Of a DNA stretch of 64,000 nucleotides, positions 1-64,000 are shown piece after piece (positions within the stretch are counted from its first letter, which is position 1; every line of letters starts with the position of its first letter). The position numbers were made by a program, and so were the translations under genes. The DNA comes from Candidatus Hydrogenedentota bacterium. Its GTDB lineage: Bacteria > Hydrogenedentota > Hydrogenedentia > Hydrogenedentales > JAEUWI01. The stretch is taken from assembly GCA_034669905.1 (NCBI GenBank), contig JAXMOL010000005.1, positions 1 to 64,000 of the forward strand, written 5' to 3'. The notes beneath the pieces are model-generated. The model ran no database searches. It was not told the DNA's origin and saw only the letters and a list, made by a program, of their open reading frames with translations.

Positions 1-1
1 T

Positions 2-764
2 CGTCGGTGCAGTCCCCGGGGACTGCACCGACGTGAACATTCGGGCACGAGTAAGCGACGTCTTGGCGGAATCGGATGCCGGGAAATGGATGGTGCATGT
101 GGACGTCGGGGCTGTCACCCGCTGCGCTCCCCCGTTTGAGGGTCCACGACGCGCCGCAGGTGGGTGGCACCCGACATCACTTTTGGAATAATAAGTACGT
201 TCCCGTTGAGAGGGGGCACAGCCCCGACTAATTCGTTTGTGTCGTGGGGACAGGTTCATGACTGGGCCACGAGGTGCACACCGCTGGGTTAACGTGACGA
301 CGTCGGTGCAGTCCCCGGGGACTGCTCCGACGTGGACATTCGGGCACAAGTAAGCGACGACTTGGCGAAATCGGATGCCTGCAAATGCGTGGTGCATGTG
401 GACGTCGGGGCTGTCCCCCGCTTCAACATGAAGTTACCAAAGGCAAGGCACCCACAAAATCCCCCCGCTGCACTCCCCCGTTTGAGGGTCCACGACGCGC
501 CGCAGGTGGGTGGCACCCGACATCACTTTTGGAATAATAAGTACGTTCCAGTTGAGAGGGGGCACAGCCCCGACTAATTCGTTTGTGTCGTGGGGGCAGG
601 TTCATGGATGGGCCACGTGGTGCGCACCGCTGGGTTAACGTGACGTGGTCGGTACAGTCCCCGGGGACTGCACCGACGTGGACATTCGGGCAAGAGTAAG
701 CGACGTCTTGGCGGAATCGGATGCCGGGAAATGGATGGTGCATGTGGACGTCGGTGCAGTCCCC
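2..764. repeat. Tandem array of ~300-bp units made of REP/REPIN-like inverted-repeat modules; may continue off the left edge
   Basis: Units start at 2, 301 and 647 (299 bp, 346 bp, partial). Each begins with the 32-bp palindrome CGTCGGTGCAGTCCCC|GGGGACTGCACCGACG, perfect at 2-33. Unit 2 has an extra 47 bp (423-469). Confidence 0.92.
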
Positions 765-765
765 G

Positions 766-1698
766 CTAGGCGCGCTTTATAGTTACCTGCGCGGCGATGG
801 CGTCGACTTCGGTCTGGGTGAAGTGGCCGATGTCCCAGGACATGGCGTTGGCGGTCCCGGCACTGACGCCAAGGACGATGGTCTCTTCCAGGCTCAATCC
901 GCGCTTGAGTCCCACGGCGATGCCCGCAACGAGGGAATCGCCCGAACCCACGGCGTTCACCTCTTCAATGGCAGGCGGTACGACGTGGAGGCGTTCGGAG
1001 CCATCGGAGACCATGACGCCTCCGGGCCCGAGGGACAACACCACGAGGGTAACACCCCGCTCGTGGAAGGCATCAATCGCGCGCCAACGGGCATCGTCAG
1101 AGTCCAGCGCAAAGCCCACCAACTCGGCAGCTTCCGCATCGTTGGGCTTGACCATATAGGGCTCGGCCATGAGGCCCATTTCCAACTCAGGTCCGTGGGT
1201 ATCGAGCAAGACCGGTATGCCGGCTTCTTTGGCCTTGGTGATGATGCGGGCATAGCAATCCTGCATCATGGGATCGGGGACCGTACCGTTCAACGTGAGC
1301 ACAGACGCCGAAGAAAACTGAGACACCACCGTGGCGACAAAGAGTTCCCGCTCAGCCGGGTCCACTTTCGGTCCGGGCTCAAAGAGCGGGGTCTGTCGAT
1401 GCACCCCCTCTTCGAGGACGGTGGTAATGGTACGGGTGTGTTGCTCAATCCAAACGGGGTGACAGGTTACCCGGTCTTCCTTCGTAATCATGTCGACCAC
1501 GTGTTTTCCGGTGGGTCCGCCCACCAACACCAGGGCCGCGCTCCGCTCCCCCAGTGACTTGACCGCACGGGCCACGTTATTCCCCTTGCCCCCGGGGATA
1601 GTCGTGGCGCGGGTGCAGACATTCTTCTTCCCCACGGCCATCTCATCAAGGAAGACCGTCTTGTCGACACAGGGATTGGGCGTTACGGAGAGAATCAT
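766..1698 (-). CDS. 1-phosphofructokinase-family (PfkB) hexose-phosphate kinase
   Basis: N-terminal TPNPCVD, GGKGNNVA, VKPND and the C-terminal PfkB signature NAVGSGDS. Confidence 0.9.
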   Translation of the reverse strand: MILSVTPNPCVDKTVFLDEMAVGKKNVCTRATTIPGGKGNNVARAVKSLGERSAALVLVGGPTGKHVVDMITKEDRVTCHPVWIEQHTRTITTVLEEGVHRQTPLFEPGPKVDPAERELFVATVVSQFSSASVLTLNGTVPDPMMQDCYARIITKAKEAGIPVLLDTHGPELEMGLMAEPYMVKPNDAEAAELVGFALDSDDARWRAIDAFHERGVTLVVLSLGPGGVMVSDGSERLHVVPPAIEEVNAVGSGDSLVAGIAVGLKRGLSLEETIVLGVSAGTANAMSWDIGHFTQTEVDAIAAQVTIKRA

Positions 1699-1707
1699 GG
1701 GTACCCC

Positions 1708-2682
1708 CTATTGTCCACTCTCAAAGCGCGACAGGGCGCAGCCAGCCGCACCCAAGACTCCGGAGTCTGCTCCCAGGCCCGCGAAGACAATCTCGCAACG
1801 TTTGGCCGGCACGGCAAAAGAGTTCTCCACGGCCACCCGGCGAATGGGGTCCATGAGAATGTCGCCGGCGGCAATCATACCGCCACAGAGAACCACCTTC
1901 TCGGGGTTCTGATAATTGATAATGCTGGAGATTCCCAGGCCAATCCAGGTGGCGGTCTCTTCCACGACCCACAGGGCAAACTCGTCCCCCTGTGCTGCGG
2001 CCTCGCCAATCATCTTGCCGGTGATGCCCCCATAAGAATCACTGCACTGTTCCTGCAAGATAGATTCCCGCCCTTCGGAGAGGCCTTCCACGGCGGTGCG
2101 CACCATGCCTGTCACCGAGGCATAGGTTTCCAGACAGCCCAGACTGCCGCAGCCGCAACGGCGGCCATTGCGCTGGACCTTAATGTGGCCCAATTCGGCG
2201 GCGGTACCGTCTTCACCGCGGAGGAGCATGCCAAACACCACGACACCGCCCCCCACCCCGGTACCCAGGGTCAAGAGAGCCATATTCTGCGTGCCCTGTC
2301 CTGCGCCGAGCCAGAACTCGCCATAGCATGCCACGTTGGCATCGTTTTCCACATAGCACGGCACACCAAGACGTTTCTGCATCAACTCGCCCAGGGGCAC
2401 ATCTTTCCAACCCGGCAGATTGGGCGGACTGAAAACCACGCCGGAACGCCAGTCCATGGGACCGGGCGCACCGATCCCGACCGCCATGACATCATCCGGG
2501 CGGAGGTCGGACTGGTTGAGGAGGTCACGGACGCTCGACTCAATGGCATCCATGACGGCTTCAGGCCCCCCTTCCGCATTGGTGGGCCGCGAGTCTTTGG
2601 CCAACACCTGTTTATCCCAGGATACCATCGCGGTTTTTACGTTGGTACCACCGAGGTCGACACCGATAATTACTTTGTTCAT
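1708..2682 (-). CDS. ROK-family sugar kinase (glucokinase-like)
   Basis: GVDLGGT, ENDAN, TLGTGVGGG, ELGH and CGCGSLGCLE motifs. ATG at 2682 has AAGGAG upstream. Confidence 0.9.
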   Translation of the reverse strand: MNKVIIGVDLGGTNVKTAMVSWDKQVLAKDSRPTNAEGGPEAVMDAIESSVRDLLNQSDLRPDDVMAVGIGAPGPMDWRSGVVFSPPNLPGWKDVPLGELMQKRLGVPCYVENDANVACYGEFWLGAGQGTQNMALLTLGTGVGGGVVVFGMLLRGEDGTAAELGHIKVQRNGRRCGCGSLGCLETYASVTGMVRTAVEGLSEGRESILQEQCSDSYGGITGKMIGEAAAQGDEFALWVVEETATWIGLGISSIINYQNPEKVVLCGGMIAAGDILMDPIRRVAVENSFAVPAKRCEIVFAGLGADSGVLGAAGCALSRFESGQ

Positions 2683-2726
2683 GGCCCCAACTCCTTCCAG
2701 ACGTTTCGTTTCCAACCCCGACGTTA

Positions 2727-4190
2727 TTAGAGGGTCGCGATGTATTCCAGGCCCTTGCGCATGCGGGTCAGGCTGGTTTCTTTTCCAAGCAATTCGGCCA
2801 GCTCAAAAAGCCCTGGACCGATCGACTTGCCGGTGAGGGCCAGACGCGTCGGGTGGACCATCTTGCCCAGGCCCACCCCCGTTTCCTCGCCGAGGGCATG
2901 ATAGGCCGCTTTCAGCGTGTCCCGGTTCCAATCCTCGACCCCTTCCATGCAGGCGATCAATTGGGTCATCAATTCGGCAGCGCCTTCGACTTGCCATTGC
3001 TTTTTGACCGGCTTTTCTTCGTATTCCGTCACTTCCTGAAAAAAGAAGTCGCTGAGCTCCACAATCTGATTCAAGGTGGACAGCTTCTCCTGACACACCT
3101 CAGTCAGGGTAGCGAACCACGCGTCGTCTTTCTGCGCCGTATCGAATCCCGCTCCCTTCAAAATAGCCACGAGGCGCGCTTGCAGCTTCGCGGGCTCCAG
3201 GGCGCGGATGTGCTGCCCATTGAGCCAATCCAGCTTTTTCCGGTCAAAGCGGGCCGCCGACTTACTCCAGCGTTCGGGAGCGAATGCCGCCTGCAACTCC
3301 TCAATGGTGAAAAGCTCGCGGTTTTCTTCTGCGGGGGTCCAACCCAACAGGGCGACGTAGTTGATGAGGGCTTCCGGCAAATAGCCGTCGTCCCGCCAAT
3401 CAAGCACATTGGCCCCGTGGAGGCGCTTGCTGAATTTCTTCCCCTTGTCATCGAGTACCATAGGCAAGTGGGCAAACTGGGGCCGCTCATAGCCCAGGGC
3501 GTCAAAGAGCAAGACGTGGCGGGCGGCGTTGGTCAGGTGGTCATCGCCGCGAATCACGTGGGTAATCTGCATCAGGGCGTCGTCCACCACCACCGCCAGG
3601 TGAAAGATGGGGTCGCCATTGGGCTTGAGAATAACGAAATCATCGAGTTCGCGGTTGTCGGTCTTGACCGTGCCCTGAACCAGATCCGCCACTTCCGTGT
3701 GGCCCTCGGGCACCATGAAACGGACGGTGTGCTGCTCGTCCTTGCGTTGCTCCCCTTCGGCGGGGTCCAACAGGCGGCAGGGACACTTCTTCCGGTGACG
3801 CTTTTCCTTCTGCGCGGCCTCCCGCTCGGCGTCCAAATCTTCCTTGGAACAGAAGCACCGATAGGCCTTTCCTTCCGCCAGAAGCCGCAGCCCCGCTTCC
3901 TGGTGAAGGGCTTTTCGCTCGGACTGGCGATAGGGCCCCAGATCTCCCCGGGGGCCTTCCTCACCGAAAGCCGGCCCTTCGTCCCAATCGACTCTCAGCC
4001 ATTTAAAGCCTTCACACATGGCCTGCACAAAGGCCTCATCGGTGCGCTCGGCGTCCGTATCTTCCAGGCGAAGCACGAAGGTGCCGCCAGTCTTGCGGGC
4101 GTAAAGCCAGTTAAACAGGGCCATTTTGGCCGTACCGATATGCAAAAATCCGGAAGGGGACGGGGCAATACGACAACGAACAGTACTCAT
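2727..4190 (-). CDS. gltX: Glutamate--tRNA ligase
   Basis: RIAPSPSGFLHIG (HIGH motif), RLEDTD, HVIRGDDH, KFSKR (KMSKS equivalent) and the C-terminal RLALTG...PGLF anticodon domain. GGAG lies upstream of ATG 4190. Confidence 0.96.
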   Translation of the reverse strand: MSTVRCRIAPSPSGFLHIGTAKMALFNWLYARKTGGTFVLRLEDTDAERTDEAFVQAMCEGFKWLRVDWDEGPAFGEEGPRGDLGPYRQSERKALHQEAGLRLLAEGKAYRCFCSKEDLDAEREAAQKEKRHRKKCPCRLLDPAEGEQRKDEQHTVRFMVPEGHTEVADLVQGTVKTDNRELDDFVILKPNGDPIFHLAVVVDDALMQITHVIRGDDHLTNAARHVLLFDALGYERPQFAHLPMVLDDKGKKFSKRLHGANVLDWRDDGYLPEALINYVALLGWTPAEENRELFTIEELQAAFAPERWSKSAARFDRKKLDWLNGQHIRALEPAKLQARLVAILKGAGFDTAQKDDAWFATLTEVCQEKLSTLNQIVELSDFFFQEVTEYEEKPVKKQWQVEGAAELMTQLIACMEGVEDWNRDTLKAAYHALGEETGVGLGKMVHPTRLALTGKSIGPGLFELAELLGKETSLTRMRKGLEYIATL

Positions 4191-4410
4191 GTAGACTCCA
4201 AAATGCGGTGTGGGTGATAGCAAGTATAGCGGGGGCATCATAGCACGGTGCCATCGGGCCAGTCACCTCCGCCCTCCCCCAACCCCAACGTGAGAAAGAG
4301 GTTAGGGGATCTAAACCGGGGGTTTTCAGAACACTTTCTGCTGTGCTAGAATTATCTTATTCATAAAAGGTCGCTGGTATTACACACATTTCTCGGAGGA
4401 GGGAAGAACC

Positions 4411-5067
4411 ATGAGAATGCTCGGCTTAATAGCCCTGTCCTTGTGTCTTCAGGGGTGTCTCATCGACATGCTGATGACCACCGCGATTACCGCTGACATG
4501 GCGGCCCAGCAGGCATCGTCCGCCTCGAGCACCATGAACCAGACCCAAATCGACATTGCCATGATGGAGTTGCAGGACGCCCTGGACTATTACTACCTCG
4601 AGAAAGAAAGTTATCCCCGTGACCTGAGCGCCCTGGTCCCCACCTACATCGCCGCCATTCCCAGTCGGCCCGATGGCGAGCCATTCGGGTATAACCCCAT
4701 CCAGGGCACAATCTATGAAAACAACAACGGCCCGTCAACCGCAGATTATTTCCTGATGGAAGATATCAAAGTTGCCATCAACAATTTTGGCAACGCCACG
4801 GGCTACTATCCGCCGACCCTGGATGATCTCTATCCGAATTTCATGCCCATGCTCCCCCGCACGTCGACGGGCGCGACATTCGGCTACAACAATCAAGACG
4901 GCACCCTGACCCACCCGAATGAAGGACTCCAATATCCTTCGGAGACCGTGGCGGAAGGAGAAGGAGGCGGCTCGGTCAAACCCGTGAACGCCATCGGCTC
5001 GCTGGACAAAGGGGATTTAAAGGACACCAACAGTCTGAACAATGCCCTCGACCGGATTGGCTACTGA
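4411..5067 (+). CDS. Lipoprotein with two tandem pseudopilin (GspG)-head-like repeats
   Basis: GGAGG RBS and lipobox LQGC. Two ~53-aa repeats of the pattern helix-YPxxLxxLxPx(Y/F)xxxxP...FGYN. Confidence 0.7.
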   Translation: MRMLGLIALSLCLQGCLIDMLMTTAITADMAAQQASSASSTMNQTQIDIAMMELQDALDYYYLEKESYPRDLSALVPTYIAAIPSRPDGEPFGYNPIQGTIYENNNGPSTADYFLMEDIKVAINNFGNATGYYPPTLDDLYPNFMPMLPRTSTGATFGYNNQDGTLTHPNEGLQYPSETVAEGEGGGSVKPVNAIGSLDKGDLKDTNSLNNALDRIGY

Positions 5068-5084
5068 CAATCCTTCCCGGCCGA

Positions 5085-5124
5085 TCCCACCATTCCCTTG
5101 TCGCCCCAACTGGGGATGGTGGGA
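5085..5124. terminator. Hairpin between convergent genes
   Basis: TCCCACCATTCCC ... GGGGATGGTGGGA inverted repeat followed by AAA. Confidence 0.45.
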
Positions 5125-5158
5125 AAATCGTGCGCCCATTCCGTTCCCCCGGCGCGCC

Positions 5159-6244
5159 CTACATGTCGTTATCAAATGGCCCGAGATAGGCATCGGCCGT
5201 CACTGGCTCCGCCAGGGTCATGATGCATGGGCACCGCTCCTCCAGTCCCCGCAATTCCAATTGTGCCCGGAACCCCATCCGGAGGGGCCCGTCCAGGAGG
5301 GCGGCGCGGCACCCCTTTGATTCTCGCTCATAGGCATCCTCATCCCCCTCGTCCTCTTCCTCGTCGGGGAAGCCCGCGATCTCGAGAAGCTGGTAAACGA
5401 GGGTGTCAACGTCGGATTCGTCGTGCACAAAGAATACCCGCCCTTGCTTCTGGTCCCACTCCAGCGCGGACCAACCAGACTGCTCCAGGAAGGCGACACG
5501 CAGGGCCTTTTGACGTTGCTCCTCTGCCTCACGGTCCCCAAAAAGCCAGACCCGTCGTGCCTGAATATAGGCAGAGAACACCTCGGGAAAGCCTTCCGCC
5601 GTTATTTCAACACGCTCCGCCACCGCGGCCCCCTTCTCGGCGGCCTCCAGAAGACATGCGGCGTCCCCGTCTTTGCAGCAGGTCATCGCCGTATTGCGGG
5701 CATTCTCCTGGAGCAGATCAGGCACGAAACTGGTCGTAGCAAAAAAGCTTCCATCCAACTTCCTGCCAAACACGTCCAGGGCACACTCCGCCTCAAAATC
5801 GTAGACGATGGCGTACAGCCGCTTTTCAGGATGGCAGAACACCGAAAGGGTCACGTCTTCCACCCGTTCCACCTGGTAGCTTCCCACCGGGTCAAAGCCC
5901 ATTTCGCCCAAGGCCTCCCGATGGCCAATGGCTTCTCTCGGGTGTTGAAACTTCACCGTCTCCACCGGGTGCAGCACCATATCTTCGTGCAATAGCGCAA
6001 AGGGACCAACGACCGACGCCATATCGCCGATGGCCTCACCGAGTTGCCCGAAGAACTTCCTGAACTTCCATTTGATGAAATACCAGAGTGCCGCCGCAAA
6101 GAGTATCAACGCCAACAGCGCCCCACCAACAAGCTTGGGCCACAAGAGCAAAGGCGTGAGCATAACCGCCCAAACCACAAGACGGATGACCCATTTTCGA
6201 AGGGGAGAAATGGGTGTGCGCGGCATAGGTTCGTCATCGGACAT
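5159..6244 (-). CDS. Hypothetical membrane protein (two N-terminal TM helices, acidic soluble domain)
   Basis: Long ORF with hydrophobic segments after MSDDEPMP. No family recognised; start uncertain. Confidence 0.7.
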   Translation of the reverse strand: MSDDEPMPRTPISPLRKWVIRLVVWAVMLTPLLLWPKLVGGALLALILFAAALWYFIKWKFRKFFGQLGEAIGDMASVVGPFALLHEDMVLHPVETVKFQHPREAIGHREALGEMGFDPVGSYQVERVEDVTLSVFCHPEKRLYAIVYDFEAECALDVFGRKLDGSFFATTSFVPDLLQENARNTAMTCCKDGDAACLLEAAEKGAAVAERVEITAEGFPEVFSAYIQARRVWLFGDREAEEQRQKALRVAFLEQSGWSALEWDQKQGRVFFVHDESDVDTLVYQLLEIAGFPDEEEDEGDEDAYERESKGCRAALLDGPLRMGFRAQLELRGLEERCPCIMTLAEPVTADAYLGPFDNDM

Positions 6245-6479
6245 GGCAATGGTGCTCCCAGGCGGTGTTTGGCTAACAATCTCGGCACCACTATGCCAAA
6301 TACGGTAGTACGCCTCAAGCAGGACGTGCAGACCATAGGAATCCAATTCCATACACGCTATAATGGCGGGGCAGCAAGGGTGTGGCGCGTGTGCTGAGGG
6401 TGGTCCCCGCAAGGGGCCACCGACGCCAGAAGATTTCCGGTATCCGCGCATTCACCCAAAACACAAGGAGTCTTCCTTC

Positions 6480-8060
6480 ATGACGGCACTATCTGGTCAA
6501 TCCGATGGCGAACGCTGGAAACGGCTTGGCGACATGCTCATGGATGCGGGCCTGATAACAGCGGGTCAGCTGTCGGAAAGCCTGGCAGAGAAGGAGCGGT
6601 CCAAGTGCTTTCTTGGCCAGGCCCTCGTGAAATTGGGTTATCTCACACAGGACGAGCTCATCTCCTTCCTGGTGAAGCAGTGCAAGATCCCTCACATCAA
6701 CTTGAACGATTACGCGATCGATCCGCAGATTGTGCGGCTTCTGCCCAATGACCTTTGCCTGCGCTACAAGTTAATTGCTATTGATCAACTCGGGAAAATC
6801 CTCACGGTATGCATGGTCAATCCACTGGATATCGATGCACTGGAACATGCACGCGATGTGTGCCCCGCATTGAAAATAAAGCCCATCCTCTGCACGCCCG
6901 AACACTTTGAGTCCGTTGCCAAACGCTTCCTCGTACGCCGGGAGCAACCCACGCAAGACCCCGCACCCCGCGCCCCCGAAATGTCCCTGGCATCCCTGGG
7001 ACTCAGCAGCATGGCGCCGGTGGTAGCGCCGGTCGTCACCCGGCCGTCGGTCCCCGGCGCCCCGGAAACACACGTGGAAACCGCCGCCGTATCGCAGGAA
7101 ACCTTCTCCGCCATTGTGCGCGATGTGCTGGCAGAATTGCTGAACACCTTTCAGGGGCCAGTCCAGGGCCAGCCCGAATCTGCCGAACAAGTCTGGTCTT
7201 CTACGGAAAGTCAGTCGGCCCAGTTTTCCTTCACCCTCGATCTCAGCGGCGAACTCTGCTACGTCAGCCCTTCCGTGACCGCGGTCATGGGCTACCCCGC
7301 ACAAGAATTCCAAGATCAGTTCGTCCATCTGTGTGCCGACCATCCGGCCAATTCGAAATTGCGTCAGGCTATCCGTCTCAGTCTGTCGGGGCACCAACGC
7401 AGCCCCATTGAGGCCGAGTTCGTCGCAAAAGACGGGAGCATGCGTGCTCTCATGATCGCGCTCATACCGGTATTCGACGGCACCAAGAAGCTGGTCGCGG
7501 TGCAGGGAGTCGCGCGGGATGTCACCCGGCGGGCCGCCACGGAGCAGTCTCTTTATTACGCGGCTACCCACGACACCCTCACGGGGCTCCTGAACCGACG
7601 CAGCTTCGCGACCCGTCTCGAGGAAGCCATCCAGCATGCCCGTCGCTACGGAACCCCCGTCAGTATTGCGGTGGTGGATATTGATGACTTCACCCGTATC
7701 AATGAATCCTACGGCCACCAGGAAGGGGACGCCGTACTGCGTCATATTGGCCAAACCCTCAAGCAATCGTTGCGGAGTGAAGATATCGTCGCCCACTCTG
7801 GCGGAGACGAATTCTGCATACTCATGCCCCAGGTCCCCCCGGAACAGGCTCAAAACGGGATACGTCGCTACATTGAGGCCATCACCGAGGAAAACTACAC
7901 GACCTCGGGTGGTGACACTTTTTCGCTAACCGTCACGGCGGGTTTTTCGACCGTCCAGGAAACGGAAGACCAATACGAACTGCTCCTCGACGCAGCCCGA
8001 ACCCTGGTACGCCGGGGCAAAGAAGCCGGCGGTAACCGCGTGGTCCTCGCGAAGGGCTAA
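6480..8060 (+). CDS. MshEN/T2SSE_N + PAS + GGDEF protein (putative diguanylate cyclase)
   Basis: AAGGAG RBS. RLGDMLMDAGLI..LSESLAEK...LGQALVKLGYL..ELISFLVKQ (MshEN), YVSPSVTAVMGY and ARDVT (PAS/PAC), HDTLTGLLNRR, DIDDF and RSED-x5-GGDEF. Confidence 0.9.
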   Translation: MTALSGQSDGERWKRLGDMLMDAGLITAGQLSESLAEKERSKCFLGQALVKLGYLTQDELISFLVKQCKIPHINLNDYAIDPQIVRLLPNDLCLRYKLIAIDQLGKILTVCMVNPLDIDALEHARDVCPALKIKPILCTPEHFESVAKRFLVRREQPTQDPAPRAPEMSLASLGLSSMAPVVAPVVTRPSVPGAPETHVETAAVSQETFSAIVRDVLAELLNTFQGPVQGQPESAEQVWSSTESQSAQFSFTLDLSGELCYVSPSVTAVMGYPAQEFQDQFVHLCADHPANSKLRQAIRLSLSGHQRSPIEAEFVAKDGSMRALMIALIPVFDGTKKLVAVQGVARDVTRRAATEQSLYYAATHDTLTGLLNRRSFATRLEEAIQHARRYGTPVSIAVVDIDDFTRINESYGHQEGDAVLRHIGQTLKQSLRSEDIVAHSGGDEFCILMPQVPPEQAQNGIRRYIEAITEENYTTSGGDTFSLTVTAGFSTVQETEDQYELLLDAARTLVRRGKEAGGNRVVLAKG

Positions 8061-8229
8061 GGCGGAATCTCACGGCGATGCGGGTACCCCGCTGCCCCAT
8101 TGCGGAGCGCAGATTTCTTGACACGAGAGGGAATCGACGCACGGGGAGGTCTGGGGGCTTACCATCTCGAATGCAAAGCGCACTTTTTCCTGCCATTTCG
8201 TCACATTAACCGATATCCGTGACGTAAAC

Positions 8230-8259
8230 TTGACAACTACAGGGCAGATTTCCTACAAT
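8230..8259 (+). promoter_or_regulatory. Sigma-70-type promoter for the NifA-like gene
   Basis: TTGACA-N18-TACAAT. Confidence 0.6.
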
Positions 8260-8301
8260 TTGGTCACTTCAAACCCAACTAATGGATGGATTTGCGCCCC
8301 A

Positions 8302-9852
8302 ATGACCACAACAACCCCCAAAGTGAAGAGCAAGGTATCAGAACTCTCACTTTTATTCGAGATCAGCCGTATTCTGGATCGCAGTATGGACCTGCGGGAC
8401 GAACTGGGCCCCGTACTCAAAGCAATCGCCAAACATACCGGCATGCTCCGCGGTACGATCACGCTCGTCAACCGCGAGAACGGTGAACTCTTCATCGAAG
8501 CCGCCCACGGCCTTTCGGGCCGAGAACTGGAACGGGGCCACTACAAACCCGGTGAGGGTGTGGTGGGCAAGGTGGTCCAGACAGGCCGCCCCGTGGTGGT
8601 TCCGCGCATCTCGGAAGAGCCCCTCTTTCTGAACCGCACCAAGGCCCGTGAAAACGCGAGCCGCGACGACATCTCCTATGTCTGCGTGCCGATTAAGATG
8701 GAAACCCAGGTGATTGGTGCGCTCAGTGCCGACCGCCTCTTCTCCGAAGAAGATTCTCTCGAGGAAGAATTGCGGCTCATGACCATCATTGCTTCCATGG
8801 TGGCCCAGGCCGTTCGACTTCGCCAGGAACACCAGGATGAGCGAAACCGGCTGCTGAAAGAAAACAGCCGACTCCAGAATGCGCTCCAGGAACGCTTCCG
8901 TCCTGCCAATATCATCGGCCGTTCGGGCTCGATGCAGGAAGTCTTTGACCTCATCGCGCAGGTCGCCCAGAGTGACGCCACCGTCTTGATTCGCGGTGAG
9001 AGCGGCGTGGGTAAGGAGCTTGTCGCCCACGCGATCCACTACAACAGCCAGCGGGCCGCCAAACCCTTTATACGGGTAAACTGCGCTGCCCTTCCCGATT
9101 CGGTTATCGAAAGTGAGCTCTTTGGCCACGAGAAAGGTGCCTTCACCGGGGCAACCCAGCAGCGCCAGGGCCGTTTCGAATTGGCCCATGGCGGTACTAT
9201 CTTCCTGGACGAAATCGGTGACCTGGCCCCCCAGACCCAGGTGCGGCTGCTCCGAATCCTGCAGGAACGGGAGTTTGAACGGGTCGGTGGACAGGAAACC
9301 CTGAAGGTCGACGTGCGGGTAATCGCAGCGACCAACCGGCACCTCGAATCCATGATCACGGACGAAAGTTTCCGGCAGGATCTCTACTACCGGCTCAATG
9401 TATTCCCCATTCACATCCCCCCGTTGAAGGAACGGCGGACGGACATTCTGGAACTTGCCAATTTCTTCGTGGAGAAATACAGCAAGGGAAACCACAAGTA
9501 TGTGCGCCGCATTTCCACCCCCGCCATCGACATGCTGATGAGTTACCACTGGCCGGGGAACGTCCGTGAACTCGAGAATTGCATCGAGCGGGCCGTGCTC
9601 CTCACGAACGACGACGTGGTCCACGGACACCATCTGCCGCCCACACTCCAGACGGCCGAAGCATCCAACACCCCGATCAAGGGGACCCTGGAAGAGTGTC
9701 TGGAGCGGGTAGAACGGGAGTTGATCGTGGAAGCGCTCAAGGTCGCCAAAGGCAACAAAGCCAAAGCGGCCCGCGAGCTGGGTATCACGGAACGGCTGAT
9801 GGGACTGCGGGTCAACAAATACACAATAAACACCCGGGAGTTCCGCACCTGA
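8302..9852 (+). CDS. NifA-like sigma-54 enhancer-binding protein (GAF-AAA+-Fis HTH)
   Basis: N-terminal [42 protein letters not shown] and a C-terminal HTH. Confidence 0.93.
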
Positions 9853-9973
9853 GCCGGGGAATGGGCTTTCCCAGGCGGTGCCGCACGGTGGAGCGGAGCC
9901 TGAGCGCCCACTATACTACCGGAGCAGGCCCCCAATATCTGGTGGTTTCTGTCGCTTTGACCCCCGTAAAGAC

Positions 9974-10002
9974 TTGACAAGCCGTCTACACTCTAGTAAA
10001 CT
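9974..10002 (+). promoter_or_regulatory. Sigma-70-type promoter ahead of the small ORF
   Basis: TTGACA-N17-TAAACT. Confidence 0.65.
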
Positions 10003-10080
10003 GTTTACAAAAGTAGTAGCTTTGTGGTTTGTTGCGACGCAGAAACCATCTCAACTGTAAGCATGCGGAGAACCCGACTC

Positions 10081-10275
10081 GTGAAACACCTCAAAAAAAT
10101 CAGCCAAGTGCAACCCGCCCCGGCCGACGCCGTTCAGGATTTCCTTTGCTTTGCTGCAGAAGCCTTGAATGCTTTTCTTTCGGTTATTGGGGGAACGCTC
10201 CCCGTTACGACCTATGTGGAAAACAAGTGTATCATCCCGGTGGCCAACGATACCGGTGGCGATACGACCGCGTAA
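10081..10275 (+). CDS. Small 64-aa protein (MKHLKKISQVQPAPA-amphipathic core)
   Basis: GTG start with GGAG 10 nt upstream, directly downstream of a consensus promoter in an otherwise empty interval. Confidence 0.6.
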   Translation: MKHLKKISQVQPAPADAVQDFLCFAAEALNAFLSVIGGTLPVTTYVENKCIIPVANDTGGDTTA

Positions 10276-10362
10276 ACCCATTAAATTCCCCGCCCGGTGT
10301 ATGCCTGCGTCACAGAACCCCCTGTATATGAGGCAGTTACACATCGTGCCGGGGGAAGATTG

Positions 10363-10391
10363 TTGACAGAATGCGGCCCTTAGCGCATAAT
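10363..10391 (+). promoter_or_regulatory. Sigma-70-type promoter of the LRR/VWA lipoprotein cluster
   Basis: TTGACA-N17-CATAAT. Confidence 0.65.
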
Positions 10392-10492
10392 ACAATCACT
10401 GGAATTCCGGCGTCCGCGCGTGACGTCTTTCTGTTGTTTTGCACCACAGTACTCAGACCCATCAGTGCGACCGTGACCAGAAGGTGGTTATC

Positions 10493-11122
10493 ATGATCCG
10501 ACAACACTTAGCAAAAATCTTCCTGCCCACGTTGATCGTGGCCATTGCGACCACCCTCCCCGGTTGCCCCGGGGGCAGCGGAAACTTTGTATTTTTCCAG
10601 GATGCGGCCCTCGAGTCCGCCGTACGGGCAACGATCGGTAAGCCCCTTGGCTTGCTGACCAATGCCGATGTATTGGCGATCACCGAGGTCGATGCGTCAG
10701 GGCTCAACATCCAAACCCTGAGCGGCATCGAAGCCTTGCGTAATCTCACCGTGCTGAACCTGCGCAGCAACAGCGTGCAGTCCATCACCCCCCTTGAAAA
10801 CCTGGTCAATCTCCGCGTTCTCGATCTCGGTGACAACGACGTCGCCCAGATTACCGCCATTTCGGGGCTCTTCCTTCTCGAAGAGCTGACCCTCTCGGGG
10901 GCGCGGATGGATATTGTAGACTGGTCTCCCCTTTCTGCCAACGCAACCAATGGCGGACTGGGTAATGGCGATATTGTGGTTCTTCCTGTCAACACCACCC
11001 TGGACGATCAGGGCAATGTATTGAACTATTGGGAAGATGATTATCTCACCTTGATCAACCTGGGCGTTTCCGTGCTCTTCGACGAGATGGGAACGACGGG
11101 TACCAAAACCGCATCGAACTGA
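10493..11122 (+). CDS. Internalin-like leucine-rich-repeat lipoprotein
   Basis: Lipobox LPGC, FQDAALESAVR cap and 22-aa LRRs (LRNLTVLNLRSNSVQSITPL, LVNLRVLDLGDNDVAQITAI). Confidence 0.85.
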   Translation: MIRQHLAKIFLPTLIVAIATTLPGCPGGSGNFVFFQDAALESAVRATIGKPLGLLTNADVLAITEVDASGLNIQTLSGIEALRNLTVLNLRSNSVQSITPLENLVNLRVLDLGDNDVAQITAISGLFLLEELTLSGARMDIVDWSPLSANATNGGLGNGDIVVLPVNTTLDDQGNVLNYWEDDYLTLINLGVSVLFDEMGTTGTKTASN

Positions 11123-11205
11123 CCCACACGACACGAGCGTGACACGGTGGCGCGGCCCGCATGCACAACTTGCGAATCATTAAACGGTAGACTGAGGTAG
11201 GCACT

Positions 11206-14200
11206 ATGGCTGAATGGAAATCGCGTGTTGGTCAACTGGCGCTACTGCTGGCGGCAACCATAATCTCGGGTTGCCCCGTTTCAGTTGTTACGGCCCCTCA
11301 ACTGAATGCCTCCCCAGCAGCCACCGACTTCGGCACCACGCAAACGACGCGCGATCTCGCCCTTGAAAACACCGGGGGCGGCACCTTGGAATGGACCGCT
11401 CAGGAAGTAACCCGGGCCGATGTAGACTCCCCCTGGGTTGCAGCCGACATTCCCTGGCTCACCCTGAGCACCGATGCCGGGTCCATCACAACGGAACTGG
11501 ACCACATTACGCTCACGGCCTCCCGCTCGGGCCTCTCTTCCGGTCTGTACACCAACACCGGCGTGCAGATTACTGGAAACGGCGGCACCGTAACGGTCCC
11601 GGTTTCCCTCACGGTAGAAGCCCAACTGCAGGTTACGCCCAAAACGCTGGCCCTCTCTGCCACCGATACGTCGGGCACCTTTTCCATTGTGAACAACGGC
11701 ACCACTCCCCTGTCGTGGACTATTTCCTATCTCACCGATCCCAACGACCGGACTTCCACCGGCGCGCTGCCCAGTGGCTTTACGGTTAATCCGGCCAGCG
11801 GCACCAACCAGTCCCTGTCGAGTACCTCCATCAACGTTACGTTCCCCGCGGGCACCGACGACTTCGCCCTGCTGGTTGACTCCGCCTCCGGCCAGGAAGT
11901 GGTCACCTTTTCGGTAGGCTCCGCGTTGACACAACTTCTCGTCAGCCCGGCCACCCTGACATTGTCTATCGCGAGCAATTCGGAAACCACGACCGAGCAA
12001 CCTGCGTCGACTCTACGGCTGGAGAACGTGGGCAATCTGCCGGTTTCCTGGGTCATCGATCTCTCCGAGCGCATCAACCCCACCGCAACACCGCCCCTTT
12101 CCGCAGACCCCATTCTGGGCACCACCCAGATTGGAAACACTTCGGAAATCGCCGTTCGGGTAACGGACCCCGATACCGTTATACAAGGCGACGGAATCTA
12201 CGAGCTCGCGGTCCGCGTTGGTGACTCCTTCCAGGTGGTCCCCATCATTGTAGATGTACTCCCCCTCCCCGAAATCACCCTGGCGCTCCCACCGGAAACG
12301 GAGTTTCTTCAGCCCCCGGTGGTAGAAACCGACCTCTTGGATTTTGGCGACAGTCTGGTCCAGGACCAGTTCTTTGTTGTCAATACAGGCAGCCGCGATT
12401 CCGAGCTCTTCTTCCAGGTGACCTACGATGAGCAAGGGCAGGACGACGCCCTCATCGCGGCCGTCTCCCCGGTTCGTGGCAACACTAATGGATCAGACCG
12501 CGACTTTTTCCTCTTCGACCAGCAGGTCTATACCGATGGCGTACCGGTTTCGGTCACCATCAATCGCAACAACCTGGTGGAAGACCTGGAAACGCGGACG
12601 ATTACCGTCCAGGCCTTTGAGAGCAACAACTTTGTTTCCCAGTTGACTGCCGTCGCGGAAAAGACCATCGAAATCCGCGTTGCCAAGCCCCCCTATACCA
12701 TTACCGGTGCCACCAACCGCGCACGGGCTCCCAGCATGCTGCGCTTCGTCTTCAGCAACCGGGATGAATTGGGACAGGTTATTCCACTTCAGACCGAAGC
12801 CGACCGCGAACGTATTGCCTACGAAATATTCGAAAACGAAGTTGCCCTGGACCTCGATGAAACCAGCCAGTTTCTGACCTTCGACTATCGGGGAAACGTG
12901 GTACTCATTCTCGATTTCACCGGCAGCATGTATAACGCCGGCACGACAGGCACGAATCCCCTTCAACCCGGCGACGCCGTCGCCCTGATGCGCGAAGCCG
13001 CAAAGGCCTTTATTGACGACCTCCCCCCCAACTTCAATCTTCAGCTCATGTATCACACCGACCGCGTCCCGGAAGAGCGCATTATTCAGCGCTTTACCAA
13101 TGACCGCACGCAGTTGAAAGATGCCCTGGACCGATTTACCGTCTCCCCTGCCCTCTTCGGCGACTCCGACATCGTAGAGACCCTGGAAATGGCTATCGAA
13201 TCGCTGGAGGCGGAAGACCCGGCGGGCACCCTTCCCTTTGACGACGCCGATGTGCGCGCAGTCGTTTTCATCACTGATGGCAAGGAAACGGTATCCGGCA
13301 ACACGGTTACCGGCGTGGATGCCCTGGCGGAAGAGTCCCGTACGCGGCTTTATCCCGTTGCCTATAGCCCTAACGGCGATCCGGCCCCGCTGGCCGACCT
13401 CATCGTCTCGGCCGAAGCATCGGGCGGCTACCTCTATACCGCAGGCAGCGTCCGCAACCTCTCCACGGTCTTCGGCACCCGCAGCTCGATGGAAGTGCTT
13501 GCGTCCACCAGCGCAGTACCCAATACGGCGGCCTTCACCATTCGCAATGCGGGCACGGCGGCCTTTACCTACGAGATCACTCCCGACGACTCCCCCTGGC
13601 TGAGTACCATCAGCCTGCCCGAGGGCAACGTCAACGGCGGCGCGAGCCAGGCCATCTCCATCGGCCTGGACCCCTCCGGCATTGCCGCCAACACGCAGCT
13701 CCGCGCCACGGTAAACGTGGTTGCATCCAATGGGGATGAAGCTGAAGTGGTCGTGACCTTCCTGACCACCACCGGCGCCGCAACGAACATTGAGACCACT
13801 GTCCGCGATGAGACGGGCGCTATCTGGGAAGAACTCAACAACCAATCGGTGCTGACCTATACGACCCCCAAGGAGGTCGATTTCCAATACCTCCTTTCCG
13901 GCACCTATCGTCTTCCCGATGATACGGTTATCGAGGGCCCCTTCCAGCGGAATGCCGTCTTTACCCTGGGTGACCCCCGCATTGGTCAGGTCTCTCTTCG
14001 GACGGCCGGTATCGTGGAAGACCTGAGTACGGTAGACCCGGAAAAGCGGTATCGCGCCGAGGTCTATGTCTATGCCGACTATATTCCGCGGAATATCCGC
14101 TCCTTCTCCTTCCGGTTCATGCCGGAGGCCGCCGCTGACCTCAGTGTGGCCGATCAGGCCCTGTTGGACAATGCGCTCATGCAAATTGAGCGTGCCGAAG

Positions 14201-15027
14201 GTGGCCTGCTGGACGACGACAATGTAGGCACCTCTGATTGGCGTCTTATCACCGAAGGCGACGGTCGGGTACGCATCTTTACCGATGACGATAACTTCCT
14301 CCCCGTCGGCTCCTTTGGTAACTTGCTCAAAATTACCTTCTCGAACCTCTCCGACTACGTGGAAGCCTTTGGCACCGGGGCGCGCCAACCGGAGCTTTTC
14401 CTCAGCATGCGCATGGACAACCGTCCCTACATCTCTCCCCAGTCGGAAGGCCAGCCCGCCAGCACCAAGTTCTTCCTCTATCCGGGCGGAATCACCCACG
14501 ATGGCCGGGCCCTGTCGATTGGGCTGGGCGAAAGTGACCTCGCGTCGCCGGCACAGTTCGTCGAATTTCTCTCAGAGATTCCCGGCTTTGATCCGGAAGA
14601 CGAATCCGCCCTCGACTCCGACATGGACACCATTCCAAACTTTAACGACCCGGCGCCGTTGGACGAGGAAATTCCCGCCAGCCGGGTGACGCCGAATCCC
14701 ATTGATGTGGATTCCGATGAGACCGTATTCGCCCTTACGATACGAAACAATCTGCTCGACAGCTTTGAGTGGAATATCGACACGGCTTCCCTCCCCAGCT
14801 GGATACCCGCTGCCAGTATTCGCTATGGCGCCGGGGCTGCGAGCACCACGCAAGTACGTACCGTATTGGCACCAGGAGAAACCGAAGTCGTACAGTTCAC
14901 GGTCGACCGGACAGGACTTACCCCGGGAACGGCAATCACCGATTCCGTCGTATTTAACATTACGAATAGCGAGTATGCCTTCATCGTACCGGAGAGTGTG
15001 TCAGTAACGATGGAGATAGCGCCATGA
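11206..15027 (+). CDS. Large lipoprotein with BACON/Ig-like repeats and a VWA domain
   Basis: Lipobox ISGC, repeated NxGxxxLxW...PWL modules, and VWA motifs VVLILDFTGSM and VVFITDG. Confidence 0.85.
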   Translation: MAEWKSRVGQLALLLAATIISGCPVSVVTAPQLNASPAATDFGTTQTTRDLALENTGGGTLEWTAQEVTRADVDSPWVAADIPWLTLSTDAGSITTELDHITLTASRSGLSSGLYTNTGVQITGNGGTVTVPVSLTVEAQLQVTPKTLALSATDTSGTFSIVNNGTTPLSWTISYLTDPNDRTSTGALPSGFTVNPASGTNQSLSSTSINVTFPAGTDDFALLVDSASGQEVVTFSVGSALTQLLVSPATLTLSIASNSETTTEQPASTLRLENVGNLPVSWVIDLSERINPTATPPLSADPILGTTQIGNTSEIAVRVTDPDTVIQGDGIYELAVRVGDSFQVVPIIVDVLPLPEITLALPPETEFLQPPVVETDLLDFGDSLVQDQFFVVNTGSRDSELFFQVTYDEQGQDDALIAAVSPVRGNTNGSDRDFFLFDQQVYTDGVPVSVTINRNNLVEDLETRTITVQAFESNNFVSQLTAVAEKTIEIRVAKPPYTITGATNRARAPSMLRFVFSNRDELGQVIPLQTEADRERIAYEIFENEVALDLDETSQFLTFDYRGNVVLILDFTGSMYNAGTTGTNPLQPGDAVALMREAAKAFIDDLPPNFNLQLMYHTDRVPEERIIQRFTNDRTQLKDALDRFTVSPALFGDSDIVETLEMAIESLEAEDPAGTLPFDDADVRAVVFITDGKETVSGNTVTGVDALAEESRTRLYPVAYSPNGDPAPLADLIVSAEASGGYLYTAGSVRNLSTVFGTRSSMEVLASTSAVPNTAAFTIRNAGTAAFTYEITPDDSPWLSTISLPEGNVNGGASQAISIGLDPSGIAANTQLRATVNVVASNGDEAEVVVTFLTTTGAATNIETTVRDETGAIWEELNNQSVLTYTTPKEVDFQYLLSGTYRLPDDTVIEGPFQRNAVFTLGDPRIGQVSLRTAGIVEDLSTVDPEKRYRAEVYVYADYIPRNIRSFSFRFMPEAAADLSVADQALLDNALMQIERAEGGLLDDDNVGTSDWRLITEGDGRVRIFTDDDNFLPVGSFGNLLKITFSNLSDYVEAFGTGARQPELFLSMRMDNRPYISPQSEGQPASTKFFLYPGGITHDGRALSIGLGESDLASPAQFVEFLSEIPGFDPEDESALDSDMDTIPNFNDPAPLDEEIPASRVTPNPIDVDSDETVFALTIRNNLLDSFEWNIDTASLPSWIPAASIRYGAGAASTTQVRTVLAPGETEVVQFTVDRTGLTPGTAITDSVVFNITNSEYAFIVPESVSVTMEIAP

Positions 15028-15104
15028 GGGTAAAAGGGATTTTGAAACGGGCGACCGGTCTAATGGCGACACGAAAGAGTCAACGTGATGATAAGGAGTA
15101 TGGA

Positions 15105-18100
15105 ATGCTACGCACAACGCGCTGCATAAGCTTGATGGGTCTGCTACTGACCATCGTCGCCCTGACTGGCTGTCCGACGGCAACAACACCGGGACTTTCA
15201 GTCACTCCGCTCGCGTTGAATTTCGGGGCCGGGGAAAGCTCAAAGACGATTCGCATTCAGAATTCCGGTGGCGGCATGCTGACGTGGGCGGTCGAAGTAT
15301 CGGAGAACGCCCCCTGGCTTACGCTTGAGGTGGCCAAATCCAGCAAGCAGGCCAGCACGGTCGAAGGAGAAACGTCCACCGAAATCGATGTGGTCACCCT
15401 CCTTCTGAACCGGAGCATTCTGGATCAATCCTCCTCACGGAATGCCACGGTCACGGTAACCTCCAACGCCGGCAACCAGACCGTGAGCGTGGGGGTATCT
15501 GAATCCGGCCCTGCCCAACTCAACATCGCCCCGACCTCCCTGGCCTTTGGCACGACCGCAACTTCGATGGATGTTGCCATCAGCAATTCGGGCTCCGAAG
15601 GGCTTGACTGGGTGCTGGCCGTTCCCGATGACGCCCCCTGGCTGAGCGCTTCCCGCACCAGCAATTCGGGGGTTATCGGCACGACCGTGGACTCAGTAAC
15701 CTTCACCGTCGATCGGACCGGCCTTCCCGGTGGAGACTACGAAGCCACCGTTACGGTAGCGTCGAATGGTGGCACCGGTGAAATTCTCATTACCGCCAGC
15801 GTGCCTCCGCTGATTGTATCCACATCAGAAATTGATTTTGGAAGCCGACTCGCCAGCGCGTCCCGCTTCGTCAACATTTCCAACCCCTCGGAGACCATTG
15901 CTGGCCTCCAGATTTCTGCCGATGTGCAGGGCGCCGCAACGGAATGGCTCACGCTCGGAGAGAATCTTACCGTGCTGGATCCGCGCACGACCGGTACCAT
16001 CCGCGTGGATGCCGATCCTGCGGGTCTGGCGCCGGGAACCTACACGGGCACCATCACCGTGGCTTCGGCCAATCTGAACTTCACCCACCTCATCACGGTG
16101 CGTCTGGAGGTCCCCGGGCTTTCCGTCACCCCGGACACGATTGCCTTTGGCGAGATCACCGAGCTTCAGCAGCGAGACTTTACGCTGGAGAATCTGACGG
16201 GCGCCCCCCTGGCCTACCGCATTACGATCCCCGAGAGCGCCCCCTGGGTACTCCTCTCCTCTACCTCCGGGACGGTCGCGACTACAACCACGATTCAACT
16301 GAGCGCAGACCCCGATCGGATTGGCGCCGGTAGCCATGAAGCCGAACTCTCCATCACCTTCGGAGACGACGGAAACGCTCCCACCCAGACCCTGACCGTG
16401 ACCATGAGTCGGCCAGAGCCCGCGCGTCTGGAAGCTTCGCCGAAGTCTATCCTCTTTGGCACGGCCCTCCTCGAACGTCGGGTCGCCTTATGGAATGTGG
16501 GTATCGGTTCCGTAGATTGGACCATCGACGCCTCTGGATTCCCGGCCTGGCTTAGCCTGGAGGTCGTCCCTGGCTCCGGAACCCTTTCGGGCGGTGTCGC
16601 CACGGGTACGGTTGCCGGCGAAGAGACCGACGAAATCCTCCTGCGCGTCGACCGCAGCATGGCGCCTTCCGGCCAATTCGAATTCAGTCACACCTTCAAT
16701 GCAATCTCCTCCGGCGATGCGGACAACGTGGTGACCATCACCTTGTCCATGTCAATTGCCCGCGTACCCGTCTTCGTCCTGGAAGCCGATGACATTGATG
16801 ACCGCGGTATCAGCACCTTGTCCGTTCCCGTAACGGAGGACACCCGTAGCTTCGTGGTCCGCAACGAGGGCACCGGCCCGCTCAACTGGGGATTCTCCAA
16901 TCTGCCCTCTTGGATCTCCTCCTTGGAACCCTCGCAGGGCACGCTTCAGCCCAACGTACAACAAACGGTGACGTTGACGGTGAATCGCAGTGGCCTGGTC
17001 ACCCCGGGTGTCCAAGCCTTTCTGGAAATCACCACCAACGACCCGGCCAACGAATTGGTCTTCCTCGACGTGGCCGTGGCCGTCCCCCCCGTCATTCTGA
17101 TTACCACCGATCGACCCAGTCTTGGCTTCTCCGATGACGAAGCTGCTGCGACCATCGGCATTGCCAATAATGGTGATGCGGGAACCTTGCTGAACTATCA
17201 GGTGGTCACCAACCAGGACTGGCTTTCCATTGCGCCTTCCAATGGCGTCAGCGAAGGTACCTCCTCCCCCATCAAGGACTTCCAGGAACACAGCGTAACG
17301 GTAGACCGCTCCCGACTGGATGGTGCCGGCGCCTCGGCCCGCCTCATCATTTCGGCGTTTATCGTGGAAGACGGTGTTGCCGTCCCCGATCCCACCGTAC
17401 CGCCCCTGGAAATCACCGTGACCGTAGAGGCTGCGCCACTTACCATCGAGTCTGCGCTTCCCCGGAAGCGGGTTCCGTCGCTCTTACGAAATGTCCTCAG
17501 CCTGCGCAATATTCGTTCTGAGTCTATCCCGATTCCGAACAGCCGCTTGCAGCAGGTCGGTGATCTCTTCCGCATTGCCGAGACGGAAGTGCCCTTGGAA
17601 TTGACCGAATCGAATCAGTTCCTCAAGAAGGATTTTTCTGCCAATGTGCTCATCATGCTCGACTTCTCCGGCAGTATGCTGGATTCGGCCGAGCAAGCTG
17701 TGGCCGACGGTCAGCTAGGCGACCCGGCGGCGCTGACAGAGGATGCGCTCAAGAGCGTCTACGCCCAGTGCATCGGAGACCTCATTGATGAGATGCCCGA
17801 TCACTTCCGCGTGGGACTGAGCGTGTTCAACGACCGGCCCACGCCCGATAGTGGCGCGGTGCGCATCATTAATCCCGCGGACGGCGATGGCGCCTTCACA
17901 CGGGACAAGAATCTACTGAATACCCGCTTCACCCAGCTCGTTGTCAATGACAACGGCGCGACCGAGCTCCTTCCCGCCCTGCAGGCCGGTGCCACCCGTC
18001 TGGTGCGTGAAGATACCAATAGCAACCTCCGCCCCTTCGATGATGCGGACGTCAAAGCCTTGATAGTCATCACCGACGGACGGGACACCAGTCTGGAGCG

Positions 18101-19739
18101 TGTAACGGAAACGGCCAACGCCATTGTGGCCCAGGGAGTGCGCCTCTTTATTCTGGGTTGGGGTGCCAAGGTGGAAGCCGATCCCATTATCCGTCTGACT
18201 ACGACCACCGGTGGCCACTATTACTCGACCCCGGCCCGTGACACCGGGGTGCAGGATGCCTTTGGCGTACCGATCCGGGTGCCCGAAGTCAGCCAGCTCA
18301 CGGACTGGTGCAGCTTGGATCCGGCCGACGAGTGTGACGAATCCATCCCTAACGATCTGGCTTCCCAGGTACTACTCAGCTACACCACCTTGAATGCCCA
18401 GCCCAGTGTGGTGGTGACGGCCGATCTCACCTTTAACGATCCCAACGACCAGAACTCCATCTGCCTTCCCGAGCAGGGTGAAATCACCAGCAGCGTGGAA
18501 TACCGCCAGCAGGACTTCCTGGCGATTCAGGGCGACGTACGGATGGGTCAGGCCTCGATTCGGACGGAAGGTGTCTCCAACGGGGAGGCAACCCTTATTG
18601 TTCGGGCCGACTACATGCCGCGGAACATCACACAGATCACCTTCGAAATCAACGTAAACAGCCTGGAAAACCCAGCGGTCGCCGTGAGAACGGTCAACCA
18701 GATTGCCGGGGGACTCATCTCGAACTGGACGCAATCGCAGGTGGGTAACTTCTATACCTTCACCTCCCCCGATGGCGAGCCCGTCCGTTTTTCGGATTTC
18801 GGCGATCTTCTCCAAATCACCGTCTCCGGTGTAACGCAGGCATTCGACGTCGACTTCGAAATCACGGACCCGGTCTACATGTCGGATAACTTTGAGACCA
18901 AGTACTTCACCCACCCCACGGGTATCACCGTTGGCGGCAGTGAGTTCCTGGCGACTTCCTTCCCCTCCCCCTTCTTTGACAGCCGTCCCGGGCCGCTGGA
19001 TGTCGATGGTGAATTCATCGTCGTGGCGGATGCCGACACGGATCAGGTGGAAATCGACGTGTTCAACCTCGGCGGCTCCCACGTGGCACCGGGTTCCGTG
19101 CCCGATATCGTCACTGGAGAGTTCAACCCCGAGGGGCTTGTGAACGTCGGTCTCTTCTGGGAAGCAATTGTGGGCGCGTCCGACAACTTCCTCACCTTTG
19201 AGGACGACACCCAGACCTCCGGTTTCGTGACGGATTACATGACCCCCTCCACCATGTTTGTCAATCTCAACCGAGCTGTAACGCCTCCCGGAGAGCGCGA
19301 AGGCGAGATTACTGTCACGTATGGTTCTGGCTCGGTCAATAATACGGGCACCCTGGACCCCATTGTCATTCGCTATACGGTCGAACTTCCTGAGTTCGAT
19401 ATCGACATCTACAATGCCGACACCGAGCAGTTTGAAGACTTGCCGGGGCTCTTTATTAACTTTGAAGCCACACCGGACGCCCAGGACATCCGCATTACGA
19501 ATGTCGGTCAAAGCACACTGCAGTGGGAAGTAGATCCTGCGAGCCTCCCCGCGTGGGTTGTGCTCAGCAGCTTCGTCGGTGCCCCGGGCCCTGATGAGAG
19601 TGAGGTAGTTACCATAAACATCAATCGGGCCAGCCTTCCGGAAGGCAACCAGTTTGCGGACATCGTGTTTACGGCGGACTTTACCGACCCGATAACGCTG
19701 ACGGTCAGTGCAGAAGGTCTTCCTGCCGGCGCAAAATAG
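15105..19739 (+). CDS. Paralogous large lipoprotein with more BACON/Ig-like repeats and a VWA domain
   Basis: TAAGGAG RBS, lipobox LTGC, VLIMLDFSGSM (DxSxS) and LIVITDG. Shares PFDDADV and ADYxPRNI blocks with the upstream gene. Confidence 0.85.
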   Translation: MLRTTRCISLMGLLLTIVALTGCPTATTPGLSVTPLALNFGAGESSKTIRIQNSGGGMLTWAVEVSENAPWLTLEVAKSSKQASTVEGETSTEIDVVTLLLNRSILDQSSSRNATVTVTSNAGNQTVSVGVSESGPAQLNIAPTSLAFGTTATSMDVAISNSGSEGLDWVLAVPDDAPWLSASRTSNSGVIGTTVDSVTFTVDRTGLPGGDYEATVTVASNGGTGEILITASVPPLIVSTSEIDFGSRLASASRFVNISNPSETIAGLQISADVQGAATEWLTLGENLTVLDPRTTGTIRVDADPAGLAPGTYTGTITVASANLNFTHLITVRLEVPGLSVTPDTIAFGEITELQQRDFTLENLTGAPLAYRITIPESAPWVLLSSTSGTVATTTTIQLSADPDRIGAGSHEAELSITFGDDGNAPTQTLTVTMSRPEPARLEASPKSILFGTALLERRVALWNVGIGSVDWTIDASGFPAWLSLEVVPGSGTLSGGVATGTVAGEETDEILLRVDRSMAPSGQFEFSHTFNAISSGDADNVVTITLSMSIARVPVFVLEADDIDDRGISTLSVPVTEDTRSFVVRNEGTGPLNWGFSNLPSWISSLEPSQGTLQPNVQQTVTLTVNRSGLVTPGVQAFLEITTNDPANELVFLDVAVAVPPVILITTDRPSLGFSDDEAAATIGIANNGDAGTLLNYQVVTNQDWLSIAPSNGVSEGTSSPIKDFQEHSVTVDRSRLDGAGASARLIISAFIVEDGVAVPDPTVPPLEITVTVEAAPLTIESALPRKRVPSLLRNVLSLRNIRSESIPIPNSRLQQVGDLFRIAETEVPLELTESNQFLKKDFSANVLIMLDFSGSMLDSAEQAVADGQLGDPAALTEDALKSVYAQCIGDLIDEMPDHFRVGLSVFNDRPTPDSGAVRIINPADGDGAFTRDKNLLNTRFTQLVVNDNGATELLPALQAGATRLVREDTNSNLRPFDDADVKALIVITDGRDTSLERVTETANAIVAQGVRLFILGWGAKVEADPIIRLTTTTGGHYYSTPARDTGVQDAFGVPIRVPEVSQLTDWCSLDPADECDESIPNDLASQVLLSYTTLNAQPSVVVTADLTFNDPNDQNSICLPEQGEITSSVEYRQQDFLAIQGDVRMGQASIRTEGVSNGEATLIVRADYMPRNITQITFEINVNSLENPAVAVRTVNQIAGGLISNWTQSQVGNFYTFTSPDGEPVRFSDFGDLLQITVSGVTQAFDVDFEITDPVYMSDNFETKYFTHPTGITVGGSEFLATSFPSPFFDSRPGPLDVDGEFIVVADADTDQVEIDVFNLGGSHVAPGSVPDIVTGEFNPEGLVNVGLFWEAIVGASDNFLTFEDDTQTSGFVTDYMTPSTMFVNLNRAVTPPGEREGEITVTYGSGSVNNTGTLDPIVIRYTVELPEFDIDIYNADTEQFEDLPGLFINFEATPDAQDIRITNVGQSTLQWEVDPASLPAWVVLSSFVGAPGPDESEVVTININRASLPEGNQFADIVFTADFTDPITLTVSAEGLPAGAK

Positions 19740-19762
19740 CCCCTGACACGTAAGAAACAGGC

Positions 19763-19802
19763 CTGCCGTCCTCCCCCTTTGCGGAGGGCGGCAGTTTTTT
19801 TT
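19763..19802 (+). terminator. Intrinsic terminator
   Basis: CTGCCGTCCTCC/GGAGGGCGGCAG stem followed by T8. Confidence 0.85.
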
Positions 19803-19895
19803 CGGGGGCTAAGTTGTCAGACCACACAGATTCTGAGTTATAATACACCTCGTCCCATTCCTGACCGAACCTCACTCTAACGGAAAGAGCCCGCT

Positions 19896-20141
19896 GTGAA
19901 TCCGATTGTCCTGAATCTCGCCGTCGCTGTCGGCGCCCTGGTGCTAATCTATGGAATCTGGATTGGTGTTCACCTGCTGGCTCGATTTCGTATGGGGCCA
20001 CGTCAGATAGGTTGCCGCGGGCCGATGACCGATGATTTCGGGAATGAAGTATGTTGTCATACCGGGGAACCGTGCACCGGTGACGCAACCTGCAGCACGG
20101 ACGACGAGGCCCATTCTTCCCCGTGTCAGGAAAAGCACTGA
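19896..20141 (+). CDS. Small membrane protein with a Cys-rich C-terminus
   Basis: GTG start, one TM helix, then a tail with six Cys (GC...CCHTGEPCTGDATC...PC). Confidence 0.6.
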   Translation: MNPIVLNLAVAVGALVLIYGIWIGVHLLARFRMGPRQIGCRGPMTDDFGNEVCCHTGEPCTGDATCSTDDEAHSSPCQEKH

Positions 20142-20199
20142 CTATCTGTAACGATTGCTGATCCTCTTGCCGGATCATTGATAAGACCAAGAGAAAGGA

Positions 20200-20550
20200 A
20201 TGGCGCTGATGCCACTCAAGTACTACTGCCCGAAGTGTAGCAAACGTTATGTTGAATGGGGTGCGGAAAAGCTCGCCTTTAAATGCCCTGACTGTGAGGA
20301 CGTGACCCTGTATCGTGTTGGAACCCTGCCGGAAGGTGAAGATGGAAAACCATCCCTTTCCAAAACGGCCGCCAAGCGAAAGGCGAAAGCCAAGCCCAAG
20401 GCAAAAGCCAAGGCGAAGGCGAAGGCCAAGGTAAAGGCTGAAATAGCCCCTGCTGATATCGATGATGATTTGTCACTCGACGTCGTGGATACCGACGACG
20501 TAGATTTGGCCGATGTGGATGCGAAAGACGTGGTCGTCGACGACGACTGA
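20200..20550 (+). CDS. Zinc-ribbon protein with Lys/Ala repeat and acidic tail
   Basis: CPKC...CPDC, KAKAKPKAKAKAKAKAK and an Asp-rich tail. Start is 20200 or 20209. Confidence 0.75.
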   Translation: MALMPLKYYCPKCSKRYVEWGAEKLAFKCPDCEDVTLYRVGTLPEGEDGKPSLSKTAAKRKAKAKPKAKAKAKAKAKVKAEIAPADIDDDLSLDVVDTDDVDLADVDAKDVVVDDD

Positions 20551-20634
20551 CGCCTTAGCGCCGATAGCACCGCGGAGTGCGCCTATCGTACCACTGCTAT
20601 CGGCAGGCCTTTTTCCACTCAGGCTACTGCTCTT

Positions 20635-20668
20635 CCCCCCAAGGCTTGCTCTCGGGCACCTTGGGGGG
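20635..20668. terminator. Hairpin between convergent genes
   Basis: CCCCCCAAGG ... CCTTGGGGGG perfect 10-bp inverted repeat. Confidence 0.45.
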
Positions 20669-20672
20669 CGCT

Positions 20673-21341
20673 TTATTGCTCGAGGCCCGCGTCCGGGCGG
20701 AGTGAGATGAGGACCTCGTCAAATCGGGTCTCCACCTGAAGCCACGGCGCGGCTTCGGCGAGCACACGCCGCAAGAATTCCTCCAGGCTTAGCTCCGGCG
20801 TGACCGTGACCGTCACCTCTCGTTGCTTCGACGGCAGTGCCTGCAGCGCTTCGTCGATCGTGATCGTGATGTTGTGTTCCGATGCGACCTCCTCCAGCAG
20901 AGAAACCAGGTCGCGATCGGTATAGACACGCTTACGGTCCACCATGGCGGCAGCCAGCCGCTTGGAAAAGATCGGACTGATTTTTCGGGCAGGAAGCAAC
21001 TCTTGCGCGGGCGGTGGTGGAGCGTCACCGGGGCTCTCATCGATGGATTCCCTCGGCGCATAGATGACCTCAGTTACCTGTCCCGCTGGCAAAATCAGGG
21101 GCTCCTTCCCCGGGAGCACCTCAACACGCACGTCAATCGACGTCTCGCTGAGCACCCGTAATCCCCGGAGCGAGAGTCCCGAACGTAATACGACGCGATC
21201 CCCCGGCGACGCGACGCTGGTCTGCGCCTTCACCGGGGAAGTTGGCCGGTCAGACCGGGTGCCACTTTCGGCATAGCCCTGTGCAGCGCATGCCAGCAGA
21301 ATAACGAATACCGTCTTCAATGTGATCCACCTCAGTTCCAA
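20673..21341 (-). CDS. Hypothetical exported protein (C-terminus reminiscent of STN-type domains)
   Basis: Signal peptide ending AQGYA and a DLVSLLEEVA..NITITID..LSLEEFLRRVL pattern. Confidence 0.6.
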   Translation of the reverse strand: MELRWITLKTVFVILLACAAQGYAESGTRSDRPTSPVKAQTSVASPGDRVVLRSGLSLRGLRVLSETSIDVRVEVLPGKEPLILPAGQVTEVIYAPRESIDESPGDAPPPPAQELLPARKISPIFSKRLAAAMVDRKRVYTDRDLVSLLEEVASEHNITITIDEALQALPSKQREVTVTVTPELSLEEFLRRVLAEAAPWLQVETRFDEVLISLRPDAGLEQ

Positions 21342-21506
21342 CTTCTCATTCTAAGAGGGCGACCGACGGGAGTCAAACACATGCGCGCATTTGGCGCCTA
21401 CATGTGCGGGAGTCTTGTATCCGTGCTGCGTTCTGCCTACAATAGACACAGGCGCAGGATGTCCATCGGGATGTCTTTCACTCAATCCGCTTTTCGGGAG
21501 GCCGTG

Positions 21507-21884
21507 ATGGCAACGATACTGATTGCAACAATGGACAGCACCGACTACTCCACCCTTTCGGCAGAAATTGAAGGCGAAGGGCACGACGTGTTGTGGGCCA
21601 GCAATGGCCAGGAAGCGATTGAACTGACCCTGGCGCATCAGCCTGCCGTTGCCTTTATCGACACCAATTTGACGCTCTTCAATGGCTTTGAAGTGGCCGA
21701 AATACTTCGCGGCGATCCGGACGTCCCCCGGGACATGCCCCTACTGGCATTCACCGATGAAGCCATCGAGCCCCATCGTTTCGATGCGGTCGGCTTTACC
21801 GAGCAGTTCCCCAAAACCCACGCCTATCAGGCGGTACGCGAGTTGATGAGCCGTTTTGCCGACCGGGGTACGCCCACCACCTGA
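21507..21884 (+). CDS. Stand-alone receiver-domain protein (atypical acidic pocket)
   Basis: GGAGG RBS, ASNGQEAIEL, FID (phospho-Asp), NGFEVAEILR, AFT and FPK. The first acidic pair reads MD. Confidence 0.8.
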   Translation: MATILIATMDSTDYSTLSAEIEGEGHDVLWASNGQEAIELTLAHQPAVAFIDTNLTLFNGFEVAEILRGDPDVPRDMPLLAFTDEAIEPHRFDAVGFTEQFPKTHAYQAVRELMSRFADRGTPTT

Positions 21885-21925
21885 GTTCGTCCCCCCCTTC
21901 GCGGCACCCAACGTGGACGGCGCGC

Positions 21926-23875
21926 TCAGGGCCCGAAATTCCGGGTTACCTGTGACTTGCCAGACAGAATCTCCCCTATGCGATCGCGCATGGCACGGCG
22001 CATGGCCACGCCGGCATCGGTGACGTCAAACCCTTCCGCCCCGGCTCCCGGGAAGAAGCCCGCCGGCGGGGATAGCTCCTTGCGGGCCACCCGCTCCCAG
22101 AAGATCTGCAGGTACTCATAGTCCTCCAGGCCGTCCCGAAACGCAAACAGACGGCGGGTGGGCAGCGGGTGATTCACGCCCATCGCAATGAGGGCCCCCG
22201 GCCCGGGGGCATTCAGCGCGGGCCCCAACACGCCGTGAAAGCCCAAGGTCCAGCAGCGCCATGCCAGGGCCCGGGCCGACCTGCCCTGGCCAGCCTGCCA
22301 CACGGTATAGCCATCGTCCGTACCATCCAGCCAGGGAGCATGAGATGGAACGGCCGTCTCCTGCGTCTCCAGCGTGGGATTGTTAAACAGGATCTCCGCA
22401 ACCGCGGGAAGCGCGGCACCATCAGGCCGCCCATCGAAGCGCAGGCGCACCGCCAGACACTCCCGGGGATATCGGAAGGTACCTTGCACGACGCTATTCC
22501 CCAGCGGGCTGGCTTCGGACTGAGCCTCCCAGGATACCGTTGCGACAGTAAATTCGCCCGGCACATAGGCCGTCTCCACCTGGACACCCTCCCACGATGC
22601 ACCGGGAAGCGTCAGCACGGTCAGCTGGGCCAGCCGAACATGGGCGCGAAAGCTGATCTCCAGCCACGGGTAGGGCACTTCCTCCGATGCGTCCGCCTGC
22701 CAATACGTTACTTCACTGCCGTCCACGGTTTCAGAAGCGAGGGTCTGATAGGTGGCTGTCTTGTCCAGCGTGCCCGCACTTCCGATACACAGTCCGACGT
22801 CCTGCTGCTCGTATTGTTTCAGGGATTGACCAGAACGCAGGCGTCCCAATACCGCGGGATCGGTAGCGACCGGAAGGGCCCAGATATCGGCATACCGTTC
22901 AAAATAAGGGTGGGCCGGAGCTGCCAGTATGCGTTGAACGTGCGCATCTGCCCGGGCGAATCGGGCATAACCCTGGCGCACCGAATTCCACGTCGTTCGC
23001 GGGCCCACATCCATGGGCTGGGCAACCCGTTTCAGCGCCCCGGCGACGGCCGGCAGGCGGGCCTGGGTCTTGTACAACTGAAGCTGCAGACCATCCTGGG
23101 GTTCGGTGGCGCTTGCTTCGGGAAATTGGTCCAACAAGATACCGGGCTTTCCCCCCACGTCAACCAGGCCCGGTGCCCCCGTCGCGGCCACGTAGTTCAG
23201 ATGGGCCTGTAAGTCCGCTTCATCCGCAAGGGTCCCGTCGGAATGGGTATCAAACCAGACCCGGTAGCCAATACCCAGGCTCTGCAACGTGTCGTAGACC
23301 GGGATCCAGGCATCCAAATCGCCAAACGAGAGTCCATAGGTCGCGGCCAGGGCCTGCAGGTCCAGGTCGAAGAGCGTCGCGAGACTGTGGGCCTCCGGCA
23401 AGACAACGTCATAAACAACCAAAGGGAAGTCACTGCTAAGCACGGCCCCATCTTCAAACTCCAGACGCAGGTCCGCACGGTAGTCCCCCGGCACCGCGTC
23501 TACGGGCACCTCGAGCTGAAGGACAATTTCGAAGGAAACACCCGCTGGAATACCCACCGCTTCCAGGGGCACCAGCGCATCGGTGACCTGGGGCGCGCCA
23601 GGAAGTAAATCCTCTGCAGTGGCCCCACGGTACCATGTGGCCATCGGACCCGATTTTCCCTTCCATTGGAGGGTCCAGGAGACCAACTTCCGCTCCTTAT
23701 CGACACTCGGAATGCGTAGCGTAATCATTTCAAACTCACTGGCGGCGGCCGCAGGCGTTATACCGGAACCGGCCTCGTCTAAGGAGAGCGAGCCGGAGCG
23801 GAGATAGTCTTCGGACAACACGAGCGAAGCGCCCGAGAAGCAAAGTAAGAGTGAGAATGCCGTTGACCCGAGCAT
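21926..23875 (-). CDS. Exported DUF4091 (GH123-like) protein with an inserted F5/8-type-C-like module
   Basis: Signal peptide, VPVDAVPGDYRA, VDGSEVTYWQ..PWLEISF insertion and C-terminal RDGLEDYEYL. Confidence 0.65.
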   Translation of the reverse strand: MLGSTAFSLLLCFSGASLVLSEDYLRSGSLSLDEAGSGITPAAAASEFEMITLRIPSVDKERKLVSWTLQWKGKSGPMATWYRGATAEDLLPGAPQVTDALVPLEAVGIPAGVSFEIVLQLEVPVDAVPGDYRADLRLEFEDGAVLSSDFPLVVYDVVLPEAHSLATLFDLDLQALAATYGLSFGDLDAWIPVYDTLQSLGIGYRVWFDTHSDGTLADEADLQAHLNYVAATGAPGLVDVGGKPGILLDQFPEASATEPQDGLQLQLYKTQARLPAVAGALKRVAQPMDVGPRTTWNSVRQGYARFARADAHVQRILAAPAHPYFERYADIWALPVATDPAVLGRLRSGQSLKQYEQQDVGLCIGSAGTLDKTATYQTLASETVDGSEVTYWQADASEEVPYPWLEISFRAHVRLAQLTVLTLPGASWEGVQVETAYVPGEFTVATVSWEAQSEASPLGNSVVQGTFRYPRECLAVRLRFDGRPDGAALPAVAEILFNNPTLETQETAVPSHAPWLDGTDDGYTVWQAGQGRSARALAWRCWTLGFHGVLGPALNAPGPGALIAMGVNHPLPTRRLFAFRDGLEDYEYLQIFWERVARKELSPPAGFFPGAGAEGFDVTDAGVAMRRAMRDRIGEILSGKSQVTRNFGP

Positions 23876-23904
23876 AGCGGTGAGAATCCCTGGATAGTCT
23901 AGAT

Positions 23905-23939
23905 AAAACGATAGCCGAGGACACCGTGTCCTCGGCTAT
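23905..23939 (-). terminator. Intrinsic terminator after the prepilin-like gene
   Basis: Perfect inverted repeat ATAGCCGAGGACAC/GTGTCCTCGGCTAT, followed on the minus strand by CGTTTTA. Confidence 0.7.
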
Positions 23940-23976
23940 AGGGTACACCAAACAGTGATGTTGTGCTTAATTCAAC

Positions 23977-24984
23977 TTAGAAGAGCGAAACCAGTACGCC
24001 AAAGGCGCGGGTGGTCGGGAAAGAAGAAGGATACTTCTGGAATTCCACGTGCCCATCCATGAACAGCCAATTGGAGCCACCGGGGATGTGGTTGTAATCC
24101 ACCGTGTCCAGGCTGACCAAGTCGCCAAGGACCGGAATGGTACTCTGCGCCTGGCTCGAACCAGCCGGGTTGTTAATATCCGTGATGAAGAAGCGCTCAA
24201 TGCCTTCACGGGTACGCTGAATCTCGATGCCAGAATTGTCAATGTTATCGTCGTAGGCGTTCTCGAAGTTGACAGGATCCGCGGACCAAGCCGTTATATT
24301 CGCCGTAACCGTGTTCTGGATGGCGGCCACGAAGCCCGCCTGGATATAGGGACCTACTGCGGCCGGACCGGCCGGAATGGCTCCATCATTGGGATCCACA
24401 CCGTCCACCAGATAATCCTGGCCCCCTCTGCCACTCATGGCCCATCCGAGGTAGAGATAGGATTCTGCCGTCAGCCCGCAGGGGTCAACCGTACCCTCAA
24501 GGGGAAGACCGGCTTCTTGTTCAAACCAATAGCCCGCGCCACCAAGTACTTCGGCACCACCGCCGTCCGACGGGCACACCATGGTATTCACATCGGTGAG
24601 GTATTCCGGATAGACCGAGGGACCGTCAAAAACGAATTCCGTGTCCGGGGAGTTTCCTGCAGGCTGTCCCAGTCCGGGAGGTGCCGGATTGGGGTATTGA
24701 CATTCGAGATCGTTGGGCCGACCATAGTCTGCGGTCGTACCACCGCCCGCCGGCGAACTGATTACCCAGGACTGGCGTTGGGCCATCGGGGGAAACTTTT
24801 CGCCCTTGGACTCGTTGGCGTACATCTTAAAGACCACGCCAAGCTGTTTGAGATTGTTTTGGCAGCTGGCGCGACGGGCCGCTTCACGGGCACGGGCCAG
24901 CGCTGGGAGTAGGATCGCGGCGAGGATGCCAATGATCGCGATAACAACCAGCAACTCTATGAGGGTGAAACCTTGTTTTTTCAT
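23977..24984 (-). CDS. Prepilin-type N-terminal cleavage/methylation protein, DUF1559 / H-X9-DG-type
   Basis: [43 protein letters not shown] and C-terminal [26 protein letters not shown]. Confidence 0.92.
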
Positions 24985-25200
24985 CGTATTCAAAGCCTCC
25001 TAAGCCTTACAAAGATGAATGCGGTTTACAAACTGTCTAATCGAAAATCTCTGAATTTGATAGGTCCGACACAATCTCCTTTCGCCGCACTGCGGCTTCG
25101 CGAACGACAGCCAAAACCACGCGGTACTGCTTCCTGATGTAATAAGAACACTACTTAACGGACGGTATATGCTAACGGTGCAGTCCGCGATAACTTATTC

Positions 25201-25229
25201 AATGTATCCCAGGTAGTAGGTTTTGTCAA
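25201..25229 (-). promoter_or_regulatory. Sigma-70-type promoter for the DUF1559 gene, implying a ~210-nt leader
   Basis: Minus strand TTGACA-N17-TACATT in an AT-rich interval. Confidence 0.6.
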
Positions 25230-25430
25230 CGGAATAATATGGTCTATTATCACTATTATCACTAAAACGCATGAGATGTGCCAAATGACACCTGGTGTCT
25301 ATCTTTCTGCCAAGAAATCTTCACACGATTCTACATCTTGTCCGCTTAGTGTCCCAATAACGTCACCTTTGCCCGTCTGCCCCGAGGAACGGACCGGCCC
25401 CACCCTCCCTGGGCACGGGCCTTCCAAAGG

Positions 25431-25829
25431 CTAGTCTCCGCCCCCTATCGAAACCCAGACGCGGCGACGGCGAGGGCCGTCAAACTCACAAAAATAGATT
25501 GATTGCCAGGTGCCGAACTGAAGGCGTCCGTCCCGAATAAAGACCATCTCGGAGAATCCCATCATACTCGCCTTCACATGGGCGGCAGCGTTGCCTTCTG
25601 CATGGGCATAGCCCCCCTCCCACGGCACCGCCCGCTCCAGGATGAGCTCCATATCGGCCACCACATCCGGGTCGGCATTTTCATTGATCGTAATGCCGGC
25701 TGTCGTGTGCGGCACAAATAACTGCACCACGCCGTTGCGAATGCCCGACGCATCCACGCAGCGTTGCACGGCCGCGTCGATGTTAATAAAGGCCGTATGT
25801 TCGTGTGAAATTACTTCCAGTTCGGTCAT
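25431..25829 (-). CDS. yjbQ: YjbQ/UPF0047 family protein
   Basis: PHTTAGITINENADPDV, HAEGNAAAHVK and GTWQSIYFCEFDGPR. Confidence 0.92.
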   Translation of the reverse strand: MTELEVISHEHTAFINIDAAVQRCVDASGIRNGVVQLFVPHTTAGITINENADPDVVADMELILERAVPWEGGYAHAEGNAAAHVKASMMGFSEMVFIRDGRLQFGTWQSIYFCEFDGPRRRRVWVSIGGGD

Positions 25830-25836
25830 GGCAGTC

Positions 25837-27531
25837 TTAGAGCTCCATCTGATTCAAATTGCGTAGTCCCAGCCGCATGGGGAGCCAGGTGCACAGAAGA
25901 CCCAGCGCCGTGATGGCCAGGACGGCAAATCCGAGGGCCATCTGAAATTGCTGTTCACTGTGGAAGAGACCCAGCACCTTCCACTGGAGTACCAGGACCT
26001 GGAGGGTCACCAGGCAAATCACGAATGCCACGCTGGATAAGAGATTTAAGGTGCCCCCCATGCCCGAAACGATACGGGCCGGGTTATCTTCGGTAAACGT
26101 TGGGTACAAGGCCCCGAAGCCCACGGCCATCCCTGAGAGTCCCAGATTCGCCACGAGGACACTGTAGACCGTCAACACATAGTGAAGGGGTTGCAGCGCC
26201 AGCATGTAGCCGGAAAGCAAGGCCAGACCCACGGTAAAGCAGGACGTGAGCGACACACTCAGCCAGAATTTCTGCCAGATAAGCTGCCGAAAGGTCAGGG
26301 GGGCCAGTCCCAGGATCCAGATGCGCCGCCCTTCCAGACTAATCAGGGGGAAAACGAATCGGCTCGTAAGGGTGGCCACGATAAGTGTTACGGCCCCCAC
26401 ATTCAGACAGGCAATCCACCCCCGCCAGAACTCATTTTCATAGAGCCGTGTCGTATTTCGAATGTTCGCAATGTAAATGGCCATGATGCCGAAGAAAATA
26501 GCAAACTGCGACCATTGGGTTGGGTCCCGCCAGAAGAGCTTGATGTCTTTTTGAAACAGGGCCCGATAGGGTTCTTTCACGGGCCGAAGTGCAGCGCCCA
26601 ACCAGGCCAGCGGTCCCTTATCCATGGGCTTGATGCGCTGTTTGTCTTGTCCCATGAGATAGGACCAGCCCGAATAGAAAACCAGGTCGGCCAGCCGCCC
26701 TGTGAGAAACACAACAAAAAGGGCGGTGGACAACAACATGGCAAACCAGAAGAGGGCTTCGGAGAAATTTCCGTCTCCCGCCACGCGGAGCCCTTGTGCG
26801 GCCCAGTGACTGGGCAGAAAGGGGGACTGGGTGCTGTCCATGGCCTGCAGGATAGCGGGCATGGTGGTCGACTCCGAGAAGCGGGCCTCCCGGATTACGG
26901 AGCGGATGTAGGCGAAAAAGGAAAGGACGGCGGCACCGCCCAACAGGGCAATGGTGGGGGTATTCATCCGTGGGAAAAACCGTACGAGCACCATCGTAGT
27001 GGCCGCACCCATGCATGCGGGGATAATGACAAACGGCAAGAAGTACAGCACTATAGCCACGTAGAATATGGCGTTGGCCTGGGTGTTCCACGCATATGCC
27101 ACCATCATCGGAGACCCGAGATAGGCCAGAGACCAGGAGCTGAAAGACACACTCTCGATGAAGCGGGCGTAGAAGAAATCCGTGTAGCTGATCGGACCCT
27201 GCAGGAGATAGCTCACCTCTTTGGAACGATAGAGGGTGGAAAAAGCGACGAGGGTATTGGAAAAAACGAGGAGGATAAAAATAGACAGGGCGAAGATATT
27301 GAGACTTTGTCGCAAGAGGGCCTTGCCGAATACGAACTCACCACCCCCCTGCCCACCAAAGTAAATCAGCCAACCGAACCCTTTATTGAAGAGGAAGAGT
27401 GCCGCAAACCAGAGGGCCAATGCGGCAACGGTCAGCACGGCCACCTTCAGTTTGGACTGATGCCGTACCGAGGCGATCTGATGCCCGGCAATTCGGGCTT
27501 TCATTAGAATGACTACCCCGACCTGGTTCAT
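25837..27531 (-). CDS. ABC-2-type exporter permease (large, polytopic)
   Basis: Many TM helices, PFLPSHW, KDIKLFWRDPTQWSQ and SLEGRRIWIL. ATGA overlap with the ATPase gene. Confidence 0.85.
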   Translation of the reverse strand: MNQVGVVILMKARIAGHQIASVRHQSKLKVAVLTVAALALWFAALFLFNKGFGWLIYFGGQGGGEFVFGKALLRQSLNIFALSIFILLVFSNTLVAFSTLYRSKEVSYLLQGPISYTDFFYARFIESVSFSSWSLAYLGSPMMVAYAWNTQANAIFYVAIVLYFLPFVIIPACMGAATTMVLVRFFPRMNTPTIALLGGAAVLSFFAYIRSVIREARFSESTTMPAILQAMDSTQSPFLPSHWAAQGLRVAGDGNFSEALFWFAMLLSTALFVVFLTGRLADLVFYSGWSYLMGQDKQRIKPMDKGPLAWLGAALRPVKEPYRALFQKDIKLFWRDPTQWSQFAIFFGIMAIYIANIRNTTRLYENEFWRGWIACLNVGAVTLIVATLTSRFVFPLISLEGRRIWILGLAPLTFRQLIWQKFWLSVSLTSCFTVGLALLSGYMLALQPLHYVLTVYSVLVANLGLSGMAVGFGALYPTFTEDNPARIVSGMGGTLNLLSSVAFVICLVTLQVLVLQWKVLGLFHSEQQFQMALGFAVLAITALGLLCTWLPMRLGLRNLNQMEL

Positions 27532-28271
27532 TGGGCTGGCACTTCTTCGTCGGTGCGGGTCAGGGTGAGGAAGATATCTTCCAACGAACCGGGTCGCTCG
27601 TGGAGCGCCTTGATTTCGTCCACACTCCCGAGCTGAAGGAGCTTGCCATGATTGATGATACCAATCTTATCGGCTACTTCCTCCGCGATACTGAGTGTGT
27701 GGGTCGACATGAAGACCGTAAGGCCTTCTGTACGGGTCTTCTCCTTCAGAAAATCCTTTACGAAGCGGATGTTCTTGGGATCCAGCCCCACCCAGGGTTC
27801 ATCCACGATGACCACCTTGGGGTCATGAAGAAAGCAGGAGGCAAAAGAGAGCTTCTGGCGCATCCCATGACTATAGTCTTCGACAAGCTGATCCCCCACA
27901 TGGGCAATCTCGAACATTTCGAGGAGTTCCTCGCAATGGGTCTGGTAGTAGTCTTCCGGCACCTGATAGAGCCCGGCGACAAAGCGCATGAACTCACGGC
28001 CCGTCAGCTTGTCATAGAGGAAGGGATGATCGGGCACATAACCCATCAGTTTTTTGGCGGCGACTGGATCCTCCTGCACATCGATCCCCCCCACCCGGAC
28101 CGTCCCCGAACTGGGCCGAAGGAGGCCCGTCATCATCTTAATGGTCGTCGTCTTTCCGGCGCCATTGGGGCCGAGGAAGCAGAAAAAAGTACCCGACTCG
28201 ATATCGAGATCCAAGGGAGACACGGCAAGCTTTTCGCCGAAATGCTTGGTCAACTGCGTGGTTTGGATCAT
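27528..28271 (-). CDS. ABC transporter ATP-binding protein
   Basis: Walker A GPNGAGKTT, signature YSHGMRQK, Walker B VIVDEP and H-loop STH. Confidence 0.95.
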   Translation of the reverse strand: MIQTTQLTKHFGEKLAVSPLDLDIESGTFFCFLGPNGAGKTTTIKMMTGLLRPSSGTVRVGGIDVQEDPVAAKKLMGYVPDHPFLYDKLTGREFMRFVAGLYQVPEDYYQTHCEELLEMFEIAHVGDQLVEDYSHGMRQKLSFASCFLHDPKVVIVDEPWVGLDPKNIRFVKDFLKEKTRTEGLTVFMSTHTLSIAEEVADKIGIINHGKLLQLGSVDEIKALHERPGSLEDIFLTLTRTDEEVPAQ

Positions 28272-28317
28272 AGATCTCCTTCCGGCGCCCGGGTTCAATC
28301 CTTATCTAAACGACTGA

Positions 28318-29799
28318 CTACTCGCAGGCGATGACGTCCAATTCAATCTGACCAATGAAGGTAATGAGCTGAGCCCACGCACTGATGCTGCCGTTCAGCA
28401 ACTTGATGTGGGTGGCGTCGGCGGCCTCCTGCCCCAGGGTGGGGTCCATGGGATACCACTGTTGGCCAAGATAGACTTCCGGCCAGGCATGATATCCGAA
28501 GCCGTTTAGGGTGTCGCTGTAGACCAGCCCAATCGCAATGCGTGTCGGAATGCCCACTGCACGGGCCAGCGCCGTGTAGAGCACCGTATGTTCGTTGCAG
28601 TCGCCCGTTCGTGTACGCAGCACATCCAGGGCATTGGGAACGCTCAGGACGGGAATCTTCTCGATTTCATCGTAGACCCATGTGTAAAGTAACCGGGCCT
28701 GTTTGGCGGGATCGCGCTCGTCGCCGACGATGGCCCGGGCCTCCGTCTGAATTGCGGGGTGGTCGGTCGCGACGAAGGCATCCGCCCCCAGGTAGGCGTC
28801 CAATTCGGCCCCATCCATGAAGGGGGCCTCGTCCGGCAAAGCGTCGGGCTGACGCATCGTCAGCCTGTCACCCTCTCGGATTTGCCAGGGCGGGTCATGG
28901 GGAAATTCTTCTTCGGGAACCCCCGTCACCCGCACGACGAGTCGCGTGGCATCAACATGGACCGGTGCTCCGGTTGGGTGGATAGCGAGCCCCTGTATCA
29001 GGTCGCTTTCGGAGCCCAGGTCTGCCGCATCGGCCAACTCTTTCGGATCAATCTTACGAAGCGTAAATCCAAAGGGCGTGCTGGCCTGAAGCACTTCCCC
29101 CGCAGCATCTACCCAGGCTTCACTGGTCATGCTACCCAGGACCGTCTCATAGACCCGCGCATCCACAGGCTCGCCGCTGATTTCCAGGGTATCCAAGCGG
29201 GTACAGGTGATGGTCGCGTTGGCAATTTTCATCGAAACGGGGTCGAAGGACTCCACGGTGGTCGACTCGCCTACCTCCAGGACGGGCATACTATCAGAGG
29301 GCAATCCCATACCACTGCCGAGCACGAGCCGGGAATCAATGGGAAGGTCTAAGGGTATCGCTTCCCCACCTGTGTCGAGAAAGCCCTTCAGGTGACCCTC
29401 CGACACCGTACCCCGCAGTCCCATATGGGTATCCGAGGCATCCATCGAAAAATCGAACTCCGCCCGCTCGCCCGATTGTGCGGTCCAGGCGTCACCCGAG
29501 ATTTCCATCCCGACGACGGTGCCAAAGAGCGCCGTCTCCAGCGAAGCGTCCAGCAGCATCCGATAGCCCGGCACATCGGCGCGCGTCGCTTCTTCGCTCC
29601 GCATGCGCAGGTAGCCGACCCGGCTGTCCCCGTTCAGATAGATCCCCATCCACTGGTCCCGGGGGACAAACGCCCCTTCCGCACCCGTGGCGCCGGGGGA
29701 CGCAGGTCCCCCGAATTCCCGCTGAAGGAATAGTCCCATCATAACGAGCCAGAAGCCCGTTATGAGCAGCGCAATTATACGGCGTTGCGTCCGCAACAC
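28318..29799 (-). CDS. Membrane-anchored transglutaminase-like (Cys-His-Asp) protein
   Basis: N-terminal TM, GDCNEH, YHAWPEVY and WYPMDPT. The GTG start overlaps the secA end by 25 bp; start uncertain. Confidence 0.88.
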   Translation of the reverse strand: MLRTQRRIIALLITGFWLVMMGLFLQREFGGPASPGATGAEGAFVPRDQWMGIYLNGDSRVGYLRMRSEEATRADVPGYRMLLDASLETALFGTVVGMEISGDAWTAQSGERAEFDFSMDASDTHMGLRGTVSEGHLKGFLDTGGEAIPLDLPIDSRLVLGSGMGLPSDSMPVLEVGESTTVESFDPVSMKIANATITCTRLDTLEISGEPVDARVYETVLGSMTSEAWVDAAGEVLQASTPFGFTLRKIDPKELADAADLGSESDLIQGLAIHPTGAPVHVDATRLVVRVTGVPEEEFPHDPPWQIREGDRLTMRQPDALPDEAPFMDGAELDAYLGADAFVATDHPAIQTEARAIVGDERDPAKQARLLYTWVYDEIEKIPVLSVPNALDVLRTRTGDCNEHTVLYTALARAVGIPTRIAIGLVYSDTLNGFGYHAWPEVYLGQQWYPMDPTLGQEAADATHIKLLNGSISAWAQLITFIGQIELDVIACE

Positions 29800-32519
29800 T
29801 TTTTGTATTTCTTACCGCTGCCACACGGACACTTTTCATTGGGTCCGACTTTGGTCTCAGCGCGGATGGGTTTGGGCTTGGCCTTGGCCCGTGCCTTGGT
29901 TTTTACCGTAGACTCCGAACCCGATACGGGCTCTGCGTCGTCCGGTCCTGCCAAATCGAAGCGGGTGGTGTCGAAGCTCGCGAAACTGCTATCCGCTTCC
30001 TTATCGGCCGCCACATAGCTGTACTGATTCAGCTGGGCGAAGGGATCCTCCTGCTGGGTCAGGGTCCCCCGTTGAATACTCGCAGCACGCTTTTTCCGTA
30101 CTTCCGGGTCGGTGAGACGGAAGAGCGTGGTGATAACACTTTCTTCGATGGCCTTCACCATGTTCTGGAACATTTCGAAGCCTTCCTGCTTGTATTCCAG
30201 CAGGGGGTCCTTTTGACCGAAGGCCCGCAGGCGGACCGATTCGCGGAGATAATCCATCTCATAGAGGTGGTCGATCCACTTGTCATCCACAGCGCGCAAT
30301 AGGGCCATGAGCTCCAGGTCGTGTACCCGTTTACGGGCAATACCGGCAAAGTCGATGGCCGACTCGTCGCCACCGATTTCCTGGCGGAAACTCTCGCGGA
30401 TCTCCTCGGCCATGGCATCTTCCCGACGCTGATAGTCGGCAAGCACCTGATCGTAAAGCTGGGCCACCAGATCACCGCCCTCTTCCACCTCGAGGGTTAC
30501 GGGGAAATGAAACAGCACTTCCATGCGCTTTTCAAGCCCTTCGAGATCCCACTCGGCGGCAGGCACGGCCTCCGGGGCATATTCGTCCACGATATCGGCG
30601 ATCGTGTTCTCAAACATCTCCCGGAGCTGCTCGGTCACGTCATTGTCTTCGAGCACGTTCCGGCGCATGGCATAGATATACTTACGCTGTTTATCCATGA
30701 CCTGATCATAATCCAGCACGTGTTTCCGGCTCTCGAAGTGGAATTCTTCGACCTGGCGCTGGGAACGTTCGATGGTGCGGGTCACCATACGCTGGCTGAG
30801 GGGCTCTTCGTCCATTTCCTCGCCGCCCATAAAGTCGACGAGTTTCTTGACGCGATCGCCCCCGAAGAGACGTGCCACGTCATCTTCCAGGCTGACGTAA
30901 AAGCGGGTCGTTCCTGGATCGCCCTGACGGCCGCAACGACCACGAAGCTGGTTATCGATACGACGGGATTCATGGCGCTCGGTACCGATAATGAAGAGGC
31001 CGCCGTTTTCCCGAATACCTTCTGCGAGTTTGATGTCGGTACCACGCCCCGCCATGTTGGTCGCGATAGTAACCGCGCCCGCCTTACCGGCATTGGAGAT
31101 GATGGCCGCTTCCCGTTCATGGTGCTTGGCGTTGAGGACTTGGTAATTCTCCACGCCCTCTTCTTCCAGCATACTCGCCAGTAGCTCCGACTTCTCAATC
31201 GAAACCGTACCCACCAGGGTCGGGCGATTCTGCGCCTGGATTTTCTTAATATCGTTAATAACGTAGCGGAACTTGCCTTTCTCCGTGGCGAAAATCAGGT
31301 CCGTTTCGTCCACACGGGCGGCAGGCAGGTTGGTGGGAATCTGGGTCACGTCGAGACCGTATACCTTATCAAATTCCGCGGCCTCTGTAACGGCCGTACC
31401 GGTCATCCCCGCCAGCTTGTCATAGAGACGGAAATAATTCTGATAGGTGATACTGGCCACCGTCTGAGACTCGAAGCGGAGGGGCACACGCTCTTTCGCT
31501 TCCAGGGCCTGGTGCAGGCCGTCGGAGTAACGGCGGCCTTCCATGGTACGCCCAGTGAACTCATCCACGATGAGCACTTCGTTATCTTTCACCATGTAGT
31601 CTTTGTCGCGCTTGAAGAAGTTGTAGGCCTTGAGCGATTGCTCGATCATGTGGGCCCAGCCAAGCGTTTCGTCGGTGTAGAGATCGTCGATACCCAGCAG
31701 ACGCTCCACCACTTCCATCCCCTCGTCGGTGAGGATAATGTGGCGCTGCTTCTCGTCCATCTCGAAGTGCTCGTCTTTACGGAGCTTCCGCACGGCCTCA
31801 TCCACTTTCAGGTAGAGATCGCTGCTCTTCTCCGGACGTCCGGAAATGATAAGGGGGGTACGGGCTTCGTCAATCAGGATAGAGTCAACCTCGTCGACAA
31901 TGGCGAAGTTCAGCTCCCGCTGCACCCGGTGATCCGGGTGCTTGGCCATGTTGTCGCGCAGATAGTCGAAACCGAATTCGTTGTTGGTACCGTAGGTAAT
32001 ATCGGCCCGATACCCGACCTTACGTTCGAGGTGGTCCATGTCGGACTGAATCAGCCCCACGGTAAGGCCCAGGAACTCATAGATGGGGCGCATCCACTCG
32101 GCGTCACGCTGGGCGAGATAATCGTTCACGGTCACGACGTGCACCCCGCGGCCGGTGAGGGCGTTGAGATACACGGGCAGGATCCCGACGAGGGTCTTAC
32201 CTTCACCCGTAGTCATTTCGGCGATATTGCCCCGGTGCAGGGTCGTGCCACCGATAATCTGCACATCAAAGGGGCGCATGCCTGCGATACGCTTGGCCGC
32301 TTCCCGGGCCACGGCGAAGGCTTCGGGCAGCAGGTCATCCAGTGTCTCCCCATCGGCGAGGCGCTGTTTGAAGAGGCCGGTCTGCTGACGCAGCTCATCA
32401 TCGGTCATCCGGGTCATGCGCGCTTCTTCTGCGCAAACAGCAGATACCACAGGCAGAAAACGCTTTACTTCACGGTCTTTCTCAGTCCCGAAAAGGGCTG
32501 TCAGTACTTTTTGAAACAC
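29775..32519 (-). CDS. secA: Protein translocase subunit SecA
   Basis: MTTGEGKT, VDEVDSILIDEARTPLIISG, ATNMAGRGTDI, QLRGRCGRQGDPG and C-terminal SEC-C CPCGSGKKYKKCC. Confidence 0.98.
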   Translation of the reverse strand: MFQKVLTALFGTEKDREVKRFLPVVSAVCAEEARMTRMTDDELRQQTGLFKQRLADGETLDDLLPEAFAVAREAAKRIAGMRPFDVQIIGGTTLHRGNIAEMTTGEGKTLVGILPVYLNALTGRGVHVVTVNDYLAQRDAEWMRPIYEFLGLTVGLIQSDMDHLERKVGYRADITYGTNNEFGFDYLRDNMAKHPDHRVQRELNFAIVDEVDSILIDEARTPLIISGRPEKSSDLYLKVDEAVRKLRKDEHFEMDEKQRHIILTDEGMEVVERLLGIDDLYTDETLGWAHMIEQSLKAYNFFKRDKDYMVKDNEVLIVDEFTGRTMEGRRYSDGLHQALEAKERVPLRFESQTVASITYQNYFRLYDKLAGMTGTAVTEAAEFDKVYGLDVTQIPTNLPAARVDETDLIFATEKGKFRYVINDIKKIQAQNRPTLVGTVSIEKSELLASMLEEEGVENYQVLNAKHHEREAAIISNAGKAGAVTIATNMAGRGTDIKLAEGIRENGGLFIIGTERHESRRIDNQLRGRCGRQGDPGTTRFYVSLEDDVARLFGGDRVKKLVDFMGGEEMDEEPLSQRMVTRTIERSQRQVEEFHFESRKHVLDYDQVMDKQRKYIYAMRRNVLEDNDVTEQLREMFENTIADIVDEYAPEAVPAAEWDLEGLEKRMEVLFHFPVTLEVEEGGDLVAQLYDQVLADYQRREDAMAEEIRESFRQEIGGDESAIDFAGIARKRVHDLELMALLRAVDDKWIDHLYEMDYLRESVRLRAFGQKDPLLEYKQEGFEMFQNMVKAIEESVITTLFRLTDPEVRKKRAASIQRGTLTQQEDPFAQLNQYSYVAADKEADSSFASFDTTRFDLAGPDDAEPVSGSESTVKTKARAKAKPKPIRAETKVGPNEKCPCGSGKKYKKCCGRNAV

Positions 32520-32770
32520 TACGCTATGTTCTCCACCCGTAATGGGCCTTGTCATGTATTCCAACCACACCGGGATGTGGTGTCGGTTTTGTACTATCTG
32601 ATACTATCGCATGATACCAAAGGGGGAAGAAGTATTTCTATGAACACCCGGGCAAGAGAATCGAGAAGTAGTCTATTATGAAGGACTTCCATCAAATAAG
32701 CGGGGAAAATCATCCCTGGAACTCAGTTGTTGCTTTGCCGTCCCTGGCGGCCACCACGGGAGGGTGCTAG

Positions 32771-34930
32771 GTGTTTTTTCCCCTCTATCTCGCTGCGCTG
32801 GGCATTTCTGCCGGTATCATCGGTATTTTCGGGCGACGCCTCCTGGTCCTGTCTGGCTACGTGCCGGATTTCGACGCGGGCCTTTCGGCAACCCTGATGA
32901 TTGCCTGCGGCTACCTCCTGGTTCAAACGACCTACGGTGCCCTGATTCAACTCATCAAGCCCCACAAAGGCGTGGGACCCCATCTGACCGAAATCCTGTC
33001 CTTGTTGTCGGCGGCCGTCCTCCTCCCCTACCTGTTGAACGTCCCTATCCCCTGGCCGCACCCCAAGCTGGCGGACATGGAGCCCCTGATCTTTCTGGCG
33101 GTATTCGGGGGGCTGCACGTATTTTTCAAGCTGGCCACCTTATTTGCCGCGACCCAGGCCCCGCCGGCGACCCAGGTACGCATTGTCCCCTACGTTTTGG
33201 TGGGGGTTGTGGCGCTGCTGGGCACTCAACAGAGCTTCCAAACGTGGTATACATCTCTCACCGGCGTGCGGAGTGCCTCCCTGCGCAAGCAGGAACCCGC
33301 GCGGGTTGGAGATACCTATGCCTGGGCCCGCCCCATCACCGAGGGGCTTCAATACACCCTGGACTCCGGCACCGGGAAGGGCGAGCACCTGACCCTTCGC
33401 TGGGCCAATCCCGATGAAGAATCGCAGCGAATCGAAACGATCCACGTAACGTGCACCTTTCTGGATGCAGCGGGTGAGACCTTGCCCGGGGTTTGGAAAA
33501 ACGATGTAACCCTTCAGGCGCACAACTGGACCTCCCAACGCATTCCGGAGGATATGATACCCGCAGGCGCTTCCCAAGTCGCCCTTTCCTGGAGCCTGGA
33601 AGAAGAATCCGAGTGGGTGCGTCAGACCGGATTGCGCCCGACCCGTTCATCGGCAACCACCCTCCTCCTTTCCGGTCCCTACGTGCACAGTGCACCGGAA
33701 GCCTTTGAGCGCCCCAATCTGGTCGTCGTATTGGTGGAAGGGCTGGGCGCCGACCACATGGAACTCTTTGGCTACCATCGCCAGACCTCCCCCGCGCTCA
33801 CGACGCTGGCCAAACGCAGTTCCGTCTGGGAAAACACCTTTACCGCGTGCCCGGATGCCTTCAGCACCGCCGTCACCCTGATGACCGGTGTGTCGCCGCT
33901 GGTACACGGCGTGACCGATACCCAGCGGCCGGCCATACCCGAGAACCTCGCGACCTTACCCGAGCGCATGCGGGAAGCGGGCTACGTCACGGTGGCCTTC
34001 ACCGAAGGCGAGGGGGCCGACGGGGAAGATCTGGTCTTTGGCAGTGGCTTCGAGCGGGGATTTGAACTCTTCAACCCGGCCTATCCCGAAACGGCCGGGG
34101 CGGCGAAAGAAAACGGCCCGGCGCCCCTGGTTCCTCAGGGTTCCCGGATAACCCTTCAACGGGCCGCCGATTGGATAGCCAGCCACCGGGAAGAGGAGCG
34201 CTATCTGGTTTTCATTCGTCTCCGGGAACTGCGCAAGCCGTTTGAACTCAAGCGCTATGGTCCGGGTTTTATCAAGCCCTGGGAAAACATCCCTCAGCCC
34301 ATTGATGTCTATGACACCGCCGTGCTCGATGTGGATAAGCAATTGGGCCTCTTCGCCGAGCGCCTGCGCCAGATGGGCAGTTTCGACGACACCTGCCTGG
34401 TATTTACCTCGCCCTATGGTCTCGATTTCTCCGAGCCGGACCGTGGGGTCTGGCGGCGGGGCGGCCCCGGCGTTGCCCGCCTGACGGAGGAATCTATCCG
34501 GGTCCCCCTTATCATTTCGCTGCCCGAGGGAATCGGGCGCACACGCCGTCCCCTCGTTTCCCTGAACGCCGTGGGTCGGACCCTGGGCGATTTTGCGGGC
34601 GTGAGCCTCTCTCATAGTGCCGATGTACGCAGCCTCCTGGATCATAGCGCGGGAGAAGAACCGATTACCGTCATGGGTGACCCCATCGCCTTGTCGCTTC
34701 GCACGGAGGAGTGGCGCTACAATTGGCAGTCGGGTCTCCGTGCCGGTGATTTCGCCGACACCGGGTCTGCCACGACCCTGGGACTGTACAATATCGCTGA
34801 CTACCAGGAAACGTTTCAGAACAAGAACTTTGCCTCCCGCGAGCCCGGCATAGCGACTCGGTACCGCGAGCAGCTTGCCGCCTATTTAGCGGAATTTGTA
34901 CAGGCCGTCGCCGCTAATACGTCACCCTGA
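32771..34930 (+). CDS. Membrane protein with a C-terminal sulfatase-like domain, catalytic motifs degenerate
   Basis: About five TM helices, then PNLVVVLVEGLGADH..GYHRQTSP, LMTGVSPLVHG, YDTAVLDVDKQLG and RVPLII. Confidence 0.8.
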   Translation: MFFPLYLAALGISAGIIGIFGRRLLVLSGYVPDFDAGLSATLMIACGYLLVQTTYGALIQLIKPHKGVGPHLTEILSLLSAAVLLPYLLNVPIPWPHPKLADMEPLIFLAVFGGLHVFFKLATLFAATQAPPATQVRIVPYVLVGVVALLGTQQSFQTWYTSLTGVRSASLRKQEPARVGDTYAWARPITEGLQYTLDSGTGKGEHLTLRWANPDEESQRIETIHVTCTFLDAAGETLPGVWKNDVTLQAHNWTSQRIPEDMIPAGASQVALSWSLEEESEWVRQTGLRPTRSSATTLLLSGPYVHSAPEAFERPNLVVVLVEGLGADHMELFGYHRQTSPALTTLAKRSSVWENTFTACPDAFSTAVTLMTGVSPLVHGVTDTQRPAIPENLATLPERMREAGYVTVAFTEGEGADGEDLVFGSGFERGFELFNPAYPETAGAAKENGPAPLVPQGSRITLQRAADWIASHREEERYLVFIRLRELRKPFELKRYGPGFIKPWENIPQPIDVYDTAVLDVDKQLGLFAERLRQMGSFDDTCLVFTSPYGLDFSEPDRGVWRRGGPGVARLTEESIRVPLIISLPEGIGRTRRPLVSLNAVGRTLGDFAGVSLSHSADVRSLLDHSAGEEPITVMGDPIALSLRTEEWRYNWQSGLRAGDFADTGSATTLGLYNIADYQETFQNKNFASREPGIATRYREQLAAYLAEFVQAVAANTSP

Positions 34931-34961
34931 CTTCATTCGACCGTCAAAAGGATTCGATTAC

Positions 34962-35819
34962 GTGATCACGCTTCGCTTCAAACCAAGTTTCCTGCTCCTC
35001 TCCAGCCTCTTCCTGATGGGGCTCTTGCTCCCTTTTCCCCACACTCGGGCAACGGCAGAATCCTGCACCTTCGTCCAGCTCTGCGACACCCAGTTGGGTA
35101 TGGGAGGCTACGAGGAAGACAAGGCCCGATTCCGCGCAGCGGTCAAGGCAATCAACGCCATGGACGTTAATTGGGTCGTCATTTGTGGCGATCTGGTTGA
35201 TAACGGCGGCGACGAAAAGGCCATTGCCGACTTTCGTGCGATCGTGGAAACCTTCACGGTGCCCTGTTATCTGGCGCCCGGCAACCACGACGTGGGGGGG
35301 GTACCGACAGAAGCCACCCTGGCACGCTATCGCAAGGCCCACGGCCCCGATTACTTTTCCGTGGAGAACTCCGGATTCAAGATTATGATCTTGAACACCC
35401 AGTTCTGGAAGGGCCCCATGGCTGGCGAGACCGAAAAACATGATGCCTGGTATCTCAAGGAATTGGCCCAGGCCAAGCAGTCCGAAACGCCGGTCTTGCT
35501 GGTAAGTCACTACCCGCCCTTTCTCGAAAAAGCCGATGAAGAGGAGATCTACTACAATCTTCCCCTCGAAGCCCGGGCACGGGTTTTGAAGGCGGCCCAG
35601 GAAAATGGGGTCCGCGCGTGGCTCGCCGGCCATGCCCACAAGAATGTGTTGACAGAATACGAGGGCTTCCCCATTGTCGTGTCCGCCACCACAAGCAAGA
35701 ACTTCGACGGCGCGCCCTATGGCTTCCGGGTCTGGAACGTGGACGAAAACGGTGCGCTGAGCCACACCTATGAGGCCCTTGAGCTCCCCGAGGAATTGCA
35801 GAAACCCAGGAAGAAGTAA
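34962..35819 (+). CDS. Exported calcineurin-like metallophosphoesterase
   Basis: Signal peptide, DTQLG, CGDL, GNHD, SHYP and GHAH. Confidence 0.88.
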   Translation: MITLRFKPSFLLLSSLFLMGLLLPFPHTRATAESCTFVQLCDTQLGMGGYEEDKARFRAAVKAINAMDVNWVVICGDLVDNGGDEKAIADFRAIVETFTVPCYLAPGNHDVGGVPTEATLARYRKAHGPDYFSVENSGFKIMILNTQFWKGPMAGETEKHDAWYLKELAQAKQSETPVLLVSHYPPFLEKADEEEIYYNLPLEARARVLKAAQENGVRAWLAGHAHKNVLTEYEGFPIVVSATTSKNFDGAPYGFRVWNVDENGALSHTYEALELPEELQKPRKK

Positions 35820-35855
35820 GCAACCGTACGGCAGGTATTCAGGAAGGAAGACACC

Positions 35856-38621
35856 ATGGGTCTCTTAACGTTCGGCGTTCTCGTGGCAGCAGGTCTGCTG
35901 ACCACACCCGGTGCCGTTCAGTATGTAGACCTGGAAGACGGGTGGACCCTGGAAAACACGGGAGCCTGGCAAAGCCGGGTGGACCACCGAAACCTCCTGG
36001 CCATGCACCACCCCTGGGCTCCCAGTGAAGCCAATCGCTTTTCGATGGCCCAGAAGAGTGTCACCATCCCACCCGACTGGGGTGACACGGTCACCCTCCA
36101 CTTTTACAGCAGTGACGACTACCACGGGGTCCCAATGAAAGACACGCCCGCGGTGGGCTTCGTGGGGCACCGGAGAAAGCAGGTCCTGGTCAACAGCAAC
36201 CCCGTTTGGACCCACGACGTGGCGGACGCAGTCCTTCCTGGCCTGTCGCCCACCTACCAGGTTCGTTTGGAGGTTCCCAAAGACGATCGGACCCTTCGTA
36301 TCGCCCTGCTCGCCTATGATGCCGTTGCGTCCACCGAACAGACACGAGACGACTTTTATACCCCCCGAAATCGCGGCCTGGTTCGGGAGGACGACCCCGA
36401 TGCCCATCGATTTCGGACCACGGTCTACTGGGGAGACCTGACCCTGCTCTCCGGAGACTCGGCGGCAGGTACCCCGCCCCGCCCCGCCGAGCGGCTCGTC
36501 TTGAAACGTCACAATCGCTATTGGCCTCCCACCCCGCCCGAAACGGATACGTGGGGCAAATCACGGACGAAATTCAAGGTGTCGGCCCCAGGTGGTATCC
36601 CAAAAGACGGCTTCCCCCTGGAAATGGGAATTCCCATTCCGCCCGGTGCCGCGCCCTCGCCGGAAGCCCTTCGATTCACGCGGGCCAACGGTGGGGCCCA
36701 GTACGCACAAAAGCAGGTCGCCGCCTCCTGGCCCGACGCCTCGTTGCGGTGGATTCTGGCCCAAATGCCCGTAACTCCGACGACAGGCGACCTGACGCTG
36801 GCCTTTTCGAAAGACACGGCGAAGGCACCCGGCGAAATCAAGGTGGTCGAGAGCGACGGAGGGATTGAGGTCTCCAGTGGAAAAGTGTCGTTAAAACAAG
36901 GGCCCGGGGATCCCTTAAACGCCATCGCCTATCGTGGGAAAGCCGCCTTCACCGGGCTGCAATTGGCAGTGGAGGTTGGGGGAAAAATCATCCCCGGCAC
37001 GAATGACAACGGGCAGGTCATTGACGAAGGTCCCTTTCACACCCGGCTGGTCATGGAAGGGCGATTCGAAGGACTGGACACCTCCTATGGCACCTATGCC
37101 CTCTATTGCTCCCTCTATAGGAATCTTCCCTATATTAAATTCTGGCTCCGCTACTTTAACGATACCACCCGGCCCCAGTCCCTCTCCCAACTGAATTTCA
37201 CCCTGACCCTCCCGGCCCCGCTGGAGGACATCACCCTCCCCCACGGTACCGTGACGCCCCCCGTGGACCTGACCCAACAACAGGTCGAAGTCTATCGGGT
37301 CAACGGGGAGTCCCAGGTACTGGATGCGCCCTTCTATCTACAGTGGGCGCAAGGGGCGCTGGTGGTCAAGGACTTTGCCCAACTGCATCCGAAGGGCATC
37401 CAGGTGGACGAGGAACGCCTGACCCTTTCGCTGGTTGCCGGTGGTCCGTCGCCGGTAACTTTCGCACCGGGCGAAGCCAAGAGTCATGAGATCTGGTTGG
37501 CCCTCGGTCCCACCGATGGCGCACAGCTGGCGGCCACCGTGGCCCAACCGCCGCTGTTGGTGAATGCGGACTACTTCACGCGCACCGGTGTCTTCGGGCC
37601 CGCAGCGCCCCTTCGCGCAGAAAGCCCCTGGACCGCTTTCGCGGCAAAGACCTATGGCGACCAATCGCTTGCCCAACTCGGCATGCGCACGGGGGTCCGC
37701 CACTACCCGGACGAGCCCTATCTCGGCCGCGCGGATTCCTGGTCGAACAATTACAACGGGCGCCTGAGCAGCCTTTGGAGCGCCTGGCTGGCTACGGGAG
37801 ACCGTGCCTGGTTTGACCGGGCCGTGGCCTTCTCCAGCCATCTCATGGATGTGGCCATCGTGCATTCGGACGTCCCGGGTGAAGATTGGCTGGGCGCCCT
37901 CCATGGCCCGGGACCCAATCATGTCGCTGGCCCGTGGAATCCCCTGCTGCGGGGCGAAGGCTTTGCCCACTTTGCCCGGTGGACAGGCAATCCGGAAGCG
38001 GAGTCGGCCTTCCTGGGAATCGCCGACTTCTGTGTGCGCACCCATGCGGGACGCCGCGGCCCCAACGTGCGCCATTGGGCGGGTCCGTTTTCGAGTATCG
38101 TCGCGGCCTATCGGGAGACGGGTGAGATTGGCCTGCTGGAAGCGGGCACGGAACGCCTCACCGGAATGTTTCAGCAGGTAGATCGTCGCCGGGGCACCTG
38201 GATAGACTGGCATGGCGACGGAACCTATCCGGGCAATGTTCCGTGGATGGCCGCCCAACTGGCCCAGCCCCTCTATACGTGGTATCAGGAAACGGGCGAC
38301 GTGGAAGCGGCCCAACTTCTGGTGGGGTTGGCAGAGTCGCTGATCTGTGAAAATACGCCGTGGGATAGGCCGGGTGCCATGCGCACCTACTCTCCCGTAC
38401 CGTGGTATCCTGAGACGACCGCCTATGACCCCTTCATCATTCCCCTGATTGGGGCCGCGTACGAACTGACAGAAGACCCCTTCTTCAAAGAGGCGGCGCT
38501 GGCGCAGTGGAAGCGTTGGCGCGCCCAGCCCGAGTTCCAGCCGGTGTTTAATCTATCGTGGCACCTGCCCTGGCTCAATGCGGTGCTGGCAGCGTTGGAA
38601 GCAGAAACACCCCCAACGTAA
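35856..38621 (+). CDS. Large exported protein, probably a PcRGLX/YetA-like polysaccharide lyase fold
   Basis: Signal peptide, GIPIPPG...WPDASLRW N-domain motif and a helical C-terminal region with repeated (W/Y)xxTGD motifs. Confidence 0.6.
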   Translation: MGLLTFGVLVAAGLLTTPGAVQYVDLEDGWTLENTGAWQSRVDHRNLLAMHHPWAPSEANRFSMAQKSVTIPPDWGDTVTLHFYSSDDYHGVPMKDTPAVGFVGHRRKQVLVNSNPVWTHDVADAVLPGLSPTYQVRLEVPKDDRTLRIALLAYDAVASTEQTRDDFYTPRNRGLVREDDPDAHRFRTTVYWGDLTLLSGDSAAGTPPRPAERLVLKRHNRYWPPTPPETDTWGKSRTKFKVSAPGGIPKDGFPLEMGIPIPPGAAPSPEALRFTRANGGAQYAQKQVAASWPDASLRWILAQMPVTPTTGDLTLAFSKDTAKAPGEIKVVESDGGIEVSSGKVSLKQGPGDPLNAIAYRGKAAFTGLQLAVEVGGKIIPGTNDNGQVIDEGPFHTRLVMEGRFEGLDTSYGTYALYCSLYRNLPYIKFWLRYFNDTTRPQSLSQLNFTLTLPAPLEDITLPHGTVTPPVDLTQQQVEVYRVNGESQVLDAPFYLQWAQGALVVKDFAQLHPKGIQVDEERLTLSLVAGGPSPVTFAPGEAKSHEIWLALGPTDGAQLAATVAQPPLLVNADYFTRTGVFGPAAPLRAESPWTAFAAKTYGDQSLAQLGMRTGVRHYPDEPYLGRADSWSNNYNGRLSSLWSAWLATGDRAWFDRAVAFSSHLMDVAIVHSDVPGEDWLGALHGPGPNHVAGPWNPLLRGEGFAHFARWTGNPEAESAFLGIADFCVRTHAGRRGPNVRHWAGPFSSIVAAYRETGEIGLLEAGTERLTGMFQQVDRRRGTWIDWHGDGTYPGNVPWMAAQLAQPLYTWYQETGDVEAAQLLVGLAESLICENTPWDRPGAMRTYSPVPWYPETTAYDPFIIPLIGAAYELTEDPFFKEAALAQWKRWRAQPEFQPVFNLSWHLPWLNAVLAALEAETPPT

Positions 38622-38820
38622 ACGGTTCATGGGCGCATTGTGGGAAACCCCACTTTAGAAAGACAAATCAGGGCAAGAACGTACCGTGCGCCCCCAAAAT
38701 GGCGCGTATCAACCAGTCTGCTACCCTCGTGCCTCGGGGTCGCGCGACACGTCCGACATCAATCCGCTTGCGCAGTATAGTGGTATTGCTTGGTGGTTGC
38801 AGGCATTTTTCAACGAGTAT

Positions 38821-39030
38821 GGGCCGGACTTTCAGCCCTTATTGTGAATAACCTCGGTTTCCTGAGGCTTCGCCCCAGGCTGCTATGTATCGCACCTTTG
38901 GCGCTTTAGAGGTGGGCTTGGTAGCATCGCGGAAAACGTTTGTGGGGCCAACGGCCCGGTACTATATCTACATGGGGAAACGGCCCAATTTTTCGAGCCC
39001 ACAAAAACGTTACGGGCTGAACGTCCGTGC
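38821..39030. repeat. Degenerate inverted REP-like doublet between convergent genes
   Basis: CGGACTTTCAGCCCT (38825-38839) and CGGGCTGAACGTCCG (39013-39027) are inverted, matching 13 of 15. Inner CCTGAGGCTTCGCCCCAGG hairpin with a degenerate inverted counterpart. Confidence 0.5.
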
Positions 39031-39149
39031 CGACGCCTTCGCGAACATACCGAAAGGAGGGGGCGATACAAATTCCCGATCGGCAATGTCCATCTACCTG
39101 AAGCGCTCCAATCGATCTCGCCTCATTGCTTGCCCATACCCCGAACAAA

Positions 39150-40037
39150 TCAGCGGGTAGTTTTGTCTGTACTCCACAGCCCGGGTAGCGCGGCACTGAC
39201 GAGTAATACGCCAATCAGTATCCAACCGAGATTCCCCGTCAAGGGCGGTGACTGCTGTTGGAACAGGTGCTCCCAGATTCCGCAGGCCTGACCTGCGATG
39301 CCGCCCAGGGCCAGGGCGCAGAGCCCCAGATGCTCGGTGCGGCGCTTTATGGTGCCCAGCACCAGGCTCAAGACCATGCACAGGGCAAGCGCCCGCAACT
39401 GTGTTTCCCATAGCCCCGTAAAGTCCCCCACTTCCCGGTGCCATCCATAGAGGAGCGGGAAAAACCACAGTCCCCAACACAGGCCGACCACCAGGTTGGC
39501 GGGTAGGGCCCCCAGGGGCAAGAGTCGGGGCAGCAAGTAGCCCCGCCATCCGAATTCAGAACCCAGGGCAATCAAGGCGAAGAGCGTTGCGCCCAGTCCA
39601 ATGCTGACCAGCGGATAGGTCACGAAGATAATCCCTGGTGCCAGGGCGCGCACGTTGGGTGCGAGGGGTTCCGCTGAGACCGCCTCAACTTCGTTCAGGA
39701 GCCCTGCCAGGTTCCATTGGGGATAGGTCAGCCCCAGCAGCGTTGCCAACCCATAACTGAGTGCAAATACCCCCAGGGGCATCAGCAAGACCCGCAGTGC
39801 GGCCCCTTTCGAGATGGGCCAGAACTGCGCCAGAGGTGATGGGGCTGCAGACGGCACCATGAAGCCCGCCGCCAGGGCGGACAGGGCCGGTATCCCCATG
39901 AGTAACACCTGTGCCAGATATTGAAAGGCATTGGGCGATTGGAAGGCGAGGGCGCCTTCGGCGAGCAAGACAAAGGTCAACCCGAAAACGAGCAAAAAAC
40001 TCATGCCCAGATAGAGGGCGATACCTTTAAAATCCAT
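39150..40037 (-). CDS. CPBP (Abi/CAAX-protease) family membrane protein, catalytic motifs degenerate
   Basis: GSEFGWRGYLLPRL (normally EExxxR), WGLWF (normally WxxWH) and no HxxxN motif. Confidence 0.8.
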   Translation of the reverse strand: MDFKGIALYLGMSFLLVFGLTFVLLAEGALAFQSPNAFQYLAQVLLMGIPALSALAAGFMVPSAAPSPLAQFWPISKGAALRVLLMPLGVFALSYGLATLLGLTYPQWNLAGLLNEVEAVSAEPLAPNVRALAPGIIFVTYPLVSIGLGATLFALIALGSEFGWRGYLLPRLLPLGALPANLVVGLCWGLWFFPLLYGWHREVGDFTGLWETQLRALALCMVLSLVLGTIKRRTEHLGLCALALGGIAGQACGIWEHLFQQQSPPLTGNLGWILIGVLLVSAALPGLWSTDKTTR

Positions 40038-40058
40038 AGAGAACGTTTTAACTCCCCT

Positions 40059-43000
40059 TCAGTTTCTGGCCCGAGGTGGTGGCGGTGTCGCCCCGTCCGC
40101 TGCCGTGCCCGCTTCCACGTCTACGGATGACACGCCCGAAACTGGCTGGTACTCTACCAGGCCGTTGGCCGCGAGTTTCATGACAACGGGAAAGGTTGCA
40201 TCGGGATCACTCAGCGAAAATACAATATTCTGACTCTTGAAGGGGGCCACCGACACCGTCGCACGGCGGGGTGCGACCGTAACGGCGGGAAAATCCCTTC
40301 CCTCACCCCAGTGCTCGGGCGACGCGATGGCATCCAGGTAGCCCTTGGCGTAGACACTGCTGTTGTTGCGGATGGAAACCCGAATCTGGGCACCGTTGCG
40401 ACTGGTCTCCATCACGTAGGGCGCTTCATTGGTCATGAGCACATCGCGGTAGGTCTGGCGCTCGAAGGTTGTCTCGGCCACGACCGCCATCTCCGCTTCC
40501 ATGCCGGGCGTTCGGGCCAGTTGAATGGTTTCCACCTGCTGTTCCCCTGCGCCAAGACTGTAATAGACACGCTGAGGTCCGAAGGTCAGGCCCGACGTGG
40601 CCTCGAGATTCACGGTCCCCTCCACGGTGCGATCGGTGGTGTGGTTACTCACGACCACTTCGATGGCGGGCGTATCGCCGCTCAACGTGCCCCGCAGTAA
40701 GAGGCCGAGGGGCATTTTCCGGACCGGTGCCGCACCGCGCCGCTCATCCCAGTAGCGCGTTTCCAGGACGCCGTGGGGCTCGGCCTCCCGACCGAGGCGG
40801 GCGAGTCCGTCCAAGGGCTTGGTCACATTGGGTAGAAACCACAGGGGCAGTACCTGAAACCCATTTGCCTCCAGCGATACGCCTCCGCCGGTGACCGGCC
40901 ACGGGGTCTGGGGCCGCTCCAATACGTCGGTGCCCTGGGCTTCCAACATACCGGTACTGCTCTGCAGCGTACCCGACCAGCGTGCCCCCGTCGGCTCCCA
41001 CGCGAGGAGGGTATAGCCATCGCGGGGATGGAAGGCGGTTCGGGTGTTCGTGGTCGTGGGAAATCCGGCTGGCTTCAAACCGCCCACCCGGAGCCCCGCG
41101 GGACTCATTTCCAGGAAGGCCTGCGTTGCGGGCAGATCGCCTGGATGCATTTTGGTGCGTGCCACCACGGGCTTCACGTTGAATCGGGCGGCCTTCTCGG
41201 GCACCTGGGCCGAACGCCAATCGCCCTGGAAGGGAAAAATCCCATAGCGGAATCGTGACACGTCGAGCAGTTCGGCCCCGTCGCCCCCGTTGCGTTCCAG
41301 GGGCGTGCGGTGCTGGAGCCCAAGAAGGAGCCGGCCATCTTTCTGTTGTGACACGGAAAGACTGCCGGGAAAGAGCAGGGCATTCCCGCGCGACGCCTCC
41401 GGTTGGATGCGGGGCGGCACATAGGCCGACGGCGGCAAGAGATAACGCTGGCCCGTGCGTACGGCTCGGGTAAGCTGGTCGGCCAGGTCCGCGCTCTGGG
41501 CCGGGGTAAGGCCCCCCAGCAACAGGGTCGGTACAGGGGCCACACCGTCGGGAACACGCGTATCGTTCATCAGGAGGCGTGCGCCACTTGGGATGCGGTC
41601 CACATACTCCTTCAAGGTTTCTTCGGATAATTGGGCAAGCAGGGGCCCACAAAAGCGGTTTTGATCGGGGGTACCCAACACGACCCGCATACGATAACCG
41701 GCGCGAAGATAGTCGTTGCTATCCTGCTCGGTGGTGCTGTCCGTCCAGAGAAAGTCGGGTTTTTCCGGCGCGTCCGGTTGGAGGATGCTGGGGATACCCC
41801 GGGTAATGAGGGCCTGCTGCAACTCCCGGGCAGGCCGTTCGAGTAGTTCGTGCCCATAGACAATAATCGTGGGTTCCCAGGGCACGACGCCGCCCGACCC
41901 GACCTGAATGGCATCGTTGGCACTCAAGGCTGCCCACTCGTAGGCGGGATAGGGTACGGTGCCCCCCACATTCTCTCCACCCCGGGTACGCAGCACGAAA
42001 TCGTCCTGGCCCCGCGCCCCTACCAGCGTGCCAAAGCGTTCCCCCACGAGAAAGCTGGCGCCGTCGGGCCGAAACTGAAAGGAAGCCACGGCAGCTTTGC
42101 CCGAAAGGCTTACACGGTCCAGCGTGGTGTCACATTCGACCCAGGGGATTCCCGCGTGAAGCGTGTAACGCTGGGTCAGCGTGCCGCCCCCAAATGGCGT
42201 CTCCACGGTGATACGTTGGCGGAAGGCCGTGACCTCCGCGCGAATCGACGAAGGCGCCGGGCTTCGGCCGCTGGGAGAGCCGGTCCATAGTTCCTGTCCC
42301 GCGCGATTCTCACTCTCCCGCTCGGTGAGCAGCAGAATTTCATTGAGCGGTCCCGATGCAATCTCATCCCCATTGCGCTTATCCAAGAGCGAACGAATCG
42401 CACCCGTCGCCGGGTCGACGAAGAGTGCCAGATGCTCATTCTCGATCTGCATGTCTTCCGTCACCAGGGCACGGGAAGCCCGCTCGGCAGCCTGCACGAA
42501 ATAGGTGGCGTATCCATAGGGCGGCAGGTCTTCCGCCAGGAAATCGAGGCGTTGCTCCCCTTGATAGGCTTCGCCCACGTGTGGGACGGGCGCTTCCCCT
42601 TCCGTGACGAGTTTGAGTCCGGCGTTGGGCGCGACGGGCACTTGCACGGACACTGGAAAGGTCCCCCGACTCCCCGTCGGATTAAAAACGACAAGGGCAT
42701 CGAAGAGCCCCTGATTGAGGGGCACCGTGCCCGCCGTGTCAACCAGCCCGGCGAGGTACTCGCTACTCCGTCGCAGGCTGTCATCGGTCCATTCGGCCAC
42801 TTCGCGGTAGGCCGCCAGGGCATCCAGGACGTGCCCGTCGTCCCGGGGCACCCCCAGGGTTTCGGGGGTACTGTAGTAAAGCAACTGACGCCACGCGAAC
42901 TCCATGGCACTGTGGGGATAGACGGCTCCCTGCAGACTGGCCAGGGTCGCGAGACTTTCCGCGTCTTCCAACTGGCGGGCCAACTCGGAGTGAAGCCGCT

Positions 43001-44870
43001 GGAGCGCCGGTTGGCTGAGCAAGGCACCCGGCTGTCCGAGATTGAGATGGACGGCCAATGCAGGAATGGTGGCATTTACCCTGTCACCTGCCGCCCCGAC
43101 TTCTTCAAAAAAGGCCGCCGCGCCGCCGTCATCGAGGCGAATACGGGGAAAGGCCCGGGCCAGCGCATCGACATTCCCCCGGTAGAAGGGTTCGGGTGGA
43201 GCCACTACGTTTTCCACGACCAGCACATCGGTCGGCAGGGCCATGTCGGCCAATTCGCGGCGCTGAAGTGCCACGGCCTCCCGCAATTCATCCAGTGTAG
43301 CGGGACCGGCGGACTGCTGCTTTCGGCGCAAGTAGCGGGTATTTCCGGTGAGATCATAGAGACGGTTCAGGGGGGCCATCCCGGGGGCCATCAGATCCGT
43401 AACGATGCCGCCCATAGGCGTCATCCGCAGCAGCTGGGCGGTCTGGGGCGCAATGCCGGGCCGTTCCCAGGCCAGGTAGTGGGGCGTGGTGCTGTTGAGC
43501 TGACTGCCCGCCATGTGGAGGCCCAACTGGAGATTGCGCCACAGGGCCGTCCCCCCCACGATGCGCTCGTCGACGGGGGCGTAATTGCCCTGAACCGTAA
43601 CGGCACCCCGTTGGGCGGCATTCTCCAGGCTGTCGCGCAGGGCCGGCATCGCCACGTACGGCTTGTACCAGGACATGGCGTAGCCCAGGTCGAAGCCGTA
43701 ACCCAGGGCCTGGCGGGAAAAAAGGAGCTGCCGTTTAACGCTCTCAAGGTAGGCTTCGTCGGTGGGTGGCATGCCGTCGATGGCGCTCGTGTGGCCCGTG
43801 ATGACCCGGACGATTCCGTCCCCTTCGCCCCCTGCCGTAATGGGTACGGTCGCCGTGAAGCGGGAGCTATCCTCCCCACTGGCCAGGCGTACGGAAACTT
43901 CGATGGTGCTCCCCACCGTGGCCGAGCCGATCGGGAGCGCGATGGGGACCTGTCGCGTTTCACCGGCATCCAGGGCCTCGATTTCCACCAGGTCCGGCAG
44001 CGGCATTCCGGGTACGGCCACGATGGCTTCCACGGGTTCCGATATTTCTTCCAGGGGATTGTGGATCGTGAGAAGCACATCCTGCTTCAGATCGCCGGCA
44101 AAGCCCGAGACGGTACCGGCATCTTCCAGTTTCGGCACATAGAGCAACCGTCTCCCGATGGGCCGCGCATGATGCAGTTCCACAGACAAGGCGAAGCCGC
44201 TGGTCTTCCGCAAACGGGGCCGATTGGCCATGGCACCCGCCGTCAGCTGGGGCGTGCTGAGTCCCCGGGCCTGGGCCATGGCGTTGTAGTCCGCCCCGGG
44301 CACCTCGAAAACCACCAGGTTGTTTCCGGCGCGCAAGCCGATGGCGAGAAATTCTTTCCCGACGGCCTCCAGTGGTCCGGGTTCGTATTGCGATGCGGGA
44401 AAGCCGTTGGCCCAGACACGGACGCCAAGGGGCGACTCAATATCCAGGAGAATCTGGGTGAGTATGGGCGAGTCGACGTAGAACGCCGCATAGGCCACGC
44501 CGGAAATATCGTCGGGGAAAAAGGGGGCCAAGTCCAGCTCGGGACCGGTCGTGCCCGCCTCTTGCCAGATAGCATCGTCCCCATTGCTCCGGGGAATCCG
44601 CATGAGGTGCCGGGGGCGAATGCGGGCGATGGGGGCGTTGGGCGCCATGAAATCCGTGTCGCTCAAGGCCGGGGCATCATCACGAATGGCCGCGAGAACC
44701 CCACCGGGCACGTCGGGTTCAAAGGGCCCACAGACAAGCCAGTGGGCAATGTAGCCCCGCTCCAGGATGGGCGCGAGGCCCTCGTATTGTTCCTGGGCCG
44801 GAGTAGAGATAGGGGCCAGTATGGTGGCGAGTAGCAACACGAGAAGCGCTATGCGATGGGAGCCTTTCAC
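40059..44870 (-). CDS. Large exported GH38 (alpha-mannosidase)-like protein, catalytic motifs degenerate
   Basis: Signal peptide, WLVCGPF N-domain, VVFNP, DLPPYGYATY, IENEHL..VDPATGAIRSLLDK, RYGIFPFQGDW and GLKPA. GTG start with GGAG. Confidence 0.75.
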   Translation of the reverse strand: MKGSHRIALLVLLLATILAPISTPAQEQYEGLAPILERGYIAHWLVCGPFEPDVPGGVLAAIRDDAPALSDTDFMAPNAPIARIRPRHLMRIPRSNGDDAIWQEAGTTGPELDLAPFFPDDISGVAYAAFYVDSPILTQILLDIESPLGVRVWANGFPASQYEPGPLEAVGKEFLAIGLRAGNNLVVFEVPGADYNAMAQARGLSTPQLTAGAMANRPRLRKTSGFALSVELHHARPIGRRLLYVPKLEDAGTVSGFAGDLKQDVLLTIHNPLEEISEPVEAIVAVPGMPLPDLVEIEALDAGETRQVPIALPIGSATVGSTIEVSVRLASGEDSSRFTATVPITAGGEGDGIVRVITGHTSAIDGMPPTDEAYLESVKRQLLFSRQALGYGFDLGYAMSWYKPYVAMPALRDSLENAAQRGAVTVQGNYAPVDERIVGGTALWRNLQLGLHMAGSQLNSTTPHYLAWERPGIAPQTAQLLRMTPMGGIVTDLMAPGMAPLNRLYDLTGNTRYLRRKQQSAGPATLDELREAVALQRRELADMALPTDVLVVENVVAPPEPFYRGNVDALARAFPRIRLDDGGAAAFFEEVGAAGDRVNATIPALAVHLNLGQPGALLSQPALQRLHSELARQLEDAESLATLASLQGAVYPHSAMEFAWRQLLYYSTPETLGVPRDDGHVLDALAAYREVAEWTDDSLRRSSEYLAGLVDTAGTVPLNQGLFDALVVFNPTGSRGTFPVSVQVPVAPNAGLKLVTEGEAPVPHVGEAYQGEQRLDFLAEDLPPYGYATYFVQAAERASRALVTEDMQIENEHLALFVDPATGAIRSLLDKRNGDEIASGPLNEILLLTERESENRAGQELWTGSPSGRSPAPSSIRAEVTAFRQRITVETPFGGGTLTQRYTLHAGIPWVECDTTLDRVSLSGKAAVASFQFRPDGASFLVGERFGTLVGARGQDDFVLRTRGGENVGGTVPYPAYEWAALSANDAIQVGSGGVVPWEPTIIVYGHELLERPARELQQALITRGIPSILQPDAPEKPDFLWTDSTTEQDSNDYLRAGYRMRVVLGTPDQNRFCGPLLAQLSEETLKEYVDRIPSGARLLMNDTRVPDGVAPVPTLLLGGLTPAQSADLADQLTRAVRTGQRYLLPPSAYVPPRIQPEASRGNALLFPGSLSVSQQKDGRLLLGLQHRTPLERNGGDGAELLDVSRFRYGIFPFQGDWRSAQVPEKAARFNVKPVVARTKMHPGDLPATQAFLEMSPAGLRVGGLKPAGFPTTTNTRTAFHPRDGYTLLAWEPTGARWSGTLQSSTGMLEAQGTDVLERPQTPWPVTGGGVSLEANGFQVLPLWFLPNVTKPLDGLARLGREAEPHGVLETRYWDERRGAAPVRKMPLGLLLRGTLSGDTPAIEVVVSNHTTDRTVEGTVNLEATSGLTFGPQRVYYSLGAGEQQVETIQLARTPGMEAEMAVVAETTFERQTYRDVLMTNEAPYVMETSRNGAQIRVSIRNNSSVYAKGYLDAIASPEHWGEGRDFPAVTVAPRRATVSVAPFKSQNIVFSLSDPDATFPVVMKLAANGLVEYQPVSGVSSVDVEAGTAADGATPPPPRARN

Positions 44871-44871
44871 G

Positions 44872-46026
44872 TCAGCGGGACTCCGTCGAAATTTGCTCGG
44901 CAGGCGCCGTTTCGGCCTTTGCCGCCCCGGCCGGGTAATACGTATGCATTCCGGTGAGGGGGCTGTAGGCACGGTTCGCCTGAAACTGGAGCACGAACAG
45001 AATAAGACACAGGATGGTGGTGAGCGCCACGGTGGGCCTCCCCCACGCTTCAAAGCGCATAAGCCAGGCACTCAGGGCGGCCAGGGCCACCCCACACAGC
45101 GCCAGCGGCAGGAAAAGCTGTCCCGCATTCTCCAGGGTCACATAGTCTATCGGAAGGGCCCCCGGGTAGACGCGGATGAACAACACGGCCAACACGGCGA
45201 ATCGGAAGGGAGCCGATTTCACCTTAAACAGCGCCCAGCCCAGCAGCGCCATCACCCCAATACCCCATGCCCACCCCTGCCAGGCGTGGGCCTCAACGTG
45301 GGCCACCGTTTCCGGCAACAATCCGATGGGATAGAACACGAGCAAGAGGGGTCCCACGATGGCATCAAGTGTCGGCAGCTGGGCGTAGAGAATATCCAGA
45401 TGGAACCAGTTCGCCACCATGGTCACCCCGAGGAATGGCAGCAGGCGCAGCCAATTGCGTTCCTCACTATCCCCGACGAAGAGTTCCATCAGAATAAGGA
45501 CGCCCAAGAGCGCAGCATTGACAGCAAAAACACCCGTTGCAATGGCAAAAGTCAGTAGGGCTATCGCGAAGGGAGCCACACCGCCGTCTTGCCGCACCCG
45601 GGCATACATCAGCAGGGTCAGCAACGCCATAAAGGTGGCCAGCCCATAGTATACGCCGGTGAGACTGAAAAGCGTCTCCGTCTTGACGGGATGGGCCATG
45701 AGGAAGGTGCCTGCCAGCGAGCCCAACCACGGAGGACCACCCACGAGTCTTCGGGTAAGCAGAAACACCAGTGCCATACAGCCGAACAAGATGGGTAAGG
45801 CGAAACCTGCCACCTCGATAATCGGGCTGCGCGCAAATGCGTCGGACCACATGGCGAGCCATGGCCAGGCGGCCGGATAGTCAAAATCCCGAGTGGTCAT
45901 GCCCCCATTGGGAAGCATGATAAGACTCGATCCGTAGACCAGGATTAGATAGAAGGTCATGGTGACGAAAAAAAATCCGGCACCGGGCTTCTTGCGGGGG
46001 GGCTTGCTGTCGTTTGTATCATCCAT
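44872..46026 (-). CDS. Polytopic membrane protein resembling the TMTC/GT-C glycosyltransferase membrane domain
   Basis: About 11 TM helices. FLMAHPVKTETLFSLTG resembles LFAxHPxxxEAVxWxxGR. Ends 1 bp before the next start. Confidence 0.6.
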   Translation of the reverse strand: MDDTNDSKPPRKKPGAGFFFVTMTFYLILVYGSSLIMLPNGGMTTRDFDYPAAWPWLAMWSDAFARSPIIEVAGFALPILFGCMALVFLLTRRLVGGPPWLGSLAGTFLMAHPVKTETLFSLTGVYYGLATFMALLTLLMYARVRQDGGVAPFAIALLTFAIATGVFAVNAALLGVLILMELFVGDSEERNWLRLLPFLGVTMVANWFHLDILYAQLPTLDAIVGPLLLVFYPIGLLPETVAHVEAHAWQGWAWGIGVMALLGWALFKVKSAPFRFAVLAVLFIRVYPGALPIDYVTLENAGQLFLPLALCGVALAALSAWLMRFEAWGRPTVALTTILCLILFVLQFQANRAYSPLTGMHTYYPAGAAKAETAPAEQISTESR

Positions 46027-46326
46027 GATGGGCCAAGTATAGCCCTTTTCCGGGGAAAAACTACAACCAACGCGCGCAACACGCCCTGAAAATGCTCCCC
46101 GACAAACAAAGGAGAAGAAGGCCCTGGCGAGAGGCAGAGAATCGTGTGCTGCCCATGAAGCGCGGTGGGCCAGCGCCCGTTGATTCCAGGCGGACCTTTC
46201 GCCTGGACACGGGGCATGACGCGCTCGAACCTGGGGAGAAAATGCACGAACCGGAGTACCGGATCGCGCGGCACAGCCGGAGAATCTACATGAGTCGTTG
46301 GGGAGAGAGGGGTTGCGGCCTCCCCG

Positions 46327-46367
46327 AAACAAAGCCCCCTCATCGGGCACATGACCAATGAGGGGGC
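46327..46367 (-). terminator. Intrinsic terminator ending the riboswitch operon
   Basis: GCCCCCTCAT/ATGAGGGGGC stem, followed on the minus strand by TTTGTTT. Confidence 0.7.
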
Positions 46368-46389
46368 GCGATTGCTATAGGGGCTGGTA

Positions 46390-48903
46390 TTAACGCTGGG
46401 GGCGCCGTCCGAACGCAACCAGGGTCAACAGCGTAAGACTGAAGAGGAAGAACTCTTCTACTTTGTCGGCCAGGGTCTGTGCAACGCCCTGTTTCGAGAG
46501 CGCGCAACCCGGCGTCGTTACTTCGACGCGGGCCTCAAGCTCTGCCTCCGACAGAAAGCCATCGCTGTTGGTGTCCAGCGCATCAAACTGGGTGGTTGTC
46601 ACTGCGGACAAGGACGCCATGGCCTCTGCCAATGACAGCTGCCCATCATTATCCACGTCCGCAACAGCGAACAGGTTCAAGAGCGCTTCGGCGGCGGCAT
46701 CCAGCGTCACTTCGCCTTCGCCTTCGCCTTCGCCTTCGCCTTCTCCTTCTCCTTCACCTTCACCTTCACCTTCACCTTCTTCTTCTCCTTCTCCTTCTCC
46801 TTCTCCTTCTCCTTCTCCTTCACCGCCGGGCGCACCATCGAAATAGACGCGATAGATATTCCCGTCGATGGTCGAATTGGCCGCAAAGTCTCCAACGCGA
46901 ATATAGACGTCCGACGTGAAAGCGTTTACAAAAGCCGTGTAATAAACACCGGTGGTGTCGGCGGGGTGCAAGGTTTCATACAACTCAAAGTTACCCACTT
47001 CCCCCCTTCCACGGAATCCGGTGTCGAAAATCTGCACGCCGTCATTCCCCGGATTGACGAATTGATAGGAATCGTTGTAACCTGCCAAGCCGCCCGTAAG
47101 AAAGGCCGTATCCGTATCCACCAGGGTTCCGTCCAGCTCCCACGCGAGCGTCCGGTTATTGTCGAAAGCACTCATAAGGTCGTTAACGGTAAAGGTACGC
47201 AACTCCGCCGTGTTGGCATCCATTGCATAAACGATTGACGTACGGCCCAGCACGCTCAGGAGGTTGGAGGAATAGCTGCCTGCCGGTTTTTGCACCACCA
47301 CGCTCTTGTCCTGGAGCGCATACTTCGCCGACTTGCGAACCACGGGGTGGACCGCCTGCTTCTGGGCGCTCAGATCCAAAATGCGCAATTCGCTGGCTTC
47401 ACCAAAGGCACCGACATCGAGGAGCACCAGGTTGGTGGTGAGGAAGGTCCCCGAAAAGTGACTGATGGATGCGACGAGTGCTTCTTCGGAATAGTCCACC
47501 GGATTGGCGGTGTCGAAAAGATAGAGGTTTCCACCGAAGCCTGCTCCGAGCAAGACATGCTGGTTATCCGGTGAAAGGGCCATGAATCCCGGGTCACCTG
47601 TGTAACCCGAAGCAATAACTTCGAAAACGCCCGACTCAGCGGCCGTTTCCTGGTAAATGGCATCGCCATTCCAGAGTAAGAGTCGCTGATCTGACAGTCC
47701 CAGACCGACCAGGCCAAACGCGTTGGCGGCTACCTCGGGAAAACCCTCCTGTAAGACAAGTTCCGTCGTGGAAACTTCCCCCTCACCTTCTCCCTCGCCT
47801 TCACCACCGCGCGTACCTCCTTCACCCTCTCCTTCACCCTCTCCTTCGCCTTCACCCTCCCCTTCGCCTTCGCCCCCTTCCTCCAAGATCACGCGATAGA
47901 CATCGCCATTGATGGTGGAATTAGCCGCAAAATCACCGACACGAAGATTGGCGGTATCCGTGACGCCATTAAAAATAACGCTGTAGTAAAGCCCTGTCCC
48001 TTCAGCCGGCTGGAGTGCCTCGATGAACTCCAAGTTAGAGCCACTACCCGTACGCTGTTTGCTCCGTGTTCTTCCCAGGCCATCGAAGGCATAGACATTT
48101 ACGGCATCATTACCCGGATTGTAGAGGGTGCCGTCATCCGCGACGCCCGCTACGCCCCCGGTAAGCACGGCTTCATCGGCACTAACGGGAGTTCCGGCCG
48201 TCCAGACCAGCGTGCTGTTGGTGCTGTAGGCCGTGATGAAATCGCTCGGCAGGAAAGCACGCAATTCGGCCGTGTTAGCATCCATCACCAGAATATAGTC
48301 CGTGCTTCCGGGCGCGTAGCCCAAGGTGGCCGAGTAACTGCCCTCCGGTTTCACCAACACGGTCGCTTTGTCCACCGTGGGCTTCTTTAACACGGATACC
48401 GGACGGGCCTTGTTGGCGCTCAGGTCGAGGACCACCAATTCACTGGGTTCGCCAAACACCCCCACATCCAGCAGGACCAAGTCATTGTTCAAATACAACC
48501 CATCGAAGTGCCCCATGGTGGCCACCAGCGCGGAGGCTTCATAGTCAATCGGCGTGTGGGTATCAAGCACATAGAGATTGCCACTGAAACCCGCGCCAAG
48601 CAGGGCAAAGCGCCCGCCCGGTGCCATGGCGATGAAGGCCGGGTCTCCCACGTAGCCCGTGGCGATCGCATCGAAACTATCGGCATCCACCTCAGACTGA
48701 AGGTAAACCGTGTTGCCATTCCAGACGAGGAGACGTCCATCGGGCAAGGCATCACCAACCACGCCGAAAGCATTCGCATCGGCCTGTGGAAAGTTCTCAT
48801 ATTGCACGAAGGTGGCCGTCATTGCAGGGACCGCCCCCAGCAAACAGAGCCATACACACGCCCACCGTAATCCCGTTGTGATTTTCACGAACACATTCTC
48901 CAT
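46390..48903 (-). CDS. Surface protein: signal peptide, two tandem beta-rich domains, (GE)n linkers, EF-hand pair, C-terminal TM anchor
   Basis: Internal repeat NAFG(V/L)VG..RLL.WNG..GDP.F.A..LLGAGF, EF loops DVDNDGQLSLAE and DTNSDGFLSEAE, and a PGC...TM-RR tail. Confidence 0.85.
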   Translation of the reverse strand: MENVFVKITTGLRWACVWLCLLGAVPAMTATFVQYENFPQADANAFGVVGDALPDGRLLVWNGNTVYLQSEVDADSFDAIATGYVGDPAFIAMAPGGRFALLGAGFSGNLYVLDTHTPIDYEASALVATMGHFDGLYLNNDLVLLDVGVFGEPSELVVLDLSANKARPVSVLKKPTVDKATVLVKPEGSYSATLGYAPGSTDYILVMDANTAELRAFLPSDFITAYSTNSTLVWTAGTPVSADEAVLTGGVAGVADDGTLYNPGNDAVNVYAFDGLGRTRSKQRTGSGSNLEFIEALQPAEGTGLYYSVIFNGVTDTANLRVGDFAANSTINGDVYRVILEEGGEGEGEGEGEGEGEGEGEGGTRGGEGEGEGEGEVSTTELVLQEGFPEVAANAFGLVGLGLSDQRLLLWNGDAIYQETAAESGVFEVIASGYTGDPGFMALSPDNQHVLLGAGFGGNLYLFDTANPVDYSEEALVASISHFSGTFLTTNLVLLDVGAFGEASELRILDLSAQKQAVHPVVRKSAKYALQDKSVVVQKPAGSYSSNLLSVLGRTSIVYAMDANTAELRTFTVNDLMSAFDNNRTLAWELDGTLVDTDTAFLTGGLAGYNDSYQFVNPGNDGVQIFDTGFRGRGEVGNFELYETLHPADTTGVYYTAFVNAFTSDVYIRVGDFAANSTIDGNIYRVYFDGAPGGEGEGEGEGEGEGEEEGEGEGEGEGEGEGEGEGEGEGEVTLDAAAEALLNLFAVADVDNDGQLSLAEAMASLSAVTTTQFDALDTNSDGFLSEAELEARVEVTTPGCALSKQGVAQTLADKVEEFFLFSLTLLTLVAFGRRPQR
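46711..46824. repeat. Hexanucleotide coding repeat (Gly-Glu)n
   Basis: 114 bp of TTCNCC units: 19 dipeptides, one of them EE. Confidence 0.95.
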
Positions 48904-48958
48904 ATGATGCTACTGCGCGACCCTGATTTCAGGGTCGCGCTTACCTATCCATCAAGGG

Positions 48959-51472
48959 CTACTGGGCACCCCGGTTCCGAATCGTCACTAAGGTCAATAG
49001 GGTCAGCCCGAACAGGAAGAGCTCTTCCAGGGACACGCCAAGGGATTTTGCGCTCAGCGAACACCCTGGCAGGGGTTCAGCGACCTGGGCTTCCAGTTCC
49101 GCTTGCGTGAGAAAGCCATCGCTGTCTTGGTCGAGGGCGTCAAACTGGGTCGCCGTAATCCCAGACAGGGTGGCCATGGCTTCCACCAACGAGAGCCGCC
49201 CATCGCTATCCACGTCCGCACTGGCGAAGCCACCCAGCAGGGTCTCGGCGGCGACTTCCAAGGTTACTTCACCTTCACCTTCACCTTCACCTTCACCTTC
49301 ACCTTCACCTTCACCTTCACCTTCACCTTCTCCTTCTCCTTCTCCTTCTCCTTCTCCTTCTCCTTCTCCTTCTCCTTCTCCTTCGCCTTCACCTTCACCT
49401 TCACCTTCACCTTCGCCTTCACCTTCACCTTCACCCTCGCCACCCGGCATAGAGGAGATGCTTACCCGGTACACATCGCCGTCGATGGTGGAGCCCGGTG
49501 TAAAATCGGCGACGCGCAGGTAAACTTCATTGGTCACAGCATTGTGTATGGCAGAATAGTAGACACCACTTGCCTCGACGGGCTGAAGGGCAATCAGGAA
49601 CTCAAACTCTTCGTCCAGAAAAAGCGTGTTCCGGCTGAGGTATCCGCCATCGTAGACGTGCGCCGCGCCACTGCCCGGGTTGACGAAATAGTACTGATCC
49701 GTTACTGCCGCGACTCCGCCCGCGAGGAAGGGCTCGTCCGCGGTATGGAGGGTGCCGGCCGTTTCCCAGGCCAGGGTACGATTCTCATTGAAGGCCTCGA
49801 GCACATCTTCGCTTCTAAATGACCGGAGTTCACCCGTGTTGGCATCCATAGACAAAATGCGTTGGGAACCCAGCCCGACCTCAGACACGAACAGGTTGGC
49901 CGAATAACTACCAGCCGGTTTCTGCACGACTTGGGCTTTTTCGTCCAAGGCATATTTCGCTGATTTACTGACCACCGGGCGGCCGAGGGACTTCGTGGCA
50001 TTCAGATCGAGCATATGAAGTTCACTGGCTTCGCCAAAGCTGCCCACGTCGAGCAATAGAATGGCTCCCCCCATATAGGCCCCGGTAAAGTGACTGATGT
50101 TGGCAATCAAGGTCTCTTCGGTGTAGTCCGCAAAATTGTCCGTATCAATTTCATAGAGATTCCCACCAAACCCGGCGCCAAGCATGGCGTGCTTGTTATC
50201 AGGGGACATGGCAATAAAGGCGGGATCACCAATATAGCCGGTGGCCACCATCTCAAAGCTTCCTTTTTGATCCTGAATTTCGCGGTAAATGCTCTCACCG
50301 TCCCATACCAGCAACTGTCCGCCGGGCAGCGCCGTGCCCACCACACCGAAGGCGTTTTCTGCCGCAGCCGGGAATCCCGTGATCGGGGTGTATTCCGCGG
50401 AGTAAATGAGCGTTTCTCCTTCGCCTTCGCCTTCTCCCTCACCTTCTCCCTCTGCGCCGGACTCCTGAACCACGCGGTACACGTCCCCATTGATAGCGGA
50501 GCCCGCCGCGAAGTCGCCCACGCGAATATTGGTCGTATCGGTCGTCTCGTTGTAGATGACGGTGTAGTAGAGTCCCGTACCGCTCGCCGGTTGCAAGGTT
50601 TCTACCAGGGGCAGGGAGTCGACCCCGTCCCGGCGATTGGTGGTCCGGAGCTTGGAGTTGCTGTAATCGAATACCTTCACGGCGTCCGAACCCGGGTTAA
50701 GAAATTGGAGATCGGCATTCACACCGGCGATTCCACCGGTCAGCAGGGACTCATCGGTCATCACTTCTGCCGCCGATTCCCACGCGAGGGGCGTCGACGT
50801 CTCGTAGGCATTCAGGAGGGCCTCCAGCTCGATGGCCCGGAGCTCGCCCGTGTTTCCGTCCATGGCAAAGAGGAATTCCGGCGAATCAAAAAGGAGCGAC
50901 AGCGTGGAAGAATAACTACCGGCGGGCTTTTCAAGCACCGTCACTTTCGCAGCGGGAGCCGGCTTCTTCAAAACGGTCACCGGAAGAGACTTCGTTTGCG
51001 CCAGGTCGAATATCACCAGTTCGCTGGGTTCACCGAAGACACCGGCGTCCAGGAGGACGAGGTCGTTATTCAGGTAGAGCCCATCAAAGTGGCTCATGGT
51101 GGCCACCAGGGCAGAGGCCTCATAGTCTGCCGGGGTGTGAATATCGAAGAGATAGAGATTGCCGCTGAATCCTGCGCCCAACAAGGCAAAGCGACCGCCG
51201 GGAGCAATGGCCATGAAGGCGGGATCGCCCACATAACCGGTAGCAATCGCGGTAAAACTATCTTCGTCTACACCCGACTGAAGGTAAAGGGTGTTGCCGT
51301 TCCAGACGAGCAGGCGCCCATCGGGCAGCCCTTCGCCCACCACGCCGAAGGCATTGGAGTCGGCCTGGGGAAAGTTCTCATACTTCAGGAACTCCGCGGC
51401 CGATAAGGTGGCGCAAAGGACCAGGAAAAGTCCGGTAACGATGCAACGCGTGCGCAGAAATGGGTACAGCAT
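48959..51472 (-). CDS. Paralogous surface protein with the same architecture; first gene behind the B12 riboswitch
   Basis: Same duplicated domain, (GE)n, EF loops DVDSDGRLSLVE and DQDSDGFLTQAE, and a PGC...EELFLFGLTLLTLV-RNR tail. GGAG RBS. Confidence 0.85.
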   Translation of the reverse strand: MLYPFLRTRCIVTGLFLVLCATLSAAEFLKYENFPQADSNAFGVVGEGLPDGRLLVWNGNTLYLQSGVDEDSFTAIATGYVGDPAFMAIAPGGRFALLGAGFSGNLYLFDIHTPADYEASALVATMSHFDGLYLNNDLVLLDAGVFGEPSELVIFDLAQTKSLPVTVLKKPAPAAKVTVLEKPAGSYSSTLSLLFDSPEFLFAMDGNTGELRAIELEALLNAYETSTPLAWESAAEVMTDESLLTGGIAGVNADLQFLNPGSDAVKVFDYSNSKLRTTNRRDGVDSLPLVETLQPASGTGLYYTVIYNETTDTTNIRVGDFAAGSAINGDVYRVVQESGAEGEGEGEGEGEGETLIYSAEYTPITGFPAAAENAFGVVGTALPGGQLLVWDGESIYREIQDQKGSFEMVATGYIGDPAFIAMSPDNKHAMLGAGFGGNLYEIDTDNFADYTEETLIANISHFTGAYMGGAILLLDVGSFGEASELHMLDLNATKSLGRPVVSKSAKYALDEKAQVVQKPAGSYSANLFVSEVGLGSQRILSMDANTGELRSFRSEDVLEAFNENRTLAWETAGTLHTADEPFLAGGVAAVTDQYYFVNPGSGAAHVYDGGYLSRNTLFLDEEFEFLIALQPVEASGVYYSAIHNAVTNEVYLRVADFTPGSTIDGDVYRVSISSMPGGEGEGEGEGEGEGEGEGEGEGEGEGEGEGEGEGEGEGEGEGEGEGEGEGEGEGEGEGEVTLEVAAETLLGGFASADVDSDGRLSLVEAMATLSGITATQFDALDQDSDGFLTQAELEAQVAEPLPGCSLSAKSLGVSLEELFLFGLTLLTLVTIRNRGAQ
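49268..49441. repeat. Hexanucleotide coding repeat (Gly-Glu)29
   Basis: 174 bp of TTCACC, TTCTCC and TTCGCC units in homogeneous blocks. Confidence 0.95.
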
Positions 51473-51676
51473 AATTCTCAACTCCGTTCGTACTATCTTC
51501 GAACATCGTCCAGCCCGATAGCTCTCGAGCCTTGGATTCCCCGGGGATAACACCGATCGATTGGGTACATCACACCTGTACCCGTGGTGTGGGAGTGTAA
51601 AAAGGAGCAGGTTGCTCTAGGGTGCCGCCTGTCCCGCAACGATTTTCCCGCGAATCATTGCAAAACATGCCTTGCA

Positions 51677-51840
51677 GGACAGATATTCTGGCTTCCGGAT
51701 CGGCCTACTGACCGCGCCTTCCCTTCCCTGGGGGAAAGTGGCTCTTGCGGTGTTCGTCCCCGGTTACAGCAGCGCGACTGCGACGGATTTGCACCGTCTT
51801 CCCTGTATCTGCGAGGTAAAACCAGCCCAAGCTGGTGTGT
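51677..51840 (-). ncRNA. Cobalamin (B12) riboswitch
   Basis: Minus strand reads AGGGAAGACGGTGCAAATCCGTCGCAGTCGCGCTGCTGTAA...GCCACT...GGGAAGG...GGAAGCCAGAATATCTGTC: the canonical core elements and B12 box, in order. Confidence 0.92.
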
Positions 51841-51847
51841 TCCGAGA

Positions 51848-51877
51848 AGTATACCTAGGCCCTTTCCGGTGAATCAA
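51848..51877 (-). promoter_or_regulatory. Sigma-70-type promoter of the riboswitch leader
   Basis: Minus strand TTGATT-N18-TATACT immediately 5' of the aptamer. Confidence 0.55.
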
Positions 51878-51974
51878 CCGACGATCGGGCAGGAAACCCG
51901 GGGATTACACGACCGGTCTAATAGACTTCATCGACCGATCCGAAGGCCATTTACCCAAGAAGGAACCCCTACCC

Positions 51975-52931
51975 ATGCGAACTCTTGCCATCGCCGCCCT
52001 GCTGGCGGCGGGACTTTCCCCCAACGCTGCGCTGGCCGAGCCGACCTTTGGCGAGCGCCTGGGGTGGAAGGCCGACGACCGAATTCTCATCCTCCACAAC
52101 GATGACGTCGGCATGTCGCACGAAAGCAATCTCGGCACGATCGAAGGCTTCGAAGGCGGCCTCATGAACTCGAGTAGTACGATGATGCCCTGCTCCTGGG
52201 TCTTGGAATGGCGCGACTACCTGTTGGAACACCCCGAGATCGACAACGGACTTCACCTGACCCTTACGTCGGAGTGGAAACACTACCGATGGCGCCCGGT
52301 GGCGGGCGCGTCGGTCGTCCCCGGTCTGGTAGATGAAGAAGGCTACATGCACCGCCGCGTGATGCAGACCATCACGAACGCCACGGCGGACGAAGTGGAG
52401 ACCGAGATTCGCGCCCAGATCGCCCTTGCGGAAAAGATGGGCCTGCCCATCACCCACCTGGATTCCCACATGGGCACGTTGTTTTATTCCAAGCCCTTCT
52501 TCGAACGCTACATCAAGGTGGGCATCGAAAAGCAGATTCCCATCATGCTGCCCAGCGGACGGGGCGAGGCCAAGACCGACGCCGAAAAAATGTTGCAGCC
52601 CCAGATCCGGGCGGCCGCCAAAGCGGTGTGGGATGGCGGTCTTCCGGTACTCGACTATCTTTTTACTTCCACCGCCGACACAGGTGATGCAAAAGAGATG
52701 ACCGAGGCACTGAAACAGCGAATTCGCGAGTTGGAACCGGGCATCACCCAGATTATCCTTCACGGAACGCGCCCCGGCTGTAACTTTCATGCCATCTCTG
52801 GCTCGGGGAAAAAGCGGAATGCCGAACTGGAAATGGTACTGAGCGAGGAAGTGAAGCAGCTTATTAAAGACGAAGGCATCATCATGACCACCTACCGCGA
52901 GCTCATGGAACGGCGTCAAGCGGTTAAGTAG
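51975..52931 (+). CDS. Exported ChbG/YdjC-family carbohydrate deacetylase
   Basis: Signal peptide ending ALA, HNDDVG, GLHLTL and THLDSHM. Confidence 0.88.
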   Translation: MRTLAIAALLAAGLSPNAALAEPTFGERLGWKADDRILILHNDDVGMSHESNLGTIEGFEGGLMNSSSTMMPCSWVLEWRDYLLEHPEIDNGLHLTLTSEWKHYRWRPVAGASVVPGLVDEEGYMHRRVMQTITNATADEVETEIRAQIALAEKMGLPITHLDSHMGTLFYSKPFFERYIKVGIEKQIPIMLPSGRGEAKTDAEKMLQPQIRAAAKAVWDGGLPVLDYLFTSTADTGDAKEMTEALKQRIRELEPGITQIILHGTRPGCNFHAISGSGKKRNAELEMVLSEEVKQLIKDEGIIMTTYRELMERRQAVK

Positions 52932-52958
52932 GCCCCACACCAACATCACAGCATCAGG

Positions 52959-53001
52959 AACGCCCCATAAGCCTGACACGGCCTATGGGGCGTTTGTTTT
53001 T
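52959..53001 (+). terminator. Intrinsic terminator
   Basis: AACGCCCCATA/TATGGGGCGTT stem followed by TGTTTTT. Confidence 0.8.
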
Positions 53002-53018
53002 CTGATGATATAGGTGAT

Positions 53019-55886
53019 CTATTGCGCCCCGTCTGCGGAGGCCTCGGTAATCAAGACCGGCGTGCCGATGGGCAGCTCCTCGAAAACTTTGATGACGTCA
53101 TCATTAAGCAGACGAACGCACCCGTGAGAAGACGGCGTGCCAATTTTCTCTTCACCGTTGGTGCCGTGGATATAGATGCACCGTTGCTTCGAGTCCACCA
53201 GGGTCCCATCGGGACGGGTGCCTTTGTTCACTCCCGGCTCCATACCATCCAGCCAGAGGACCCGGGTGAGCACCAGATCCTCCACCACGTCATCGCCGGG
53301 CTTCCAGATCTCCTTCGTCGCGCGACGGGCTCGAAACACCTGGCCCCAGGGGGCATCGGCACCAAACTTCTCATCCACTTTGTGCCAACCCAAGGGGGTC
53401 TGAAGGCTGCCAGAGACGGAACCCGTGCCCGCGCTCGCCGTGGCGCAGGGAAGGGTCTTACGGATCTTTCCACCTTCGATCACGTGAAAGGTTTGTTTAT
53501 CCACATCAATCCAGACTCCGAGCGCCTGGCCCACCTTCTCCGCCCAACCGTATCGATTGAGTGCGCTTAACGCTTCGTCCCCCATGTCGGGTCCTCCTTG
53601 ATTACTCTCTGGGCCAATTGACGCGGCGTTGCTGGTGGCTTTTACCCCATCGGCCACCTCGATAATTACCGTCACCCCCTCGGGCACCTCCAGGTGATAT
53701 CCTGACGCGGGATCAAAGCGGGCCGTCATGCTGCCCTGCGGGTGGGGCACGGTGAGCGTCATGGCGGGCAACCCGTCAATCTGCGGCGGGGCGAAGCGAA
53801 CGGATGTCCAACCCGGCGCGGCCGGTGACAGGCCCAGGACGTGCTCTGCGAGGATATAAATGGGGCTGCTGCTCCAGGGGTGGCACCAACTGGTATTCCA
53901 CTTCTGATCTGGCCCCCAGACTTCCATGCAGGTCGTGGCGCCGGCGCGCAGCATTTCTTTCCAGCCATACTCCGTGTCGTTCGTCAACAGGGCAAAACCC
54001 AGTTCGGGATTGCCCGCGCGAAAGCAGGCTTCGATTACATAGGACGCGATGTACACGCCGCATTGCAGGCCCTTCTCTTCGATGAGGGCGAGCATTTTCT
54101 GGGGGTCTGCCCCTGCCGTCAGGCCAAAGGCCAGGGGGATGGCGTTGGCATGGAGTGAACTGTGAGTCGAGCCCGGCGCATCCACATAGAGTCCCGTCTT
54201 CGGATCCGCCAGTTGCGCGGCGAACGCGGCAGACACCTGTTCGGCTTTCGCCGTATAGGCCGCACCATCCCGGCCTAGCACCTCTTCCAAACGGGCGGCG
54301 GCGCGCAGGGCTCCGTAATAAAAGCCGTTCAGGACCGTATTGGCCTTATCTTTTGAGAAGTCATAGTCGTAGCCATCACGGAGATTCTCCGGCCAATCGA
54401 CCAAGAGCCACTTTTCCGGTTTATCGAGCCCCTCTACCAGACCGGCTTCATTGGCAAAACTTCCATAGTAGGTGAAGAGTCCGGGAAACACATGATCGAC
54501 CATGGCTTCCAGGAAATCCCGATCTCCGGTACGCTCATAATACGCCTCCAGCAAAAACGGGTATTGCAGGGGGTATTCGGCAATTTCCTGCATGAAATGG
54601 CCCGGGGCCACCGCCATCATACCGGGATGTATCTGGCAGGAAAGGTAAAAATCATAGAGTGCTTTTCGGGTAAGGGTAGCGTCGTTGGTAAGCCACAGGT
54701 GGGAGCGCCCCGTAATGACCGCGTCACCGAGATACTGCCCTTTCTCGCGGGTCGGGCAATCCAGGAAGCCCCCTTGAGAGCCCATCTGAACTCCCCGCTT
54801 GCAGATCTCAAAAATCTGGGCGAGCTGCGCGTCATCCGAGGTAAAGCGGCTCGCGGCATCGTCAAAGGGATGGTGTCTGACGTCCACCCAGACTTCGGGT
54901 TCTACGGGCGCGTCCAGAATTTCCAAATAGCGGAAGGCACGATAGTCATAAAAAGGGATGATATCCTCGTTGCCCGAAAGGACCGGCTTCTCTTCGTAGG
55001 TCATGCTGGCGCGAATCTTATAGCGGACTCGACCATCCGACTCCAGTTCCTCCCCGTGGCGCACCGTAATGGTGTCCCCCGCCTTCCCCTTAATGCGAAT
55101 GCGCGTATGACCTGCAATCTCGGTTCCGAAATCATAGAACCAGACACCGTTTCCCAACTGCTTTTTCGTGACAGGCTCTTTTCGGTACCGCGCGAGGGGG
55201 GGCGTAGCCTGCTGCACAAAGACGTGGTCCTGACGCCCCGTATCGGGCTTCCGCCAGGCGCCGTCATCGAAGCCCACCATGTCCCACCCGACGGGAAGCA
55301 GCCGCATGTCAATGTTTTCGAGAAACTGGGTCTGGTACCCAATCGTTTCTTCCCCTGGAAATGCCTCGAGGGGGAAAACGCGCCACTGCTCGTTTGAGCG
55401 AAATGTCTCGGACGTGCCATCGGCATAGGTCACCTCCAGGCGAAGTATCATCCCGGAGCGATTGTCCCCGCTTCCCCAAACGCGGTTGCGAAGCCCCTGG
55501 TAAAAGACGTGCGCCGCGAGGCAGTTGGGCCCTTTCTCCAGGTAGTCCGCAATGTCCAGCCAGTAATAGGGATAGGAAAAGTAGTATCCCCCTTCCGGTC
55601 CCTGGACGACGGGAAACCCGTTAATCCGCAGCTTATAGTAGTCGTCGCCTGTAATGTAGAGGTGTGCAGCCGTTGGCGCATCCTTCAGCACGATCTCGGA
55701 GCGCATCAGGGTGTGGATGTTCTTCGGACCTTCCACTTCCGGCGGCTTGACCTGCTCCCGAAGCAAGAAATCAACCGTGGGAAGTCCGGCCATTCGCGGG
55801 TCACGAAGCCACGTGGCATCGCCAAAGACATCGGCCCAGAGGGGGGCCGCAATCAACAAAACAACTATCAGCACGTAACGGACCAT
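53019..55886 (-). CDS. GH78 alpha-L-rhamnosidase-family protein fused to a C-terminal YkuD L,D-transpeptidase domain
   Basis: AGGAG RBS, signal peptide, YDFGTE, DCPTREKGQYLGD, GATTCMEVW and SWCHPWSS, then IYIHGT...SHGCVRL. Confidence 0.9.
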   Translation of the reverse strand: MVRYVLIVVLLIAAPLWADVFGDATWLRDPRMAGLPTVDFLLREQVKPPEVEGPKNIHTLMRSEIVLKDAPTAAHLYITGDDYYKLRINGFPVVQGPEGGYYFSYPYYWLDIADYLEKGPNCLAAHVFYQGLRNRVWGSGDNRSGMILRLEVTYADGTSETFRSNEQWRVFPLEAFPGEETIGYQTQFLENIDMRLLPVGWDMVGFDDGAWRKPDTGRQDHVFVQQATPPLARYRKEPVTKKQLGNGVWFYDFGTEIAGHTRIRIKGKAGDTITVRHGEELESDGRVRYKIRASMTYEEKPVLSGNEDIIPFYDYRAFRYLEILDAPVEPEVWVDVRHHPFDDAASRFTSDDAQLAQIFEICKRGVQMGSQGGFLDCPTREKGQYLGDAVITGRSHLWLTNDATLTRKALYDFYLSCQIHPGMMAVAPGHFMQEIAEYPLQYPFLLEAYYERTGDRDFLEAMVDHVFPGLFTYYGSFANEAGLVEGLDKPEKWLLVDWPENLRDGYDYDFSKDKANTVLNGFYYGALRAAARLEEVLGRDGAAYTAKAEQVSAAFAAQLADPKTGLYVDAPGSTHSSLHANAIPLAFGLTAGADPQKMLALIEEKGLQCGVYIASYVIEACFRAGNPELGFALLTNDTEYGWKEMLRAGATTCMEVWGPDQKWNTSWCHPWSSSPIYILAEHVLGLSPAAPGWTSVRFAPPQIDGLPAMTLTVPHPQGSMTARFDPASGYHLEVPEGVTVIIEVADGVKATSNAASIGPESNQGGPDMGDEALSALNRYGWAEKVGQALGVWIDVDKQTFHVIEGGKIRKTLPCATASAGTGSVSGSLQTPLGWHKVDEKFGADAPWGQVFRARRATKEIWKPGDDVVEDLVLTRVLWLDGMEPGVNKGTRPDGTLVDSKQRCIYIHGTNGEEKIGTPSSHGCVRLLNDDVIKVFEELPIGTPVLITEASADGAQ

Positions 55887-56050
55887 GGTAATGTAAGCTC
55901 CTGAAAAGATTGAGTTGTAGTGTAGCAATCCCAGACGGGCCTTTCCCACCTGCTGCGCGCGCTACCCGCCCGTTACGGCGGACCCGCTACCCTGCCCGTG
56001 CGCCGGGAGAAAAACCTGAGCCGCCAGTGCACCTCGGGCATTCCGCAAAT

Positions 56051-56092
56051 AAAAACAAAGAAACGGCATCCCGTTGTAGAGACACCGTTTCT
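56051..56092 (-). terminator. Intrinsic terminator between the two GH78 genes
   Basis: Minus strand AGAAACGGTGTCTC-TACAAC-GGGATGCCGTTTCT (14 bp with G-U pairs) followed by TTGTTTTT. Confidence 0.75.
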
Positions 56093-56147
56093 GAGTTTTT
56101 TCGTATCGAGTCAGACGGACCGCTACCTTGTGGTGCGAACAGCGACG

Positions 56148-58424
56148 TTAACGTATCGGCTCGCCATTGCTACGTACCGACAGGCCGTCCACGGCGACAA
56201 TCGCGACGGGCACTCCTTCGGGCACGGTCAGTTGATAGCCAGTGGCCGGGTCGTAGTTTACGGTCATACGGCCAAGGGGGTGGGGCACGGTCAACGTCAT
56301 CGCGGGCAAGCCTGCGATCTTCGCAGGTGCAAAGCGAACGGCTTCCCAACCCGGCGCTGCCGGCGTCAGACCCAGGACATGCTCCGCAATGAGATAGATG
56401 GGACTCGTGGCCCAGGGATGGCACCAACTCATGTTGCTCTTCTGGTCAGGACTCCACACTTCCAGGCACGTCGTGGCGCCCGCGCGAAGCATCTCGTTCC
56501 AGCTGTTCTTGTCATCATTGGTAAGCAGTGCGTAGCCCAGGTCCGGGGCGCCAGCACGGAAGCAGGCTTCAATCACATAGGACGCGATGTACACCCCACA
56601 ACTCAAGCCTTTGCCCTTAATGAACGCAAGCATCCGGGCCGGATCGGCGCCCTTCGTCAGGCCGAAAGCCAGGGGAACGGCGTTGGCATGCAGAGAGCTG
56701 TGGGTCGAACCCGGTCTATCCACATACAGGCCCGTTGCCGGATCGACGAGCAACGTTGCAAAGGCCTCGGCAACGCGGTCGGCCCGGGCCGTATAGGCAC
56801 CGCTGTCCCTCCCCAGGAGGGCCTCCAGACGGGCGGCACACTGAAGTGCGCCATAGTAGAAACCGTTCAGCAAGGTATTGGGGGCGTCATTGCTGGGGTA
56901 GTCATAGCCATCACGCATATTACCCGGCCAATCGATCACCAGCCATTTCTCGGGTTTGTTCAAGCCCACCAGAAGTCCCGTTTCATTCTCATAACGGGCG
57001 TAGTAGGCAAAGAGTCCCGGAAACACATTGTCCACCATGGCTTCCAGGAAGGCACGGTCACCCGAGTGGTTGTAATAATACTCCAGCATCAAGGGATATT
57101 GGAGCGGAAACTCGGCGATTTCCTGCATAAAGTGACCTGGCGCGACCCCCATCATGCCCGGGTGAATCTTACAGGACTGATAAAACTCATAGAGTGCTTT
57201 TTTCGTCAAACTGGGGTCACCGGTGAGCCAGAGGTGAGACCGTGCCGCAATCACCGTGTCGCCCAGATACTGTCCCTTCTCCCGGGTCGGGCAGTCGACA
57301 AATCCTCCCTGAGAGCCCATCTGGATCGTATTCTTGCAGAGTGTGAAGATCTGTTCCAGGGACGTGTCGCTGGCGGTGAAGGTGCTCTCGGACGGATCAA
57401 AAGGATGATGGCGAACCTCCACCCACAGCACGGGCTCTACCGGACTATCCAGGATTTCCATATAACGAAAAGCCCGATAGTCATAGAAGGGAATCACATC
57501 CACCTTCCCCGAAAGAACCGGCTTCTCTTCGTAGGTCATGTTTGCCCGCAACTTGTAGCGGACCCGACCATCGTCGTTGAGCTCCTCGCCATGGCGCACG
57601 GTGATTACCTGGCCGGCCTCACCCTGCACCTGAACCCGGGTATGGCCAACGATTTCCGTACCGAAATCGTAAAACCAGGTGCCATCCTCCAGCCGTTTCG
57701 CGACCTTGGGCTGGACGGCATAGCGCTGCAACGGAGGGGTGACTTGTTCGATAAAGACATGATCCTGTCGCCCTACTGCCGGGGACACCCACGTACGCTC
57801 GTCAAATCCCACCTGCTCCCACCCCACTGGCATATGGCGCATGTCGATGTGCTCGAGGAACTGGGTGCTGTAGCCAATCGTATCTTCCCCGGGGAAGGCT
57901 TCCAGCGGCAAGACACGCCAGTTGTCATCGGTCTCGAAAATTTCGGTGGTCCCGTCCGCATAGGTCACCTCCAGCCGCAGGATGAAGCCTGACCGATTGT
58001 CGGCGCTACCCCATACCCGGTTACGCAGGCCCTGATAATAGACGTGGCTGGCGAGGCAGTTCGTGCCGCCCTGGAGTGCCTTCGAAATCTCCAGCGCGTA
58101 GTAGGGGTAAGAAAAGTCATAGCCCCCTTCCGGTCCCTGAACAAGCGGGGTACCGTTCACACTGAGTTTATAGTAGTCATCACCCGTAACATAAAGTTGG
58201 GCAGAGGTTGGTTTTTCCCGGAGCGTGATTTCATCCCGCATCAGGGTGTGGATATTCTTGGGCCCCGATGCGGCGGGCGCCGGTTCTTTCGCACGAATCA
58301 GATAATTGATAGTGGGCAGGTCCGCCATTCGCGGGTCCGACAGCCATTGGGCATCACCAAACACATCGGCACGAACGGAAAAAGTGACCAGGGTGGCCAC
58401 AAGCAGGATACTACGAATAATCAT
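56148..58424 (-). CDS. Exported GH78 alpha-L-rhamnosidase-family protein (paralog without YkuD)
   Basis: Signal peptide, DCPTREKGQYLGD, GATTCLEVW and SWCHPWA. Colinear with its neighbour. Confidence 0.9.
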   Translation of the reverse strand: MIIRSILLVATLVTFSVRADVFGDAQWLSDPRMADLPTINYLIRAKEPAPAASGPKNIHTLMRDEITLREKPTSAQLYVTGDDYYKLSVNGTPLVQGPEGGYDFSYPYYALEISKALQGGTNCLASHVYYQGLRNRVWGSADNRSGFILRLEVTYADGTTEIFETDDNWRVLPLEAFPGEDTIGYSTQFLEHIDMRHMPVGWEQVGFDERTWVSPAVGRQDHVFIEQVTPPLQRYAVQPKVAKRLEDGTWFYDFGTEIVGHTRVQVQGEAGQVITVRHGEELNDDGRVRYKLRANMTYEEKPVLSGKVDVIPFYDYRAFRYMEILDSPVEPVLWVEVRHHPFDPSESTFTASDTSLEQIFTLCKNTIQMGSQGGFVDCPTREKGQYLGDTVIAARSHLWLTGDPSLTKKALYEFYQSCKIHPGMMGVAPGHFMQEIAEFPLQYPLMLEYYYNHSGDRAFLEAMVDNVFPGLFAYYARYENETGLLVGLNKPEKWLVIDWPGNMRDGYDYPSNDAPNTLLNGFYYGALQCAARLEALLGRDSGAYTARADRVAEAFATLLVDPATGLYVDRPGSTHSSLHANAVPLAFGLTKGADPARMLAFIKGKGLSCGVYIASYVIEACFRAGAPDLGYALLTNDDKNSWNEMLRAGATTCLEVWSPDQKSNMSWCHPWATSPIYLIAEHVLGLTPAAPGWEAVRFAPAKIAGLPAMTLTVPHPLGRMTVNYDPATGYQLTVPEGVPVAIVAVDGLSVRSNGEPIR

Positions 58425-58606
58425 CGATCATCATTCCTGTAATACTTGTGCTAAATCCAATCGATAGGTCTGCACCGATGACCCCATCAGCCTTTTGCGC
58501 AGACCCGGAATCCTCCCTTGCCCGAAAACGGTTCTGGCAAGTCAACCCGATACAACCTCCTTTGGCACTCCCCGCCGTCCGCGAATTACCGCGTACACCC
58601 GGGTAT

Positions 58607-59464
58607 TCACTCCTCCGTACGCTTGATCGTCGCTTTCTCCTTCAGACTGGCGGTGAAGGCATCGATACAGGCATTTTCGCGCTCCGTCACAAGATGTTCG
58701 CGCACCTCTTCGATGACGTCTTCGAAATTCCGGGGTGCGGCGGGAATATGGTCAATCACTTTGGCAATATGCAACCCAAAGGGGGTCTTGAAGACACCAC
58801 TCACTTCTCCCGGTTTCATGGCAAAGACGACTTCTTCAAACTCTGGTACCATCTGGCCCCGCCCGAAAAAGCCCAGATCGCCATTGTCATCAGGGCAATC
58901 GTTGTTACTCTTGGTGAAGGACTCAAAGGGTTCTCCCGCCTCGATCTTCGCGCGAACTTCCTTCAGCTCGGCATGGGCGGCGTGTTCTTCCAAGGCGTTG
59001 CCCGAGCAATGGCGCACAATGTGGGCTGCGCGCACGTGCTCTTCGGTCTCAAAGCGCTCCGGGTGGGCGTCGTAGCAGGCGCGACACTCCGCGTCGGTCG
59101 GACGTTGCAGCTCTGCACAGACACGGTCCAGCATGGCATCAATTTTCATTCGCAGCGCTATATCGGCCTCGATAGCCGCCATGGTCAAGCCCCGGGCCGT
59201 CAGATACTCTTTGAAGGCTTCTTCACTGCCGGCGTTCTTGATCGCGACCTTCAGTTCCTTCTTGACGTCCACCGCCCTGATGTCCGGGCCATTGGTTTGG
59301 GCTTCCTGTCGAACGAGGGTCCGCTCGATCGTGGCGTTTTCGGCCCGGTCCTTCCGTTGGGCGTCGTCCAAATCCGCCATAGTGGGATCCTGGGCAATGA
59401 GTTCTGCTTCAACGGATAGAATTTCCGCTGTCTCTATCCGTTCATCATTTACAAAAAGGGACAC
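58607..59464 (-). CDS. PpiC/parvulin-type peptidyl-prolyl isomerase with a SurA-like N-domain
   Basis: VRAAHIV, GDLGFFGRGQMVPEFE and KTPFGLHI. GTG start inferred. Confidence 0.88.
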   Translation of the reverse strand: MSLFVNDERIETAEILSVEAELIAQDPTMADLDDAQRKDRAENATIERTLVRQEAQTNGPDIRAVDVKKELKVAIKNAGSEEAFKEYLTARGLTMAAIEADIALRMKIDAMLDRVCAELQRPTDAECRACYDAHPERFETEEHVRAAHIVRHCSGNALEEHAAHAELKEVRAKIEAGEPFESFTKSNNDCPDDNGDLGFFGRGQMVPEFEEVVFAMKPGEVSGVFKTPFGLHIAKVIDHIPAAPRNFEDVIEEVREHLVTERENACIDAFTASLKEKATIKRTEE

Positions 59465-59792
59465 GACAAATGCCTTCGTGGTTGGGTAATTCCATTGGGT
59501 AGGTACGCGCCAAGAGTGTAGCAAACCCGTTGCCAGCAATGCATCGGAGTGCCTGCTCCTCGTGTTGCCCCGATGGTATCGTATCCTGGAAACGCATTCC
59601 GTCTTACGACATGGCCTGCGCCACCCCTACCACGGGGAAATCCTGCGTACCGCCATAATTTCCGTTGATTTTCTTCAGGTCTCGGCGTAGACTCACAACT
59701 GAGAAAAAGGCACTAGATTTGGGTTCGTGCGCTCCACACCGATTGATGGACGCCGGGCACCAGGCACCATCATCAGGGAGAGAGTGAACTCT

Positions 59793-61148
59793 ATGAGCGA
59801 GCAAGCGGAGAAAGAAACTGCAAAATTCATGCGCGGATTGAAACGGCGCAACCCGGGGGAAAAAGAATTTCATCAGGCGGTGGAGGAATTCGTCGAGACC
59901 GTCATGCCCTACGTGCTCGAACATCCCAAGTACAAAAAGGCCCAGATTCTGGAACGCATGACCGAGCCGGATCGGACGATTGTCTTTCGGGTCACCTGGG
60001 AGGATGACGAAGGGAACGTCCGGGTTAACCGTGCCTGGCGCGTCCAGTTCAACAATTCCATCGGACCCTATAAGGGAGGCCTCCGCTTTCATCCTTCGGT
60101 TACCCAGAGTGTGTTGAAATTCCTGGGTTTCGAGCAAACCTTCAAGAACAGCCTGACGGGTCTGCCCATGGGCGGTGCCAAGGGGGGCGCCAATTTCAAT
60201 CCCAAGGGAAAAAGCGACCGGGAAGTCATGCGATTCTGCCAGTCCCTCATGATAGAGCTTCACCGCCATGTCGGCGAAGACACCGACATACCTGCCGGTG
60301 ATATTGGTGTGGGCGGTCGGGAAATCAGCTACCTATTTGGCCAATACAAACGGCTGGAAAACAAGTTCGTGGGCATTCTGACGGGCAAAGGACTTGCCTT
60401 CGGCGGAAGCCTCGTCCGCACCGAAGCCACCGGATACGGCAGCGTTTACTTTTGTGAGAACATGTTTAACCACCGGGGTGACAGCCTCCGGGACAAGGTC
60501 TGCACCGTATCGGGTTCCGGCAATGTCGCCACCTACACGGTTGAAAAAGCGATGGAACTCGGGGCCAAGGTTGTTACGCTTTCCGATTCGGGTGGGTTTA
60601 TCCATGACCCCGACGGGTTTACCCCCGAAAAGCTGGCCTTTGTCAAAGACTTGAAGGAGGTTCGCCGGGGACGTATTTCCGAGTATGTCGATGAGTTCAA
60701 GGGCAGCACGTTCCATGCGGACCAGCGGCCCTGGGGGGTTCCCTGTGACGTGGCCTTTCCCTCGGCCACCCAGAATGAAATCAGCGCAGAAGAAGCGGCC
60801 ACCCTACTTAAGAATGGCGTGCAGGCGGTAAGCGAGGGCGCGAATATGCCCACCGTGCTGGAAGGCGCACACCAGTTTATCGACGCCAAAATCCTTTACG
60901 GCCCCTCCAAGGCGGCGAATGCGGGTGGCGTCGCCGTCTCGGGCCTCGAACAGAGCCAGAATGCCCTTCGCCTCTCCTGGAGCCGCGAAGAAGTCGATAC
61001 CCGCCTGCAGGGGATCATGATGGACATCCACAAGCAGTGCGCCGCCCATGGAGTCCGTGCGGATGGTTCTATCAACTACGTGCAGGGGGCCAATATCGCC
61101 GGCTTCATCAAAGTAGCCGACGCGATGCTGGCCTATGGCTGTGTGTAA
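59793..61148 (+). CDS. gdhA: NADP-specific glutamate dehydrogenase
   Basis: EFHQAV, GPYKGGLRFHPSV, LPMGGAKGG, PAGDIGVG, EATGYG, GSGNVA and KAANAGGV. Confidence 0.96.
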   Translation: MSEQAEKETAKFMRGLKRRNPGEKEFHQAVEEFVETVMPYVLEHPKYKKAQILERMTEPDRTIVFRVTWEDDEGNVRVNRAWRVQFNNSIGPYKGGLRFHPSVTQSVLKFLGFEQTFKNSLTGLPMGGAKGGANFNPKGKSDREVMRFCQSLMIELHRHVGEDTDIPAGDIGVGGREISYLFGQYKRLENKFVGILTGKGLAFGGSLVRTEATGYGSVYFCENMFNHRGDSLRDKVCTVSGSGNVATYTVEKAMELGAKVVTLSDSGGFIHDPDGFTPEKLAFVKDLKEVRRGRISEYVDEFKGSTFHADQRPWGVPCDVAFPSATQNEISAEEAATLLKNGVQAVSEGANMPTVLEGAHQFIDAKILYGPSKAANAGGVAVSGLEQSQNALRLSWSREEVDTRLQGIMMDIHKQCAAHGVRADGSINYVQGANIAGFIKVADAMLAYGCV

Positions 61149-61165
61149 CCGGATTGGAAGACAAA

Positions 61166-62344
61166 ATGCCCGATTTTTTTGAACGCAGTTTAATAATTCA
61201 TGAGCACCTCCGCGGTAAGATTGGCACGTTCTGTAAGATGCCGATCGTGGATCATGACGACCTCTCGCTCGCCTATACCCCGGGAGTCGCCCGTCCGTGC
61301 AGCGTCATTGCCGAGGATCAGGAGAAGGCCCGTGACCTCACCCTGAAACGAAACTCCGTCGCCGTCGTAAGTGACGGCTCGGCCGTGCTTGGGCTCGGCA
61401 ATATCGGGCCCTACGCTTCCATTCCTGTCATGGAGGGCAAGGCTCTCCTTTTCAAAGACTTCGCCCGCATCGACGCCTGGCCCATTTGCCTGGACACGCA
61501 GGATGTGGATGAGATCGTGAATACAGTCCGGCTGATTGCCCCGGTCTTCGGTGGCATCAACCTGGAAGATATCTCCGCACCGCGCTGCTTTGAAGTGGAG
61601 GCGCGCCTGCAGGATATCGGTATTCCTGTCTTCCATGATGACCAGCATGGCACGGCCATCGTACTGCTGGCCGCCCTGTTCAATGCCACCAAGCTGGTCG
61701 GTAAAGAGATGGAGTCCCTGCGGGTGGTTATCAATGGCGCAGGCGCAGCGGGTACCGCCATCGCCAAACTGCTTCGCTGTGTCGGCCATGATCCCAATGT
61801 CTGCACCCCCGTAGCCGACGCGATCGTGTGCGACTCCAAAGGCGCGATTCACTCGGGCCGACAGGACCTGACGGACTACAAAAAGGACATGCTGTCCTAC
61901 ACCAATCGCGAAAATCGTACGGGCAGTCTCTATGAAGTACTGGTGGGTGCCGATGTATTCATCGGCGTCAGCAAAGGCGATCTTCTTCAGGCCTCCCATA
62001 TTCGCACCATGGCCCAGAACGCCATCGTGTTGGCCATGGCCAACCCAACGCCCGAAATCATGCCGGACGAGGCCCGTGCCGGCGGCGCGGCCGTGATCGG
62101 GACGGGACGAAGCGATTTCCCGAATCAGGTCAACAATGTGTTGGTATTCCCCGGCCTCTTCCGGGGTGCACTGGACGCCAAGGCTCCGACCATTACCGAA
62201 TCGATGAAGATGGCAGCGGCCCGGGCTCTGGCAGAGGCCACACGCAATGTAAGTGTCAACAAGATACTGCCCGATCCCCTGGACCGTACCGTAGCCTCCC
62301 AGGTGGCCCTGGCAGTCAGTGAAGCGGCCCTTCCACCGGAATAG
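61166..62344 (+). CDS. NAD(P)-dependent malic enzyme, short form without PTA domain
   Basis: SLAYTPGVA, PVMEGKALLFK, NLEDI, FHDDQHGTA, GAGAAG and GRSDFPNQVNN. Confidence 0.95.
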   Translation: MPDFFERSLIIHEHLRGKIGTFCKMPIVDHDDLSLAYTPGVARPCSVIAEDQEKARDLTLKRNSVAVVSDGSAVLGLGNIGPYASIPVMEGKALLFKDFARIDAWPICLDTQDVDEIVNTVRLIAPVFGGINLEDISAPRCFEVEARLQDIGIPVFHDDQHGTAIVLLAALFNATKLVGKEMESLRVVINGAGAAGTAIAKLLRCVGHDPNVCTPVADAIVCDSKGAIHSGRQDLTDYKKDMLSYTNRENRTGSLYEVLVGADVFIGVSKGDLLQASHIRTMAQNAIVLAMANPTPEIMPDEARAGGAAVIGTGRSDFPNQVNNVLVFPGLFRGALDAKAPTITESMKMAAARALAEATRNVSVNKILPDPLDRTVASQVALAVSEAALPPE

Positions 62345-62436
62345 CCCCCGCTCCCCCCTTTTGCCCCGCAGGGTTCCCCATACCTTCGGGGCATTTTCTT
62401 TCGAGTCACCGCGCCCCAGCGCCCGTGTCACGTATT

Positions 62437-62452
62437 CGGCACGTTTCTTGCC
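62437..62452 (+). promoter_or_regulatory. Sigma-54 (-24/-12) promoter
   Basis: CGGCACGTTTCTTGCC matches YGGCACG-N4-TTGC; intergenic and correctly oriented. Confidence 0.7.
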
Positions 62453-62566
62453 CTCATCATGATGTAATCCAGTTGGTATTGGCCGTTGCCCAAAGAGCAT
62501 ATGGAGCAGGGACCTCGGCCGCCCTCATTGAACTTATCCCGGACAACAGAGTAGGAGGATGAGCAA

Positions 62567-62893
62567 ATGAACGCTGTGGAAACGGAGTACAGGGCCTGTA
62601 TTGCGGCATGCCAGGAGTGTGTGGTGGCCTGTGAAGTGTGTATATCTCACATGCTTGTACAAAAAAGTAACAACGACTGCCCGAACTGTTGCCGACAGTG
62701 CATTGCGGTCTGCAACATGACCATTGGTGCCCTCTCGGGAGACTGGTTACACGCGGACAGCATGTGCAAACTTACGTCCGAAGTGGCCGCCTGGTGCGCC
62801 TGCAACTGTCGCGAACACGACAACGACGCGTGCCAACGATGCGCCGACGCCTGCGAACGCTGTGCGGCCATGTGCCGGGAATTGGTCGCGTGA
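62567..62893 (+). CDS. Four-helix-bundle copper storage protein (Csp3/DUF326-like)
   Basis: AGGAGG RBS, 19 Cys in CxxxC/CxxC spacing and no signal peptide. Confidence 0.88.
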   Translation: MNAVETEYRACIAACQECVVACEVCISHMLVQKSNNDCPNCCRQCIAVCNMTIGALSGDWLHADSMCKLTSEVAAWCACNCREHDNDACQRCADACERCAAMCRELVA

Positions 62894-63128
62894 CCCTCGG
62901 TTGAACGTGTTGGGACCGCTGCCCCCCCTTGGATGGGACAGCCCATCCCATCACGCCATGCCCCTCATCATCGGTCCGGAATGTCGCCCCCGCGACGGTC
63001 CGGGCCTTTTTTCTATCATCCTGTCGCGCCTGTCCTTTTCGCCCAGCGAGGCTCTCCGAGGGGCCCTGTCCATGGCAAGACGCAACTCCTGTTAAATGCC
63101 TGCTCCTTCCCACTCTTCCCGTGGAGAT

Positions 63129-63171
63129 GAAGAGAACCCGGAGTGCTCACCTGGGCAGGGAGCACTCCGGG
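63129..63171 (-). terminator. Probable terminator of the last gene
   Basis: CCCGGAGTGCTC/GAGCACTCCGGG 12-bp perfect stem, followed on the minus strand by TTCTCTTC. Confidence 0.6.
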
Positions 63172-63202
63172 ATTGGGACAGGATCACGTATCGGCTGTTG
63201 TA

Positions 63203-64000
63203 CTACATCACCGTAACGACGTAGGTGATATTCCGTAAGACTTCCACATTTCCGCTAACCGGGGTGTGGGCATGGAGACTCACGACATGACTTCCCCGCT
63301 CCTTGAATTCATAGGTCAGGGTATCGCCCTTGGCGACTTCCTTTCCGTCAATGCTCCAGACGTAGTGGGAATAGCCGACGGGCGCGATAAATTTCTGCGT
63401 GGTGTTCTGCTCCACTTCACTGTGCACCGGGGGCTCTGCCACGACGGTGGTGGCACCAAAGCCGGCGGCCACGACGCGCTCACCCTCTTTTTCCACATAG
63501 GTGAAGTCGTAGATTCCCGGCTCGGTAAAGGTGTAGTTCATCCGGGCATCTCCCACGCCGACCTGGATAGCCGTACCGTTGACCGCCCAGGCGTAGGTGC
63601 GGCCCTTGACCTGCTCCATGGGTACGGAGAGGGTCTGTCCTACGTAGTACACCTTGGGGAGGTTCAGACGGACGATTTCCTGTCCCAATTGCCGGGTCAT
63701 GCCAAGCCGGGACTTCAGTTCGTCCACGGTAATCCCGAGCCGGGCCGCACGGGACTCCAGACTGGAATAGAGCTTGTCGAGGGGGGCCATCACGGTGACG
63801 GTAGCCTTTCCATGGCCCGTGTCAATAACGAGGTCATAGGAGCCGATTTCCAGCAACTCGGAGGGTTTCACCGTAACCTGACCATCGGCTTTCGTCACGT
63901 CGATCATGTGGTCATAGTCGTGTCCACCGGCCCACAGCTTAACCGACTTAATGGCGGAAGCGGGTACGGCCTGTCCATTGTGTACTACGGAAATGGTCTC
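63203..64000 (-). CDS. Hypothetical protein with two PKD/Ig-like domains; 5' end outside the window
   Basis: Frame stays open to base 64000. YAWAVNG..YTFTEPGIY and YVWSIDG..YEFKERGSH repeats. Confidence 0.7.
   Translation of the reverse strand, partial: ETISVVHNGQAVPASAIKSVKLWAGGHDYDHMIDVTKADGQVTVKPSELLEIGSYDLVIDTGHGKATVTVMAPLDKLYSSLESRAARLGITVDELKSRLGMTRQLGQEIVRLNLPKVYYVGQTLSVPMEQVKGRTYAWAVNGTAIQVGVGDARMNYTFTEPGIYDFTYVEKEGERVVAAGFGATTVVAEPPVHSEVEQNTTQKFIAPVGYSHYVWSIDGKEVAKGDTLTYEFKERGSHVVSLHAHTPVSGNVEVLRNITYVVTVM

Follow-up and report, generated by a model that had tools for sequence, protein, structure and literature searches.

BtuG of Bacteroides thetaiotaomicron (BtuG2, 8BMZ; BtuGH, 8BLW), in those parts of PMC10404256 and PMC13616437 that describe it, is a riboswitch-controlled, exported beta-propeller that catches cobamides outside the cell and is encoded with a BtuH-type domain. 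The locus described here shares this layout, extracellular catching being a proposed role: within a 64-kb window (the whole stretch of Hydrogenedentota DNA that was analysed), a cobalamin riboswitch precedes two genes, A and B, for exported proteins with predicted beta-propellers. A and B are probably six-bladed surface cobamide catchers, the outermost, optional layer of what appears to be a BtuB-independent B12-uptake regulon. The riboswitch and the propeller-like fold proposed in an earlier note on this DNA have stood up to analysis, its cobamide-linked role is the most likely one, and its likeness to BtuG, corrinoid specificity, special stalk and closed system have not.

The cobalamin aptamer lies at positions 51661-51840 (all features of the locus are on the minus strand). 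A covariance-model scan agreed with the earlier identification: the match to RF00174 is full-length (model positions 1-189), scores 88.2 bits (E 1.9e-20) against a gathering score of 31.5 and is the sole Rfam match within the window. B12-dependent repression is established for this riboswitch family. The sigma70-type promoter proposed upstream (51848-51877; -35 TTGATT, 18 nt, -10 TATACT) was not above chance in a scan of the window, with one such pattern found against 3.1 expected, and draws its support from an alignment of riboswitch leaders from 15 propeller loci and the C18 locus of a BtuH homologue: a TATACT-like -10 stands directly 5' of the aptamer in 16/16 and a TTGA(C)-type -35 in 15/16. 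The 5' leader (51473-51660), presumably the expression platform, carries a weak 5-bp hairpin with a U-run (51617-51605) and, 5' of the ATG at 51472, a Shine-Dalgarno-like GGAG; it did not fold better than shuffled sequences, and its folding favoured neither attenuation nor RBS sequestration over the other. The unit ends, as had been claimed, in an intrinsic terminator-like hairpin with a 13-bp stem and U-tract (46367-46334; z -3.8), just beyond the interval originally assigned to it (46390-51877). The 55 bp between genes A and B hold a further element, absent from the earlier note: an 11-bp perfect hairpin with no U-tract (48915-48940; -30.4 kcal/mol, z -4.69), whose energy was equalled by none of 200 shuffles and which may stabilise the transcript or serve in translational coupling of gene B. 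We rejected the idea that it is a dispersed repeat, as a search of the genome gave no further significant copy.

Genes A (48959-51472) and B (46390-48903) are ORFs of 837 aa each with the same architecture. In A, a signal-like N-terminus is followed by propeller A1 (50459-51397; 313 aa), a GE linker, propeller A2 (49445-50404; 45% identical to A1), a (GE)29 stalk, two EF-hands and a Cys804-TM-basic tail; the propellers of B are B1 (47881-48816; 65% identical to A1) and B2 (46828-47772; 53% identical to A2). The N-terminal hydrophobic segments of both proteins were read by eye. The EF-hands have DxDxDG-type loops at residues 753-764 and 781-792 of A and lie at residues 749-760 and 777-788 of B, where the tail cysteine is Cys800; the mature chains of both proteins have a single Cys, close to the C-terminus. 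This matches the architecture first described (signal segment, two domain copies per protein, (GE)n, two EF-hands, TM end) in all but domain length, which is 312-320 aa in the four copies and not ~330; their pairwise identity is 45-65%.

The display tail of A ((GE)n, EF-hands and Cys-TM-basic end; 48962-49441) is generic in its genome. Runs of (GE)5+ occur in 74 ORFs, 44 of which end in a TM-like tail, so that the stalk is neither the special feature it had seemed nor a B12-specific device, but part of a genome-wide display tail. A and B are acidic (-7 to -8 per 100 aa), but no more so than is usual for surface proteins of this genome, and comparison with 53 other (GE)n proteins led us to reject acidity as a BtuG-like trait. 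A Pfam TrAA12 match on A and B proved compositional, placed on the (GE)n run, and matches to XopAW and lanmodulin, far below cut-off, reflect EF-hand similarity only. To judge from its sequence, the tail is probably a cleaved sorting signal resembling MYXO-CTERM (PMC11980579; bioRxiv 10.1101/2023.06.07.544157), with which it shares a Cys motif, a TM helix, a short basic end and occurrence on dozens of proteins per genome, although the Cys-to-TM spacer is longer here and (GE)n and EF-hands precede it. The MYXO-CTERM model TIGR03901 had no match in P0001 and matched one of 63 domain-family members at E 0.005; Hydrogenedentota are not mentioned in the main text of bioRxiv 10.1101/2023.06.07.544157. 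ZepA (PMC10957091) is likewise a C-terminally sorted exoprotein and a micronutrient scavenger recognised through its regulator and gene neighbourhood, but it involves PEP-CTERM, zinc and Zur where the present locus involves B12 and a riboswitch.

Structure prediction confirmed the suspected propeller-like domain. The AlphaFold2 model of A1 (pLDDT 90.6, pTM 0.90) has six four-stranded blades in the DSSP string of the 313-aa model and can be aligned over its full length with Pizza6 and NHL domains. The best structural matches listed have Z about 21 and rmsd about 3 Å over 255-268 residues (2p4o: Z 21.0, 3.4 Å, 256 aligned), and the closest folds listed, at 10-13% identity, belong to enzymes and NHL scaffolds. 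SMP-30/gluconolactonase, NHL and strictosidine-synthase propellers (2p4o, 2dg0, 7x36, Pizza6) share the general fold of the domain (Z 19-21, rmsd about 3 Å), but identity is 7-14%, no single match is prominent, the catalytic metal ligands are not evident in the domain here and, to our knowledge, these propellers have no B12 link. BtuG entries were absent among the best 50 matches of each VIA fold search and among the Foldseek matches listed. In sequence searches the domain matched no Pfam or NCBIfam family, propeller Pfam families, BtuG-type included, found no match in 63 family members, and ESM Atlas gave only sub-0.9 leads; among characterised B12 binders we found no sequence link to the propeller. 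A match to YncE (3vgz) is marginal, at E 0.023 over 47 profile positions. PF14717 (BtuJ/DUF4465) matched neither the domain-family members nor the source genome, and PF16819 (DUF5074/YncE-type), to which we take BtuG to belong, had no match in the source genome.

These results confine the likeness to BtuG that had been proposed to both being propellers: BtuG2 has seven blades in the relevant part of PMC10404256 against six predicted here, and the propeller here lacks a BtuG-type Pfam match. BtuG also has a lipoprotein anchor in place of a C-terminal sorting tail, the source genome holds no detectable BtuB to cap (no PF00593 or PF07715 match in an assembly 95.7% complete), and many relatives do without the propeller, whereas the Bacteroidetes btu loci covered in parts of PMC8941943 conserve btuG. 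The family conserves a set of aromatic and acidic residues (W32, Y55, D58, F/Y77, H103, D117, S163, D180, E185 and R187 in A1 numbering), but conservation on the presumed top face exceeds that on the bottom by little (0.46 vs 0.38; faces hand-assigned from DSSP), which counts against binding. It is reasonably likely that one propeller face bearing these residues binds cobamide.

We found the propeller domain in 82/135 Hydrogenedentota genomes. A cobalamin riboswitch lies directly 5' of it in 70 of the 82 (70/77 of those with upstream DNA), as one would expect from the earlier suggestion that homologues follow B12 riboswitches, and this linkage extends to 10 of the 11 families carrying the domain; since the genomes are related, the counts are not independent. 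The spacing from aptamer to profile match is 50-335 nt (median 141), and most genomes of the phylum hold only 1-3 cobalamin riboswitches (positions were listed for 150 of 223). The other 12 genomes comprise five without upstream DNA and seven without a riboswitch (G034 and six of genus g63), and these seven indicate that the propeller fold can serve other roles. Among metagenome loci, 13/17 propellers stand behind a riboswitch, and three of the four misses have <350 nt upstream; a pattern scan of genomic contigs gave one close relative only. In family f3, a second propeller displaces this domain, which is found in 0/23 genomes, while 22/23 have a distant relative of it (HHalign 92.9%, E 3.8e-7) that lies directly behind a riboswitch in 9/9 loci read.

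The gene after the propeller is a BtuH homologue in at least 30 of the 82 genomes, within the flanks covered, and this neighbour matches 8BLW_B (E 9e-10) and 7BIZ (E 1e-5). The source-genome homologue matches 7BIZ at E 3e-9, with a second stretch that is weak alone (i-E 1.1); with respect to the metal ligands given in the relevant part of PMC13616437, N399, E406, D522 and E584 are aligned and S582 is replaced by Thr. The partner, in which four of the five metal ligands align, is genuinely homologous in sequence to BtuH (BtuH2, 7BIZ; PMC8941943); A and B themselves are not BtuH. The partner is followed by a pilin-like gene, whereas BtuH, in the loci treated in parts of that source, shares an operon with btuB. 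The pilin-like gene typically lies 3' of the BtuH homologue. Its product has an H-X9-DG motif and a TIGR02532 match above cut-off in 4/4 orthologues scanned, and its model (pLDDT 92) has a 50-residue N-terminal helix; the best 22 structural matches are all pilins or pseudopilins, at weak scores (best Z 5.3, rmsd 3.2 Å, 119 aligned). The orthologue is present in 118/135 genomes, nearly always in single copy, and the source genome has 59 pilin-like ORFs, 47 with H-X9-DG.

The order riboswitch, propeller, BtuH-like gene and pilin recurs in Phycisphaerae-type loci (L143, L144, L146, L149), with a partial version in two more (L147, L148). Of the 135 genomes, 91 carry both a propeller (this domain or its f3 counterpart) and a BtuH homologue, 34 carry neither and 10 are discordant. 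This profile omits the six g63 genomes from those with a propeller; with them, 16/135 are discordant. Twenty-four genomes keep the pilin with neither propeller nor BtuH homologue, and the propeller is therefore dispensable. A model of a complex between propeller A1 and the pilin head (score 0.00, mark 0.32) gave no evidence either way. Because of the linkage to riboswitches and to the BtuH homologue, cobamide capture is the best reading of the propeller, and, together with the pilin-like neighbours, this linkage makes it likely that A and B catch B12 for an undescribed uptake route.

The source genome, which encodes MetH-like and mutase-like B12-binding proteins, needs B12, as it has a MetH-like gene and no match for metE or cbiC/cobH; cobS/U/T also had no match in the assembly. 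It has four cobalamin riboswitches. The second precedes the BtuH homologue (C18) and the pilin-like gene (C97), so that the closed system envisaged earlier has its partners elsewhere in the genome; another controls NrdAB, a B12-independent enzyme, and the fourth precedes a PEP-CTERM protein on C13 with no Pfam, NCBIfam or PDB match. The window does lack btuB, btuFCD, cbi/cob and metE, as previously noted: PF01497 matches only on contigs C1 and C16, and PF00593, PF07715, PF02570 and PF01717 nowhere in the genome, the first two models leaving it with no detectable TonB-dependent receptor. PF00593 is present in 43/135 genomes of the phylum, and of 20 such receptor loci of relatives, scanned from 243 nt to >2 kb upstream for a btuB under such control, none has a riboswitch. 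BamA indicates an outer membrane, and the genome has seven secretin matches over cut-off and PilB- and PilT-like ORFs (named by eye).

We propose that low intracellular B12 would let the riboswitch permit expression of A and B, which would leave the cell by Sec-type export and be retained at the surface by their generic tails. There the conserved propeller face would bind cobamide and pass it on to two partners, the BtuH homologue and the conserved pilin-like protein, whose genes stand behind the second riboswitch here and directly 3' in one operon in many relatives. In the weakest step, the pilin-like subunit, on a type II secretion or type IV pilus machine, might cross the outer membrane through a secretin and deliver the cofactor to a BtuFCD-like ABC transporter (C16), which would feed the MetH-like and mutase-like enzymes.

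The earlier note had the four divergent copies possibly capturing different corrinoids, and identities of only 45-65% could fit this; so could the BtuG paralogues, which, according to part of PMC13616437, span up to a 1000-fold range in cobinamide affinity with no difference in contact residues, making conserved residues compatible with it. However, the four copies have the same residue at 26/29 hand-picked conserved positions, and in 7 of 8 congeneric genomes the genes carry a single domain, only G065 sharing the tandem. The copies are a recent within-genus amplification, likely an internal duplication followed by a gene duplication, and with nearly all conserved residues kept, we regard divergent specificity as unsupported and unlikely; most plausibly, amplification raises capture capacity rather than altering specificity. 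Amplification also argues, on our reading, for a stoichiometric binder over a fixed scaffold. The propeller could belong to the regulon and bind nothing, serving instead as a scaffold, lid or adhesin, either to hold the BtuH homologue or pilin in position or to attach the cell to B12 producers: the closest folds listed include non-catalytic NHL-type propellers, no sequence link joins the domain to any B12 binder, and losses of the propeller coincide with those of the BtuH homologue (family f13: both in 23 genomes, neither in 30 and one discordant, g63 copies omitted). We consider this improbable, since the propeller is often encoded separately from BtuH and pilin, in a transcription unit with a riboswitch of its own (in the source genome and in families f1, f2 and f8).

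The six-bladed enzymes that top the structural matches listed (7x36, 2p4o and 2dg0; Z 20-21) raise the idea of a secreted enzyme of SMP-30, lactonase or strictosidine-synthase fold, which would free cobamide from foreign proteins, trim it or replace a B12-dependent step. Conserved polar residues (D58, H103, D117, E126, D180, E185, R187) and the riboswitch on NrdAB would suit it. SMP-30-type enzymes have a Glu/Asn/Asn/Asp calcium-ligand set, but in 119 sequences, mapped by eye without superposition, no conserved columns corresponding to it are visible where the inner strands begin; blade 5 has Gly-Gly there. With A and B exported, whereas B12-independent isozymes are cytoplasmic, and with uptake-type gene neighbours, an enzyme seems quite improbable. 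Cobalamin riboswitches also control cobalt transporters, and A and B are acidic and carry EF-hands, yet scavenging of cobalt ions rather than intact cobamides is very unlikely: cobalt use finds no cbiC/cobH or cobS/U/T match in the genome, the partner is a BtuH homologue, acidity and EF-hands are generic there, and the propeller domains have no Cys and only 2-6 His.

In the literature, outside most subscription journals, we found no description of such a propeller/BtuH/pilin B12 system. What the present locus contributes is a count across the phylum, a second propeller that takes the place of this one in family f3, and the tandem amplification. If cobamide capture is correct, the six-bladed propeller would be a new fold class beside the few known extracellular B12 binders (BtuG, BtuH, BtuJ), and a domain with no Pfam or NCBIfam match would gain a function. 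More tentatively, Hydrogenedentota and Phycisphaerae might import B12 across the outer membrane free of BtuB, by means of a pilin-like subunit dedicated to this task and carried on a retractile, secretin-based pilus, loaded by surface catchers, with the propeller as a new cobamide-binding class and the dozens of other H-X9-DG pilin-like paralogues in each genome as substrate-specific importers standing in for TonB-dependent receptors. The locus points to a B12 route of diderm bacteria with no detectable TonB-dependent receptor and, if the reading is true, would link a defined nutrient to one protein of the DUF1559/H-X9-DG pilin-like family, which is large and uncharacterised.

Scanning the window with the Rfam cobalamin riboswitch model (RF00174) gave a significant full-length aptamer match at 51661-51840 on the minus strand (88.2 bits, E 1.9e-20), followed by two genes for 837-aa proteins, gene A (48959-51472, minus strand) and gene B (46390-48903, minus strand), 55 bp apart, and by a terminator-like hairpin of 13 bp with a U-tract (46367-46334, minus strand) that closes the unit, confirming the architecture claimed in the earlier note. 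The intergenic gap holds an 11-bp hairpin without a U-tract (z -4.7), and the promoter-like site upstream of the aptamer, by itself no better than chance in a window scan, keeps its -10 in 16/16 and its -35 in 15/16 aligned leaders. Downstream of the terminator is a multi-pass membrane protein without Pfam match (44872-46026, minus strand), homologues of which also flank the operon at loci L009, L151, L152 and L167. Two tandem alpha-L-rhamnosidase-like genes, one with a C-terminal YkuD L,D-transpeptidase fusion, occupy 53019-58424 (minus strand).

Each protein carries two copies (A1 and A2, B1 and B2) of a 312-320-aa domain, 45-65% identical, together with (GE)n runs, two EF-hand loops and a Cys-TM-basic tail. 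The domain has no Pfam or NCBIfam family, and a PDB sequence search returned nothing significant (best, YncE, E 0.023). A search of 1.84 billion proteins gave 103 representatives with E no higher than 0.001, the weakest including unrelated repeat proteins. A relative at 90% identity carries the label Candidatus Hydrogenedentota. An AlphaFold2 model from 63 sequences (pLDDT 90.6) predicts a propeller of six blades, each four-stranded, and its structural matches are six-bladed propellers (Z 19-21, 7-14% identity), none standing out among the matches listed, in agreement with the propeller-like fold proposed earlier; BtuG2, by contrast, is described as seven-bladed (PMC10404256). Columns conserved across 119 non-redundant sequences include W32, Y55, D58, H103, D117, S163, D180, E185 and R187. 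In a tree of 25 rows sampled from five families, A1 pairs with B1 and A2 with B2, all inside the genus clade, which fits a domain doubled within one gene before the gene itself was duplicated. Of eight congeners, seven have genes with a single domain and G065 alone shares the tandem. Nothing supports the earlier suggestion that the four copies serve different corrinoids, as they are the same at 26/29 hand-picked positions. Specialisation may nonetheless occur, since BtuG paralogues are reported to differ in affinity without contact changes (PMC13616437).

Across the phylum, the domain is present in 82/135 genomes, for each of which one locus was fetched and scanned. In 70/82 of these related and hence non-independent genomes (one, G047, placed by combining domain search and locus scan), and in 10 of the 11 families having the domain, the profile match has a cobalamin riboswitch immediately upstream in the same orientation, at a distance of 50-335 nt; genomes mostly have just 1-3 such riboswitches. 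Five further loci have <250 nt of upstream DNA, and seven, from G034 and from six members of genus g63, show no upstream switch. In five of those g63 genomes a different leader is shared: divergent propeller copies (L086-L089, L091) are preceded, ~300 nt upstream, by a strong site of promoter type and by conserved leader sequence that matches no Rfam family, possibly an unrecognised cis-element or leader peptide. Distant homologues are assigned by source records to Phycisphaerae/Planctomycetota, and 13/17 metagenome loci have the switch, six of them Phycisphaerae-type, so the link crosses phyla; homologues thus follow B12 riboswitches, as the first note had proposed to check. Tandem cobalamin riboswitches precede the operon in L020 (G091), L126 (G105) and L127 (G103), and other switches in L139 and L140 (G034) and L124 (G100) stand at the head of clusters resembling btuFCD and of a salvage operon of cbiR-cobU-cobT-cobS type.

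The next gene after the propeller in at least 30/82 genomes is a BtuH homologue, matching 8BLW_B and 7BIZ and present in 94/135 genomes; B12 binding by BtuH itself is reported as proven (PMC8941943; PMC13616437). Next comes a pilin-like gene, encoding a prepilin motif and H-X9-DG, whose product is predicted to have a pilin-type core with large insertions. Its orthologue occurs in 118/135 genomes, nearly always singly and mostly at 53-73% identity; it stands alone behind the switch in genomes without the propeller and BtuH homologue (e.g. L123, L125, L126, L128, L130, L131, L133-L135), and is the sole member of the trio kept in 24 genomes. Family f3 has the window-type propeller in 0/23 genomes; 22/23 contain a distant relative of the domain (HHalign 92.9%, E 3.8e-7), putatively a propeller too, directly behind a switch in all nine loci read. 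In G034 the riboswitch operon holds the f3-type domain, and the window-family copies are unregulated. Counting either propeller type against the BtuH homologue over 135 genomes, 91 have both, 34 neither and 10 are discordant (16 when the six unregulated g63 genomes are included). The two most distant genomes (L137, G001; L169, G002) combine, in this order, a riboswitch, a divergent pilin-like gene and an unrelated 430-aa secreted protein.

The organism's own genome has four cobalamin switches: at the window locus, nrdAB, a PEP-CTERM gene on contig C13 and a stalked BtuH homologue on C18 (7BIZ, E 3e-9; 4/5 metal ligands aligned). C18 breaks within a GE run, and one end of C97 is a GE run with a tail, the stop of which overlaps the pilin orthologue's start; since the BtuH homologue and pilin genes adjoin in the closed genome G068, with the same downstream neighbours, the two very probably form one operon. 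The nrdAB switch precedes a class Ia reductase (C62:8264-12712, L162); PF02867 revealed no second, NrdJ-type reductase, and the counterpart that depends on B12 may belong to a different type or be missing from the assembly. The C13 switch (9028-10867; L004, L161) precedes a 321-aa protein without Pfam, NCBIfam or PDB match, a candidate further B12 binder; in G034 a domain homologous to it forms one fusion protein with the f3-type propeller, and in G063 a gene resembling its own stands ahead of a second pilin paralogue.

The genome encodes an outer membrane, seven secretin matches above cut-off, PilB- and PilT-like ORFs and MetH-like and mutase-like B12 proteins (ORFs and B12 proteins named by eye), and a switchless BtuFCD-like ABC cluster on C16 with every score below equivalog cut-offs. 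BtuB was not detectable: searches found no TonB-dependent barrel or plug, nor MetE, CbiC, DUF4465 or DUF5074, and querying with the CobU, CobT and CobS-like proteins of G034 gave no match. PF00593 occurs in 43/135 genomes, with a riboswitch at 0/20 loci scanned. This 7.4-Mb genome, with no TonB-dependent receptor found, has pilin-like ORFs to the number of 59, of which 47 carry an H-X9-DGH-type motif; one of the ORFs lies in the window (23977-24999). At C1:158681-163820 (L096), a pilin-like gene sits immediately ahead of an ABC cluster of iron-chelate/heme type and an ORF resembling HmuS (named by eye), the position of a TonB-dependent receptor in other bacteria.

The tail of the gene A and B proteins matches ~40 places in the genome, and (GE)5+ runs occur in 74 ORFs, 44 ending in a TM-like segment, so the stalk is generic here. 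Relatives' copies carry short VPA-type, CFI-box or dockerin-like tails. The Cys-TM-basic pattern resembles MYXO-CTERM, a signal reported to be cleaved for surface anchoring (PMC11980579); the MYXO-CTERM HMM did not match the propeller protein. We infer that the tail is a sorting signal particular to this lineage, not a lasting anchor in the inner membrane.

Several points count against a role in capture: the folds nearest to the predicted one are enzyme-like, two lineages carry copies that no riboswitch controls, and the 24 genomes retaining the pilin alone do without the protein. We nevertheless favour a putative cobamide-capture role with reasonable confidence: these proteins, distinct from BtuG, BtuH and BtuJ, probably act much as the accessory catchers of Bacteroides do. 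Literature searches brought up no description of such a system. More tentatively, and with the odds somewhat against the full scheme, B12 would be imported through a pilus system, in which surface-displayed propellers would bind cobamide and relay it to the BtuH homologue and pilin, for entry through a secretin.
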